A stretch of 64,000 nucleotides of DNA from Eledone cirrhosa (lineage: Eukaryota), in contig OZ024743.1 in assembly GCA_964016885.1 (NCBI GenBank), forward strand, positions 311,240,001 to 311,304,000. The letters run 5' to 3'. The notes under the pieces are model-generated. The model was not told the DNA's origin. It saw only the letters and a program-made list of their open reading frames with translations, and searched no databases. The translations under genes and the position numbers were made by a program. Below are positions 1 through 64,000 of the stretch, one piece after another (the first letter of the stretch is position 1; the number at the start of each line of letters is the position of its first letter).

Positions 1-480
1 TTATTATCCACTTTACATCGAGGTGGGAGCATGATGAAATATATTCTCTATAAGGGAAGAATTGTCCAAAAATAATTTGGAAAAGTTTAACTTATGTGTA
101 TCTGGCGTAAGTAAAGTCAAAATGTTATCAGATCGTAGACCACATTTGATGAGTCTAAAACGCTCGCCATTCGAGTATCATATACCTAAGATTTGGCGTT
201 CACTTTTCAGTTGTTAGTTTCGAGATGGTGGTTTTTTTTTGTTTTGTTTTGTTTTGTTTTTTGTGGGAGGAGGCACTGCTCCACCATTTCACCATAAACT
301 ATAAATGATTTTGTCATTTGATCACCTGGACTTCCGACTCATGTATTAACGTGCAAGTAGTTGAATAACAGACATGTGTATTCCTAAAAAAATCTTTCGC
401 AAATTAAGAGCATGACACAATATGTAACAATTAATTTTCATCTACTCGTTTTCAATCTAAAGGCTTTTGTTGATTACAGG

Positions 481-790
481 TTATGGTAAAGAGACTTGCT
501 CAAGATGACACACAGTAACTATAAGAGGCCATAGTAAAGGTACTTGCTCAAGAGGACACACAGTAGCTATAAGAGATTATAGTTAAGGTACTTGCTCATG
601 ATTGTCTATTAGTGGATATGGTAAAGAAACTTGTTCAAGAAGACACACAGTGTCTGTTTGAGATTATGATAAAGACACTTGCTCAAGATGACATACAGTG
701 TGTATTAGAAATTATGGTAAGGATACTTGCTCAAGAAGAAACACAATGTCTATTAGGGGCTATTAGGCACTGTGTCGATTAGAGGCAAGA
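481..790. repeat. Degenerate ~40 bp tandem minisatellite
   Basis: About 7 recurrences of tatggtaaag..acttgctcaaga.gacacacag, resembling the cttgctcaag.acac motif in SINEs elsewhere in the window. Confidence 0.7.
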
Positions 791-1582
791 TAGAGAAATA
801 TTACCTGTGTCTCTGATAACGCTCTTCTATATCAAATCTTTGTCAAAAGATTCAACATGATATGTGAGATTACTGCCAATTTATATAACCCATGCATTTC
901 GCCATTGCTGCATTATACAAAGCATAACACACAATATTGCTATTCGGTTGTCGAGTTATGCTTATGATACGAGATTAAATTATACATTGACTAAAGGAGG
1001 AATGAAAGCATTGTAAATTGTATATAGGATTCTTCTAGATATGCTACTTTAAAATGTCTAACTGCTTGCCATTTCTGTGAAAACATTTGCCAGCGTTCTC
1101 TACAAGAAAATCAATTATTGTTTTATCTAGAAGTCTCTTTTCTTCTTATTTCGCTTTCGTTATGCTTTATATTATTTTCTTTGGTTTCGAGAGCTATACT
1201 TATTGAAACTATTTCTACACATTTCCCATTATTGTTCCACAAGCTCCACACAACATTTTCTTTCTTTCTTTATTTATTTATTTATTTTTGTCGTTTTTAC
1301 ATTTTAAAGCAATGGTGGGCTTCTAGATACAGATTTCATTTTAATACGTACTCAAGTCTGTTCTTTTTCTGATGTAGTTCATTTCTGTCACCCTCTCTCT
1401 CGCATTGCCTCCTTCATACTCACTCTCTCCCTCTGCCATTCTATATATATATATATATATTTCAATTATTCCATTTACCAGTGGTTTCTTAAAAGCAAAA
1501 GGTTTTGCTTTCAATCCTCATTCCAAATGATCCAGTGATTACACAGGTGAACGTCCAGAGTAACAAAACACATCACTTAGTC

Positions 1583-1637
<55 letters not shown>

Positions 1638-1915
1638 GTATGTATATGTATATATATATATATATTCATATGTATACTTATATACATTATATATATAAAT
1701 TTATTATATATATATATATAAACATACATGTATATATAAATATAATATTTATGTGTATGTGTGTGTGTGTGTGTTTCAAATATTATTTTTATTTATTTAT
1801 TTTTATTTAGTTATTTATCTATTTATTTAGTCCCCAGTTTCTAAGAGTAGACATCTTATAACAAACAACCGTTTCGTACGTACAGCAACAACTGTTGCTG
1901 CTATATTATATTGAC

Positions 1916-1954
<39 letters not shown>

Positions 1955-2580
1955 CACATACACAATAATACAGTATAGCTTGTTACGTACGTGCAGTCAC
2001 TGAGAAGGGGTAAGCCAGCCCCAAGAAGAGGAGGCGGCATAAATCGATAAGAGGGGGAGTATAGGGCGGTAAATAGAAAGAGAAAGAAGCTAGAGAAAAC
2101 CACTTATTCACAAAAAATGTTTCTGAATTAAATTCAGTCCCTTGTCGTAAAAAGACAAATAAAACCATTCTAAACTGATTGGCAGTTCATTTTACTTGGA
2201 TGACCTCTAATTTAGCATCGAGGCTTAGAAAAGTTCACAGAGAAATAGCAGATCTGCAATGTAATTTCCACTGCTAAAGAAAAAGAAAACGTTAGCGTTA
2301 AAGAATCTGTATTTCGCTTGATTGATACTTAATATCGCCTCGTTGTGGCGTGGCTATTGTTTGCCTGTCTTATAAGGTGGCATGTTTCAGACATATGCGT
2401 GACTAAAGCATATGAACTTTCTTTGCAGAAATGCAATCGAATAAACTCATTAGAAAGAGCTGACGTCCAAACAAACAAGAAAGAAATTTCCAGTTTCCAG
2501 GAAATGACGTGGAAATGACATATTTCGGATAAACGAAACTGAAGAAACACACAGGAGAGCAAACAAACAATAACCCCATT

Positions 2581-2654
<74 letters not shown>

Positions 2655-2670
2655 ACTCTCTCTTTCTCTC

Positions 2671-2711
<41 letters not shown>

Positions 2712-2886
2712 CTCCCCAATCTATCTATCTTTACTCCTCTCTCTCTAACTCTATCTATCTCCATGTATACACGCATATACACAGATATGCATACATACGC
2801 ATAAACACATATTAATCTTTACCGCTACCTCCCTATATATCTCTCCCTTTATATCTGTATATATATATATATATATATATACATAC

Positions 2887-2995
<109 letters not shown>

Positions 2996-3113
2996 GTTGT
3001 GTGTGTGTGTGTGTGTGAATGAAGTATTTCCGTCGGAAAGGTACAGGAAAAAGAGTGCTCTATGTAGGCTACAGAGCTTATTAGTTATTTAATAAACAAC
3101 ATAAGATAATTAT

Positions 3114-3174
3114 TTCATTTACCAGTGGTTTCTTGAAGGCAGATGTTATGTCTGTATTCAGTCGTCAGAATGAA
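3114..3174 (-). ncRNA. Type I hammerhead ribozyme (family A), minus-strand copy
   Basis: Reverse complement reads ttcatt-CTGACGA-stem II-GAAA-ccactgg-TA-aatgaa. Confidence 0.75.
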
Positions 3175-3210
3175 TAAAATCCATATTTAATAAAAACAAC
3201 ATGTTATTTA

Positions 3211-3271
3211 TTCATTCTGACGACTGAAGACAGACATAACATCTGCCTTCAAGAAACCACTGGTAAATGAA
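3211..3271 (+). ncRNA. Type I hammerhead ribozyme (family A)
   Basis: ttcatt CTGACGA c tgaagacaga..tctgccttca a GAAA ccactgg TA aatgaa; stem I ttcatt/aatgaa; predicted GUA cleavage triplet. Confidence 0.8.
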
Positions 3272-3336
3272 ATAATTATCTTATGTTGTTTATTACATAA
3301 TAGATAAATAAATATATAATATATATTTATATAATA

Positions 3337-3531
3337 CTAGCTGAGGTACCCAGCTTCGCCAAGGTTACGGCAGAAGAGAAAACGTCTGTATTGAATGCAT
3401 TGTCTTGTTTACATTGTGTGTGTGTGTGCATGTGTATGTTTGTGTGCGTTTGTGTGTGAGTGTTCGTGTGTGTGTGGGTGGGTGGGTGTGGGTGCGTGGG
3501 TGTGTGTGTGTGTGTGTGGGTGTATGTGTGT

Positions 3532-3606
<75 letters not shown>

Positions 3607-3624
3607 CATGTGTGAGTGTTCGTG

Positions 3625-3696
<72 letters not shown>

Positions 3697-5110
3697 CCAC
3701 CGTTGGAATCGGAGACATAGGCCATGAAACACGATCATCACTGACAACGAACTCGCAGAGAGAATCCCTTATGGTTGATTCCCAACCTGCTAGAAATAGA
3801 AGTCAGGTTGGTTAGCATACGTGGTATGTCTTTCTTCTTCTTTGGTGTTATAAAATTAGTATCAATACACTTTCCTGGATATACTCTTATCCCATTCCTG
3901 TACATACTTTCCGATTGTTACTTTTCGTTGTTTTCGTGTGATACGCGAAGGAACCAACCAGCAAACATCTCTCTTTTATATCTCTTTTATTTGTTAATTC
4001 AAAATATTTTTCAGCTAATTCTGTCGTACAATATACATCAGAAATCGTTATCTAATGTTTAAAACATATGATTAGCTGCGATATATGCACCATATCAATC
4101 AAAGACGGTATGATAATTGAATACCATACTAAAGCGCCAGTAAGCTGCAGATAGAAATGTTAATAAATAGAACATTTGGTTTGGGTAAACTTTAAGATGT
4201 TCTTTCATTGTAGGTTTCTTTTCTCAGCCAAAGAAAATTGATAGTTACAACAATAAAGGTTGAACAAGGAACACATTTTTTAACAAACATTACAATAATT
4301 TGTACAACCATAATGGAAATTCCAAGTAATAGAAAATACATAAATTACATTGTTAGAGCCTCAGAGTATACAATATTTTTTGTTCGGCCCTCGGGAGCAA
4401 AGATGAAGAGATTGTTTGGCGAGCTCACCCTAGACCATCCTACATACAATTGACCGTGGTTTTCCCAGATGAAGGCCAGCCACTTTTAGGGTTTGACCCT
4501 GAGCTTTGTTGATGGTAATAACGAAGCTTAGTCTCTCTGTTGCTCTGGTAACATTTTTCTTCTGGAAAATCTGATCTTGCGGCCAGGCTAGGACTTTTTG
4601 GGTGGCATATCGGCAGTAACAATGACGATAAGCCGTCTATGATTTCGTTAAATTAATACGTTTGTTTATATTTTGTTTTTGTGTATGCAAAAATATCTGT
4701 ACACGAATATATAATTATATATATTTTTTAAAATAACAGATTAGAGTTTAAGCAAAGAATCGCTGCTTTCACCCTTAACGGGATCTTCTGAAACTAAAAC
4801 AATCAATCTGTGAACGCAGAAGTAAATATTTTGAAAAACGTTGCAACCGAAAGAAAACAGGAAGATGATACTTTGGTTCGGGAAGACGTTAGGAATGTCG
4901 TATAACCGGAAGTGTTGACATTTGAAAATTTTAAAGTAGTGAATATTTAAATAATGTCTTTAATCTTTTAACAAAATTCAGTAGACAAAAATACCCTCAC
5001 TTTCTTACTTGGAAAAAGTTACATCTATGGTGCAAATTTGGTGCCGTTTGATTCAGTCGCTTGGCGGAAAGTTTGTTACTTACATACGGCCACCAGCTTT
5101 ATAGTATAGA
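3337..5110 (-). mobile_element. Non-autonomous Helitron
   Basis: Minus strand starts A|TCTATACTATAAAGC and ends with an imperfect hairpin (cttggcgaagctggg) then CTAG|T; inserted between A and T without TSD; internal (GT)n. Confidence 0.8.
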
Positions 5111-5139
5111 TATATATAAATATATATAAATATATATAT

Positions 5140-5645
<506 letters not shown>

Positions 5646-5737
5646 ATATATATGACCAGTTCTATCCAGTGGTGAACCAACAAACCTAAATAAATAAATA
5701 AATATATATATATATATATATATAATATGTATATATA

Positions 5738-5818
<81 letters not shown>

Positions 5819-6098
5819 CTCTGTAACCTATATAGAGCACTCTTTTTTCCTGTACCTTTCCGACGGAATTACTTCATTTATACAGCTCCAACAGGGATTG
5901 ATCGAAGCATATTCTATATTACATATATGATTGGCACTTTGCAGCCCGATAAGTTGAGCACTCTACAGTTTTCAGGAAATTAAATGGAATAATTATCTTA
6001 TGTTGTTGATTACATAACTAAATATATATAATATATATATATATTATATATATATGAATATATTAATATATACATATAAATATATTTATATATATATA

Positions 6099-6179
<81 letters not shown>

Positions 6180-6358
6180 GGTAGATGTCTGCCTCTGTGT
6201 GTGTATGATGTTTATGCATTTCCACATTTCTCTACCGATTTTGATGATTTTTTTTCCAATGTGCTCCAAATTTTCCAGGGCAGGTCAACGCGTAATTATT
6301 TTTGCCAAAGATTTCCTCCTTCTATGACGAAAAATCGATAAAACTAAATACATGCTGT

Positions 6359-6725
6359 AACCCTCTCTATTATACGCTTCATTCCTCTCACTACCCTCAA
6401 TCTCCTCTGCAACTCTCTTTAAAAGGTTACTGCCTCCGTCTCTGAAGGAACGCGACACAAACTTTGATAACCCTCTCTCTTACACGCTTCATTCCTCTCA
6501 CTACTCTCAATCTCCGCCGCAACTCTCTTTAAAATGTTACTGCCTCCGTCTCTGAAGGAACGCGACACAAACTTGGATAACCCTCTCTCTTACACGCTTC
6601 ATTCCTCTCACTACCCTCAATATCCTCCGCAACTCTCTTTAAAAGGTTACTGCCTCCGTCTCTGAAGGAACGCGACACGAATTTTGAAAACCCTCTCTCT
6701 TACACGCTTCATTCCTCTCACTACT
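6359..6725 (+). repeat. 110 bp tandem repeat (~3.3 copies) inside a Helitron 5' segment
   Basis: aaccctctct recurs at 6359, 6469, 6579 and 6689; ~1.7 copies again at ~7831-8020. Confidence 0.9.
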
Positions 6726-6727
6726 AA

Positions 6728-7361
6728 TCTGATCTTGCGGCCAGGCTAGGACTTTTTGGGTGGCATATCGGCAGTAACAATGACGATAAGCCGTCTATGC
6801 TTTCGTTAAATTAATACGTTTGTTTATATTTTGTTTTTGTGTATGCAAAAATATCTGTACACGAATATATAATTATATATATTTTTTTAAATAACAGATT
6901 AGAGTTTAAGTAAAGAATCACTGCTTTCACCCTTAACGGGATCTTCTGAAACTAAAACAATCAATCTGTGAACGCAGAAGTAAATATTTCGAAAAACGTG
7001 GCAACCGAAAGAAAACAGGAAGATTATACTTTGGTTCGTGAAGACGTTAGGAATGTCGTATAACCGGAAGTGTTGACATTTGAAAATTTTAAAGTAGTGA
7101 ATATTTAAATAATGTCTTTAATCTTTTAACAAAATTCAGTAGACAAAAATACCCTCACTTTCTTACTTGGAAAAAGTTACATCTATGGTGCAAATTTAGT
7201 GCCGTTTGATTCAGTCGCTTGGCGGATAGTTTGTTACTTACATACGGCCATCAGCTTTATAGTATAGATATATATAAATATATATAAATATATATATATA
7301 ACACACACGCATTTCTTCTTAGCTTCGTACGAACGTATAATAACACACACGCACACACACA

Positions 7362-7435
<74 letters not shown>

Positions 7436-7437
7436 AC

Positions 7438-7480
<43 letters not shown>

Positions 7481-7520
7481 TGCTTACGCACGTGCACAAG
7501 TTTAGGTCTTTTTACGAAAC
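6728..7520. repeat. Near-identical duplication of ~4569-5330
   Basis: Direct sequence match, including the Helitron 5' end and its flanking (CA)n. Confidence 0.9.
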
Positions 7521-7530
7521 CCGGAATAAC

Positions 7531-11815
<4,285 letters not shown>

Positions 11816-11822
11816 GTGTGTG

Positions 11823-11909
<87 letters not shown>

Positions 11910-11973
11910 ATACCGGATTCCATAAGTAAGGTGCTCAATACATAGCAGAGTATAAATATTTAATATAGAAATG

Positions 11974-12022
11974 GCTTCTACAGGATTAGAATTGTTTCAT
12001 TCGGGAGAAATCATCAGGAAGC
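11974..12022 (-). ncRNA. Type I hammerhead (family C)
   Basis: RC: gcttc CTGATGA tttctcccgaat GAAA caattctaatcctg TA gaagc. Confidence 0.75.
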
Positions 12023-12446
12023 ACCAATACTAATTCCTATATATATATATATCCACAAACTAGACAAAGTCACAGATATATATGTTTTGGCAACCATTCC
12101 CGATGTGGCTCAATGATGAATAAATAAATTAAATAATCAGAGCAATATACTATAAAATATGTCCATAGAATCATTTGATAATATATATACACCATTTCCT
12201 CTCCCAATTAGCATAATCAACCACACAAAAAAAAAACAATTAAACATGGCTATAAGATTAAAAGGCACCTATGAAGAAATAGTAGATAAATAAACGACAG
12301 CAATTTATTCGCGATCAACCGCTATAAAATATTTAACCAACATTTCGATAGCACGTGGAAATCGATTAAATATACCGTCAACCATACACAATTAGGTATA
12401 AAATTAAAGTTAGAAGAAAAAATGGATATACACATACCAGGATAAC

Positions 12447-12527
12447 GTTTCTACCCTTAGGGTTTCGTTCGCTTTCGGAAATATCCTATCAAAGATAAAT
12501 TCTCGAGCTTCGAACTCATCAGGAAAC
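12447..12527 (-). ncRNA. Type I hammerhead with extended stem II (family D)
   Basis: RC: gtttc CTGATGA gttcg [~39 nt with tatc-ttt-gata hairpin] cgaac GAAA ccc taa ggg TA gaaac; all three stems pair. Confidence 0.85.
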
Positions 12528-12809
12528 AAACTCACTTGGACAAAGAATTTTCTTAAGTGATCCCCGCCAGAAACGAATTCAAAATGGCTAAGAACTGTGA
12601 CGTGGCAGTGGTCAAGTCAGAAAGAATGTTATTGATGGCTTACGGCGAGTGGGCTGGTTGCTAGAAAGCGCAGCCCAATATTGCCCATATTGCATCTCAA
12701 CCTTATGGGAGATTATCAAATATAAAGATTTACATATACACAAACTAGACAAAGTCACAGATATATATGTTTTGGCAACCATTCACGATGAATTAATAAA
12801 TTAAATAAT

Positions 12810-12995
12810 TGTTTCTACTTTAGGCACAAGGCCAGCAATTACCCAGTGCATTACTGGTACTTTATTTTATCGACCCCGTAAGGATGAAAGGCAAAGTCAA
12901 CCTCGGCTGGATTTGAACTCAGATCGTAAAGGGACGTAACTATGCTGGAAAGCATGGCGTCCGACCCTCTACCGATACTGCCAATCCACCGCCCA
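12810..12995 (-). mobile_element. tRNA-derived SINE with 18 bp target-site duplication
   Basis: RC has A box (tggcagtatcggt), B box (gagttcaaatcc) and gcctttcatcc..gtcgataaaataaagtaccag core; attaataaattaaataat at 12792-12809 and 12999-13016. Confidence 0.85.
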
Positions 12996-13490
12996 AATAT
13001 TAATAAATTAAATAATCAGAGCAATATACTATAAAGTATGTCCATAGAATCATTTGATAATATATATACACCATTTCCTCTCCCAATTAGCATAATCAAG
13101 CACACAAAAAAAACAATTAAACCAGGCTATAAGATTAAAAGGCACCTATGAAGAAATAGTAGATAAATAAAATAGTAGATAAATAAAAGACAGCAACCAT
13201 TCACGATGAATTAATAAATTAAATAATCAGAGCAATATACTATAAAGTATGTCCATAGAATCATTTGATAATATATATACACCATTTCTTCTCCCAATTA
13301 GCATAATCAACCACACAAAAAACAATTAAACCAGGCTATAAGATTAAAAGGCACCACATATATATCTGTGACTTTGTCTAGTTTGTGTATATTCTTTCTG
13401 ACTTGACCGCTGCCACGTCACAGTTCTTAGCCGTTTTGAATTCGTTTCTGGCGGGGATCACTTAAGAAAATTCTTTGTCCAAGTGAGTTT

Positions 13491-13571
13491 GTTTCCTGGT
13501 GAGTTCGAAGCTCGAGAATTTATCCTTGATAGGATATTTCCGAAAGCGAACGAAACTCTAAGGGTAGAAGC
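13491..13571 (+). ncRNA. Family D hammerhead, core-mutated copy (CTGGTGA)
   Basis: Inverted copy of 12447-12527 with an A to G change in the core. Confidence 0.65.
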
Positions 13572-13864
13572 GCAATCCTGGTATGTGTATATGCATTTTT
13601 TCTTCTAACTTTAATTTTACACCTAATTGTGTATGGTTGACGGTATATTTAATCGATTTCCACGTGCTATCGAAATGTTAGGTAAATATTCTATAGCGGT
13701 TGATCCCGAATAAATTGGTGTCGTTTATTTATCTATTATTTCTTCATAGGTGCCTTTTAATCTTATAGCCAGGTTTAATTGTTTTTTTGTGTGGTTGATT
13801 ATGCTAATTGGGAGAGGAAATGATGTATATATATTATCAAATGATTCTATGGACATACTTTATA

Positions 13865-13912
<48 letters not shown>

Positions 13913-13921
13913 TTATATATA

Positions 13922-13992
<71 letters not shown>

Positions 13993-14645
13993 ATGGAAAA
14001 AGTGAAATTTCATTTCTCACTCTTAGTACGGCTGATACTTAAATATAAGTATGTATACGTACATACATATATGTATACAGACGTACAGTAGTATGTATAT
14101 ACATACATGCACACACATATATATGTACGTATGGGTTTACCAAACATTTATTATAATGCTCGGTTTGTTTGTAAACAAACAGCCCGAATTATTAGTCGCA
14201 CATTGTTCGGCAACAATCGCTGCCCTTTTGTTCAACACTGACAAAGGAACGATGAACTAGTTTCTAGCTTATTAGCTGTCACCAGCACCGTATACCATCC
14301 TGTCAGTCGATTGAACGTTTGAAAATATATACTTTCCCTATGCATATTAATGGCTGAGCAGCCTAATTTGCATATCGTGTGAGTTAGTCGGCCGGATGTA
14401 CCGAAAACGATAAATGGAAAAAATGAAATTTCCTTTCTCATTCTTAGTACGGCTGATACTTAAATATAAGTATGTATATGTACATACATATATGTATACA
14501 TACGTACAGTAGTATGTATATACATACATACATGCACACATATATATACGTACATATATACGTCTGTATACGTCTGTATACATATATGTATGTACGTATA
14601 CATACTTATATTTAAGTATAAGCCGTACTAAGAGTGAGAAATGAC
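13993..14645. repeat. Direct (13993/14417) plus inverted (14570-14645) repeat of an ~80-130 bp segment
   Basis: ttctca.tcttagtacggctgatacttaaatataagtatg occurs twice forward and once reverse-complemented. Confidence 0.8.
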
Positions 14646-14849
14646 CATCTGTATCTGGCGGCGGTCCACGAGGCAGCGGGTTTCGGGCCCGTTTTCAGGG
14701 TTGGATCGCTGCGATGTACAGCGACATCTGCTCAGTTGTGAGGGTGAATGGTCACCTGTCGCAGCCGTTCAGCATCATGCGCTCGGTCCGCCAGGGTTGT
14801 CCCCTCTCATCCCTCTTGTACGTATTGGCTCTCGAGCCGTTACTGCATA

Positions 14850-15280
14850 AAGGAGAACCTTACCTATATTAATTACAACTCGAATCACCCACTTTCCATG
14901 ATTAAATCGGTTCCTCGTAGTATTTCTCTCAGAATCTCTCGCCTATCGTCTAACTCTCAGATTTTCAATGAACATGCAGAATACTATAATAACGCATTAC
15001 GGAATGCAGACCACCGGGATAAAATAGAACACATTGATAAGAATTACCAGAGCACAGATAGTAACACACAGAATCGAATAATATGTAACCGGGGCACAGG
15101 CATACAAACACACACACGCAGTACCACCAGATATACTAATAATAGAAAATCATTACCAAACTCAAGCAAATTACGTTGCAGGAAGTATGGCTGGTATAAT
15201 CCCATTTTTAATGCTTCGATTAGTACAAAACTATCTCTTTTATTCTTTAAGTTAATTAACAAGCATTTCCCTAATTCCCA
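14850..15280 (+). mobile_element. Penelope-like element fragment (RT thumb/linker)
   Basis: YINYNSNHPLSMIKSVPRSISLRISRLSS, WYNPIF; matches reverse complement of 63765-64000. Confidence 0.8.
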
Positions 15281-16900
15281 AGGAATGCGAAGCGGTGACA
15301 GGAGCAAAGATAAACCAGGAAAAGTCGGTGGGCTTGCAGCTCGGCACCTGGAGAGGCAAGGCAAGTCCATGCCGTCCGACAGCGTCGTGGGGCGTTGGAC
15401 GGATGGACCGGTTAAATTGCTCGGGGTCTGGTTCGGACCAGGCCTCCAGATGGAGAAAAGCTGGAGCGGGGTGACGAGCAGGGTGGCCTCCCTCACCCAG
15501 AAATGGGCAAAGAGGAAGCTGTTCCTGAAAGGCCGGGCGGAGGTAGCGAATGCGTACATCGCATCCGTCATCTGCTAACGCTTCACCGTGGTCTCTTCAC
15601 CGGCCCAACTCTCACTAAAATAGAACGCCTCCTCTTCCGCTTTTTGTGGATGGGACGCGCTCCCATGGTCAGACGATCCATCTGCTGTCAACACCCGTTG
15701 CGTGGAGGACTGGGCATGCCATGGCTGATGATGCGCAAATATGCGCTGAGGCTGCGACATCTCTGGTGCTTACTTGACGGTGAACAGGAGTGGTTGCCAT
15801 TCGCCAGGCACGTTTTCCCACATCTCGTCTCCTTGACGGAACTGCTGTCCTGGGTCAGGAAAAGACCGAGAAATAGCGCTTGGAAACTGGAATGTCTCCA
15901 GGCGCTCACTGCCCTCTGCCAGCTGGGCACCAGTATCGGTGGAACATCCACCTCGGCGTTCTATAGCGGACTAGTGGAGGGGAAGAGCGACGACGTTCTC
16001 GGAAAGATCCTGGACGTCGCAGAAAATCAGCTGTTTGCTCTCTTCCGGAGAACTTTCAGCCCAGGGCCTATGGATAACTTCCAGAAATCCCTGGCCTGGC
16101 AGTGCTACCGGGGAGTTTTCCGGTTCGAGATAAGCTCTACAGGCACGGAAGTGCCGTCAGCCGAGCCTGTCCGGGATGCGCGCAGAGCGACGAAACCGTT
16201 GTGCGCGCACTTGTTCAGTGCCCGAGCATTGCTGACTTGGGGAGCTATGTCGAACAGTTGCTGTCGCGTGTAGGACCGATCCGGTTATCGACTGAGTCCA
16301 TTGTGCAGATGGTCTCGCCGTCTTCCTTGGGGGAAGAAGGGCAGGCGGTTTTCATCTGCCTGGTAGCCATGGCGAAAGAGATTGTGTGGTGGACAAGATT
16401 GAGAGGGTTAAAGACAGACACTTTCCTCTTCGGCGAATCCCTGATTAACTTTTTCAAGTTTCACTTGAAGAGGAAAATCAGGGTGGAGAGGCAAGTGCTG
16501 TCTTCTAGCAAGTTTGTTGAAAGCTGGGTGAATGTAGCGAGAATGGTCTGAGTGAATGGGACCGCTCTGAATATACGCTTGTAGTTTGAGGAATAGGAGA
16601 AAATTGAGAGAGGGCGCTTGCCCTGGTGGATAGAGTGGCCGTGGTCTTTTGTGTGGTTTTCGCCACGAGTAACCCTCGGAGGTTTCCCCACTATTGGGGA
16701 ATTTTTCATTGTTTGAATTTTCATTTTTATTGTTTATATATATATATGTTTTTATGTCTTTTTTCTTTTTCATTTCTTATAGAAATAATAAAAATCTGTA
16801 CATGCACAAAACCCATATCGTACCGTCCTGTACCATCCTGTGCCGTCTGTAATGTTTTTCTTGATGTCAGCCCTTGTGGCCAATAAAGAAATCATCATTA
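15281..16900 (+). mobile_element. Tx1/L1-clade LINE 3' fragment
   Basis: VKLLGVWF, RFLW..GGLGMP, zf-RVT-like PVRDKL..CPGC..ETVVRALVQC; 3' aataaa and short (cat/tat)n tail; frameshifts. Confidence 0.85.
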
Positions 16901-17459
16901 TTATTATTATTTGACATCGTTTAAACTAACATTTTGAGAGAGTTTAGAGATACAACGACAATAATTATTATTATTATGGTGTTGTTGTTGGATGTTTGAC
17001 CGGGTCACTAAATCCGTCTATTTATATCTTTTGGTAGCTATCTCCTTTCTAGTCATGTGTAGTGACACTACTACCTTCCCTCTCCAGGAGGTAGTGAGGG
17101 AATAGTGGTGGTAGCGATGATGGAGTGGTGACGGGGGTGATGGGGTAGTAATACTGTAATGATAGTGTTGTTGGTGCTGTTGGTTTGTCTCTAGCTAAAT
17201 TTTGTGGCGGTGGTGAAATTATTTGGCTGTTGTTTTCTTCCATTTGTGACCATTTGTAACCCTTTTCTTTTTTTACTATAAAATTTCTGATACAAAATTA
17301 AATATTTGAAACATATGCCAGAGTGTTATGTGTTGTCACTTACAGAGAGTTAAGACTGGTACCTTATGTCACATATGTAATAAGAATTATTCTATCACAA
17401 TTGTTTTAAATATGTAAAAGATCAAAAACTTACAACACTGAGAACACTAATTTTGAAAA

Positions 17460-17715
17460 AGGTAACCACACCAACAACAACAGTTACAGCGACAACCAAA
17501 ATACAGACAACAGAAAAAATGACAACGAATGCAACAACAATATTAACACCAGTAACATGAAAACAAATAGCGACAACACCAACAACAACAATACCAACTA
17601 CACCGAGAAAAACAACAACGGCGGCACCAAAGATATAACCAACTACAACAGTGATAACAGCAACAACACCAACAAGAACAACGACAACAACAACACCACC
17701 AACGACAACAAGAAC
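17460..17715. repeat. Degenerate (AAC)n low-complexity tract
   Basis: Visible triplet periodicity. Confidence 0.8.
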
Positions 17716-18188
17716 ACTTTCGCTGGTGGCGAAAATTTTAGTAAGTAAGTTAATTTTTAATTTTTAAAATTTTCTTATTTTACGTCTTTCATATAATTGT
17801 TCTGCACCCACCTGCATAGAACCACAAAGGTACTAAGACATAACATATATATTTGCTAGCATGGGTATACATCTGTATACATATGTTGGTAGATATACTA
17901 ATTCTCTATATTTATCTCCAAATTATTTGTTGAGCGAAACTTGCCTAAATTTACTGCTATGGTTCATGGTAGTAGTTAGGCCCTTGTCATAATTCCAACC
18001 CACTCCTCACTGATTAACCTCAGTGTCAGGTGATTGATTCTTTAGAATTTGCCACTGACCAAGTAGGCAGTGAATTTTTTCAGTGCCCTGGAATTTAGTC
18101 CCCGCTAGCTTTATTCCATCCACTGAATTATTATTTTTATATAGGTTCCTAGTATCCGCGCATTGCCTGGGAACTTAGCTGAGAATAG

Positions 18189-18270
18189 ACTCCCTGATGA
18201 CGTAAGGACTTCTCTATAGTTGCATTGCGTAACTATATTTATTCCCTTACAGAAACTAATTAGTAGGAGT
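18189..18270 (+). ncRNA. Type I hammerhead with extended stem II (family E)
   Basis: actcc CTGATGA c gtaagg [tatagtt..aactata hairpin] ccttac a GAAA ctaattag TA ggagt; lies in a ~540 bp unit bounded by direct repeats at ~17732-17794 and 18272-18330. Confidence 0.85.
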
Positions 18271-18322
18271 GAAAATTTTAGTAAGTTAATTTTTAATTTT
18301 AAAAATGTTCTTATTTTACGTC

Positions 18323-18427
<105 letters not shown>

Positions 18428-18846
18428 TTGTCCCGACTTTCATATAACCAGATCTACTACCCCAAATATCAAGCACTCTGGTGAGTAATGATCTAACCAG
18501 TTTCTTACTGTATCCATCTTGATTTATATATATAGATATTTATTAAATATTCTTAGTGGGAATGTACTATTGTCTTTGAAGTTTCAGCTCGATCGATTCA
18601 TCCATTATATGGTTGGTTCAAAGTTATATTTCTATTGTGCAGGATTTGGATTTTTTTTTCGTATATATTGTTATCAAGATGGCTATTTCTCTTGTGTAAT
18701 TAGTGTTGTGTGCCTTATAATGCCTTGGTGGACATTGTTGAAGCCTGAAGAGAGATATAAATATTTTTTTAAATCATACATAATCACAAAATAATTCATT
18801 ATGGCAACATAATTTTAAGATTAACATGTTTTGTATATAGTTTCTA

Positions 18847-19030
18847 AGGCAGGGATTTGGCAGTATCGGTAGAATGCCGGACAAGATGCTTCGTGGCATA
18901 GATTTACGTCTCTTTACATTATGAGTTCAAATCCCACCGAGGTTAGCTTTGCCTTTCAGCCTTACGGTGTGGATAAAATAAAGTACCAATTGCGCAGTGG
19001 GTCGATTTAATCGACTCCATCCACTTTAAA
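18847..19030 (+). mobile_element. tRNA-derived SINE, same family as 12810
   Basis: tggcagtatcggtaga, gagttcaaatccc, gcctttcagcc..gataaaataaagtacc. Confidence 0.8.
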
Positions 19031-19639
19031 ATTCTATTCGCTGCGATAGTCATTTACATCCTGATGTAACTTGTACTGCAATATTCAACGTGACATTTAC
19101 TTTTAAGAAGATAGAGTATGAAACTTTATGACAGACGATGCCCATGCAGCATGTACTGAAGTGTTTCTATCTCTCTTTCTCCCCCTCTCTCTCTCTCTCT
19201 TTCTTTCTTTATTTATTTATTTCTCTCTCTCTCGTTAATAATCAAGATACGCCATTCTTGTTTTTCAATTGATATTTATTCAAATTATGTTATAATTCAA
19301 CTGTGATATTTATTTTTGTAATAGCTATTCCTCTAATATTCCCACACATGTTTTCCACTTCGTTGTCCTTCATTAACTCAATCTCATTAAATTCACATCG
19401 CAATTATAAAATTTGAGGGATAAAAATTTAACACACATATCTGAGAGATAAAAATTTAACACACATACTTAGTTATGAATAAGATACGTAGTTCAGTTTA
19501 GATTTGATAGCGAGAAAGACAGATAGATTCAAGTTTACATACAGATTTTTAGAATTCTTTTAAACAATCCAAGTATTTTCTTTTGTCAACGATATTTCAC
19601 AGTTCTATTGAGTTCTGTGGGCGATGATTATACTGAGTT

Positions 19640-19895
19640 ATATCGGGAATGCTATATTTATTGATCGACAAGATCCCAGCCCTCATTCGCTTACCAACTA
19701 GAGTGGAACTTGTCAAATTGGACCAAGGAAACAATGTTTCCATTGGCATTTTCATTGCTGATACTAACTACCGGTTGCAACTCCTGGCAAAAGGAGTAAC
19801 ATAAAATAAAGTGTCTTGCTCAAGGACATAACGCGTTATGCCGGGGATCAAAATCACAACCTCACGACTACGAATTCAAGTCTCTAATCTCTAAA
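19640..19895 (-). mobile_element. SINE remnant; paralogous copy at ~22860-23092
   Basis: gtgtcttgctcaaggaca.aacgc and ctctaa.c.ctaag head signature; shared 3' region ggacca..gaaacaat.tttccattgg. Confidence 0.6.
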
Positions 19896-20039
19896 GTTAT
19901 ATTTAGACCAGTGGTAGACATTATAATTCCAGCTATTCTGTATGTAGTGCCTAATTTTATCAATCTAAACATTCAAACCATTAAGACATGGTGGATTGAA
20001 AAGTAAAAAAATAATTAGATTCAGATCAAAGTTTACAAT

Positions 20040-21460
20040 TCCGAAACGTGGACATATGCATACTGGGGGACAGTGAGGCCTTCGTTGGTCCAATCGGCTA
20101 GAGTCGACTTCAGATTGATGATAGATGGGCCTGCAGTGCCATGTCAGAAGTGCATTGGGAGCCGAGGCCACTGAATTTCACGAGGAGTCTCGCCTATTAC
20201 CAGCCGACGCAGTCGAAACTAATATTGCAGATGCAGATGAGTTTAGCACAGCGTCGGGTGGTGGTGTCATATTCGATGAGGGACACCGCACAGCGTGAAG
20301 AAGAGTTTGGGGAGGGCGAAACAGTTCTTCAGAAGGAAGAGCAGCGAATGCGCGTCGACAATGTGATGCAATCTCTCCGTCATCCTCAGCATGTCAGCAT
20401 GCTTTGTCTCCAGGTCTCTCACAGGTCTTTCGTGAGGGGTGGTAAACCGAGAATAAAGATGTCATATTTCGATGTTAGCCGAACCCCAGCCAGGACAGAT
20501 GCTGAGTACGGCGTCTTGCAATTCGGCTTCACTATATCTTACACTTATCATCTCAGATTTGGATAAGTTGATCTCAAGTCCGAGGATTTATAGGGCTGGG
20601 ATGACTTCCTAAAGGTCCTTAACGACAGATACAAACACCGAGAATCATGTCGTACAGATACCAGATACTGACGGGTGGGAGGACTGAGTAGGCAATGTCG
20701 CCGACAGTTAATGCAAAGAGGAGTGTGTCGAGTGGAACCCCTTGGGGACACTTTCACGCGGATCGAGTCTTCTTTGGACAACCACCGTGACATCTGCCTC
20801 CGTTCTGCCTTGCAGCCAAACAGCGACGCATAGCTCAATTCGGTGCTCCCCTCATCAACCGGTATCCATTTACATGATGAGTTCACTCGTATCGGAGTAA
20901 CCGAGCGCACGACCTCCGCGTGCGTGAGCTGCACAAATACTGTTGTAGAGCAGTTGGGGACGAGTTCTGTAAGCACCCTCAATCCTCCTTTCACAGCGCA
21001 AGTCGGTTCCCTCAACATGCAGCTGTGAATGATATAATCAGAAGCCTCGACTCGGTTTCCCGTCACAAATGGAGCCTGTCGGTTTCGACCGTAGTAAGTG
21101 CCCAAAAAGTATAACCCTCTTCCTATTCGAGGGAGATAAATCCCTAATTTCGGACGCCACGTGCTGTGACTCGTTCTTCTTCTCCAACCTTGTCACTTCA
21201 GCAACGAACCCGGGCGCTATCACCCACAATGCAGAGTAGAGGAAGATGGTTAAATATCGGGATTGACCAACTGCTTCATTTTCATGCCACTCGCTGTCGA
21301 GACCTCTGGTGTCCTTGGTCCCCGCACAGCTGATTTCCTCTGTAACATCGAAAAGACAACAGCCCACCTGATGAAAGAGTCCAGAGAGGAGGGGTGACTG
21401 TTGTAGCGAGTGTCGCTGGCCATCCTCCGTGGCACATCCATCACCATATTTTCTGCTGCG
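20040..21460 (-). mobile_element. Decayed CRE-clade non-LTR retrotransposon RT
   Basis: Manual minus-strand translation across frameshifts gives VPQGVPLDTLLFALT, WYLYD, LGLEINLSKSE, LLFLLKNCFALPKL and ARLLVKFSGLG, resembling CRE RT motifs QQGDPLGPLLF/WYLDD/GGLG. Confidence 0.7.
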
Positions 21461-22055
21461 CACAATTAAAACATACCACTCAGACTGAGATGTATAGTCT
21501 ACCGCTCCCTCCTCATTTCCCTTTATTTCTTTGCTTCATTTATGTTTTATTTTTTATTTTATTTCTCTTTTCGTATCTTTATTGCCATTTATATTGTACG
21601 GTTTTTATATTTTTTCTTTAGTTTAATAAACTTAACATCCCGAAACTAAATGAGATTAAGTGAATATATGTTATGGCTTTACTTTTTATGTTGTTCTTTA
21701 TCATCACTTAATCTTTAGGCTTTGTAAAAATTCATATTAGTTACGGTGCTAATACTATTTCTTTCAGCTCCATAAAAAAGATGAGAAAATATTTTAACAC
21801 GAGTAATTAATTTGAGTAACTACTGTCCCTTCGACATTATATTGATAGGTGATATATATATATGTATAGTGTGTGTGTGTACTTCGTTTTTGTATTTGTT
21901 TTGCAAGTATTCTTATTTGAAAACGTGTGTTGAAACAGATATAGTTATACTTTGGGAGGGTTCTTGCAGCCAATAAAAACACAAGCACCTGTTGATTTTC
22001 ACTTCAATTTATTACGTATGATTTCTTACGAATAAAACAGTTCTTCTACTACTAC

Positions 22056-22111
<56 letters not shown>

Positions 22112-23520
22112 ACATATAACAAGAGAGTGCTGTGCACAAAACACCGACAATACGAGAACTAATGTTGGGTAAATATAACTTTAGAAAGCATTCAGTCAAC
22201 ACTAACTAGCTTTCACATGATTACTTGACCGGTTAGAAATAGTAGCCAAATCTCATTTAGCCTTTTGTTATGTTTATAGTGTAATATACTATCAATGTCA
22301 ACAAAAATCGTGTATACGAAGCCAATCTCTGGGACTTTTACGAAGCGCTGAGGGGATAAAGTTAATCTAAAGAGTTGTATGCTTTTGCATGGTGCTATAT
22401 AACAGCTTACAAAATAGTGTGAAGATCATAAAAAACGGAAATATAAGTTACTATCGACCGGTAGCAACTTCGTTTTCCGTCTTTCTGGGATTTCACTTCT
22501 TTCCATTTTTAAGGGTCTTCGCCTTATTTTGTAAGCTTTTTATGACATTTCCGCACATGAACACACCATTCTTTACATTACTATCAATGTGTTACAATTC
22601 ATTTTGAAAACAATTAAGCATGTGGAGGAAGTTTGTGTAATAGCTATGTTTCCATTAGTTAACTGATATTTTGGGGGAAGTTTAACACAAAGTTGAATAA
22701 AATTATCTTGAAGGATTCTAATAAACACTGTAAAACGGGTAATGTATATATGTAACAGATATGATTTTGATATAGTTAGTATCAAAAGAATTACAAAAGG
22801 ATTACGCCATGATGTTAGATATTATTCAAAGGGTCCATTCGATATTGTAGGCTTATGTCCGAATCGACAATATCCCAGACCTTATTAATTTACTGAGAGG
22901 AGTGGAACACGTCAGATCGGACCAAAGACACAATATTTCCATTGGTTTTAAATTGTTGATACCATCTACCGGTCGCAACTCTTAAAAGAAGCAATGTGAA
23001 ATAAAGCTCAAAGACATAACGCATCACCCAACCAAAGAATGAAATTCAGAACATCACGATTGTGAATCCAACTCTCTAACCATTAAGCCATACGCCAGTA
23101 TGTATTCTTAAAATACGGAATGATTCCGGCGAGAATGATTTTGATTATGAGCTTGCTTGATTATGGTTGACCTGGAGTCAAACAATAACAACAAAAGAAA
23201 CAACAAAGAGAAGAACAATCCTATTACCTAAATATGTGAGTATGAGAATCATTCGGAATTACAGACCAATTGCATTCTCTTGTTCTTTTATCCTTTAACT
23301 GCTTTCAGTCATTAGACTACGGTCTTGCTGAGGCATGGCCTGGGATAGATTTAGTCCACTATACTTGTTGTTTCAAATCTAGTCCTTATTTTCTAGATCT
23401 CTTGTCAAACTGTTAAGCTACAAAATAAAAACAAACAATAAATATAGATACAGACACACACATACACAATACACATATATTCGTATATATATATATATAT
23501 ACGAATATATGTGTATTGTG

Positions 23521-23565
<45 letters not shown>

Positions 23566-23574
23566 GGGGGAGAT

Positions 23575-23624
<50 letters not shown>

Positions 23625-23626
<2 letters not shown>

Positions 23627-23885
23627 AATCGAAAATGCAACTAGAGTCTTATTTAAAAAATATATATATATATTTATTTGGTTCCTTTACCGGTTTCGCA
23701 GTTCTTCTGCTTTTCAAAAGTACAGTTGAGATGGAGGATCTGTGGTTTTTCTCACATGTGAGAAAACCCACAGACCATTCATCTCAGCTCTACTTTTGAA
23801 AAGCAGAAGAACTGCGAAACCGGTAACGGAACCAAATAAATATATATTTTTTTTAAATAAGACTCCAGTTGCATTTTCGATTTCA
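23625..23885. repeat. ~260 bp fold-back palindrome centred on ctcacatgtgag, each arm with an HHR relic
   Basis: Arms are reverse complements; ctt TTGAAAA gcag aagaa ctgc GAAA ccgg TA a(a/c)g. Confidence 0.85.
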
Positions 23886-23987
23886 TCTTTTTTTTCTTTA
23901 TACTTTCACTCGTGTAGGACACCTCGGTTATTTTTCATTTTGTAAAAAAAACCTCACTTTCTAATATATATATATACACACATATAT

Positions 23988-24071
<84 letters not shown>

Positions 24072-24124
24072 GAGATTCCTGATGATTTCTAAAGAATGAA
24101 ACGGTTCTCGTCCTGTAGAATCTC
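24072..24124 (+). ncRNA. Type I hammerhead (family C)
   Basis: gagattc CTGATGA tttctaaagaat GAAA cgg ttctcgtc ctg TA gaatctc; 7 bp stem I. Confidence 0.8.
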
Positions 24125-24203
24125 ATCTATATTAAAACTTTTATACTCTGCTATGTATTGAGTACCTTACTTACTGTGGTTACCTCCGATTCAACCGGAT
24201 AAC

Positions 24204-24264
<61 letters not shown>

Positions 24265-24539
24265 TATATGTGTATGTGTGTGTATATATGTATATTTATA
24301 TCTATATATATATGCATAAACATATATATACATGTTATAGGGATTCTTTGCTCTACAATTAAGCTTTTACTGTTTATAATGTTTATAATGTTTCAATAGA
24401 ATATATATATATATATATATATAAGCAGAAGAGATATTCAATTTGTTGATAATTCTACAAATATAAATGTTTATAACTGATTCAGAACACTCGACAGGTT
24501 TTCGGGAGTATAATATTCAATGATATTAAATAAATGGAA

Positions 24540-27500
24540 AATATATTTATAAAACCATATTTATTCTATTATATATATTTCAAGGTACCAAAACTTTGGT
24601 ACGCTTTCATGAGATAAAATACGAAGTGTGTTTTATAAATTTTGACATAACCAAGGAAAATACCTGATCGGTTCAAGTTTTCCTTGGATAGTGAATGGAT
24701 AAGAGAAGAAAAGTCAGATATTTCAAATTGTTAAGATGAGTATGCAAATGATTATGCAAATGAGGTTGAGGTAAAGGGCTGAAAAAATGTTATTTTAGAC
24801 GCTATGGAAAATTTACCAGCCGAATTTGAAAATGAAGTAATATCTATTATACAAAACATTAAATAAAAAAAAAAGAAAATTTATAGGCCAGGAGTACCTT
24901 AAAGGCCTCAAGAATAAAATAGACAATCTAGAAAAATCTAAGAGTATCCTCGTAAAATCTGAGAAAACAAATAATTAATATGGTATGGTAAAGGACAAAT
25001 ATAATAACCATATATTGAAAGAACTCAGAAAAAACTACAAAATAACATCAAATGAAGATCTTTCAACTTTAAATAGAGAAGCTTCTGAAATTATTTATAA
25101 ATTAGGCAGCCAAAATAGGACTGAACCCTTTATACCTAGAAAACCGAAAATTAACCTGAAAGACCACAAAAGAAATTTTGAAATTGAACTACCAGTCAGA
25201 CTCATCGCACCATCTAAATCGGACATAGGCATAATTAGCAAACATATATTAGATAGAATTATACCACTACTTAAAGAAAAATCACACCTTAAACTATGGA
25301 ACGGTAATAATGAAGTTATAGATTGGTTCAATAACCTAAAATTAAAACATAACAAAAAATTCATTCAAATGGATATTGCAAATTACTACTCCCCTATTAC
25401 CCCTAGTTTACTTAATAAGGCACTTATCTACGCGTCTATACATACAGACCTATCTAGTCATGAAATGAATATAATTCTAACAGCACGTAAAACACTAATA
25501 GAATTTATTAATCATCTCTGGACAAGAGCCGACAGAAAAAACAATTTTGATATCACTATGGGATCATCTGACTCGGCGCAAGTAACGGACTTCGTTGGAT
25601 TATTTATTAATAATGTACTCCATAGGAAAATGGCAGAGATGACCGGAGGTTTATATCGTGACGATATGTTACTTTTAATTGAAAACCATAGCAATAGTGA
25701 AATTAATAGGAAAAGGACATCCATAACACAATTTTTCAACAACTACAACCTTAAGTTAGAAATAGAGAATAACTACAAAATCGTTAACTTCTTAGATGTA
25801 ACCTTAAACCTTAGCACAGGTCTTTACTATCCTTTCCATAAAATTAACGAAAATCTAAATTATGGAAGTTTCAATTCTAATCATCCTAGAAGTATTAAAA
25901 ATATTATTGCCAATAGCGTCCAACAACGGAGTTCACGCATCTCTGCTAATAAAATATTATTGATGATAAAGCTGAATATTATAATGAAGCTTTACATAGA
26001 GCAGGATACTCGAATAAAATTAAATACATAGATAACAATAACATGACAAATCATCCTAGTATTAATTATAATAATAATAAACAATTTAACTTAAACACTA
26101 AACCAAACAAAAAAACTAGAACTAGAAATATTATTTGGTACTCTCCCCCATTCTCATTAAGCGTTAAAACACCTTTAGCAAAGCTATTTTTTAAAGCACT
26201 AGATAAATATTTTCCTAAAGCCCACAGATACCACTCTATTTTTAACAGACACACTATAAAACTATCCTACTCTATTACTATGATCAGAGCACAGAATATA
26301 AATAGAATTAATAATAGAAACTTAAATTTAAACCCTAACCAAACTAACCAAATTAGCAATAATAATATTTCTAACAACAATATTCAGAATAATAGTACCG
26401 TTCCGAACAACAGCAACTCCAGAAAATGTAACTGTAGACTCAAATAAAACTGTCCTTTACAAAATAATTGTTTAGACAAAAACGTAGTTTATAAATGCAC
26501 AGTTAAAACTAGCGACAACATATTTAACTATATTAGTGCCAACAAAATTTAAAGATCACTGGAATAACCATAAACACACATTTAGGAGATCTGATCAAAA
26601 ATCTTCTACTTCACTTTCACATCTAATTTGGAACTTTAAAGACAACAATATAGACTATTCAATATCTTGGAGAACGATTTAGAAAGCACCTGCATACCGA
26701 AATATGGCTTTATCAAGATTCTATAACTTGTGTATCGAAGAAATTTTTTATATAATTAACAGTCAAAACTATTAATCTTAGAACAGAATTATTTTCTTCT
26801 TGCAAACATCGCCAAAATTCCACGTTCAGAATTATTTTTAATTTATAATATTCCTATACACCTTCAAAATGATCGTATCTTCTTTAAAAATTTAAATGTA
26901 AATTTTTTAAATTTTTTATTATTTTTAATATTTTTTATATTTTTTATATTTTTTATATTTTTAATATTTCTAATTTTTTTTAATATCTCTAATATTTGTA
27001 ATATTTTTACCTTGTCACATTAATTTTTTTTAATATATATATATTTAATATTTTTAATTCTGACATTATTTTTCTAATGACACCCCTCAAAATATATTTT
27101 TTTAGATGTAGATTGATAATCTTTAATTGACATTCTGAAAACTTATCCTCTTTTCTTCGAAAAGCTCATTACGTTTTTCCTCTCTTTTTGATATTCAAAC
27201 ATTCACACATCTTTCGACTAAAATAATTAATCTCACACAAAATAATATATAATTTTCTCTATATATTTTCTGAGTTAATCACTCATCAAATTCAACGGTT
27301 AACAAACAAAATTGGAGTTATTCTTTACTTTCTCAATCGTGCAAACATAAACATATTATGTATGATAATCTATATAACTTCCCTAAATTAACAATATTCT
27401 GAAAACATTTTCCATGTTGAACAAATATTCGAATCTACAAATTGTTCTCCTCTCACAACTTGAACCACCTATTTGTTTATGTAAAATACAAAATCAACGT

Positions 27501-28110
27501 CCTTCGTAACTCATATTAGAAATTTAAACAACTAATAATTGTAAATTATTTCTATTTCTGTAATACTAATACATACGCAATTATTAATCTATATAGATAT
27601 GTATATACATATAACCTATTGTAATGTAATAAGATAAAAATCCATACAACCATAATTCTTCATATAATCTAATTGATTATATATACAATATTATAACTCA
27701 TAATATAGGTAAATAAATTTAAATTTAAGCTCTGGAATCATATTCCACTTTTTCCCCAAAATTAACGTAAATACAAGCTCTTCTTCCATTTTCTTCTTTC
27801 CTACGCATTCAAACACATATCATAATTATTTAAATTCTCCATAGCGTCTAAAATAACGTTTTTTCAGCCCTTTACCTCAACTTCATTTGTATAATCATTT
27901 GCATACTCATCTTAACAATTTGAAATATCTGACTTTTCTTCTCTTATCCCTTCACTATCCAAGGAAAACTTGGACCGATAAGGTATTTTCCTTGGTTATG
28001 TCAAAATTTATAAAACAGATTTCGTATTTTATCTTACGAAAGCGTACCAAAGTTTTGGTACCCTTGAAATATATATAATAGAATAAATATAGTTTCCATT
28101 TATTTAATAT
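24540..28110 (+). mobile_element. Penelope-like element with inverted 5' copy of its 3' end
   Basis: RT ORF 24985-26031 (MDIANYY, MGSSDSAQ, LYRDD, NFLDVTL), GIY-YIG remnant ~26420-26840; 24540-24815 is the reverse complement of ~27833-28110. Confidence 0.9.
24985..26840 (+). pseudogene. Penelope RT + GIY-YIG endonuclease, disrupted
   Basis: RT motifs as above; WYSPPFS, IFNRHTIKLSYS, CNCR..CPL..CL..NVVYKC with stops and frameshifts. Confidence 0.9.
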
Positions 28111-28112
28111 CA

Positions 28113-28170
<58 letters not shown>

Positions 28171-28204
28171 ATAATAATAAATTTGAAGACTAAAATCCAA
28201 AGAG

Positions 28205-28824
28205 GGTTCGATGTGGATAAATATATATCAAATAATACCATTAAAATGTCTTACTCTACGACTCCTAACCTTGCACATAACATCACAGCTTCAAATTTAG
28301 CTAAATTACATAGCCGTAGGTGCAATCCTGTAGCTAGTACTAACTGTAATTGTAGGAATCGGGTTGACTGCCCCCTTTCCGGGGAATGCCTCTCTAGTAA
28401 CATTGTCTACAAATGTAAGGTTGAAACACCCACGTCCCGTAGGGCCTACATAGGGTTAACCGCCAATAGATTCAAGCACCGTTTTTACATGCATACCCAT
28501 TCTTTTCTTAACCCTTTAAGAAGGTATATGACATCACTTTCAGCTTATATCTGGAGTCTAAAAGACAACCACACCCAATACAGGTTACACTGTGAGATCC
28601 TAGCTAAAGCTAGATCGTATAACGGAAATAAAAGACCTTGTGACCTGTGCGCCACTGAAGCCCTGAAAATACTCTACGCCAATGACCACATCTTAAACAA
28701 AAAATCTGAGGCAATTTCGGCTTGTAAACATAAATTGCACAAAATTTCCTGTATTACAGCCTCACATTATACCCTAACGGATAGTACGAACTATACGCGG
28801 ATAATTTACGTCTTGATGTGCTAG
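28205..28824 (+). mobile_element. Penelope GIY-YIG endonuclease 3' fragment
   Basis: CNCRNRVDCPLSGECLSSNIVYKC..YIGLT..FKHRFYMH..CDLCATE..CKH. Confidence 0.9.
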
Positions 28825-29694
28825 CTAAGTATATTTTATGTTTATACCATTACTTATTTGTATAGGTAAGTATATATTACCTGTATGTTTTGTGAAGGTA
28901 CGTATACTTTCTCGTATGTATATTTGCTGGTATTTGTTATAGGCGTATGTATTATATTATATATACTGGTATATGTGTTTATGGTGTGCGCATGCAGGTT
29001 TATGTAGGGTGTGTGTTTATGTTAACTTATTTTTTAGTTGATGTACGTTTAGCGAACATATGTGTATTTACATGTAGGTATGTGTGTGTGCGTGTTATAT
29101 GCGTATTTATGTGTGTATATTTATATACGCATATATGTATATATATATATATGTTTTTATATATGTTTTATGTGTATTTGGTGTATACGTTCGAATGTGT
29201 GCGGGTACAGGCCTTGCGTTGGTTTTTGTATGTGTGCGCGTATTTTTGTGTACATGCCTATATTTGCATATCCATGGCGGGTGTTTTAGCGTATGCATGT
29301 GTATGTACGTATATGGATGCGTGCATGTATATATTTAATTATTGTTGATTTCAATAACCTCTGTATTTTATTTACATTATTCTTAACTCTGAAGCCGAGA
29401 ATCATTCGGTTACCTACATAGAATTTTAGTCTACGACTTCATTTATAGCATAAACGTGGTTTTGTCTTTGCGTGTAATTGTTTTCACCGCTCCAAATAAT
29501 GACGTATTATCTTCGTTTTTTTTCGTTCTTTGCCAAGGAACGTCTCCACGAATCAAAGTATCGTCTTCCTGTCTTCCTTCCGTTGCAACGTTTTTTGAAA
29601 TTGTTACTTCTGCGTTCACAGATTGATTTTTTAGTTTCAGAAGATCCCGTTAAGGGTGAAAACACCGATTCTTTGCTTAAACTTTAATCTGTTA

Positions 29695-30125
<431 letters not shown>

Positions 30126-30145
30126 TCAATATATATATATATATA

Positions 30146-30184
<39 letters not shown>

Positions 30185-30188
30185 TATA

Positions 30189-30856
30189 TCCGTAGTAAAC
30201 AGCTGGCGAAGGGAAACTTCTCTTGTTTACGTCCCGATTACCTTCTCACACTTCGTTTTCAGTAACCACACAGCCTCGCCTCTTTACTGCTGTGAGCTCC
30301 TCTCTACATGTCTTGCTCGATTTGTTGTCCCTGGCCGGACTCATGTCCCACCACGGATCGACTCCCTCCCTTTCTCTCTCTATTTCTCTCCCTCTCTCTC
30401 TCTCTCAACCTCTGTCCTCTAGCCCCTCTCACTTCCGGTTTCTCCGTCTTTCTCTCTCTCTACACTCACTTTACTAAGAATCGGCACGGAAAAACCTTGC
30501 TCCTCAGTTATTACGGCCACCGGACTTATACCCGGTTACTTACATACATGTGCCATTGTCCTGTGTTCCCCCTTCTATCGGTATGTTTACTTCGTTTTTT
30601 CCGCTTTTCCTGTTTTCTTCTTCCTTTTTTCTTTTTTCTTTTTTCCTCTCTCTTCACTATCAATTCTTTCTCTCGAGGCCTTTTGATAGTTAAAAGGCTC
30701 TGGGCGCGCTACGGATCGATGTTCTGTTTTAAGCACCGAAACATCTAAGTTCCGTAGTAAACAGCTGACGAAGGGAAACTTTTCTTCTCTTGTTTCCTTC
30801 TCTTGATTACTTTCTAACACTTCGTTTTCAGTAACTACACAGCCTCGCCTCTTTGC
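30189..30856 (+). mobile_element. ~562 bp CT-rich unit with terminal direct repeat
   Basis: tccgtagtaaacagctg.cgaagggaaact..cacttcgttttcagtaac.acacagcctcgcctcttt at 30189 and 30751; flanked by TA repeats. Confidence 0.8.
30708..30775 (+). ncRNA. Candidate permuted/pseudoknotted hammerhead (family X)
   Basis: ctacgga tc gatg TT ctgttt taagcacc GAAA catc taagt tccgtag t aaacag CTGACGA aggg. Confidence 0.45.
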
Positions 30857-31106
30857 CTGTATTTATATATAAAATATTGGTTGCCAGGAGGTAAAGGGGC
30901 CCACCTACAGATAAAATGCTATCATTTAATTTTTATAATGAATAAATAACAATTTCAAAAAATACATAAGTGGAAACAAAAGAGTGCAATCAAATTTTTG
31001 CGGAAAAATATCTCACCCTCTCCAATAAAATATTATGTATTTTGGGAAATCCAGAGACTTTCAATAATGACCTTTGGTCTTTCACACTCACTCAATATAT
31101 ATATAC

Positions 31107-31800
31107 AGTCGTGTCCGCTTAAGAGTATATCGGATAAGGGTATAGGCCGCTTAAGAGTATAGCATAATCAATTCCCGAATTTATGTACTATGTTTTGTAC
31201 AGTGCATGGGTCCGCTTAAGAGTATATCGGATAAGAGTATAGTTCGCATAAGAGTATAGCATAATCAATTCCCGTTTATATATTTTCTATGTAATTTAAT
31301 CCGAATAAGAGTATAATGAATACGGTAAAGTAAATTGGGCTTATAATTGTTTCCACTTTTGGCACCAGGCCATCAAATACCCAGTACATTACTGGTACTT
31401 TATTTTATCGACCCCGTAAGGATGAAAGGGCTTATAATGTAACATAATCATTTTAAAACAATTCAAAATGAAATACGATGATGTCATTTATACAACCATT
31501 CTAAAAACAATTTAAAGTTTAATATATGCAAATAAAAAATAATAATTCATTGTATCATAAAAATGTCTTTGAAACGCTCTGCTTTATCCATTACTCAAAG
31601 GTTAGTATGTATTTTTATATTTATAATATGAATGTGCATAGGTACCTAATATAACTTTAATCATTTATCAATATTTTAGATCTCTGGAAAAGAAGGAATA
31701 AATGCTTTGTTGACTGTACGGTCCTATATGATGCAATCGTTTGAAAATTTTGAAAATTATACTCTGTCTGAGATCGAAGAAATTGATTGAAAAAAAATTG
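31107..31800 (+). mobile_element. pogo/Tigger-like DNA transposon 5' end
   Basis: TA|CAGT start, multiple subterminal taagagtata repeats, MSLKRSALSITQ at 31563 resembling a psq-HTH start; SINE fragment at ~31345-31430. Confidence 0.55.
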
Positions 31801-31814
31801 CGAGCAATCGAGTG

Positions 31815-31884
31815 CCAACCGGAGGTATATGGTCTTTAAAGCGATGAAATACCAATGATGGTTGGAAGATCACTGATGAAGGAC
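31815..31884 (+). ncRNA. Candidate permuted hammerhead with kink-turn (family Y), copy 1
   Basis: ccaacc gGA ggta TA tggtctt taaagcgat GAAA tacc aat GA t ggttgg aagatca CTGATGA agg. Confidence 0.5.
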
Positions 31885-32459
31885 TAACTTTATTCATATG
31901 TAACCCATTTGCAACCACGCAGGACGTTTATTCTCATATTTACACATATGTTTTCCCCCACTGTGACCCGTCTATTTCGTTCTTACTGCTTCCTCTTTCT
32001 CTGTATCTTTACCCTCTCTAACAGTCACTCTCTCTGTTAGCCTCTTCCTCACCCTTCACTCACTCACTCTCTGTTATTACCTCTCCTCCTCCTCATCCTC
32101 CTCCTCCTCCTCCTCCTCCTCCTCCTCCTTCTTCCCGTTTGACCTGTGCGTAATTCTTTTCTTTCGCACGCTTGGTCAGGCTGGTTCGCTTTTTTTCTCT
32201 CTCTCGTCACCGAATTCACAGACTAGATTTCTTCTTCCTCCCGTTAGACCTGTACGGAATTCCGTCCTTGCTCACATTCCAACCAGGTTTGATGGTCTTT
32301 ATTCTCTCTCGTTCACGATTTCACCGAACTTATATTCATGGAAATTTGGGACTTGACTCGTTCTTCCTCACTTTTCGTTGCTTCACAATCTTTGTTTGTT
32401 TACACTCTCGTGTCCCCTTTATTTACATGTCCCAACGACTTTTTTAGCAGTTGCTCGCA

Positions 32460-32529
32460 CCGACCTGAGGTATATGGTCTTTAAAGCGATGAAATACCGA
32501 TGATGGTTGGAAGATCACTGATGAAGGAC
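32460..32529 (+). ncRNA. Candidate permuted hammerhead with kink-turn (family Y), copy 2
   Basis: ccgacc tGA ggta TA tggtctt taaagcgat GAAA tacc gat GA t ggttgg aagatca CTGATGA agg. Confidence 0.5.
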
Positions 32530-32537
32530 TAACTTTA

Positions 32538-32594
<57 letters not shown>

Positions 32595-32610
32595 CATATA
32601 TACACACACA

Positions 32611-32742
<132 letters not shown>

Positions 32743-32782
32743 CATACATATATATATACACACATACACAAATACACACATA

Positions 32783-32828
<46 letters not shown>

Positions 32829-32835
32829 TATATAA

Positions 32836-35046
32836 CGCGAGGACCAAAAACGTGAGCGGTTCAGGATTGCTAGGCAATGTGTCAAGGAAAACCGTGATAT
32901 TGTCGGGGAGAAGTGTGTCCTTAATGATGATGGCGTACTTGCCATCACCGACGCTGATAAGAAGGTAGCTTGGAAGTGTCACTACGAAAGGCTACTAAAT
33001 AAGGAGAATAAATGGGAGAATAACAGTCTCCCCCACATCGATCCAATAGAGGAACCAGCAGTGCTAGTTGAAGGTAGTATAATAAGTAAGGCAATCAAAG
33101 ATATGAAGACGGATAAGGCGGCTGGGCCTTCGGAAATAGTTGCTGAAATGCTGAAAGCATCTGGAACGGTGGGACACACCATGGTCACCCGGATAGTAAA
33201 CGAAGTCATACAGAATGGGGTTGTTCGGAAGGACTGGCGTAACATCATCATCATTAACTGCTACAAGGGTAAAGGAGATGCCCTAGATAGGGGTAACTAT
33301 AGAGGCATTAAATTAATCGACCAGGTCATGAAGGTCACAGAAAAAGTAATAGCGCAACTAATCAGAGAGCGAATTGATCTAGATGAAATGCAGTTCGGGT
33401 TTGTGTCAGGTAAAAGTACCACAGACGCTCTTTTCATTGTACGACAACTACAGGAGAAGTACCTGGCTAAAAGTAAACCCCCTATACTTAGCTTTTGTTG
33501 ACTTGGAGAAAGCCTTTGACAGAGTCATCCGCTCCATTATCTGGTGGGCTCTTAGAAAACTAGGTGTTGATGAATGACTCGTAAGAGCTATACAAGCGAT
33601 GTATAAAGAAACAGTCAGCAAGGTTAGAATTAACAACGAATATAGTGAAGAGTTTAACGTAAAAGTTGGTGTTCATCAGGGCTCCGTTCTTAGCCTCCTA
33701 CTATTTATTATTGCCCTTCAGGCTATAACAGAGGAGTTCAAGACCGGCTGCCCATGGGAACTCCTATACGCAGATGATTTAACGCTCATAGCTGAATCAA
33801 TGGCTGAACTAGAGAAGAAATTCCAAACATGGAAGCACGGCCTAGAATCAAAAGGCCTTAAAATTAACCTGTCTAAGACTAAAGTTCTAGTTTGTAGGAA
33901 GGAAAATAGGGCACCGGTCCCATCTGGGAAATGGCCATGCTCAGTGTGTAGGAAAGGAGTAGGCAGAAACTCCATTTTATGTCCCAAATGCAAAGTATGG
34001 GAGCATAAAAGATGTAGTGGGATCACAGGTAAGCTAATTAAGAATATAGATTTTATATGTGGCCGGTGCTCTGGTGCAATAAGTAGCAGCAAGTGCAAGT
34101 GCCCACAGGATACTAGCTCATTCCATTACACAGATGGTTCTATAGAAATAGTGGACAACTTCCGTTACCTGGGTGACAAAATCAGCAGTGGTGGAGGGTG
34201 CTCTGAAAGTACAGTAGCTAGAGTTAGAACGGGATGTAAAAAGTTCAGAGAGCTTATACCACTATTGGTCGCTAAAGGGTTCTCTCTAAAAATGAAAGGC
34301 AGGCTGTATGATGCCTGTATACGAACAGCAATGTTACATGGCAGTGAGACTTGGGCATTGTGTGCAGAGGATATACGCAGACTGGAGAGGAACGAAGCTT
34401 GTATGCTCCGCTGGATGTGTAATAGTAATATTTGTGAACGGCAAAGCTTAAATGAACTAAGGGAGAAATTAGGAATAAGAGGGATCAGATGTTGTTTACT
34501 CGAGAGAAGACTACGTTGGTATGGTCACGTGATGCGCATGAAAGACGACAGCTGTATAAAAAAGTGCAGGGCGATAAAAATAGACGGTATCCACGGAGTA
34601 AGCAGCCCCAGAAAAACCTGGGACGACTTGATAAATTCCGACCTCACACACTTACACCTCTCCAAGAAAATGTCACTGGGCCGAGATCTTTGGCGCTACA
34701 CGGTAATACAGAAGACCCGCCTTGCCTAAGTACAAAGCGAAACCTACAGTCAGTAGGCACCTCTAACAAAAATACACCCCCGTCCACTACCCCTACCCCA
34801 TCTACACCACCCCTTTCAATGTAAAGTTATGTTGGTACCACAACATCCAGTCCGAAATAAATGAGGTCGTGTAGGTAACACGGTAAAAACCTCCCAGTCC
34901 ACACTGTAAACGTGGTTGGTGTTAGGAAGGGCATCCAGCCGTAGAAAACCCGCCAGACTGTCCTATACGAGCAAGACAACCAATCCTGCCTCAAGTGGGA
35001 AAATTCCCGTCCAAACCTATGCAAGCGTGGATGATGGACGTTAAAC

Positions 35047-35076
<30 letters not shown>
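32836..35076 (+). mobile_element. 5'-truncated RTE/RTE-X-like LINE
   Basis: KAAGPS, NYRGIKL, QFGF, FVDLEKAFDRV, GVHQGSVLS, YADD, RLRWYGHVMR; (gat)n 3' tail. Confidence 0.9.
32850..34729 (+). pseudogene. Reverse transcriptase with internal PHD-like zinc finger; one frameshift and one stop
   Basis: ORF pieces 33061-33501, 33383-33577 and 33599-34729. Confidence 0.85.
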
Positions 35077-35106
<30 letters not shown>

Positions 35107-35112
<6 letters not shown>

Positions 35113-35880
35113 AAACTGGAACGGGAACAAAAACAGAGAAGCAGTGCAAACAAAGGTTTATTAGTTTCACGCTCTTGTGAGTGGAGGGGTGGGGTGGGGA
35201 ACGACGTTTCGGGCATAAGCCCTTCTTCAGGAGAAAAGAGGGGGGAAGAGAGTTCCGAGGGTGTGGGGGGGGGAGACACTTAGAAAAAAAGGGAGGGTCG
35301 GTGGAAAGGGTACAAATAAAAATTAAAATAAACATAAAGATAGACAAGTGGTGGAAGGGTGTGGGTGGTGGCGGGTGGAGAGGGAGGGGGGTCCGAGCGG
35401 GGAGGGCTGAAGGTGGTGTTTGTGTATGTGTGTAGGGGTACGTGTGTGTATGTGAATGTGAGAGTTGAGGGAAGAACGAGATTACATGTACAGGAAAAGG
35501 TGTATGCGTGTGGATGGGGAGGGGTCAGAGGGGTGGGGGAGGGGAAGGATTCTGGAGCTGACTGTGTATATGTAGGGGTACGCACGTGTGTGTTGGTGTT
35601 TATACGTGGTGTGGATGTAAGTGGCGTGGTTCGAAAAAACATTGTGAGTGTATATACGTGGGTAAGTTCCTAAGGTAGTACCGAGGAGTGTGCGAAGAGT
35701 TGCTGGATATTTTTCATGTTATGGAGTGGATAGCTGGAACGATGAGCGGTGGTATGTAATCCGTTGGTTGTAGTGGTCGGAAGTGGGGACATGTGGGGTG
35801 CGCGCGCAACAGGATGTGGTCAGAGGGTCAAGGCAGGATGAAGGCATAGCAGTAGAGGAGAATGACAGGCGGAGAAAGTC
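35107..35880 (-). mobile_element. PLE 3' terminal region, paralogue of ~42990-43865
   Basis: Inverted homology; ends with HHR-like CTGAAGA a gggc ttat gccc GAAACGTC. Confidence 0.7.
35198..35236 (-). ncRNA. Minimal hammerhead motif (family G); degenerate copy at ~43746-43782 (+)
   Basis: Core and stem II intact, ACGT palindrome in place of stem III, stem I poor. Confidence 0.5.
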
Positions 35881-36006
35881 AGTGTGTGGTGAGGACTGTG
35901 TGTCTGTGTGTGCGGAGAAGTGGGCAGAGGGTCAAGGAAGGATGAAGGCATAGCAGTAGAGGATATATATACAAATATATATATATATATACATACACAC
36001 ATACAT

Positions 36007-36109
<103 letters not shown>

Positions 36110-36194
36110 CATATATATATACACATAGATATACACACATACACATACACATAAATACATACACACATACACACATATATACATATATATATAT

Positions 36195-36790
36195 ATGGTG
36201 GCTGCCAACTCGTTTTCGAGTACGGCCGCTACTTTATATCCATGTAGGAGAACCCCTACCGATGCGCTGAACAAGTGTGACTTTTTAGTCCAACAGCGAC
36301 TTGAACACTCTGGTACAAACACTACACTTGTGACAATTATTGACACATTGTGCTGGGCCCGTGATACCATGTGACGATAAGTGCAGAGAGATCTCCAGAT
36401 ATAAAGCAATGCCTGTGCCGTGAAGCTTTTATAGTGAGCAAAGGCACTGCACAAAGCCAGTCCCACTCTCTTAACCAAGATGTTATTTACCAAAAAGAAG
36501 AACAAGTCAACATCATTGGATACCATCAGGGTTGCAGGTGTTATATCAGAGTTTTCCTTCTCCTACAATTCTGCCTTGACAAAGGCTAAGGGGTCATCTC
36601 TCCCGGTGATTTTGGATGACAATTGACTCTTAAGAGCTCCTTTGCCCTTTGACAGGTTTTGTTTTTAGTACTGCAGGATGTCCAAAGAAACCTTGGTGGG
36701 GTTGCCAGTTTAGTCGCAAACGACCCGACCATGGGACAGGTTGTAGTGGGATACATCTTACCAGTAGCACCAACTGGTGACCTGACACAA
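36195..36790 (-). mobile_element. Dispersed repeat, probable RTE 5' UTR; partial copy at 53931-54260 (+)
   Basis: Two near-identical copies; ggagaaggaaaactctga motif recalled from RTE-BovB-like 5' UTRs, not verified. Confidence 0.5.
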
Positions 36791-36914
36791 ATATATATAT
36801 ACACACACACATATATAAAAAAGTATATACATACATACACACCCACATATATATACACAGACATATACACATACACATACATATATATACATATATATAC
36901 ATATATATATACAT

Positions 36915-36951
<37 letters not shown>

Positions 36952-37046
36952 CATATACATACAAATATATGTATATATACATAGATACACATATATACAC
37001 ATATACACACATATTCACATACACATACACACACATATACACATAT

Positions 37047-37102
<56 letters not shown>

Positions 37103-37138
37103 GCATATACATACATGTACACACATACACACACATGT

Positions 37139-37181
<43 letters not shown>

Positions 37182-37469
37182 CATACTCATATGCAGGTAC
37201 ATATAAACGCACGTACACACAAACATACGCATATATACGTACGGTCATTCATACAAATACGTACATACATGTACTCATAAATATACACATATACACAGAC
37301 ACACATATACAGCTCTACATGCAGAAAGAGCAGATAGGTAAGAAGTATTTACATGACCATAGTTTCGGGTCGTGATGGGGTAGGAGTAGGGTGGGAAGGA
37401 GGTAGAGGGGGTATCTTGTCGAGTGGAGTTTTTTCAAAAAAAGGGAAATCTGTTTTACCCATCTGGTAT

Positions 37470-38300
37470 TAACACTGTCTTAAGGTATTTGAAAGTTGCA
37501 AAGTGTTTGTGCATGCAATTCGGTCAGTGTTCAGAGACTTTGTTCAGTAGCGGGCCCTTGGCGAATAATATTTCGTAGCTCTCTGATATACAAAGTTCGC
37601 AGCACTTGTGTCCTCCGTTGTATGAGCGCGCTTTACTGGAGTATTTCCATTTAAGCGTGAAGGGTGTGGAGTTCCTTTTGAGGTCCCAAACATAGGAGGC
37701 GAGTGTTGTCTGATTTGATTTGTCTGGTCTTCTGAAGGAGTTCGTATGGGCATACCACCGGGTCTTAAAATTATCGGAAGTCATGCCGACGTAAGTCTTT
37801 TTGTTGTTGCTATCATCGGTGCCTGAGATGACATCACATTGGTATACGATGTTATTAGTCAGGCATTAGTTTTCAAGTGTGTAGGCTTCTTTATTTAGGC
37901 AGTTGCACAAAGCTTCAGTCCGAGAATTGGGTTCGGAGGGGGTTGGCTTATTTATTTTTTTAGAATTGAGATTGACTATATTCCTACCTAGGTTAGGTGT
38001 AGTGGAGTAGGAGAGTCTTATTGTGTTCTTATTGAAGATGGTGTAGTACCTATGCTGTATGGGGAAGTGTGTGTTCAGTAAAGTGAAGAAAGTCCTAGCT
38101 ATAGGTGTAGAGACCTCTCTATTGAAGCGGGGGTGTACCAGCTAATCTGCCTATGCCTATTCTTCCTATGCAGTCTTGCGGTAGTTTCTAGGTAAGTTAT
38201 CTTTTCTTTAAATCCGTTGCGGGCGAGGGCCTCATTGTAGTAGGAGGCAGAAGTGTTAAATACATCTTTATTGGCTGAGAGGCCAGAGATTCTAATTGAA
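37470..38300 (-). mobile_element. Penelope linker + GIY-YIG fragment
   Basis: IFNKNTIRLSYS, NIVYQC, YVGMTSDNFKTRWYAH, CELCISE. Confidence 0.85.
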
Positions 38301-38579
38301 ACCCATCAACCTTGACTGACCTCCAACCATCTTGTAGACACCTGAAATATAGGCATTGTTAGCTTAAGCGAAACTTAAAAATAAGGAGTGGCACTCCAAT
38401 TTGAACTTGTTCATAGAATTCTTCTGCCTTTGTCACTCTAATTATAAATTATAACTTTATAGAATTAGCTTTTAATGAATTCCCTTTTCTTTCAACCAAT
38501 GACGTCCACCCATCCCACTCCCCACCATCTCCTACCACCAGAAAAGATATAAATACCACCATATTTACTTGGACAGTCA

Positions 38580-38630
38580 GATTCCTGATGATTTCTCACG
38601 AATGAAACAGTTCTAGTCCTGTAGAAGCTC
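38580..38630 (+). ncRNA. Type I hammerhead (family C)
   Basis: ttc CTGATGA tttctcacgaat GAAA cag ttctagtc ctg TA gaa. Confidence 0.75.
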
Positions 38631-38729
38631 TTCTATATTAAACTTGTATACTCTGTTATGTATTGAGTACCCTACTTACTGTGGTTACCTCTGATTCAAC
38701 CCGGAATAAATTACCTATATATATATATA

Positions 38730-39474
38730 TCTGTATATATATAAATCTGAAAATTTCTGTATGTGTATATGTGTGTCGACGTTTTTTAATGAGGGCTCAT
38801 ATATTCATGCGATTTCTTTGAAATTCTTTACAGAGCTTCTCCTTGCACAAAACCTGTACATGATCTACAAAGGCTTTCAAAAATCTTTCAAAAAATATTG
38901 GGGCCTTTGGAGACATTAAAAAAGTTTCGGTTATTTGTGTGAATTTTCGTGATTAAGTAAGACAAGAGTTATCTTTCGTAATCAAGAGTTATCTTTCGTA
39001 ATTCGGCTCATTCGGATTTTAATTTACTCTTTCAAAGAGAATAACAATATCATTTCGTATATTTCACAACCAGCAATTTCTAACAGATTACTAAGTTAAG
39101 TTATAGATTTGACATTGTATAATTTATCGTTTCAAGCTTGATGTTCATATTAACTGATCTCATAACTGTTAGAATATTATGCTTAAATTTATCTAATGGA
39201 TGGTTTATACATCAAAGACGTAGAATTATTCTATTTTTTCCCATTGATTAGACTACGTTTCTGACACATAATTTAATTATTAACTTACATACCCTGTACA
39301 TTTCCAACGTTCTACCGCTATATATACTTCAAATACATTTTACAATTAATCTTTATTTTTACATTCGATTGTGTTATATTGTGTTTCTTCTATGTATTAA
39401 AATTTACTTTGTTTAGTTTAATTAGCTACATCGAAAGCTACTTGAACCGTCCAAATGACGTGTAGTTTAGCTAG
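38730..39474 (+). mobile_element. Non-autonomous Helitron
   Basis: A|TCTGTATATATATAAA start; cgtc-caaat-gacg hairpin then CTAG|T. Confidence 0.6.
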
Positions 39475-39478
39475 TACA

Positions 39479-39517
<39 letters not shown>

Positions 39518-39591
39518 GGAGAGTGTCTATATGTTTGCATGTACATGTGTATATATAGATTTATATGTGTGTGTGTATGTGTATGTATATA

Positions 39592-39635
<44 letters not shown>

Positions 39636-39814
39636 TGTATGTGCATGTGTATATATATATGTATAGGTATATATATATATATATATTATATTTATATACA
39701 CCACCTTCACCAGTAATTGATTTGACAGATGTCATTAACCCATTGATACCAAATATTGTTTGGCCAGTAGTTCGTGTGTATGTGTATATATATGTGTGTC
39801 AATATATATATATA

Positions 39815-40022
39815 TATAGGAACGAGTAGAACCCCGATGGCTGAGCTCAAGCCGTTTCGACGGCTAATTCTGGACTAAATTTAGTCCAGAATTAGCCGTC
39901 GAAACGGCTTGAGCTCAGCCGTCGGGGTCCTACTCGTTCCTATTACCCACTCTACTACCCTAAGTACTGAGTACTTTGGTGCGTTATGGTCCACCTGGTT
40001 CCTTACCACATTTCCTTCGTTA
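39815..40022. repeat. ~125 bp palindrome centred at 39880 at the start of a repeat also found at 48319-48458
   Basis: Arms are reverse complements; contains HHR 3' half GAAA cggct tgagctc agccg TC. Confidence 0.85.
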
Positions 40023-40028
40023 TATATA

Positions 40029-40068
<40 letters not shown>

Positions 40069-41015
40069 CTTGTGCGTCTGTGTCTATATATCTATGTTTG
40101 CTTGCATGAATGAATACACTAAGCTTTAGATTTAGTAGAATGTACAACCCCACTGATTCCAGCTATTTGCAGTTTTTATATTTTGGTTTCTATTAATTCC
40201 CTGGGGAGTTGGTTGACCAAATGCTTTGCTTAATTATTTTATTTGTTTTTTAAAATGTTTATTCTTTCTCTTTGACTTCAGGTAATTTTTGAAAGCCAAG
40301 CATTGGTCGCTAAAATACTGCAGTGGGCCCTGCATGTTACTACGGTCCCCTGCGATGCTACCGTGGGCCCCCTGGGGACCACTTGCCATTGGCCAACTTG
40401 GTAACCTGACCAGTCAGCCACTGTATATATATATATATATATATAAATTTTAGTACAGCATTAACGAAGCTTTAGTATACGGCCAAGCTAGCGTGTATGC
40501 ATAATCGGTCTGTAGCTTTAGCACTCAGATGAGGTAAGACCCCAGAGTAATAACATTATGTTCAGACAGCTTAGCAAATCAGATATAGCAGTCGCAGTCC
40601 GACCGCATTACCAGAGCAACGAAAATACAGGACCCAGGAAAAGATATATATATTTTGAAACCTTTTCTTATTTGCTAAACCTTGATTATATATGTTCTGG
40701 CTCGTTAATTTATTAACCTGCCATTGAACCACATTGGCATATGGTTGGATAATACATGTGTTCCTATTCGTTTTTTGCGTGTAGGCATATATACCTTATT
40801 ATTATTAATCTCCCCTGGTCGAGATCAAATCTGATCATTTTGAATACTCCTATTTATAGTGGTAGTAGACTGACCTCCCTGCCTCTGCTTCTATCTTTTC
40901 ACACGGCACTGGACAGAATTGCTTCCACATCATTCATTCTCATCTCGGGAACAATTTTGAATAGCGCCAGTTCGTAATTTGAACTCGGGAATTTTATATT
41001 CTCCGAGTGAAAAGA

Positions 41016-41101
41016 ACCTTCTGACGAGAGTTTATCTTTTCAATAGAAGCCCGCAGGACTGTCCATTTATTTTTGAGACTCGAAACCGATTCGGTAAAGG
41101 T
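41016..41101 (+). ncRNA. Type I hammerhead with extended stem II (family F)
   Basis: acctt CTGACGA gagttt [~42 nt] agactc GAAA ccgattcgg TA aaggt; in a ~485 bp unit bounded by direct repeats at ~40652-40692 and 41136-41175. Confidence 0.85.
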
Positions 41102-41168
41102 AACCATAGTAAGTACAGTGAATTCTTTGAAATTTATTTTGAAACTTTTTCTTATTTACTAAACCTTG

Positions 41169-41239
<71 letters not shown>

Positions 41240-41259
41240 GAGTGCGTGTATATGGGTAT

Positions 41260-43865
41260 ATATAGTCCAGCGCAACCTACATCGTACAGACCGGACGTCT
41301 CCTGGCGGATCGGTTCACGGAGCACCTCCGAGATATTCGTCTCGGTGGGAGTTCTCCCATCGCCCGCACTTTGGTTCCTCTGGACGCTCCGCCCACCACC
41401 TCACCGTCTGTCGCCTGATAGAATGCCATGGGACCCCCGCCACTCGCTTTAGAGTCGAGCAACACACCATCTTCACCCTACATACCCACATCCCCCCGGC
41501 TTCAACTCGCCACCCTCTTCCTTTAGCCTTCGACCGTCCCCCTCCCCTACACACACCGCCTACTAACACCACTAAAACACTCAGACATTAAACCACTTTA
41601 CACCGTCATCACCCACGCCGACGGCCTACGCGCCCTCCGACACTACCTCGACCTCCGCCCCTCCTCCGTCCGCTCCACCCCATCCTCCTTTGCCGAGCCG
41701 AGCTGGTCCTCACTCTTAACTGCTTCTCCTTCTCGGGTGAGTTTTACCAGCAGGTAACTAGGATAGCCATGGGCACAAGAATGGGCCTCAACTATGACAA
41801 CTTTTTCGTTGGTCATGTTGAGGCCCAAATCTTTGCCCAGTACACCGGCCCCACGTCCGACCTGTACGGTCGTTACATTGACGACTGCATCGGAACCACG
41901 ACCTTCACTCGAGAACAGCTCGACTCCTTTCTCTCCTTCTTCTGCTCCTTCCACCCCTCCCTCCACTTCACCACCTCTATCTCGACCACCCACGTCCACT
42001 TCTTGGACATCTCCGTCGCCATCGATCCCTCCCACCACTCCCTCGTCACCTCCGCCTTCTTCAAATCCACCGACTCCCACTCCTACCTCGACTTCACCTC
42101 CTCCCACCCAACACACACCAAACATTTCATTCCCTACTCCCAACTCCTCCGGATCCGGCGCCTCTGCAGCCGAGATGCTGACTTCGAGACTCAGGCCTTG
42201 TTTCTGGTCAGACATTTCATCCGGAAGGTTAACCCCCTCCCTCGTCCACGCCGCCCTCACTAGCGCCGGCGCTGTCCACCGCTCTCACCCCACACGCTCG
42301 CGCCCCCTCCATCGTCTCCCCTTCCCCCTCACCTACCACCCCTCCACCGCACCATCCTCCCCCTATCACATGTGCACCCACACCCTCAACATGCACACAA
42401 CCCCACACTCAATCACACTATTCACACACCCTACCACCAAAACTAACCCCTACTAACACTAAACCCCACCAAATCATCCACCTCCGACCACCCTACCACT
42501 AATAATACTAAACATCCCCAACACACCTTCCCCCTCACCACACATACACGAACACTCATACACTTACCCACACCCACGTACACACGGATACACTACCCAC
42601 TCCACACCCACACTACCACCACTAACCCCCACTCACAGACCCGCATTCAACCCCCCCCCCACCAGCACCACCACCAATAATACTAACACCCACTCTACCA
42701 CACACACATACACTCATACCCAAACACGCACACACACACCAGTACATTACACTCACTGATACTGTCCCCAGCACCTTTTCTCTCTCTCTCTCCCCCCGCA
42801 CTACCAACACCCCCTACACACACATCCCACTAATACCTCCACTAATATACACACAAACCCCCACACAAACCGCAACATTGTCCCTCAACCTCTCACACAT
42901 ACCCATCCCCTCCCATGTCCACCGCACCTCCGCACACACATACACACAATCCACACCACATACAGATCATCACTAACACCCGTCCGTCTGCCTTCCTCCC
43001 TACCACTGCCTGCTTGTCACATTCCTACTGCTATCTCCTTCCTCCCTCCCCCATCCTTCGCCCTGCCTTGACCCTCCGACCACTTCCTGTTGCGCGCGCA
43101 CCCCACAACTCTCAACTTCCTCATTACCACACCAAGAATTCTACACCACTGGTCCACCACTCCAGATATTCACCCTGCTATACTCGGAATGTTCAACATC
43201 CTTTCCTATACTCTGTGGGAATACATACAGGAACACACACACAAATACTTATACTGTTTTCGCACAGAAGCAACCATACATCCAAACCACAAAAAAACAC
43301 ACATACACACACGTGCGTATCCTCACATACACACACTCGGCCTCCGGACTCCGCACTCCCCCACCCCCTCTGACCCCTCTCCATCCACACGCACGCACAC
43401 ACTGACTTACACCCCACCCATGTGCACATTGGTTTCCCTATTACCCGAACATGGAACTTTGTTCTTCCTCAAACTCACACACTCACATCCACACATACCA
43501 ACGCACACGTACACCTACACACATAAACACACACCACCTTCCACCCTCCCCGCTCAGATCCTCTGTCCCCCCCTCTTCACACCCCCCCCCCCCCCACCCC
43601 ACCCCACCACCACCACCACCCCAACACGCCTCACACCCTTTCACCACTGTTTCATTTTTATTTGTTTATCCTCTTTTTAATCCTCCACCCCCTACTTTTA
43701 ATGTCTTGCCACGACTCCCCATCGGAACACTTTTCCTTTACACTTTTCTCCTGATGAAGGGCTTTTTCTCGGAACGTCGTCCCCCACCCTCCACTCTCAA
43801 GCGTGAACCTAATACTAACACTTGTACTGCACTCTTCGCTTTGTTTTGTTTTCTGTTTTAACTAT
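41260..43865 (+). mobile_element. C-rich Penelope-like element (Poseidon-type)
   Basis: GIY-YIG remnant YIVQTGRLLADRFTEHLRDI at ~41278; RT AMGTRMG, YGRYIDD, HFLDISV, TDSHSYLDFTSSHP; terminal HHR-like motif. Confidence 0.85.
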
Positions 43866-43875
43866 AATATATATA

Positions 43876-44637
<762 letters not shown>

Positions 44638-45410
44638 GTTTGTTAAAATAATCAAATTAAATTAATTCAACAGTTAAACACACATAGGAATAATATGGTT
44701 GTTACCAAAGAGCCAGAAGATTGACAAGTCAAGTCCACTAATAGCTCTAGGAAAGCCGTATATTTTCAACTTTGATTTTGAAAGTAGGTTTATAATTATT
44801 AATTTTCATTATACTTTTGTAGCTGTCTCGGCGGCATAGTTGGGGGAATTATAGACGGTGGTGATCCTGACCTGAATTTCGATCCTGGTTGGGAGTAGGG
44901 TTCCTGGTAAACATTTTCAGCTTTTGGGATGGGTTGTAAAATAAAAACAGAAAAAGATTGCTTAGACCTCTCGACCAGGTTTGAACCCAAGACCAGGATC
45001 TCAACTGCCTGCATTACGTACCGCTAGTCCACCTAGACAATTACGAAAAAAACCTACTGAAAATGTATACTTATAAACCTACTTTCGAAATTTTCAATGC
45101 AAATGTTATGTCTTTCTTAATGTTAGTGCTCCTACTTAAGGTTGACTTTGGGTCTTCCATAAACTACATCCTCGTTTTGTTTCATATCTAAATATAGTCC
45201 AGATTCTAGATTATATTTTAACCTATAATCCATGTTTCATTTCTGTTGCACCTCATTTCTCCCCCTCCCCACCCTCTGTCTTTCTCTCTGTGATATTTGA
45301 ATCTACTATGATTTGGTCTTACCTTATTCATATATTTATTTTCTTGCATGTCAGTTAGATTCAAACTTACAATGATTGGCATTATATATATATATATATA
45401 TATTTATATG

Positions 45411-45470
<60 letters not shown>

Positions 45471-45994
45471 CGAAGTGCTTCAGCACAATTTCTCTCTAAC
45501 AAATTTTGATCCCAAGATATTTGCCTCCAACTGGAGAGTATAGCAAAGGACACTCGTCCGAAGTATCACGTGGTTGCAAAGTGAATTCTTTAACCAATCA
45601 AATAATGCATTAGTCTATAGACAAAGTATCCGAATCTATGGCCTGTATACTCGTGGTGATTAAATACGCGCCTGGAATAGAATCATATTTTACCAACTGC
45701 TTTGGAAAAGATTTAAACGAGAAAACTATATCTGTGAAGATCTACTATGGAGAAACAACAGAGAATATAGTATGAATGGATCTAAAACTATTAAAAATGA
45801 AGGGAATGGGCCCATTGTTAGACAGCAACGATTAAACTGTTTCAATTAATCTTTCCCTCGTTAATACTATCTCCCGGTTGTAAATCTTAGCAGAAACATC
45901 ATTACTTTTCTGGTCAAAATTGTACTCAGAAGGCACAGAACCAGAAGAGTTACCGATACTTTTTAACAAATTCTGATGATCCACCTTCCACCCC

Positions 45995-46160
45995 CTTTGG
46001 TATGGCCTGGTGCTTTATTTATTGACCCTTGAGAGACTGAAATGCAAAGATGTCCTTGGTGGGATTGAGGGATTTGAACTCAGAGTATAGAGAGCCGGAA
46101 TAGGGAATAAAGTGTTTAATCCAGTTCTCTAGCGACTCTCCTCTGCCAATTAGCCGCTTA
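45995..46160 (-). mobile_element. tRNA-derived SINE, diverged
   Basis: ctttattt.ttgaccc..gaaa.gcaaag, gatttgaactcag, ctgccaat. Confidence 0.65.
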
Positions 46161-47029
46161 AGCATGAGCGTGATAAGTTAATCATGTGTAAGCAGCAGTT
46201 GGGCTAAAGAGCTCTACCGATAAACACCATGACGTTTATACAATAAAGCAGAAAAATTCCGCGAGGCACATTTTTGCAGTAATATTTGAATTAGAAAATG
46301 CACAAAAGATTACATTGAAGTTGTTGAGATACAACATATGCATCGAAACAAGAGAATTGCAAAGATAAGTATCTTTAAAATATGTTTGAATATGTCAACA
46401 ATAAGCTTCATTTTGAATATTTTTTCAACAAAGTTTTATGAAACAAGAATATTGGAAGAGAAGTAAATTCTGACAATTAAAGTATTACCTGGAAAAGACG
46501 CAACAAGCATTGATACACGAGCATTATCAGTGGTAAGCTATAGGTTTAATCAAAGGAATTTATCTACCACGAATATAAGATAACTGCTGTCGGCTTACGT
46601 AAGTGAATAACTGAAAAATAGTTGCGTACATAATAATACTGTACTATATAACAAAGAAGCAAACTTACATATAGATATATGATAAAGTTATATATGTATA
46701 AATACACCATATTTCACCATTAATCAGTGAATCATATATATCAAATCTTGGATTATCGTTATGTTATTTCTAGCTGTCAATAACTCCTTTCACACCATTG
46801 GATTGACGGCGAAGCAATATGTATATTTTAAACTACACGTGGTCTGACACCGTTATTCCTTGATTTGCTTCTAGTGTGTGATCATAGACGGTTAAATCTT
46901 CTCCTTTGCCGATGATCCAAGATTTGACATCTATGATTCACTGATTAATGGTGGAATATATTTCTTCAATGGAATATATACAAAGGAGATTAATCATTAT
47001 TGCAAGATATCTATATTCAAGGTTCTCGT

Positions 47030-47508
47030 TAATTTTTAATATGTTACCCCAGTTACTCCGTAATATGTTACCTCCGTAATTTTTAATATGTTGCCCCCGT
47101 TACTCCGTAATATGTTACCTCCGTAATTTTTAATATGTTACCTCCGTTACTCCGTAATATGTTACCTCCGTAATTTTTAATATGTTACCTCCGTTACTCC
47201 ATAATATGTTACCTCCGTAATTTTTAATATGTTACCTCCGTAATTTTTAATATGTTACCTCCGTTACTCCGTAATATGTTACCTCCGTAATTTTTAATAT
47301 GTTACCTCCGTTACTCCGTAATATGTTACCTCCGTAATTTTTAATAAGTTACCTCCGTTACTCCGTAATATGTTACCTCCGTAATTTTTAATATGTTACC
47401 TCCGTTACTCCGTAATATGTTACCTCCGTAATTTTTAATATGTTACCTCCGTTACTCCGTAATATGTTACCTCCGTAATTTTTAATATGTTTCCCCCGTT
47501 ACTCCGTA
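47030..47508. repeat. ~47 bp minisatellite (24+23 bp subunits), about 10 copies
   Basis: gttacctccgttactccgtaatatgttacctccgtaatttttaatat repeated. Confidence 0.95.
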
Positions 47509-48277
47509 TTGGTACAGTGGGTTTTCTTAAAAGGGTAGATTTTGCTGATCAGGGATTTTATGGTGGTTCCTGGCTTTTCTACCACCTTTATTTTTAAGTG
47601 GGTTTTTCTCAGGGCCTTTCTACACTGGTTAACTAATTTCCCTCCAGGGGTGGCGTCCACAAACATGACACTCTGATATCTCTGGTTGTCGTACCATGAT
47701 GTGGCCTTCCCTATCTTATGTCTAGCCCTATCTAAGCTATTCCATGATTTGCTCCTGTATAGTGGGAAAATTCCTTTCATGTCCAGTTCTATGAGGGTCT
47801 TATACTTTTCCATGGCTCCTTCTCCTGTCTCTTTGGTTGTAGCCAGAGAACTGCATGCGGTTGATGAAGTGTTGGATGTGTCTTTCCATTTCTGTTGGGT
47901 CGCACATGCTGGACACATTCTTCATCACTCGTACCAAATCTGCGATCAGAATATTAAACTTAGCACTACTGGACATTGCTGAGTTTTTTAGTATCAGGTA
48001 TTTGGAGGCCATGGGTTTAGCATAGTGTGAGTGGAGAATTTGGGCTCTCTCGTCTATAGTGTTAATCCAGAGTTCTGTGTCTAATACAGGTAGTCTATTG
48101 TTAGGGTGTTTGGAAGGGAAGTCGATAGTTACAGTTATACTCTGGTGTATGGAATTAGCTATCTGCTGGATGCTTTCCATCGTGCTACGTTCTAAATCAA
48201 ACTTGTTAGTGCTCTCTAGTGGGGGTGTTCTTATAACTATATTGATATCGTCTACATAACGAGAGTACATGATGAGG

Positions 48278-48280
<3 letters not shown>
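47499..48280 (-). mobile_element. Penelope-like RT fragment
   Basis: YSRYVDDINIV, LPVLDTELW, HYAKPMAS, NRMQFSGY, FVDATPGG. Confidence 0.85.
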
Positions 48281-48321
<41 letters not shown>

Positions 48322-48455
48322 CCAGAATTAGCCATCGAAACGGCTTGAGCTCAGCTGTCGGAGTCTTACTGGTTCCTATTACCCACTCTACTACCTCAAG
48401 TATTGAGTACTTTGGTGCGTTATGGTCCACCTGGTTCCTTACCACATTTCCTTCG

Positions 48456-48531
<76 letters not shown>

Positions 48532-48612
48532 GGTAAACAGAAATAACAACACAATCGGTATAGTATATGGAAAGAATATATTAGGTTAACGCTTGAAATA
48601 GCAGGAAGAGAG

Positions 48613-48648
48613 TCTTAACGTTTCGCAGGCTAGTCCTTCATCAGAAGA
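48613..48648 (-). ncRNA. Minimal hammerhead (family B), stem II mutated
   Basis: RC: tctt CTGATGA aggactagcctgc GAAA cgTTA aga. Confidence 0.6.
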
Positions 48649-49728
48649 AAGAATAAGAAATAAGATAGATTGAAGGGACGGGTGGGGTGGAATTGGAAAA
48701 AATGTCTTTAGATAAAAAATAACAGGTCCATTCATGTTGACATCTCTTGGAAAACTGTTGGTGCTGGCGTTTTGTGTATGATTTATTTTTTTAGAAAAGT
48801 GGATGATGGAGTGCGTCTACCTGAAAAGGAAAAAAACGTGTTGTATAAAGAGCTATACGTGTGCTGCGTGTGCCTATGCTTGTGTGTGTGTTATTATATG
48901 TCCGTACGAAGCTAAGAACATATGTGTGTGTATATGTAAGTAAAGGTGTATAGGTGTGTGTGTGCTTGTAAATACGAAGCTATGAGCAAAAGTATGTTAA
49001 TGTAAGGGTGTGTGTGTGTATACAGAGCAGTGAAGGGAAAAGTGGAGTATGCATATTTGTAGGTCTACTGCAATAGTAAATTCGATCCCACTTACTTTTA
49101 TTTTCACTGTGCGTACTACAGTCACCTTAATTCTGGATACGGTCTTCGTAATAGCATCGAGTGATTCGAACGGCGTATCACCTGTAACTGCGGTTACACA
49201 CTATATATACATATACAAACAAGAAAAATGTACTAGAAACTTACTCGTGTATTAGTGTTATTGTGTGTGTATGCACATTTGCGTTTATGTATTATATAGA
49301 TTTAGGTATGACAAAATGTTTCCCACTTTATGAAAATAAACAAAACATGGTACATTCAAGTAACGTTATCGAATACAAACAATGTATTTATGCCCAGGTA
49401 TTAATCAAAATATAAAACGGTTCCGTTTTTTTAAAATAGTATGTTGAATGAAGGCAATAGAAAACGCTAATGATTATTTTAGGACAGTAGGTAAATACAA
49501 TTATAAAACTATCATTTTTAAGGAGACTGTCAGGAAATGCATAAAATACATTTATGAACAAATTAACGACGCCAAACAGCACAGAATGAAGATTGAAAAT
49601 GTTAGCGTTTTTATTATCATTGCATTTAGCTTTTATAATGAGTGTATTTACTCAGTCTGGTTTTTTTGGGCTTAATCAGAAAACTGTATATATCGAGTTA
49701 GAATGTATGTCACGCTATTGCTGACACA

Positions 49729-49799
<71 letters not shown>

Positions 49800-50139
49800 G
49801 TGATATGTGCGTATGTGTTTGTTTGTGTGTGAGTGTGTGTGTGTGATGTGCACGTGTGAGTGTGTATGTGTGTGTGTGTACGTCTGTCTGGGTGTATGTG
49901 TGTGTGTTGGTCTTTCATCTGTTCCGACGATGATTGATTCAGTTGTTCGAACAACCAAAAGAGCCTCTTAGTGAAATTAACGTGCAAATGGCTGAGTACC
50001 CTTAACATAGTTCTCAGGGAGATTCAGTGTGACATAGAATGTGTCAAGGGTGGTTCTTCCAATTAGAGGTACAATCCTGATCCAACAGCTAAGCTACGTG
50101 CTTTCACTGTTGATATATATCTCATTGTACTTGCAGGAA

Positions 50140-50900
50140 TGAAAAGCATTCAGTCATCAGAAGACGGGAGTTAGGCGCAAAAGCCAAATTCGCTATCTTC
50201 AATTCGGTTTTCGTGCCGATACTATGGCATGTGGTTAGAATGTAACAGGAAAGAATCGCTGGACAGATTTTACGGGCAAAATCAATCGGCAAGAGACCCA
50301 GGAGTAAACCCCAAGCAAGATGGGTGAATAACATCCATAAGCTTGGCTGCTCATGCTTGGAGATCCAGCTGAATCAGTTGGTGACGGTTACTTCTGACAG
50401 GTAGGAGTGTTTGAGGACCCTGTCCCAACGCCCCTCTCGGGAATAAGTGGGCGAAGAAGAACTCTATATTCTAGCCGACTATCTTTCGGAACCAATATCC
50501 TTTACACCCTTCTTCTTCTTCTTCTTCTTCTTCTTCTTCTTCTTCTTCTTCTTCTTCTTCTTCTTCTTCTTCTTCTTCTTCTTCTTCTTCTTCTTCTTCT
50601 TCTTCTTCTCAGGAGGGTCGCTTTGGCTGTCCCTCAAGCGAGTCCTGTCTGAAGCAACCGCCTCCAATTAATCCGGTTGGAGCCCCAAGCGCGACCAGTC
50701 CAGTTCATGGATATTATCCAACCATCTTGCTCCAGGTTTGCCTCTGGGTCTCCTGCCAGTTAGTTTTTGCCCTTAAAATCTGTCCAGCGATTCTTTCCTG
50801 GGACATTCTAATCAGATGTCCGTAATATCGGAGCTGTGATCTCGCAATTCGGAGAAGTGTTGATTCTACCTGGAGCGACTCAGAAGGGATTTCTGACATG
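50140..50900. mobile_element. Two convergent RTE LINE 3' ends, one with an (AAG)n tail
   Basis: Plus copy 50140-50462 (ERIAGQILRAK); minus copy 50510-50900 (QLRYYGHLIRMSQERIAGQILRAK) ending in (aag)n. Confidence 0.75.
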
Positions 50901-51179
50901 CATTTGAAGGGTTTGCTGCCGAGTGTTGCAAGACAGGAATGAAGATGACTTGGTACCTACATTTTTCAATATCTTTGAGGATTGAATAGCGAACTTGTCT
51001 CTAACTGAATCAGAAAGCAGAAATAAAGAAGTTTGCCTAAAACTAATAAAGTTTTAATAGCCCAATTCTAGTGGTTCAGCTATGCAATCGCTGTTATTTT
51101 TCTAGGATATCTAAATGATTTATCTAAACGGTATTTAAAACCAATTTAATACACTAAAACAATAACTAGATTGAGAATT

Positions 51180-52030
51180 ACAGCCACTTCTCACTTAAGG
51201 ATCAGGTTCCATTACACCGATCTAGTCGTAAAGCGAATTGATCGGTAAACGAACCCCTAATTTAATGACTAGGTTGATATTAACGACAATTAGATATTAC
51301 TTTAATGTCATTCGCCAGGCAATGGAGTTTACTAGAGTATCATAAAGTTACTAATATTAAATGAATTATCTGAATAGAGAAATCAGTAAATGTCTAATGG
51401 AAACGAGACAGTGAATAGCTAAAGTCGTTAAAACGTTGGATAGAATGCTTTTCAGTATTCGTTTCGGCTCTCTGAGTTCAAATCCCAAGCACCGGTCTAT
51501 GAATCTCACTAGCCTTATCTTGAATGAATCTGCTGTATTCAAACCTGGAGTGGAGATTGGCTCCGCTAGGTTTTTTAAATGCCCCAGAAATGCCGTATAT
51601 CAATTCGGCGCCCCAGCGACTTCCTGAAAAGATACAGGACCACACATACTAATGGAAACACTATCTTAGTAACTGCTAATTGGTTTTATTTTGCAAGTGT
51701 TTTAATATATTTTAAAACAGAAAGAAATAGCGGACATAGAAATTTACATAAAAGAAATTCAAAAAGTATATAACATAGATATGTGCACAAGATAACTGCC
51801 GTTGTAAGTGTGAGCGGTCGTTAAACGAGATAGTCTTTAAGGGAGAAGTCGCTGACAATTACGGTTGCATGTGTGAGGGATCATTTAATGAGACAGTCAT
51901 TAAATGAGAAATTGCCGGCGATTACGGTTATATGTGTGAGAAGTCGTTAACCTAGTGAGAAATTGTTGAAAATTATAGTCGTATGTTTGAGCGGTCGTTA
52001 AACGAGGTAGTCGTTAAATGAGAAAATGTA
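51180..52030. mobile_element. Tigger-like MITE with ~60 bp subterminal tandem repeats
   Basis: taca..ttctcacttaa / ttaaatgagaa..tgta imperfect TIRs; gtcgttaaacgag repeats at 51800-52025. Confidence 0.5.
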
Positions 52031-52509
52031 TATATATTATTTCTATACTGGTGACATGTTAATCCACAGAATCGAAAATTAAATAAAACCAGATTTCGAT
52101 GTATTAAAGAAATTCACTGCAGCAAGGCCGCATGAGTTCATTTATATCTACGATTCCTTAATCTACTGTCAAACCGGATTATATGATCCGTATATATTAT
52201 TTGTATCCATACGGCTGCAATTTACGAGCGTTGTTCCCAAAGATATGAACCTGACTTTAAGCCCTTTGACAGTGATCCAAAATTGTTTTTCTAGGATTGT
52301 TATATTATAATATATTGTATATATCTTTCTCTCGGGGATTATTTGTAATCAAATATGGCTTAGTGTTATTTTTTAGTGTATTTTTTCAGTTTATATTTAA
52401 ACAACCAAGTAATTCCATGCTTCGCTCTTTCATGGAACTGTGAACCAAAAGTGCTGGTACAAGCACGTCGGCGGATACTGTTGATTACAGTTAGCAGTGC
52501 TCTGATAGG

Positions 52510-53556
52510 TCTTGCTCTTGCTTTTACTTTCTCGTTGTTCTGATCAATTTGATTCTGTAACTTTTATTTATTTCTTTACAACTTATTTCCTACATTTCTC
52601 GCAATCAATCGCTGTCTTCTCCCAAGTAGTAATAATCAGATTATCTACTTCATTAGGTGTCGTTTTACGACACCATTATAACGGAGTTTTGGGTGTCCTC
52701 AACGATGGCCTTCATATTTCAGCTCGCTATAGAGCATAGTTTTGAGGATTCTAATGCCCTCTATACAAATCACATATTGAACCCAGCGTAGCTGAAGCTC
52801 CAGCATGATGGGTTTAATACTAGTAATATTTCCGAGCTGCAGAATCACCTGTTTGGAGATATGGTCTCTCCAGTAAATATTCATTAATTACCGTAAATAG
52901 AGTGGGTAAGTGTCATCGGAGTACAGCAGACTGCTCGGTATACTTTACATCCTGTTGACAGTTTTATACCCTCTTGTATCCAGAGACGGTCGTTAAGCAA
53001 CAGCAACAGACTGGATGCGATGACCTATCAACGTATCCAGACTGTTGTCATCAGAAATTATACTTCCTAAATAGGTGAACATTTTTCCAACACTCAGAGG
53101 CAGGTTTACAGTCAGTGTGGTCAAAGGTTCATGTTCTTGCATTATAGATTCTGTCTGGTATAAGACTTCAGTCCTTTTTTACATTGAGAGGCCATGGGCT
53201 GTCGCAGAACATTTTGAATGATATGTAATTCTCTGGAGAACATTTGGAATGATATGTAATTCGCCACCATGGAGTGGGCACTAGAGCCGAATCATCAGCA
53301 AAGAGAAAATCACAGATACGCATATCACTATAAGTCCTATAGAATCTTAACTGGATAGATTTAACAGTACACCGTCGATTCTTGTGCAGATATATACACC
53401 ACCTTCTTGCCACATTTTCAAGAATAGAATCCACGAATATTGCCAACAGCGTTGGAAGGTGCACACAGCTTTGCTTTAGCTCATGGGCTGAATTGTCACC
53501 TCCAAATGAGACAGTAGCAGACATACTATCGCAGAACTGCCTGAGGATATTGAAAG

Positions 53557-53560
<4 letters not shown>
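52510..53560 (-). mobile_element. Decayed RTE (BovB-like) RT fragment
   Basis: LKQSCVHLPTLLAIF, DFLFADDSAL, IYWRDHIS..QLRWV..LYSEL. Confidence 0.75.
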
Positions 53561-53612
<52 letters not shown>

Positions 53613-54409
53613 GCGCGCACAGCCACAGCCATTCGAAAATGGCTAAACTGAAGATTTGATGAAATCAACTTGACATTGCCAATAAAACACGTGTATCCTA
53701 ATGCTTGTTAGCATAATAAATAACTATATATATATATATACATATATATATATGTGTGTGTGTGTATTTATATATGTATGTTTGTATGTACATGTATATG
53801 TATGAATGTATGCATGTATGTACGTATGTATGCATATATGTATGTATGCATATATGTATGAATATATGTATGTTTGTATATATGTATGTTTGTATATATG
53901 TATGTTTGTATATATGTATGTATGTATTTATGATGGTATCCAATGATGTTGACTTGTTCTTTTTGGTAAATATCATCTTGGTTAAGAGAGTGGGACTGGC
54001 TTTGTGCAGTGCCTTTGCTCACTATAAAAGCTTCACGGCACAGGCATTGCTTTATATCTGGAGATCTCTCTGCACTTGTCGTCACATGGTACCATGGGCC
54101 CAGCACTATGTGTCAATAATTGTCACAAGTGTAGTGTTTGTACCAGAGTTTTCAAGTCGCTGGCTGGACTAAAAAGTCACACTCGTTCAGCGCATCGGTA
54201 GGGGTTCTCCTACATGGATATAAAGTAGTGGCCGTACTCGAAAACGAGTTGGCAGCCACCATGTATGTATGTATCTATGTATGTATGTATGTATGTATGT
54301 ATGTATGTATGTATGTATGTATGTATGTATATGAAAAGTGAATTGTTAAATTCCTAAAAAGTGAAAAGTTAACGGTGATTTCATTGTGAAATAAAAGTAT
54401 ATGACTGGT

Positions 54410-54560
54410 CTGTGTGGTTAAGTAGATTGGTTCGCAACCATATGTTTCAGGTTCAATCCTTCAGTCCTACTGCGTAACACCTTGAGCAAATATCTTATAT
54501 AACTTCGGGTTGACCCCCAATGCCTTGTGAGTGGGATTTGGTAGACGGAAACTAGAAAAA
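54410..54560 (+). mobile_element. tRNA-derived SINE (second family)
   Basis: gtgtggttaag, ggttcaatcc, ccttgagcaa, gccttgtgagtgg.atttggtagacggaaact. Confidence 0.7.
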
Positions 54561-54628
54561 TATATATATATATATGTATGTCTGTTTGTGTGTATATATG
54601 TGTATATGTATGTATGTGTATGTGTATG

Positions 54629-54691
<63 letters not shown>

Positions 54692-54794
54692 TGTACATAT
54701 ATATACATATATATATGTAGATGTGTGTATATGTATATATGTGTATATATGTGTTTGAATGTGTGTATATATATATATATGTATATGTGTATGC

Positions 54795-54895
<101 letters not shown>

Positions 54896-54897
54896 TG

Positions 54898-55765
54898 CTT
54901 GTAGACACCTGAAATATAACTTAAGAGAAACTTACCAATAAGAAGAGGCACCCTAATTCGAACTTGTTTATAGAATTCATTCTGCCTGTCTCACTCTAAA
55001 TATAGCTTTAAAGAATTACATTTTAAAGAATTCCGCTTTCTTTAAACCATTGACCTCCACCCATCTTGTAGACACCTGAAATATAGGCATTGTTAGCTTA
55101 AGAGAAACTTAAAAATGAGGAGTGGTCTCCAATCTGTACTTGTTTATAGAATTCTTTCTGCCTTTGTCACTCCAAATATAAATTATAGCTTTAAAGAATT
55201 AGCTTTTAAAGAATTCCCTTTTCTTTAAACCCATCAACCGATCACCTCTACCCATCCCAATCCCGACTCTCTCCTACCACCAGAAAAGATATAAATACCA
55301 CCATATTTACTTGGATAGTCAGCTACCTGATGATTTCTCATGAATGAAACAGTTCTAGTCCTGTAGAAGCTTTTCTATATTAAACATTTATACTCTGCTA
55401 TGTATTGAGTACCTTACTTACTGTGGTTACCCCCGATTGAACCCGGAATAATTTATATATATTATAGAATTCTTTCTGCCTTTGTCACTCTAAATATAAA
55501 TTATAGCTTTAAAGAATTAGCTTTTAATGAATTCCCTTTTCTTTCAACCAATGACCTCCACCCATCCCACTCCCCACCCTCTCTTACCACCTGAAAAGAT
55601 ATAAATACCACAACATTTATTTTGGACAGCCAGATTCCTGATGATTTCTAAAGAATGAAACAGTTCTAGTCCTGTAGAATCTCATCTATATTAAAACTGT
55701 TATACTCTGCTATGTATTGAGTACCTTACTTACTGTGGTTACCTCCGATTCAACCCTGAATAACT
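54898..55765 (+). repeat. Tandem partial copies of the family C terminal repeat with two hammerheads (55321-55371, 55632-55682)
   Basis: Matches 38325-38710; CTGATGA tttc..gaat GAAA cag ttctagtc ctg TA gaa occurs twice, ~311 bp apart. Confidence 0.85.
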
Positions 55766-55768
55766 TAC

Positions 55769-55822
<54 letters not shown>

Positions 55823-56408
55823 GGGTGTGTATGATTGTGTGTAGAAGATTATATTATTAAAAGGAATTCCAACTTTGTCTGATTTACTCGTTTTATTTAC
55901 AATCCTTTAAAATTATAATGATATTATAATGAAATAGTACGGTAGAATATTAAATTCTAAATGTTAATTGAACACGTACTTTCATGCTTTCGCAATCTTC
56001 AGGTTCATATTCAGTGGTGACAGTCAAGTTTGCAATTTTCAACTGTAATGAGATGGGTAAAATCTGTGCCTTATATACAGTAAAAAGGGGCTACAGAATG
56101 CTAAGTTTTGCAAACTGTAATTCGACCAATCGGTGTGTAGTTTCACTAGATTACTAAAGCTGATTGGTTTAGGCGTCACGGTTGGTTGAGTATGTCTAAC
56201 GACTTCTATTTGACCCTATCTAAAGCATCAATTGTTTTGCTATATTTAGAAATGATGAAAATAGCATTTTCTAGGGTATTTACAAAAAATCTTCAGTAAT
56301 CATCAACATCAACATCACTTTTATTATTATTATTGTTGTTGTTGTCAGTGTTGGTAGTCGACATGGTTGTAGGCGTAGTCATAGTAGAAGTAATAGCCCT
56401 AAGCATTA

Positions 56409-59400
56409 TTATTGTTCATTTAACTTGGGTTGGAATTTATCAATAAAATTCTTTTCTTTAATTTTTCTTGGTCTGTGTAGTTTGTAGAATGGAAATAGTA
56501 TAAATATTTCCTGACCACATGTTGCTAGATGGTTACTCAGGGGTATCTGGCGGACATTTGGGTCTCTGATTTGCTGTCGGTGCACCCGTGCATGAACGTT
56601 CCGATAGTGCATATCCAGTTTGACCGACATAGTTCTTCACAATTCGGGTATTTAATGCAGTAAATTAGATTTCTGCTTTTGCAGTTCATATTTGCATTTG
56701 GGAATATTATTCCAGTTTTTGTGTTCATATATTGACCAGTATGTATGGACTGACATGTGCCACATCGACTATCATTGCGTTTAGATACAGTGAATGATTG
56801 GTCTTTGTTGTTAAGGTCAAACTTTGCTTTTGTTAGTAATTTCTTCAAATTATTCGGGTATCTTTTACTAAGAGTCAAAGATCGGTCTGTGATTAAACTT
56901 TTTAATTCGTTACTTTCAGCAATGATCGGTAGGTTTGTTTTGGCAGTGTTGAAGATATTCTGGTGACATGGGTTGTGTGTCATTATAAATGGTATGATCA
57001 GTTCTTAGTTTCTTCCTTGGGTTGTCCTAAGTTGTTGTATAGGTATTTTTATAGTCCGCTGTATGCCATTTTCTATAAGTAGAGATGGGTATTTTTGTTT
57101 GAGCAAAAATTCTCTCAGTTCTGTTAGGCGTTTGTTCCTGGTATTCGTATCTTCTACAATGGTACAAATTCTTCTGGCTAGGCAGTATGGGATGTTGCGT
57201 TTTGTATGAGGTAGATGGCACGACTTAAAATTCAGATATTGATGGGTGTCTGTGTGTTTATAGTATATATCCGTGGTAATGGTGGTGTCGTTTTTGATTA
57301 CCATTATATCTAGGAATGGTAATTTGGTACTACTCATCTCTTTTGCAAATTGGAGAGATGGGTGTAGGTTATTCAGGAGGATATTGAACTCATCCAGAGT
57401 ATCTAGAGATTCTGTCCACATGATGAAACAGTCGTCAAGGTATCTCTTCCAAGACTTTTCAATGTACTTTCTAAATTCAGTGTTATATTTTTCCTCTATT
57501 TCTTGGTAGAATTGTTGTTCTAGTATCCCATTACAGAGTTTGCGTAAACGAGAGCAAACTTCGTTCCTATCACTGTGCCTCTAATTTGGATGTAATTCTT
57601 TCCATTGAAGAAGAAAGTGTTGTTTTTCAGAATAAGTCTGACTGCGTCTAATATAAATGGCGCTGTGAATCTGATGGGAATCACTTCTCTATGTTTTTCA
57701 ACCCAGTATTTAACCGCATTTATTCCTAAATCATGTGTAATGTTGGTGTAAACTAAGTAGAAGGTAATTCGTTTCCGTTGTTTTGGGGAAGATGGGACAG
57801 GAAGTCGATATCATACCGGATGAAACTGGGTATGTGAATACATAGTGGTTTCAAAATAATGTCAACAAAATTGCTTTAATAGGTCTAAGTTTTAAGTCTT
57901 TTGAGTGTAGTAATTTAATGTACTAATTTTTTTGTTCTTTTATTGCTAGTTGTATTTCTTTTGACTTGTGAATTTTCGGTAAGCCACACAGGTTGCTGGG
58001 TTTGGGCTCAAAATTGGAGATGTAGTCACTTTCCTTATTAGTAAATGAGTTGTAGTGTTTTGAAGCCAGGTTCTTGATCTTCTTCATGATGTTGTGGTCT
58101 ATATTTGACGGTATTTTGTGATAGAATGTTGTGTATTTCAGTTGTTCCTCAACCAAATCTTTGTAGTATTCAGCATCTATTATAACAATTGCACCCCCTT
58201 TATCTGCTTGTTTAATTATTATTGTTTTATCATTTTGTGTACGTTTAAGTGCAGACATTTCCGATTTGTTAATATTTGGCCTAACATTAGTATTACGTCT
58301 AAGAGGAAATTTAGACAGGATATCAATATATTGGTCGAGATAGATATTTCTTCCTTTTGACGGAGTGAAATTTGATTTATTTATCACTCCCATTACTTTT
58401 ATCAGCAAAGAATTCTACAAGTCGTAATTTTCGATAGAATTCTTGGGTATCCTCCTTTAGTTCTTGGTGGTTGACTGTTGGAGTCGGTGTGAATTTCAGT
58501 CCTTTTGACAGAATTTGCATGTCATCATTTTCAAGATCTCTTTTGGATAAATTAATTATTTTAGGATCTACGTGTTCAGTTGTTTTGGGTATGTTTCCTC
58601 CTGGAGTTTTTCTTTTTCCGTTTTTTTTTTTTTTGTCCTGACGTTAAAAAATGGATTTTTCTCTGTTCAGGATTTATATTCCTGTTGGTGTTTGCTTGAT
58701 GAACTTTCGGTCGTGATAGTATGCTTAGTTTCGTTATGTTTTTTGTCCTATTTTTGGTGTTATGTATATTATTTTTCTATTTCTTGTTAGCATTGTTTTT
58801 AACAATCTGGGAAAAGGACCTAGGTTTGCTTTCAGGTTTAGATCATTTTTTCGCCCAGTTTCTTGTAGGTAATAGCTGTTGAGATCTTGAGAGTGATCTG
58901 GTTATTCTACGGTTTTTTCCCCGTTCCTTGTGGGTAGTCTCTGTTGAGATCTTGAGAATGATCACCTGGTTTTTCTACTTCTCATGGTCTGGTCAAAGGA
59001 ATATCTATCGTGTTTGTGCTTTTTGTTCATGTTGTGTGCGTTAGGGTGTTTTTGTAGAAAAAGCGAAGAGTTCTTACCGTAGTTCTTCTTTGATTCAAGG
59101 TGAGGTGAGTGTTCGTGTTGCCACGTGTTCTGGCGTATGTTGTGCTGGCGAGATTGTCCAATTTTAATGCTTTTTCTCAGAGTTCCAGACTCTTTACCGT
59201 AATTTGCAGCATATTCGTCGAGAAATAATTGTTTCTGCTGCAATAACTTTCTTGATTTGCTTTCTTCTTTTGAGATATCTCTGATCCATAGTTCTCGTAG
59301 TTTTTCAGCTATATTACCAGTCACTAGCTTTGAAATTTCGACTTCAATTTGGTCATCGATAGCTTCGTATTTGGCTTTGTAGCGGGATTGTTTACATTGC

Positions 59401-59924
59401 GTAATGGAGATGTCGGTCCTGAATTTTGTCAATGTAAGTTCCCATCGGAGTTTTGTTTCTTCTTCTGGCTCTCCTGCAATTTCTTTAATTAGGTATTTAC
59501 GAGGGAGTATGGGTGCCGTTAGAGAGAGCCATTTCGAATGTGTTTCGACATATTTTTCGCATTTGTATGCTTTCCAGAAGTTTTGTTTTCTTATGTTAAG
59601 AAATGTTTTCAATGTCTTCCACATTCCTTTTCTTATTCAATGTGTTTCGTTTTCCAAATTTCTTTCGTTTAGTTCTGACATCTAAGGGGATTGTGGTAGG
59701 CTTTCTCTTGTATCTTTGATAACTGTTAGTATAATTTCAGGTAAATTCTTAATTTCAGAGTTTATATATTCAGTTATACGTTTTCCGTCTGTAGATTGTT
59801 TTTCTATTTCCTTTAAAATAGAGAATTGTGGGCAAATCATCGTAATAAGTGTTGATAATTTCGATGATATCTCCTTTAGAATTCTTTTTGATTCTGTTGA
59901 TTTCATTTGTTCCTTTTGAGACAT
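56409..59924 (-). pseudogene. Penelope polyprotein (long N-terminus, RT, GIY-YIG), disrupted
   Basis: IIKQADKGG, GLPKIHK, GTVIGTKFA, RYLDDCF, LPFLDIMV, YKHTDTHQYL, CKSRNLIYCI, FIDKFQPKLN. Confidence 0.9.
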
Positions 59925-59943
59925 GTTGGCATATACACAATAG

Positions 59944-59985
<42 letters not shown>

Positions 59986-60130
59986 GGGTGTGTATGATTG
60001 TGTATAGAAGATTATATTAATAAAAGAATTCCAACACTGTCTGATTTACTCGTTTTATTTACAATCCTTTAAAATTATAATGATATTATAATGAAATAGT
60101 ACGGTAGAATATTAAATTCTAAATGTTAAT

Positions 60131-60169
60131 TGAACAAGTACTTTCATGCTTTCGCAATCTTCAGGTTCA
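60131..60169 (-). ncRNA. Minimal hammerhead in pseudo-LTR (family H); second copy at 55969-56007
   Basis: RC: tgaac CTGAAGA t tgc gaaa gca t GAAA gtac TT gttca. Confidence 0.8.
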
Positions 60170-60483
60170 TATTCAGTGGTGACAGTCAAATTTGCAATTT
60201 TCAACTGTAATGAGATGGGTAAAATCTGTGCCTTATATACAGTAAAAAGGGGCTACAGAATGCTAAGTTTTGCAAACTGTATTTCAACCAATCGGTGTGT
60301 AGTTTCACTAGATTACTAAAGCTGATTGGTTTAGGCGTCACGGTTGGTTGAGCATGTCTAACGACTTCTATTTGACCCTATCCAAAGCATCAATTTTTTG
60401 CTATTCTTAGAAATGATGAAAATAGCATTTTCTAGGGTTATTATGAAAAATCTTCAGTAATCATGAACATCAACATTACATTA

Positions 60484-60597
<114 letters not shown>

Positions 60598-60947
60598 GGT
60601 AGTGGTAGTCGACATCGTCGTAGGCGTAGTCATAGTAGAAGTAATCCGCCTAAGCATTATTATTGTTCATTTTACTTGGATTGGAATTTATCAATAAAAT
60701 ATATATATATATATGAACAAAATTAAATATATTCTGCTAATATATTGAGTACCTTACTTACTGTGGTTACCCCCGATTGAACCCGGAACTCATGTATATG
60801 TATATATATTACCTTTTACACACATATATATATATATGTGTGTGTGTGTGTATGTGTGTAAAAAGTAAACAGAAATAACAACACAATCGGTACAGTATAC
60901 GGAAGGAATATATTAGGTTAACGCTTGAAATAGAAGGAAGAAGGTCT

Positions 60948-60983
60948 TCTTAACGTTTCGGACGCTAGTCCTTCATTGGAAGA
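60948..60983 (-). ncRNA. Minimal hammerhead (family B), core mutated to CCAATGA
   Basis: RC: tctt ccaatga a ggac tagc gtcc GAAA cgTTA aga. Confidence 0.5.
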
Positions 60984-61344
60984 AAGAATGAGAAATAAGA
61001 TAGATTGAAGGGACGGGCGGAGTGGAATTGGAAAAAATGTCTTATATAAAAATGACAGGGCCATTCATGTTGTGATGTACTCAAGCGCCGAAATGTTATA
61101 AAAATAGCTCATAATATAGGGTGAAGACGCTAAAAAGAAGGCCGGATTGAATGTTTCGTGAATATATCAAAGAAACGTAACGGAATCCGGTCTTCTTTTT
61201 TCATCGTACTATTTAACACGACAAGATACCAAATCTAGGATGGATGTTACGCACAACGTTAAGTGCTTTGGATAATTGCATCATGATCTGCTGGTGGCAA
61301 TGGCAAGATCAACACATCAGCTAAACCATCCAACATAAACAGCA

Positions 61345-61426
<82 letters not shown>

Positions 61427-61684
61427 CACACACACACACACACTAACACACGTTCTAGACGCAAACTCAACCAGTTGCAGGCTGCGCATCAGCATGAGAT
61501 CATTTTTCCTCACACAGTTCGACAGCAGAGTTTAAAGAGCTAATGTCAAGTCCAGTCAATAAGGACATTATCAAGCCATCGTTTTGACTGCCGACCTCTG
61601 CTTGTCTTACCCGCCAACTTTCCTTCTTGGCATAACTCACTCACACCACGAGTTGATCTTTCATATAAAAAGATCAACACTCGA

Positions 61685-62112
<428 letters not shown>

Positions 62113-62389
62113 AACAGTCGAAGCTATAAAAAACAGTTAGACCATTACTCACCAGAGTACTCGATACTTGGGGTAGTACAGTAGCTAATATAAAAAATTC
62201 GGGACCCCGACGGTTGATCGATAGTGAAACATATTTAATGTTATTAAATATGATATGACGCAACACTGAATCATTGTTCCTTTATTCTTATAGAATTATA
62301 CTCTGCTCTGCGAGGGCATCGAGTGCTCAACCGGCATGCCGCCTACGGACGCATTTATCTTTCAACCTTACAACTATATATATATATAT

Positions 62390-62642
62390 AAAGAATGAAT
62401 AATAAAGCAGGTAGACATCATAAAAAGGTCATTTATTCCGAGTGCTTACAAATGTTTCTACAGTAGTTACACAGCTTAGTCATGCGATGTGCAAATTGGT
62501 AGTTATTTACTTTCAGAAATTCAATTTTCAAAAGCTGTTTATTCTACCGTGTCTTCAGAGCAAATGTAAAATCCCTTGTATTTCTGAAAGGAAGTTATTG
62601 GGGAAGATAGAGTAAAAAAAGAAAGAGAGAAAGAAGGGGAGA

Positions 62643-62710
<68 letters not shown>

Positions 62711-64000
62711 TGTAGGGGTCGGAGAGAGTGGTTTGAAGAATACAGATAGCTTAATCTGTTTGGGATTATTTATTTCCACAGCGAGCAGGTTGATAGATGT
62801 GGAGAAGGAGGGAGGTTTACAGAAAGCGAGAGAGAGAGAGAGAAAGGGAAAGAGAGAAAGAAAAAGAGAGAGAGAGAGGACAGAAAAAACTACGAGAAAG
62901 GGAAGGAAAGGCGGTATACACCAATTTCGTAGTTGTGGTTTGCTGATCGCACTCAAGTATCCATTTATTCTGATAAGCAGGGTAGTGGCTTTTAGTGTGT
63001 GTCTGTGGGGGGGGGGGGGGTATAGTTAGGAAGTAGTTATTGAGTGAAATTAGTTAGCGAGAAAATGGTGTTGTAGTCTCGGGTTCGTATGTTAAGTTAT
63101 TTTATAGTGAGAAAATTTAGTCTTCAGTTTGTGGTTGCAGTATAACGATCGCTCGATTCTGTCATTTAGTAATTTGTTTTGGGATTTCAGGATATAAAAG
63201 AGTTCAAGGTTGTATAATCTGCAGTACTTCATTCCACTCCGATATGCACTAGCGCTGGATAATTTATCCCACTTCAAGGTGAACTGCCGGTTACATTCGC
63301 GCAGTTGCCAGGTCTTATTGGCGAGCGTGGTTACAAAACGGTGTTCAGGATTTTCAATCGAAAATCGATGACGATACCAGCGAGATTTAAAGGAGGTAGT
63401 GGTAGACCCGATGTAATACCATTTCTGGTCGTTCGATTCGACAGTGCATTGATAAACAATGTTGGACTCTAGGCATTTATTCTTCAATGGGCATCTTTCG
63501 GGTAGGTGGCAGTTGCAGTTTTTGTTATGGGTAACAGCTGTATCATGGATAGGTTGGGATAACAGTTCAGGTGGGTTGTGTAATACCCGTCTCCCATTTG
63601 GTGGTTGGGAGGTTGATATTACGTTATGCCCATCTGTTTCTAAAATATTTTGTTTTGTAGTGTTGTTTAATAATTGCTTTAAGTTAAGTTTTTTTATGTA
63701 TGCTTCAAGGTTTGGTGCAGTGGAATATGATAGCTTAACAGTCTTAGAGTTTAGAATGTTACTGTATTTATGGGAATTAGGGAAATGCTTGTTAATTAAC
63801 TTAAAGAATGAAAGAGATCGTTTCGTACTAATCGAAGCATTAAAAATGGGATTATACCAGATATACTTTCTACAACGTAATTTATTTGAGTTTGGTGATG
63901 ATTTTCTATTATTAGTATGTCTGGTGGTATTGCATGTGCGCGCTTGTATTTCTGTACCCCGGTTACATATTCTTTGATTTCGTGTGTTGCTATGTGTGCT
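62390..64000 (-). mobile_element. Penelope-like element 3' part (GIY-YIG), runs off the window
   Basis: CNCHLPERCPLKNKCLESNIVYQC..YYIGST..FKSRWYRH..CNHK in 63092-63520. Confidence 0.9.
62443..62562 (-). ncRNA. Type I hammerhead with ~75 nt stem II insertion (family I)
   Basis: RC: tgct CTGAAGA c acggtag [...] ctactgt a GAAA catttg TA agca, downstream of the minus-strand Penelope ORF. Confidence 0.6.

Follow-up and report, generated by a model that had tools for sequence, protein, structure and literature searches.

We found hammerhead motifs in the genome of Eledone cirrhosa (3.0 Gb, microsatellite-rich) whose conserved blocks are arranged in the 5'-3' order cleavage site, GAAA, CUGANGA. The analysis started from a stretch of 64,000 nucleotides (contig OZ024743.1, positions 311,240,001 to 311,304,000), which is called the window below. 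The block order, the intact core, stems I and III, an additional helix (P0), the tandem repeat units that carry the motif and the pattern of their insertion can all be read from the DNA. From these features, it is very probable that the RNA cleaves itself, as a monomer or as a dimer. It is also likely that the motifs are self-cleaving hammerheads on a new scaffold, at which the transcripts of non-coding, retrozyme-like retroelements arranged in tandem are processed. What is new here is the setting, an animal genome, and the scaffold; the strand order itself is already in print.

The window contains three of these motifs, all on the forward strand. A generic descriptor of the order site, GAAA, CUGANGA, with stem III of at least 4 pairs and stem I of at least 5 pairs, gave exactly three matches in the 64 kb, with position 17 at 30723, 31829 and 32474. 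The family X motif (30708..30775) consists of P0 (30709-30715 / 30751-30757), stem III (30718-30722 / 30741-30745), U16.1-U17, stem I (30724-30729 / 30759-30764), GAAA (30738-30741), CUGACGA (30765-30771), an extra A and a 2-bp stem II (GG/CC). Its cut is predicted directly 3' of U17 (30723), and nested MFE folds place a hairpin directly upstream of its P0 (30677..30699). Family Y is present in two copies that are identical at 82 of 85 positions, copy 1 at 31815..31884 and copy 2 at 32460..32529, with predicted cuts after A17 at 31829 and 32474, respectively. P0 and stem III were recovered by nested folding in all three motifs (z -1.2, -2.8 and -2.2), a procedure by which the pseudoknotted stem I cannot be scored. 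In the window and the sampled loci together (1.56 Mb, both strands), which are enriched in the motif by selection of the loci, the generic descriptor gave 189 matches compared with 0 in one block shuffle. An Rfam scan of the window returned no hammerhead among the 150 matches listed of 184, and those listed were driven by microsatellites.

The preliminary description of this DNA had placed the helices and core blocks at these positions, and had proposed the pseudoknotted strand order, the three cuts, a reduced stem II and terminally redundant units. Each of these proposals agrees with our analysis, the cuts by structural analogy. The kink-turn signature, the copy number and the Penelope-type insertion pattern described below are additions to it. 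It had also presented the strand order as possibly new, which it is not: Eckert, Friedrich, Weinberg and Weinberg described it in 2023 as type SGC, a non-circular permutation, in 583 sequences comprising HRIMA-1 and the SGC variants (PMC10085705). According to the portions of that report used here, none of them lay in the genome of a known organism and the motifs were almost all confined to metatranscriptomes. The published ribozymes cleaved at 0.007-0.19 per minute, SGC-3 required all four of its helices, and the origin of the non-circular permutation was left open (PMC10085705). A search of the literature outside subscription journals found no later report of type SGC in animal genomes. Standard descriptors miss the present motif: those of types I-III by construction, as had been expected, and the published SGC descriptors, which we re-implemented in Python, with 0 matches compared with 191 for the generic descriptor. 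The published SGC descriptors call for CGAAA, for either CUGAUGAG or CUGAUGAUG, and for two further pairs in stem II (PMC10085705).

The motif is abundant in the genome. One exact pattern matched 9,266 times and its reversed control 0 times; a second matched 12,817 copies and its reversed control once, and the first 100 matches listed for each all belong to families with the SGC order. Looser patterns added family Z (within 1,428 matches) and family U (within 645), both lists including some false positives. Loose patterns also brought up families V and T, which were left out because both turned out to carry canonical type I hammerheads. At least 241 pattern loci in metagenome and viral contigs gave 4 weak, unrelated matches, none with P0. 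Five related families are thus recognized (X, U, Y, W and Z). They have in common an upstream hairpin, the GC of the linker and the GG of the tail, and the equivalent of the hairpin at 30677..30699 was predicted in most of the subfamilies that were folded. Intermediates link Y, W and Z, and others link X and U. Covariation and shuffled controls, which the preliminary description had named as checks, both spoke for the motif, as did the reversed controls. X and Y are not unrelated families but distant relatives, since they have the upstream hairpin, the linker GC and the layout in common and are bridged by intermediate subfamilies. The support that they lend to the motif is therefore correlated rather than independent.

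All of the conserved core bases are present, with H at position 17. When CUGANGA was left free in the family Y pattern, CUGAYGA was kept in 96 of the first 100 matches listed of 9,831, and the four exceptions carried different single changes. When U16.1, position 17 and GAAA were left free, U16.1 was kept in 100 and GAAA in 96 of the first 100 matches listed of 10,798; position 17 was A in 73 of these, C in 27 and G in none. Across 206 copies from all of the families, position 17 was G in 0 and N7 alternated between U and C. Intact cores were found in 66 of 74 copies. In a less biased but weak test, singleton changes affected 8 of 814 core positions and 78 of 4,518 other positions, which indicates near-neutral decay of individual copies; selection would therefore act on the source elements and not on the inserted copies. 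Because a core pattern had been used to pick many of the loci, the pooled comparison of core and flank (0.9% vs 5.6%) was disregarded. These observations bear on the idea that the motif is the descendant of a hammerhead and has lost its cutting activity, or retains too little of it to matter, its fold being kept as a structure for binding or priming by the retrotransposition machinery. Stem II is irregular in the most abundant families, the ends of the copies do not coincide with the cut site, and Naiad elements are described as spreading without detectable hammerheads (10.1101/2021.04.23.441226, in the part used here), all of which would suit such a fold. On the other hand, variation at the free positions falls just where catalysis tolerates it (N7 as U or C; position 17 as A, C or U but never G; the extra base after A9), and each of the 11 core bases holds the majority in all of the subfamilies. 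In addition, natural hammerheads with a 1-2-bp or mismatched stem II are reported to be active (PMC3088659, as far as its text was used). A non-cutting relic is therefore improbable in our judgment, and we regard the motif as a probable ribozyme.

The helices are supported by covariation. In 67 distinct Y motifs, 95.9% of the cells were paired, and 47 cells were changed on both sides compared with 10.6 after shuffling, a value reached by 0 of 500 shuffles. Sliding the alignment as a control reduced pairing to 25-50%. Further pair types in this alignment were not above those of shuffles (428/500). Among eleven subfamily representatives, 65 of 66 positions in stem I and 55 of 55 in stem III were paired, and each of the six pairs of stem I occurred in alternative forms. 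Because the subfamilies are kin, this covariation amounts to a handful of independent events. U1.7 may take part in a tertiary A-U contact. The predicted stability of stem I is low (-2.7 to -9.7 kcal/mol), and CUGANGA can instead form a competing nested hairpin with the pyrimidine-rich tail (-0.8 to -11.6). The pairing of stem I also bears on whether X and Z are canonical type I minimal hammerheads, which would take their GAAA from beyond CUGANGA and make the blocks upstream a coincidence. Such a GAAA lies 3 nt past the core in X1 and 1 nt past it in many Z copies. However, Y, W, X2 and X3 have no downstream GAAA, and a type I descriptor gave no match at the SGC-order sites. Moreover, nothing downstream is able to pair as stem I while the upstream partner covaries, which already contradicts this reading; we consider it very improbable and retain the SGC order for all of the families.

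P0 covaries as well and was paired at 39 of 42 positions in Y, W and Z representatives, the three misses coming from one subfamily that is out of register. Of 21 representatives, 2 were mis-parsed and dropped; in 18 of the other 19, the strand between stems III and I paired more strongly with its 5' partner P0 than with the alternative 3' partner, and the latter pairing breaks in Y variants. P0 thus takes the place of an interaction helix between this strand and the 3' tail. The junction between stem III and P0 in Y, W and Z matches, at the level of sequence, the kink-turn consensus including the Kt-23 variant (PMC2790904, in part): a 3-nt bulge (15 different triplets) is followed by G.A in 70 and A.G in 67 of 78 copies, counts obtained with a regular expression of fixed spacing. 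In Y copy 1 this signature spans 31821..31859 (+), with 3n-2n-1n at 31821-31823 (G, G, A), the bulge at 31854-31856 and 1b-2b-3b at 31857-31859 (G, A, U). The k-turn definition and the 3b.3n rule applied here are those of PMC4382518, according to which, in the part used, 3n=G or 3b=C favors folding in ions alone. In Y and W, 3b.3n is almost never Watson-Crick (2 of 69), as in Kt-7 and Kt-23 (PMC4382518, PMC2790904, both in part), and 3n=G or 3b=C occurs in 50 of 69; in Z it is Watson-Crick in 5 of 9. The 2b.2n pair is A.U in 8 of 9 Z copies, as in Kt-23. The bulge followed by G.A and A.G is common to these junctions and the known k-turns, whereas here it is a sequence signature and is missing in X and U, where a plain 3-5-nt bulge takes its place. 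No natural hammerhead with a k-turn was among the matches listed in the literature search.

The irregular stem II is the main risk to the cleavage reading. One extra base follows A9, and stem II consists of two G-C pairs in X and U, the only families with G10.1-C11.1. In Y it is made of G.U, G.A and A.G, in W it is rich in G.A, and in Z it is mixed, so that the regular stem II of the published descriptor (G10.1-C11.1 and at least 2 further pairs) is not seen in these families. Active natural hammerheads with such reduced or mismatched helices do exist (PMC3088659, in the part used). The tightness of the pseudoknot raises another question, because the same core and order might be active only as a domain-swapped dimer, in which the CUGANGA strand of one copy would pair into the loop of another within the same tandem transcript. 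The gap between P0 and stem I is only 0-1 nt in X1, Y, W and Z, and nested homodimers were 3-10 kcal/mol below two monomers, a standard-state figure in which the pseudoknot is unscored. The minimal hammerheads of Penelope-like elements are also thought to cleave as dimers (PMC7761336, in part). However, stem III of the present motif is stable and not palindromic, unlike that of a co-resident minimal type I family (window 48644), and family U has a longer linker. In addition, the strand lengths (14-16 and 22-24 nt) are near those of the SGC-1 and SGC-2 oligos (13 and 17-19 nt), which cleaved as single-copy constructs in the experiments reported in the part of PMC10085705 used here. We therefore favor the monomer by analogy with the published ribozymes, and an obligate dimer seems unlikely.

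Other hammerheads and repeats are present in the window. In the abundant minimal type I family at 48644 (-), with family loci L482-L496 and 3,442 first-look candidates, CUGAUGA is followed by an extra A, stem II is 4 bp long and stem III is palindromic. The family has 14 bases identical with family Y from CUGAUGA onward and nothing else detectable in common. This family is a possible donor of the CUGANGA block, and the resemblance could be due to chance. A canonical type I repeat family occurs at 24079, 38585, 55327 and 55638 (+) and 12017 (-), with a tandem unit of ~318 nt at 55144-55779 and an inverted remnant near 30044-30110. Hammerhead-like cores of the minimal type at 60164 and 56002 (-) flank broken Penelope reading-frame pieces (59636-56540), a family with an extra A and a GGG/CCC stem II lies at 35230 (-) and 43751 (+), and 3168-3217 holds cores as a near-perfect inverted pair. 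Reading-frame pieces at 8901-11341 are presumably Helitron Rep-helicase-like, judged by their motifs. Between the X and Y arrays, 15-17-nt tandem repeats (31115-31259) form part of another dispersed element, and a very common 87-nt dispersed repeat (31343-31429) resembles, we assume, a cephalopod SINE.

The motifs are carried by repeat units. The family X array (30190..30865, +) is 5'-truncated and comprises 1.2 units of a 562-nt non-coding unit; preceded by (TA)n, it begins within an incomplete first ribozyme with a mutated core and ends ~142 nt past the predicted cut. The family Y array (31815..32545, +) comprises one full 645-nt unit and 86 nt, is bounded by two ribozyme copies, begins at P0 and ends in (TA)n ~70 nt past the second predicted cut. 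The (TA)n microsatellite joined to its 3' end (32546..32834) is the presumed insertion target. Broken LINE-type reverse transcriptase fragments, which we take to be RTE-like by their motifs, follow directly (32836-34726, +); they are probably independent insertions, and the same type of neighbor occurs at locus L018. In the five families the units are 560-800 nt long, tandem, pyrimidine-rich and without credible reading frames. The purine fraction on the ribozyme-bearing strand is 0.28-0.33, and two units folded as circles lay ~22 kcal/mol lower than 20 shuffles although their pairing reached just 39-46%. One array contains nine ribozymes and eight full units that are 98.4-100% identical.

The insertion pattern resembles that of Penelope-like elements. 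Among copies with the whole motif that end within 250 nt of the predicted cut, the 3' ends cluster past the cut at ~70 and 113 (Y), 98 and 150 (U) and 95 and 145 (X) nt. The 3' end is followed by (TA)n in 61 of 74 Y, 30 of 33 U, 14 of 18 X and 6 of 13 Z copies. Head-to-head pairs were found at 10 of 50 loci compared with 1 for tail-to-tail, and arrays were longer than one unit at 17 of 50. Public contigs contain the same (TA)n junction as loose ends. Three sequencing runs from one sample, which may be the one behind the assembly itself, resemble genomic DNA and show only the presence of the element and its (TA)n junctions. Thus, a (TA)n target, a fixed 3' end, a ragged 5' end and an inverted 5' partner are all present, marks described for Penelope-like insertions including Naiad (10.1101/2021.04.23.441226, in the part used). 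Copies extend beyond the cut site and can exceed one unit, which a linear cut monomer could not have templated; a circle or a multimer fits, as has been proposed for retrozymes in the parts used of PMC7761336 and of Li, Clavereau and Pollet 2026 (10.64898/2026.07.22.740005). The 46 sampled GIY-YIG loci (of 10,595 first-look candidates) yielded no autonomous partner, with no SGC match and no shared element sequence; their flanks contained only independent Y insertions. In a search for a Naiad-type sequence, the best 150 of 23,995 matches included no protein in which an N-terminal endonuclease is joined to a long C-terminal part. At loci L195-L240, 36 of 47 GIY-YIG reading-frame ends had no CUGANGA within 900 nt downstream and may use another ribozyme or none, and long frames of 938 aa (L225) and 1,096 aa (L227) may be intact elements.

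A mechanism can be proposed from these features. P0 and stem III would fold first into a hairpin, and the cut site, GAAA and one strand of stem I would lie in its loop. The downstream strand would then pair back into this loop, forming stem I and bringing in CUGANGA, while the kink-turn (Y, W and Z) or the 3-5-nt bulge (X and U) would bend P0 back to meet the end of stem I in place of a 3' interaction helix. Read-through transcripts of the arrays would be cut at successive ribozymes into monomers of 560-800 nt, which are probably circularized. A Penelope-like reverse transcriptase acting in trans may prime at a (TA)n target that lies 70-150 nt beyond the ribozyme and copy less or more than one round. 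This would account for the fixed 3' and ragged 5' ends, for arrays that are near-identical and for the inverted 5' partners. The SGC order with similar strand lengths cleaves in vitro (PMC10085705, in part). We also put forward, tentatively and with some doubt, a bolder reading in which the architecture is distinct from published SGC. The kink-turn would join stem III, P0 and stem I in a closed ring, by which the core is held in place although stem II has few or no Watson-Crick pairs, or else helix II would be replaced by a small hairpin 3' of CUGANGA, breaking the block rule behind the six-permutation scheme. Such an architecture may have arisen independently in the animal lineage from a resident Penelope-type minimal hammerhead, and it would drive retrozymes that are invisible to type I screens.

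The rarest hammerhead wiring has so far been represented by unassigned environmental RNA; these findings would place it in an animal genome, at ~20x the published count and with covarying subfamilies on record. Type I descriptors in surveys of retrozymes and Penelope elements can miss whole families, which bears on reports of elements without hammerheads. As short natural constructs, the motifs could show how much of stem II is dispensable and whether the contact between stems I and II can be replaced by a kink-turn, perhaps one stabilized by protein. They also provide a system for tracing the origin of a non-circular permutation, which Eckert et al. did not settle (PMC10085705).

Comparison with known systems places the element near several of them. 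With Penelope-like elements and Naiad (10.1101/2021.04.23.441226, in the part used) it has in common the (TA)n targets, partial tandem arrays, an inverted 5'-truncated partner and fixed 3' ends, whereas its units have no open reading frame and no link to any sampled autonomous element. Animal retrozymes are defined by a type I hammerhead (PMC7761336, de la Pena and colleagues; 10.64898/2026.07.22.740005), and circular RNA has been demonstrated for the non-LTR group; the present element has the SGC order instead and is described here from genomic sequence. Its units are longer than the typical 150-300 bp but inside the 51-972 bp range of Li et al. (10.64898/2026.07.22.740005). As in the accounts of non-LTR retrozymes in the parts of these reports used, the units are non-coding and tandem with one hammerhead each, thousands of copies are dispersed, and Penelope-like elements co-occur; by analogy, the element would work like a non-LTR retrozyme that departs from the type I definition. 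Likewise, the motif would work like a type-SGC hammerhead with two features changed. Published SGC, in the part of PMC10085705 used, has a regular stem II and an interaction helix with the 3' tail, whereas here stem II is 2 bp or non-canonical and P0 lies on the 5' side, extending stem III across a kink-turn signature or bulge. The S-G-C block order, all of the core bases, the pseudoknotted stems, the extra base between A9 and G10.1 and a III-to-I strand held in a helix are common to both, and the 583 environmental sequences known from that report compare with more than 12,000 copies here in animal chromosomal DNA.

Follow-up and report, generated by a model that had tools for sequence, protein, structure and literature searches.

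A conserved kink-turn sequence as the probable hinge of a predicted type-SGC hammerhead ribozyme in an abundant (TA)n-targeting repeat of Eledone cirrhosa

The window considered here, a stretch of 64,000 nucleotides of AT-rich, microsatellite-laden animal DNA from the 3.0-Gb genome of Eledone cirrhosa, contains two 84-nt units (31815-31898 and 32460-32543) in which the parts of a likely hammerhead ribozyme are arranged in a scrambled order, raising the question of how the strand that leaves the far end of stem III could return to stem I. This link has been named as the unexplained part of the type-SGC hammerhead fold (PMC10085705). In both units, the order is P0, 3n-G-A, stem III, UA, stem I, crossover, GAAA, stem III, 3-nt bulge, G-A-3b, P0, 1 nt, stem I and CUGAUGA, where P0 is an extra helix; copy 2 repeats the layout of copy 1 at an offset of 645 nt, and the 30-nt core that the two units have in common produced no matches in 100 shuffles (Table 1). 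The answer that we favour, with moderate confidence, is that a conserved standard k-turn is the hinge of this hammerhead, so that the ribozyme, although scrambled, could form and cleave in cis, probably by means of Mg2+ and fold closure rather than protein. The k-turn would fold stem III sharply back, and P0 would lead the strand to the distal end of stem I, with a single unpaired nucleotide in between. With such assistance, a tandem transcript would fold in cis, be cleaved after UA, that is, after 31829 and 32474, and be processed into monomers, which the enzyme of a Naiad-type Penelope-like element (PLE) would copy into (TA)n. The k-turn together with P0 thus represents a different, testable answer to the question of the stem III-stem I link.

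Table 1. Positions of the ribozyme features and neighbouring elements in the window
Feature	Position	Strand	Basis
Ribozyme copy of family X, with blocks in the same order and at the same spacing; plain 3-nt bulge, no k-turn	30709..30771	+	sequence
P0 (NC-side helix) 5' strand, copy 1 (ccaacc)	31815..31820	+	sequence; 5/6 P0 pairs changed on both sides
k-turn non-bulged strand, copy 1: 3n (G), G2n, A1n (GA at 31822-31823)	31821..31823	+	sequence; family conservation
Hammerhead block S: stem III 5' strand (= k-turn C helix; ggta, 31824-31827) and UH	31824..31829	+	sequence, covariation
Predicted cleavage, copy 1	between 31829 and 31830	+	inferred by hammerhead analogy
Stem I strand 3' of the cleavage site	31830..31835	+	5/6 pairs with two-sided change
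Conserved UUAA(A/U)G crossover and weak stem II strand (putative pairing)	31836..31845	+	family conservation
Block G: GAAA and stem III 3' strand (tacc, 31850-31853)	31846..31853	+	sequence, covariation
k-turn bulged strand: L1-L3 (AAU, 31854-31856), G1b, A2b (31857-31858), 3b (U)	31854..31859	+	sequence; family conservation
P0 3' strand (ggttgg, 31860-31865) and 1-nt linker (31866)	31860..31866	+	covariation
Block C: stem I partner strand and CUGAUGA	31867..31879	+	sequence, conservation, covariation
Stem II partner region and ribozyme unit end	31880..31898	+	no clear covariation
Non-coding pyrimidine-rich body of the 645-nt monomer	31899..32459	+	sequence
Ribozyme copy 2; k-turn strands 32466-32468 and 32499-32504; box C/D-like U.U plus G:C	32460..32543	+	sequence
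Predicted cleavage, copy 2	32474/32475	+	hammerhead analogy
(TA)n microsatellite adjoining the 3' end; likely target site	32541..32834	.	sequence

The original prediction placed a standard k-turn between stem III and P0, and the complete consensus is indeed present in both units. It also held that the differences between the copies leave the motif intact; there are exactly three, namely, 31817 A/G, which yields a G.U pair in P0, 31821 G/T at 3n and 31854 A/G at L1, and none of them touches either GA. Copy 2 had been described as box C/D-like, and it matches box D (CUGA) at four of four positions and box C at six of seven, the box C consensus being RUGAUGA. Given the dinucleotide frequency of the window, two GA would fall in this fixed register by chance with a probability of ~0.3%; the family-wide pattern is far stronger evidence against chance.

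The two units belong to a (TA)n-targeting repeat with more than 10,000 matches in the genome. The exact 30-nt core accounts for 3,349 matches and a wider pattern for 10,418, with 0 for reversed-pattern controls. Family Y yielded 880 matches with the bulged GA fixed in the pattern and 480 with the other strand left free, the Z subfamilies were found by further patterns, and 57 matches to a 16-mer represent family X. A pattern with a purine after GAAA retrieved only mutated K and X copies and chance matches, and a 29-nt tandem repeat containing CUGAUGA (L131:1440-1580) mimics the search pattern. The monomers are non-coding, mostly spaced by 500-750 nt, arranged in tandem or inverted, and end at (TA)n. 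A ~90-kb array of ~515-nt Z-type monomers (G000:C1:81547312-81636418, L251-L274) carries the ribozyme motif in the monomers sampled. The motif is also found in contigs under five other organism labels, with differences at L1, L3 and 3b; the sole listed 1b/2b change among these comes from one low-depth contig.

Lack of conservation of the two GA dinucleotides in the family had been named beforehand as the finding that would speak against a k-turn. Of the 165 K copies, 160 have GA at 1b-2b, 153 have it at 2n-1n and 148 in both places, whereas L1, L3, 3b and 3n each divide among several common states; 18 of 23 Z copies have the standard GA/GA, and the bulged GA is kept in 10,165 of the 10,418 genome-wide matches. 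Furthermore, C:G, described as a folding-permissive pair, occupies -1b:-1n in 161 of the 165 K copies. In a tree of 214 copies from K, Y and Z with intact P0 and 11-nt crossover field, we counted as inherited any change common to at least three copies: there are none at 1b, 2b, 1n and -1b/-1n and one at 2n, compared to 7, 3 and 5 at L1, L2 and L3, 7 at 3b and 11 at 3n. Within the catalytic core, N7 is the only position with any (three), and each of the 25 flanking columns has between 2 and 9, a control that is inflated by the gapless flanks. By this measure, G1b, A2b and A1n are as invariant as the catalytic core, in a sample of related copies, mostly from one chromosome, with a tree built on the same columns and with part of the Y copies obtained with the bulged GA fixed in the pattern. 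Among the first 100 of the 480 family Y matches, inspected by eye, A1n is kept in 96, and 2n is U in 70, G in 22, A in 7 and C in 1; 2n is the position where natural k-turns such as the ribosomal Kt-23 deviate, the two adenines being the functional core (PMC2790904, PMC5061560). The helices are similarly constrained: across 26 hand-picked representatives, excluding family X and one indel copy, 95% of cells in P0 and stems III and I are paired, compared to 27-52% in slid controls, and 12 of 17 pairs show two-sided change. P0 has been rewritten several times with its register kept. We conclude from these patterns that the k-turn sequence is real and under selection, within what is likely a ribozyme.

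The succession of blocks S, G and C, with CUGANGA, GAAA and UH all present, is that of the type-SGC (non-circularly permuted) hammerhead, and stems I and III are present with covariation, as this type requires. The permutation (HRIMA-1 and variants) was described by Eckert et al. (2023; PMC10085705), and its members cleave in vitro; they are known from metatranscriptomes, and that study detected no SGC forms in the genomes of known organisms. The published descriptor requires C before GAAA, which is missing from 209 of 218 copies: position 11.1 is U in 176, A in 29, C in 9 and G in 4, with family X having C. The predominance of U and A at this position, unlike in the published SGC ribozymes, and a stem II without clear covariation count against the hinge reading; the G two places 3' of the core is near-fixed. 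In K, Y, Z and X alike, the crossover UUAA(A/U)G (31836-31842) varies hardly more than the catalytic core, and it occurs also in Acropora Naiads; no pairing partner for it was identified.

Nor did we find the HRIMA-1-type helix that connects the 3' side of stem II with the return strand, and pairing with the 3' tail is not common to all families: for the bulged strand, it is possible in 109 of 165 K copies but seldom in Y (3 of 39), Z (2 of 23) or X (4 of 20), so that it was rejected as a general feature. The strand had been predicted to reach stem I with no linker. In fact, one unpaired nucleotide intervenes, and the zero-linker alternative, a 7-bp stem I, was discarded, the extra pair forming in only 30% of weighted copies.

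The proposal that a sharp bend makes this topology feasible held in that a selected k-turn sequence lies where a bend would lead the strand back to stem I. The k-turn is not the sole route to the fold, as family X and other Naiads illustrate. In a rod model, which is crude and built on assumed lengths and angles, the minimum gap is 7-21 Å with a 50° kink versus 57-65 Å for a straight helix, a weak hint that the kink may bring the strand near stem I. Family X had been said to keep the bulge without the GA pairs. The window copy agrees; the family consensus retains the bulged-strand GA as well as the 3-nt bulge and pairs this GA with UC by Watson-Crick pairing, hence no G.A, in 11 of 14 in-register copies (C at 1n), other copies having a larger internal loop. 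C at 1n blocks the SAM-I k-turn, yet family X has spread with the same helix lengths, for which the rod model does not account and which weighs against the hinge reading.

Comparable variation is seen in the Naiad PLEs (Craig et al., 2021; PMC8557442), for which the authors reported no canonical hammerhead and flagged ‘half cores’. We read the Naiad consensus file by eye, covering, of the 62 places with one spelling of the core, 1-15 and 17-46 and, of the 23 with the other, 1-15. There, Naiad_Ovul (marked HHR_half_core) and the preceding record (Naiad_Obim by metadata order) end in an SGC arrangement with a 3-nt bulge and a GA/GA k-turn. Their P0, stem III and stem I differ in sequence, 3b.3n is U.U, and the leader resembles that of K, Y and Z. 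By contrast, Naiad_Esco has P0 and an internal loop, a plain 3-nt bulge is seen in one further record, and a 12-bp stem III followed by a ~7-nt bulge and a P0 of ~9 bp in three from Acropora. Judging from these records and family X, P0 is present throughout, a hinge breaks it from stem III, and the k-turn is one form of this hinge among several.

The plain bulges and internal loops count against the hinge reading and lead to the alternative that survives best, although we regard it as unlikely: any flexible break between stem III and P0 would suffice, with GA kept for some other contact, or assembly would proceed in trans between tandem monomers, and a true 50° kink would be unneeded. Besides the cases of P0 without GA/GA described above, the frequent tandem arrays and the persistence of the bulged GA in family X despite its Watson-Crick pairing fit this alternative. 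However, it leaves unexplained why A1n, G1b, A2b and the -1 C:G are fixed while 2n shifts among U, G and A, and why Watson-Crick pairs are avoided at 3b.3n, and the uneven distribution of possible pairing between the bulged strand and the 3' tail also argues against it.

If the k-turn is the hinge, it might close through ions or through a bound protein, and the 3b.3n pair bears on this choice. Scored by the FRET table of McPhee et al., the 165 intact GA/GA k-turns comprise 118 good Mg2+ folders (U.G 56, C.U 29, A.G 27, C.C 5, C.A 1), 21 with U.U and 26 poor ones, among which A.A, found in one K lineage, accounts for 22. C-G was seen in none, versus 17.6 expected under independence. Five of the seven non-Watson-Crick states seen fall among the six good ones, which would occur at random with a probability of ~0.02, the states being non-independent and C.A resting on a single copy. 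Conversely, 4b:4n is G:C in 114 of 165, and G:C at this position impairs ion folding, U.U with G:C being very impaired (Ashraf et al.); this G:C and the 22 A.A copies stand against closure by ions. The box C/D combination of U.U with G:C occurs in 7 of the 165 intact copies, copy 2 among them, and is not the family state. A riboswitch k-turn that is impaired as a duplex still folds within the whole RNA, and such context may likewise cover the poor 3b.3n states. Setting the FRET-good 3b.3n pairs and the C:G at -1 against the G:C at 4b:4n, we therefore consider most copies more likely to fold without protein, while a minority may be assisted by one.

The rival view, to which we assign a still lower likelihood, is that the k-turn is a site for the L7Ae-family protein 15.5K/Snu13, whose binding would be needed for ribozyme folding or RNA routing. 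Standard GA/GA k-turns in general bind L7Ae, L2 is a purine in 164 of 165 copies, copy 2 and six others have the combination that folds very poorly with ions only, and U.U is usual in the Z subfamilies and in Naiad_Ovul. Nevertheless, the general dependence on L7Ae/15.5K suggested by the original prediction is not favoured, because most copies have 3b.3n pairs that fold in Mg2+ alone (118 of 165); C-G is absent, the change of 3b to C is accompanied by a change of 3n to U or C, and family X has no k-turn. In family Y, 2n is mostly U and the contact of the G2n O6 is lost, yet L7Ae binds an A2n k-turn. The exception would be the box C/D-like minority including copy 2. A bolder scenario, which strikes us as rather unlikely but worth stating, is that the hammerhead of Naiads and of their non-coding parasites is caged, non-circularly permuted and closed by a k-turn, and that host 15.5K/Snu13 switches on its cutting in the lineages that resemble box C/D, namely, copy 2, the Z subfamilies and the octopus Naiads, the younger subfamilies evolving toward protein-free folding. 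If so, such lineages would constitute a natural protein-gated small ribozyme.

The tandem or inverted copies ending at (TA)n and the 3' end resembling, by eye, that of an autonomous element (Naiad_Ovul) are features of a non-autonomous Naiad/PLE derivative. No linked ORF that could represent the autonomous partner was found in the loci fetched from this genome, and a genome search with a Naiad_Ovul-derived motif gave one unconvincing match. Neptune-like and Penelope-like ORFs near some copies were rejected as partners, being on the opposite strand, separated by microsatellites or equipped with their own canonical hammerhead; for instance, the Penelope ORFs at L075:3000-4700, L050 and L063 are Neptune-like and encode a GIY-YIG domain at the C-terminus, and the copy at L075 has a canonical hammerhead of its own. 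Two pairs spaced by 2.9 kb, followed as another clue to the partner, proved to be a segmental duplication.

Just 5' of copy 1 lies a short inverted copy of the element's own leader (31791-31808), a typical Penelope-like 5' inversion, and a truncated family X unit (30190-30285), 560 nt upstream of the full copy, begins within P0 directly after (TA)n. Directly 3' of the (TA)n run, there is a reverse-transcriptase-like LINE fragment (32836-33400), which we take to be RTE-like and for which no link to the ribozyme is shown. Hammerhead-like cores in canonical order (CUGANGA ... GAAA), belonging to the short Penelope type, are found at 24079, 38585, 55327 and 55638 on the forward strand and at 12017, 48644 and 35230 on the reverse strand, so that several repeat families with ordinary hammerheads co-occur in the window with the scrambled ones.

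Signs of cleavage were sought at the ends of insertions. Ten copies genome-wide stop at the predicted site and then run into (TA)n, a count that comes without a neighbouring-position control and with TA microhomology. The 5' junctions of 128 unbiased copies fall into successive 17-18 nt bins upstream of GAAA as 21, 14, 4 and 4, a pattern that short truncated copies would also give, with the class of long copies being small. Overall, no clear cleavage footprint was seen at these genomic junctions. An Rfam search of the window gave no matches at the gathering score and only sub-threshold ones near the ribozyme copies, including a snoRNA at E = 2, and MFE folds recovered P0 and stem III but not the pseudoknotted core, placing CUGAUGA in a local hairpin in both copies with a program that does not model pseudoknots. 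These observations, together with the weak stem II, are what would be expected if the RNA did not cleave itself and the motif were a reverse transcriptase recognition signal or a passive relic, but we consider this very improbable, given that heritable variation in CUGANGA is confined to N7, U16.1 is fixed, H17 alternates between A and C and there is covariation in stems I and III, a signature of catalytic constraint, and that published SGC ribozymes of the same order are active in vitro.

In the open-access literature searched, we found neither a natural hammerhead with a k-turn nor the SGC form in animals. The k-turn and the SGC hammerhead are each known; their combination and the presence of SGC in an animal retroelement are apparently new. 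A very abundant mobile repeat thus carries an RNA of scrambled layout that is likely to cut itself, and the k-turn is predicted to bend this RNA shut, probably without protein. The natural series of variants (standard, Kt-23-like and plain bulge) allows k-turn folding rules to be tested by a cleavage read-out, and the ‘half-core’ motifs of Naiads, reported without canonical hammerheads, gain a concrete reading.

Among known systems, the metazoan non-LTR retrozymes (Cervera and de la Pena, 2020; PMC7229834) share with the present repeat non-coding tandem monomers with a hammerhead each and thousands of copies, but they have canonical type I hammerheads and form circles of 170-400 nt. Naiad PLEs are closer, having in common the (TA)n targets and the tandem and inverted copies, with Naiad_Ovul ending in the same SGC and k-turn behind a similar U-rich leader (PMC8557442); unlike them, the present repeat is non-coding and about 500-750 nt long. 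With type-SGC ribozymes such as HRIMA-1, it shares the block order, CUGANGA and GAAA, the UH site and the short crossover from stem I to stem II. Published SGC ribozymes, however, come from metatranscriptomes rather than an animal retroelement and have a 5-bp stem II and C before GAAA, whereas stem II is weak here. Furthermore, the return strand of HRIMA-1 is anchored by pairing 3' of stem II, whereas here it pairs 5' of stem III, via the k-turn, as P0; the HRIMA-1 alignment rows examined contain no P0, and the words ‘kink’ and ‘k-turn’ are absent from the main text of PMC10085705.

As for k-turns, family Y and Kt-23 both keep A1n, G1b and A2b, with 2n being U, G or A in family Y (PMC2790904, PMC5061560). 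Family Y often has C-G at 3b.3n (16 of 37 U2n copies), where T. thermophilus Kt-23 needs U.G, and its folding is therefore uncertain. The standard k-turns (Kt-7, SAM-I, U4 and box C/D; PMC4382518, PMC8191799, PMC5689011, PMC5061560) share with ours the C helix, the 3-nt bulge, G1b.A1n, A2b.G2n, a non-Watson-Crick 3b.3n and C:G at -1b:-1n. Whereas 4b:4n is mostly G:C here, as in box C/D, 3b.3n is mostly of the Kt-7/riboswitch type. Unlike in the known standard k-turns, the C helix here is the catalytic stem of a small ribozyme that is predicted to cleave itself.
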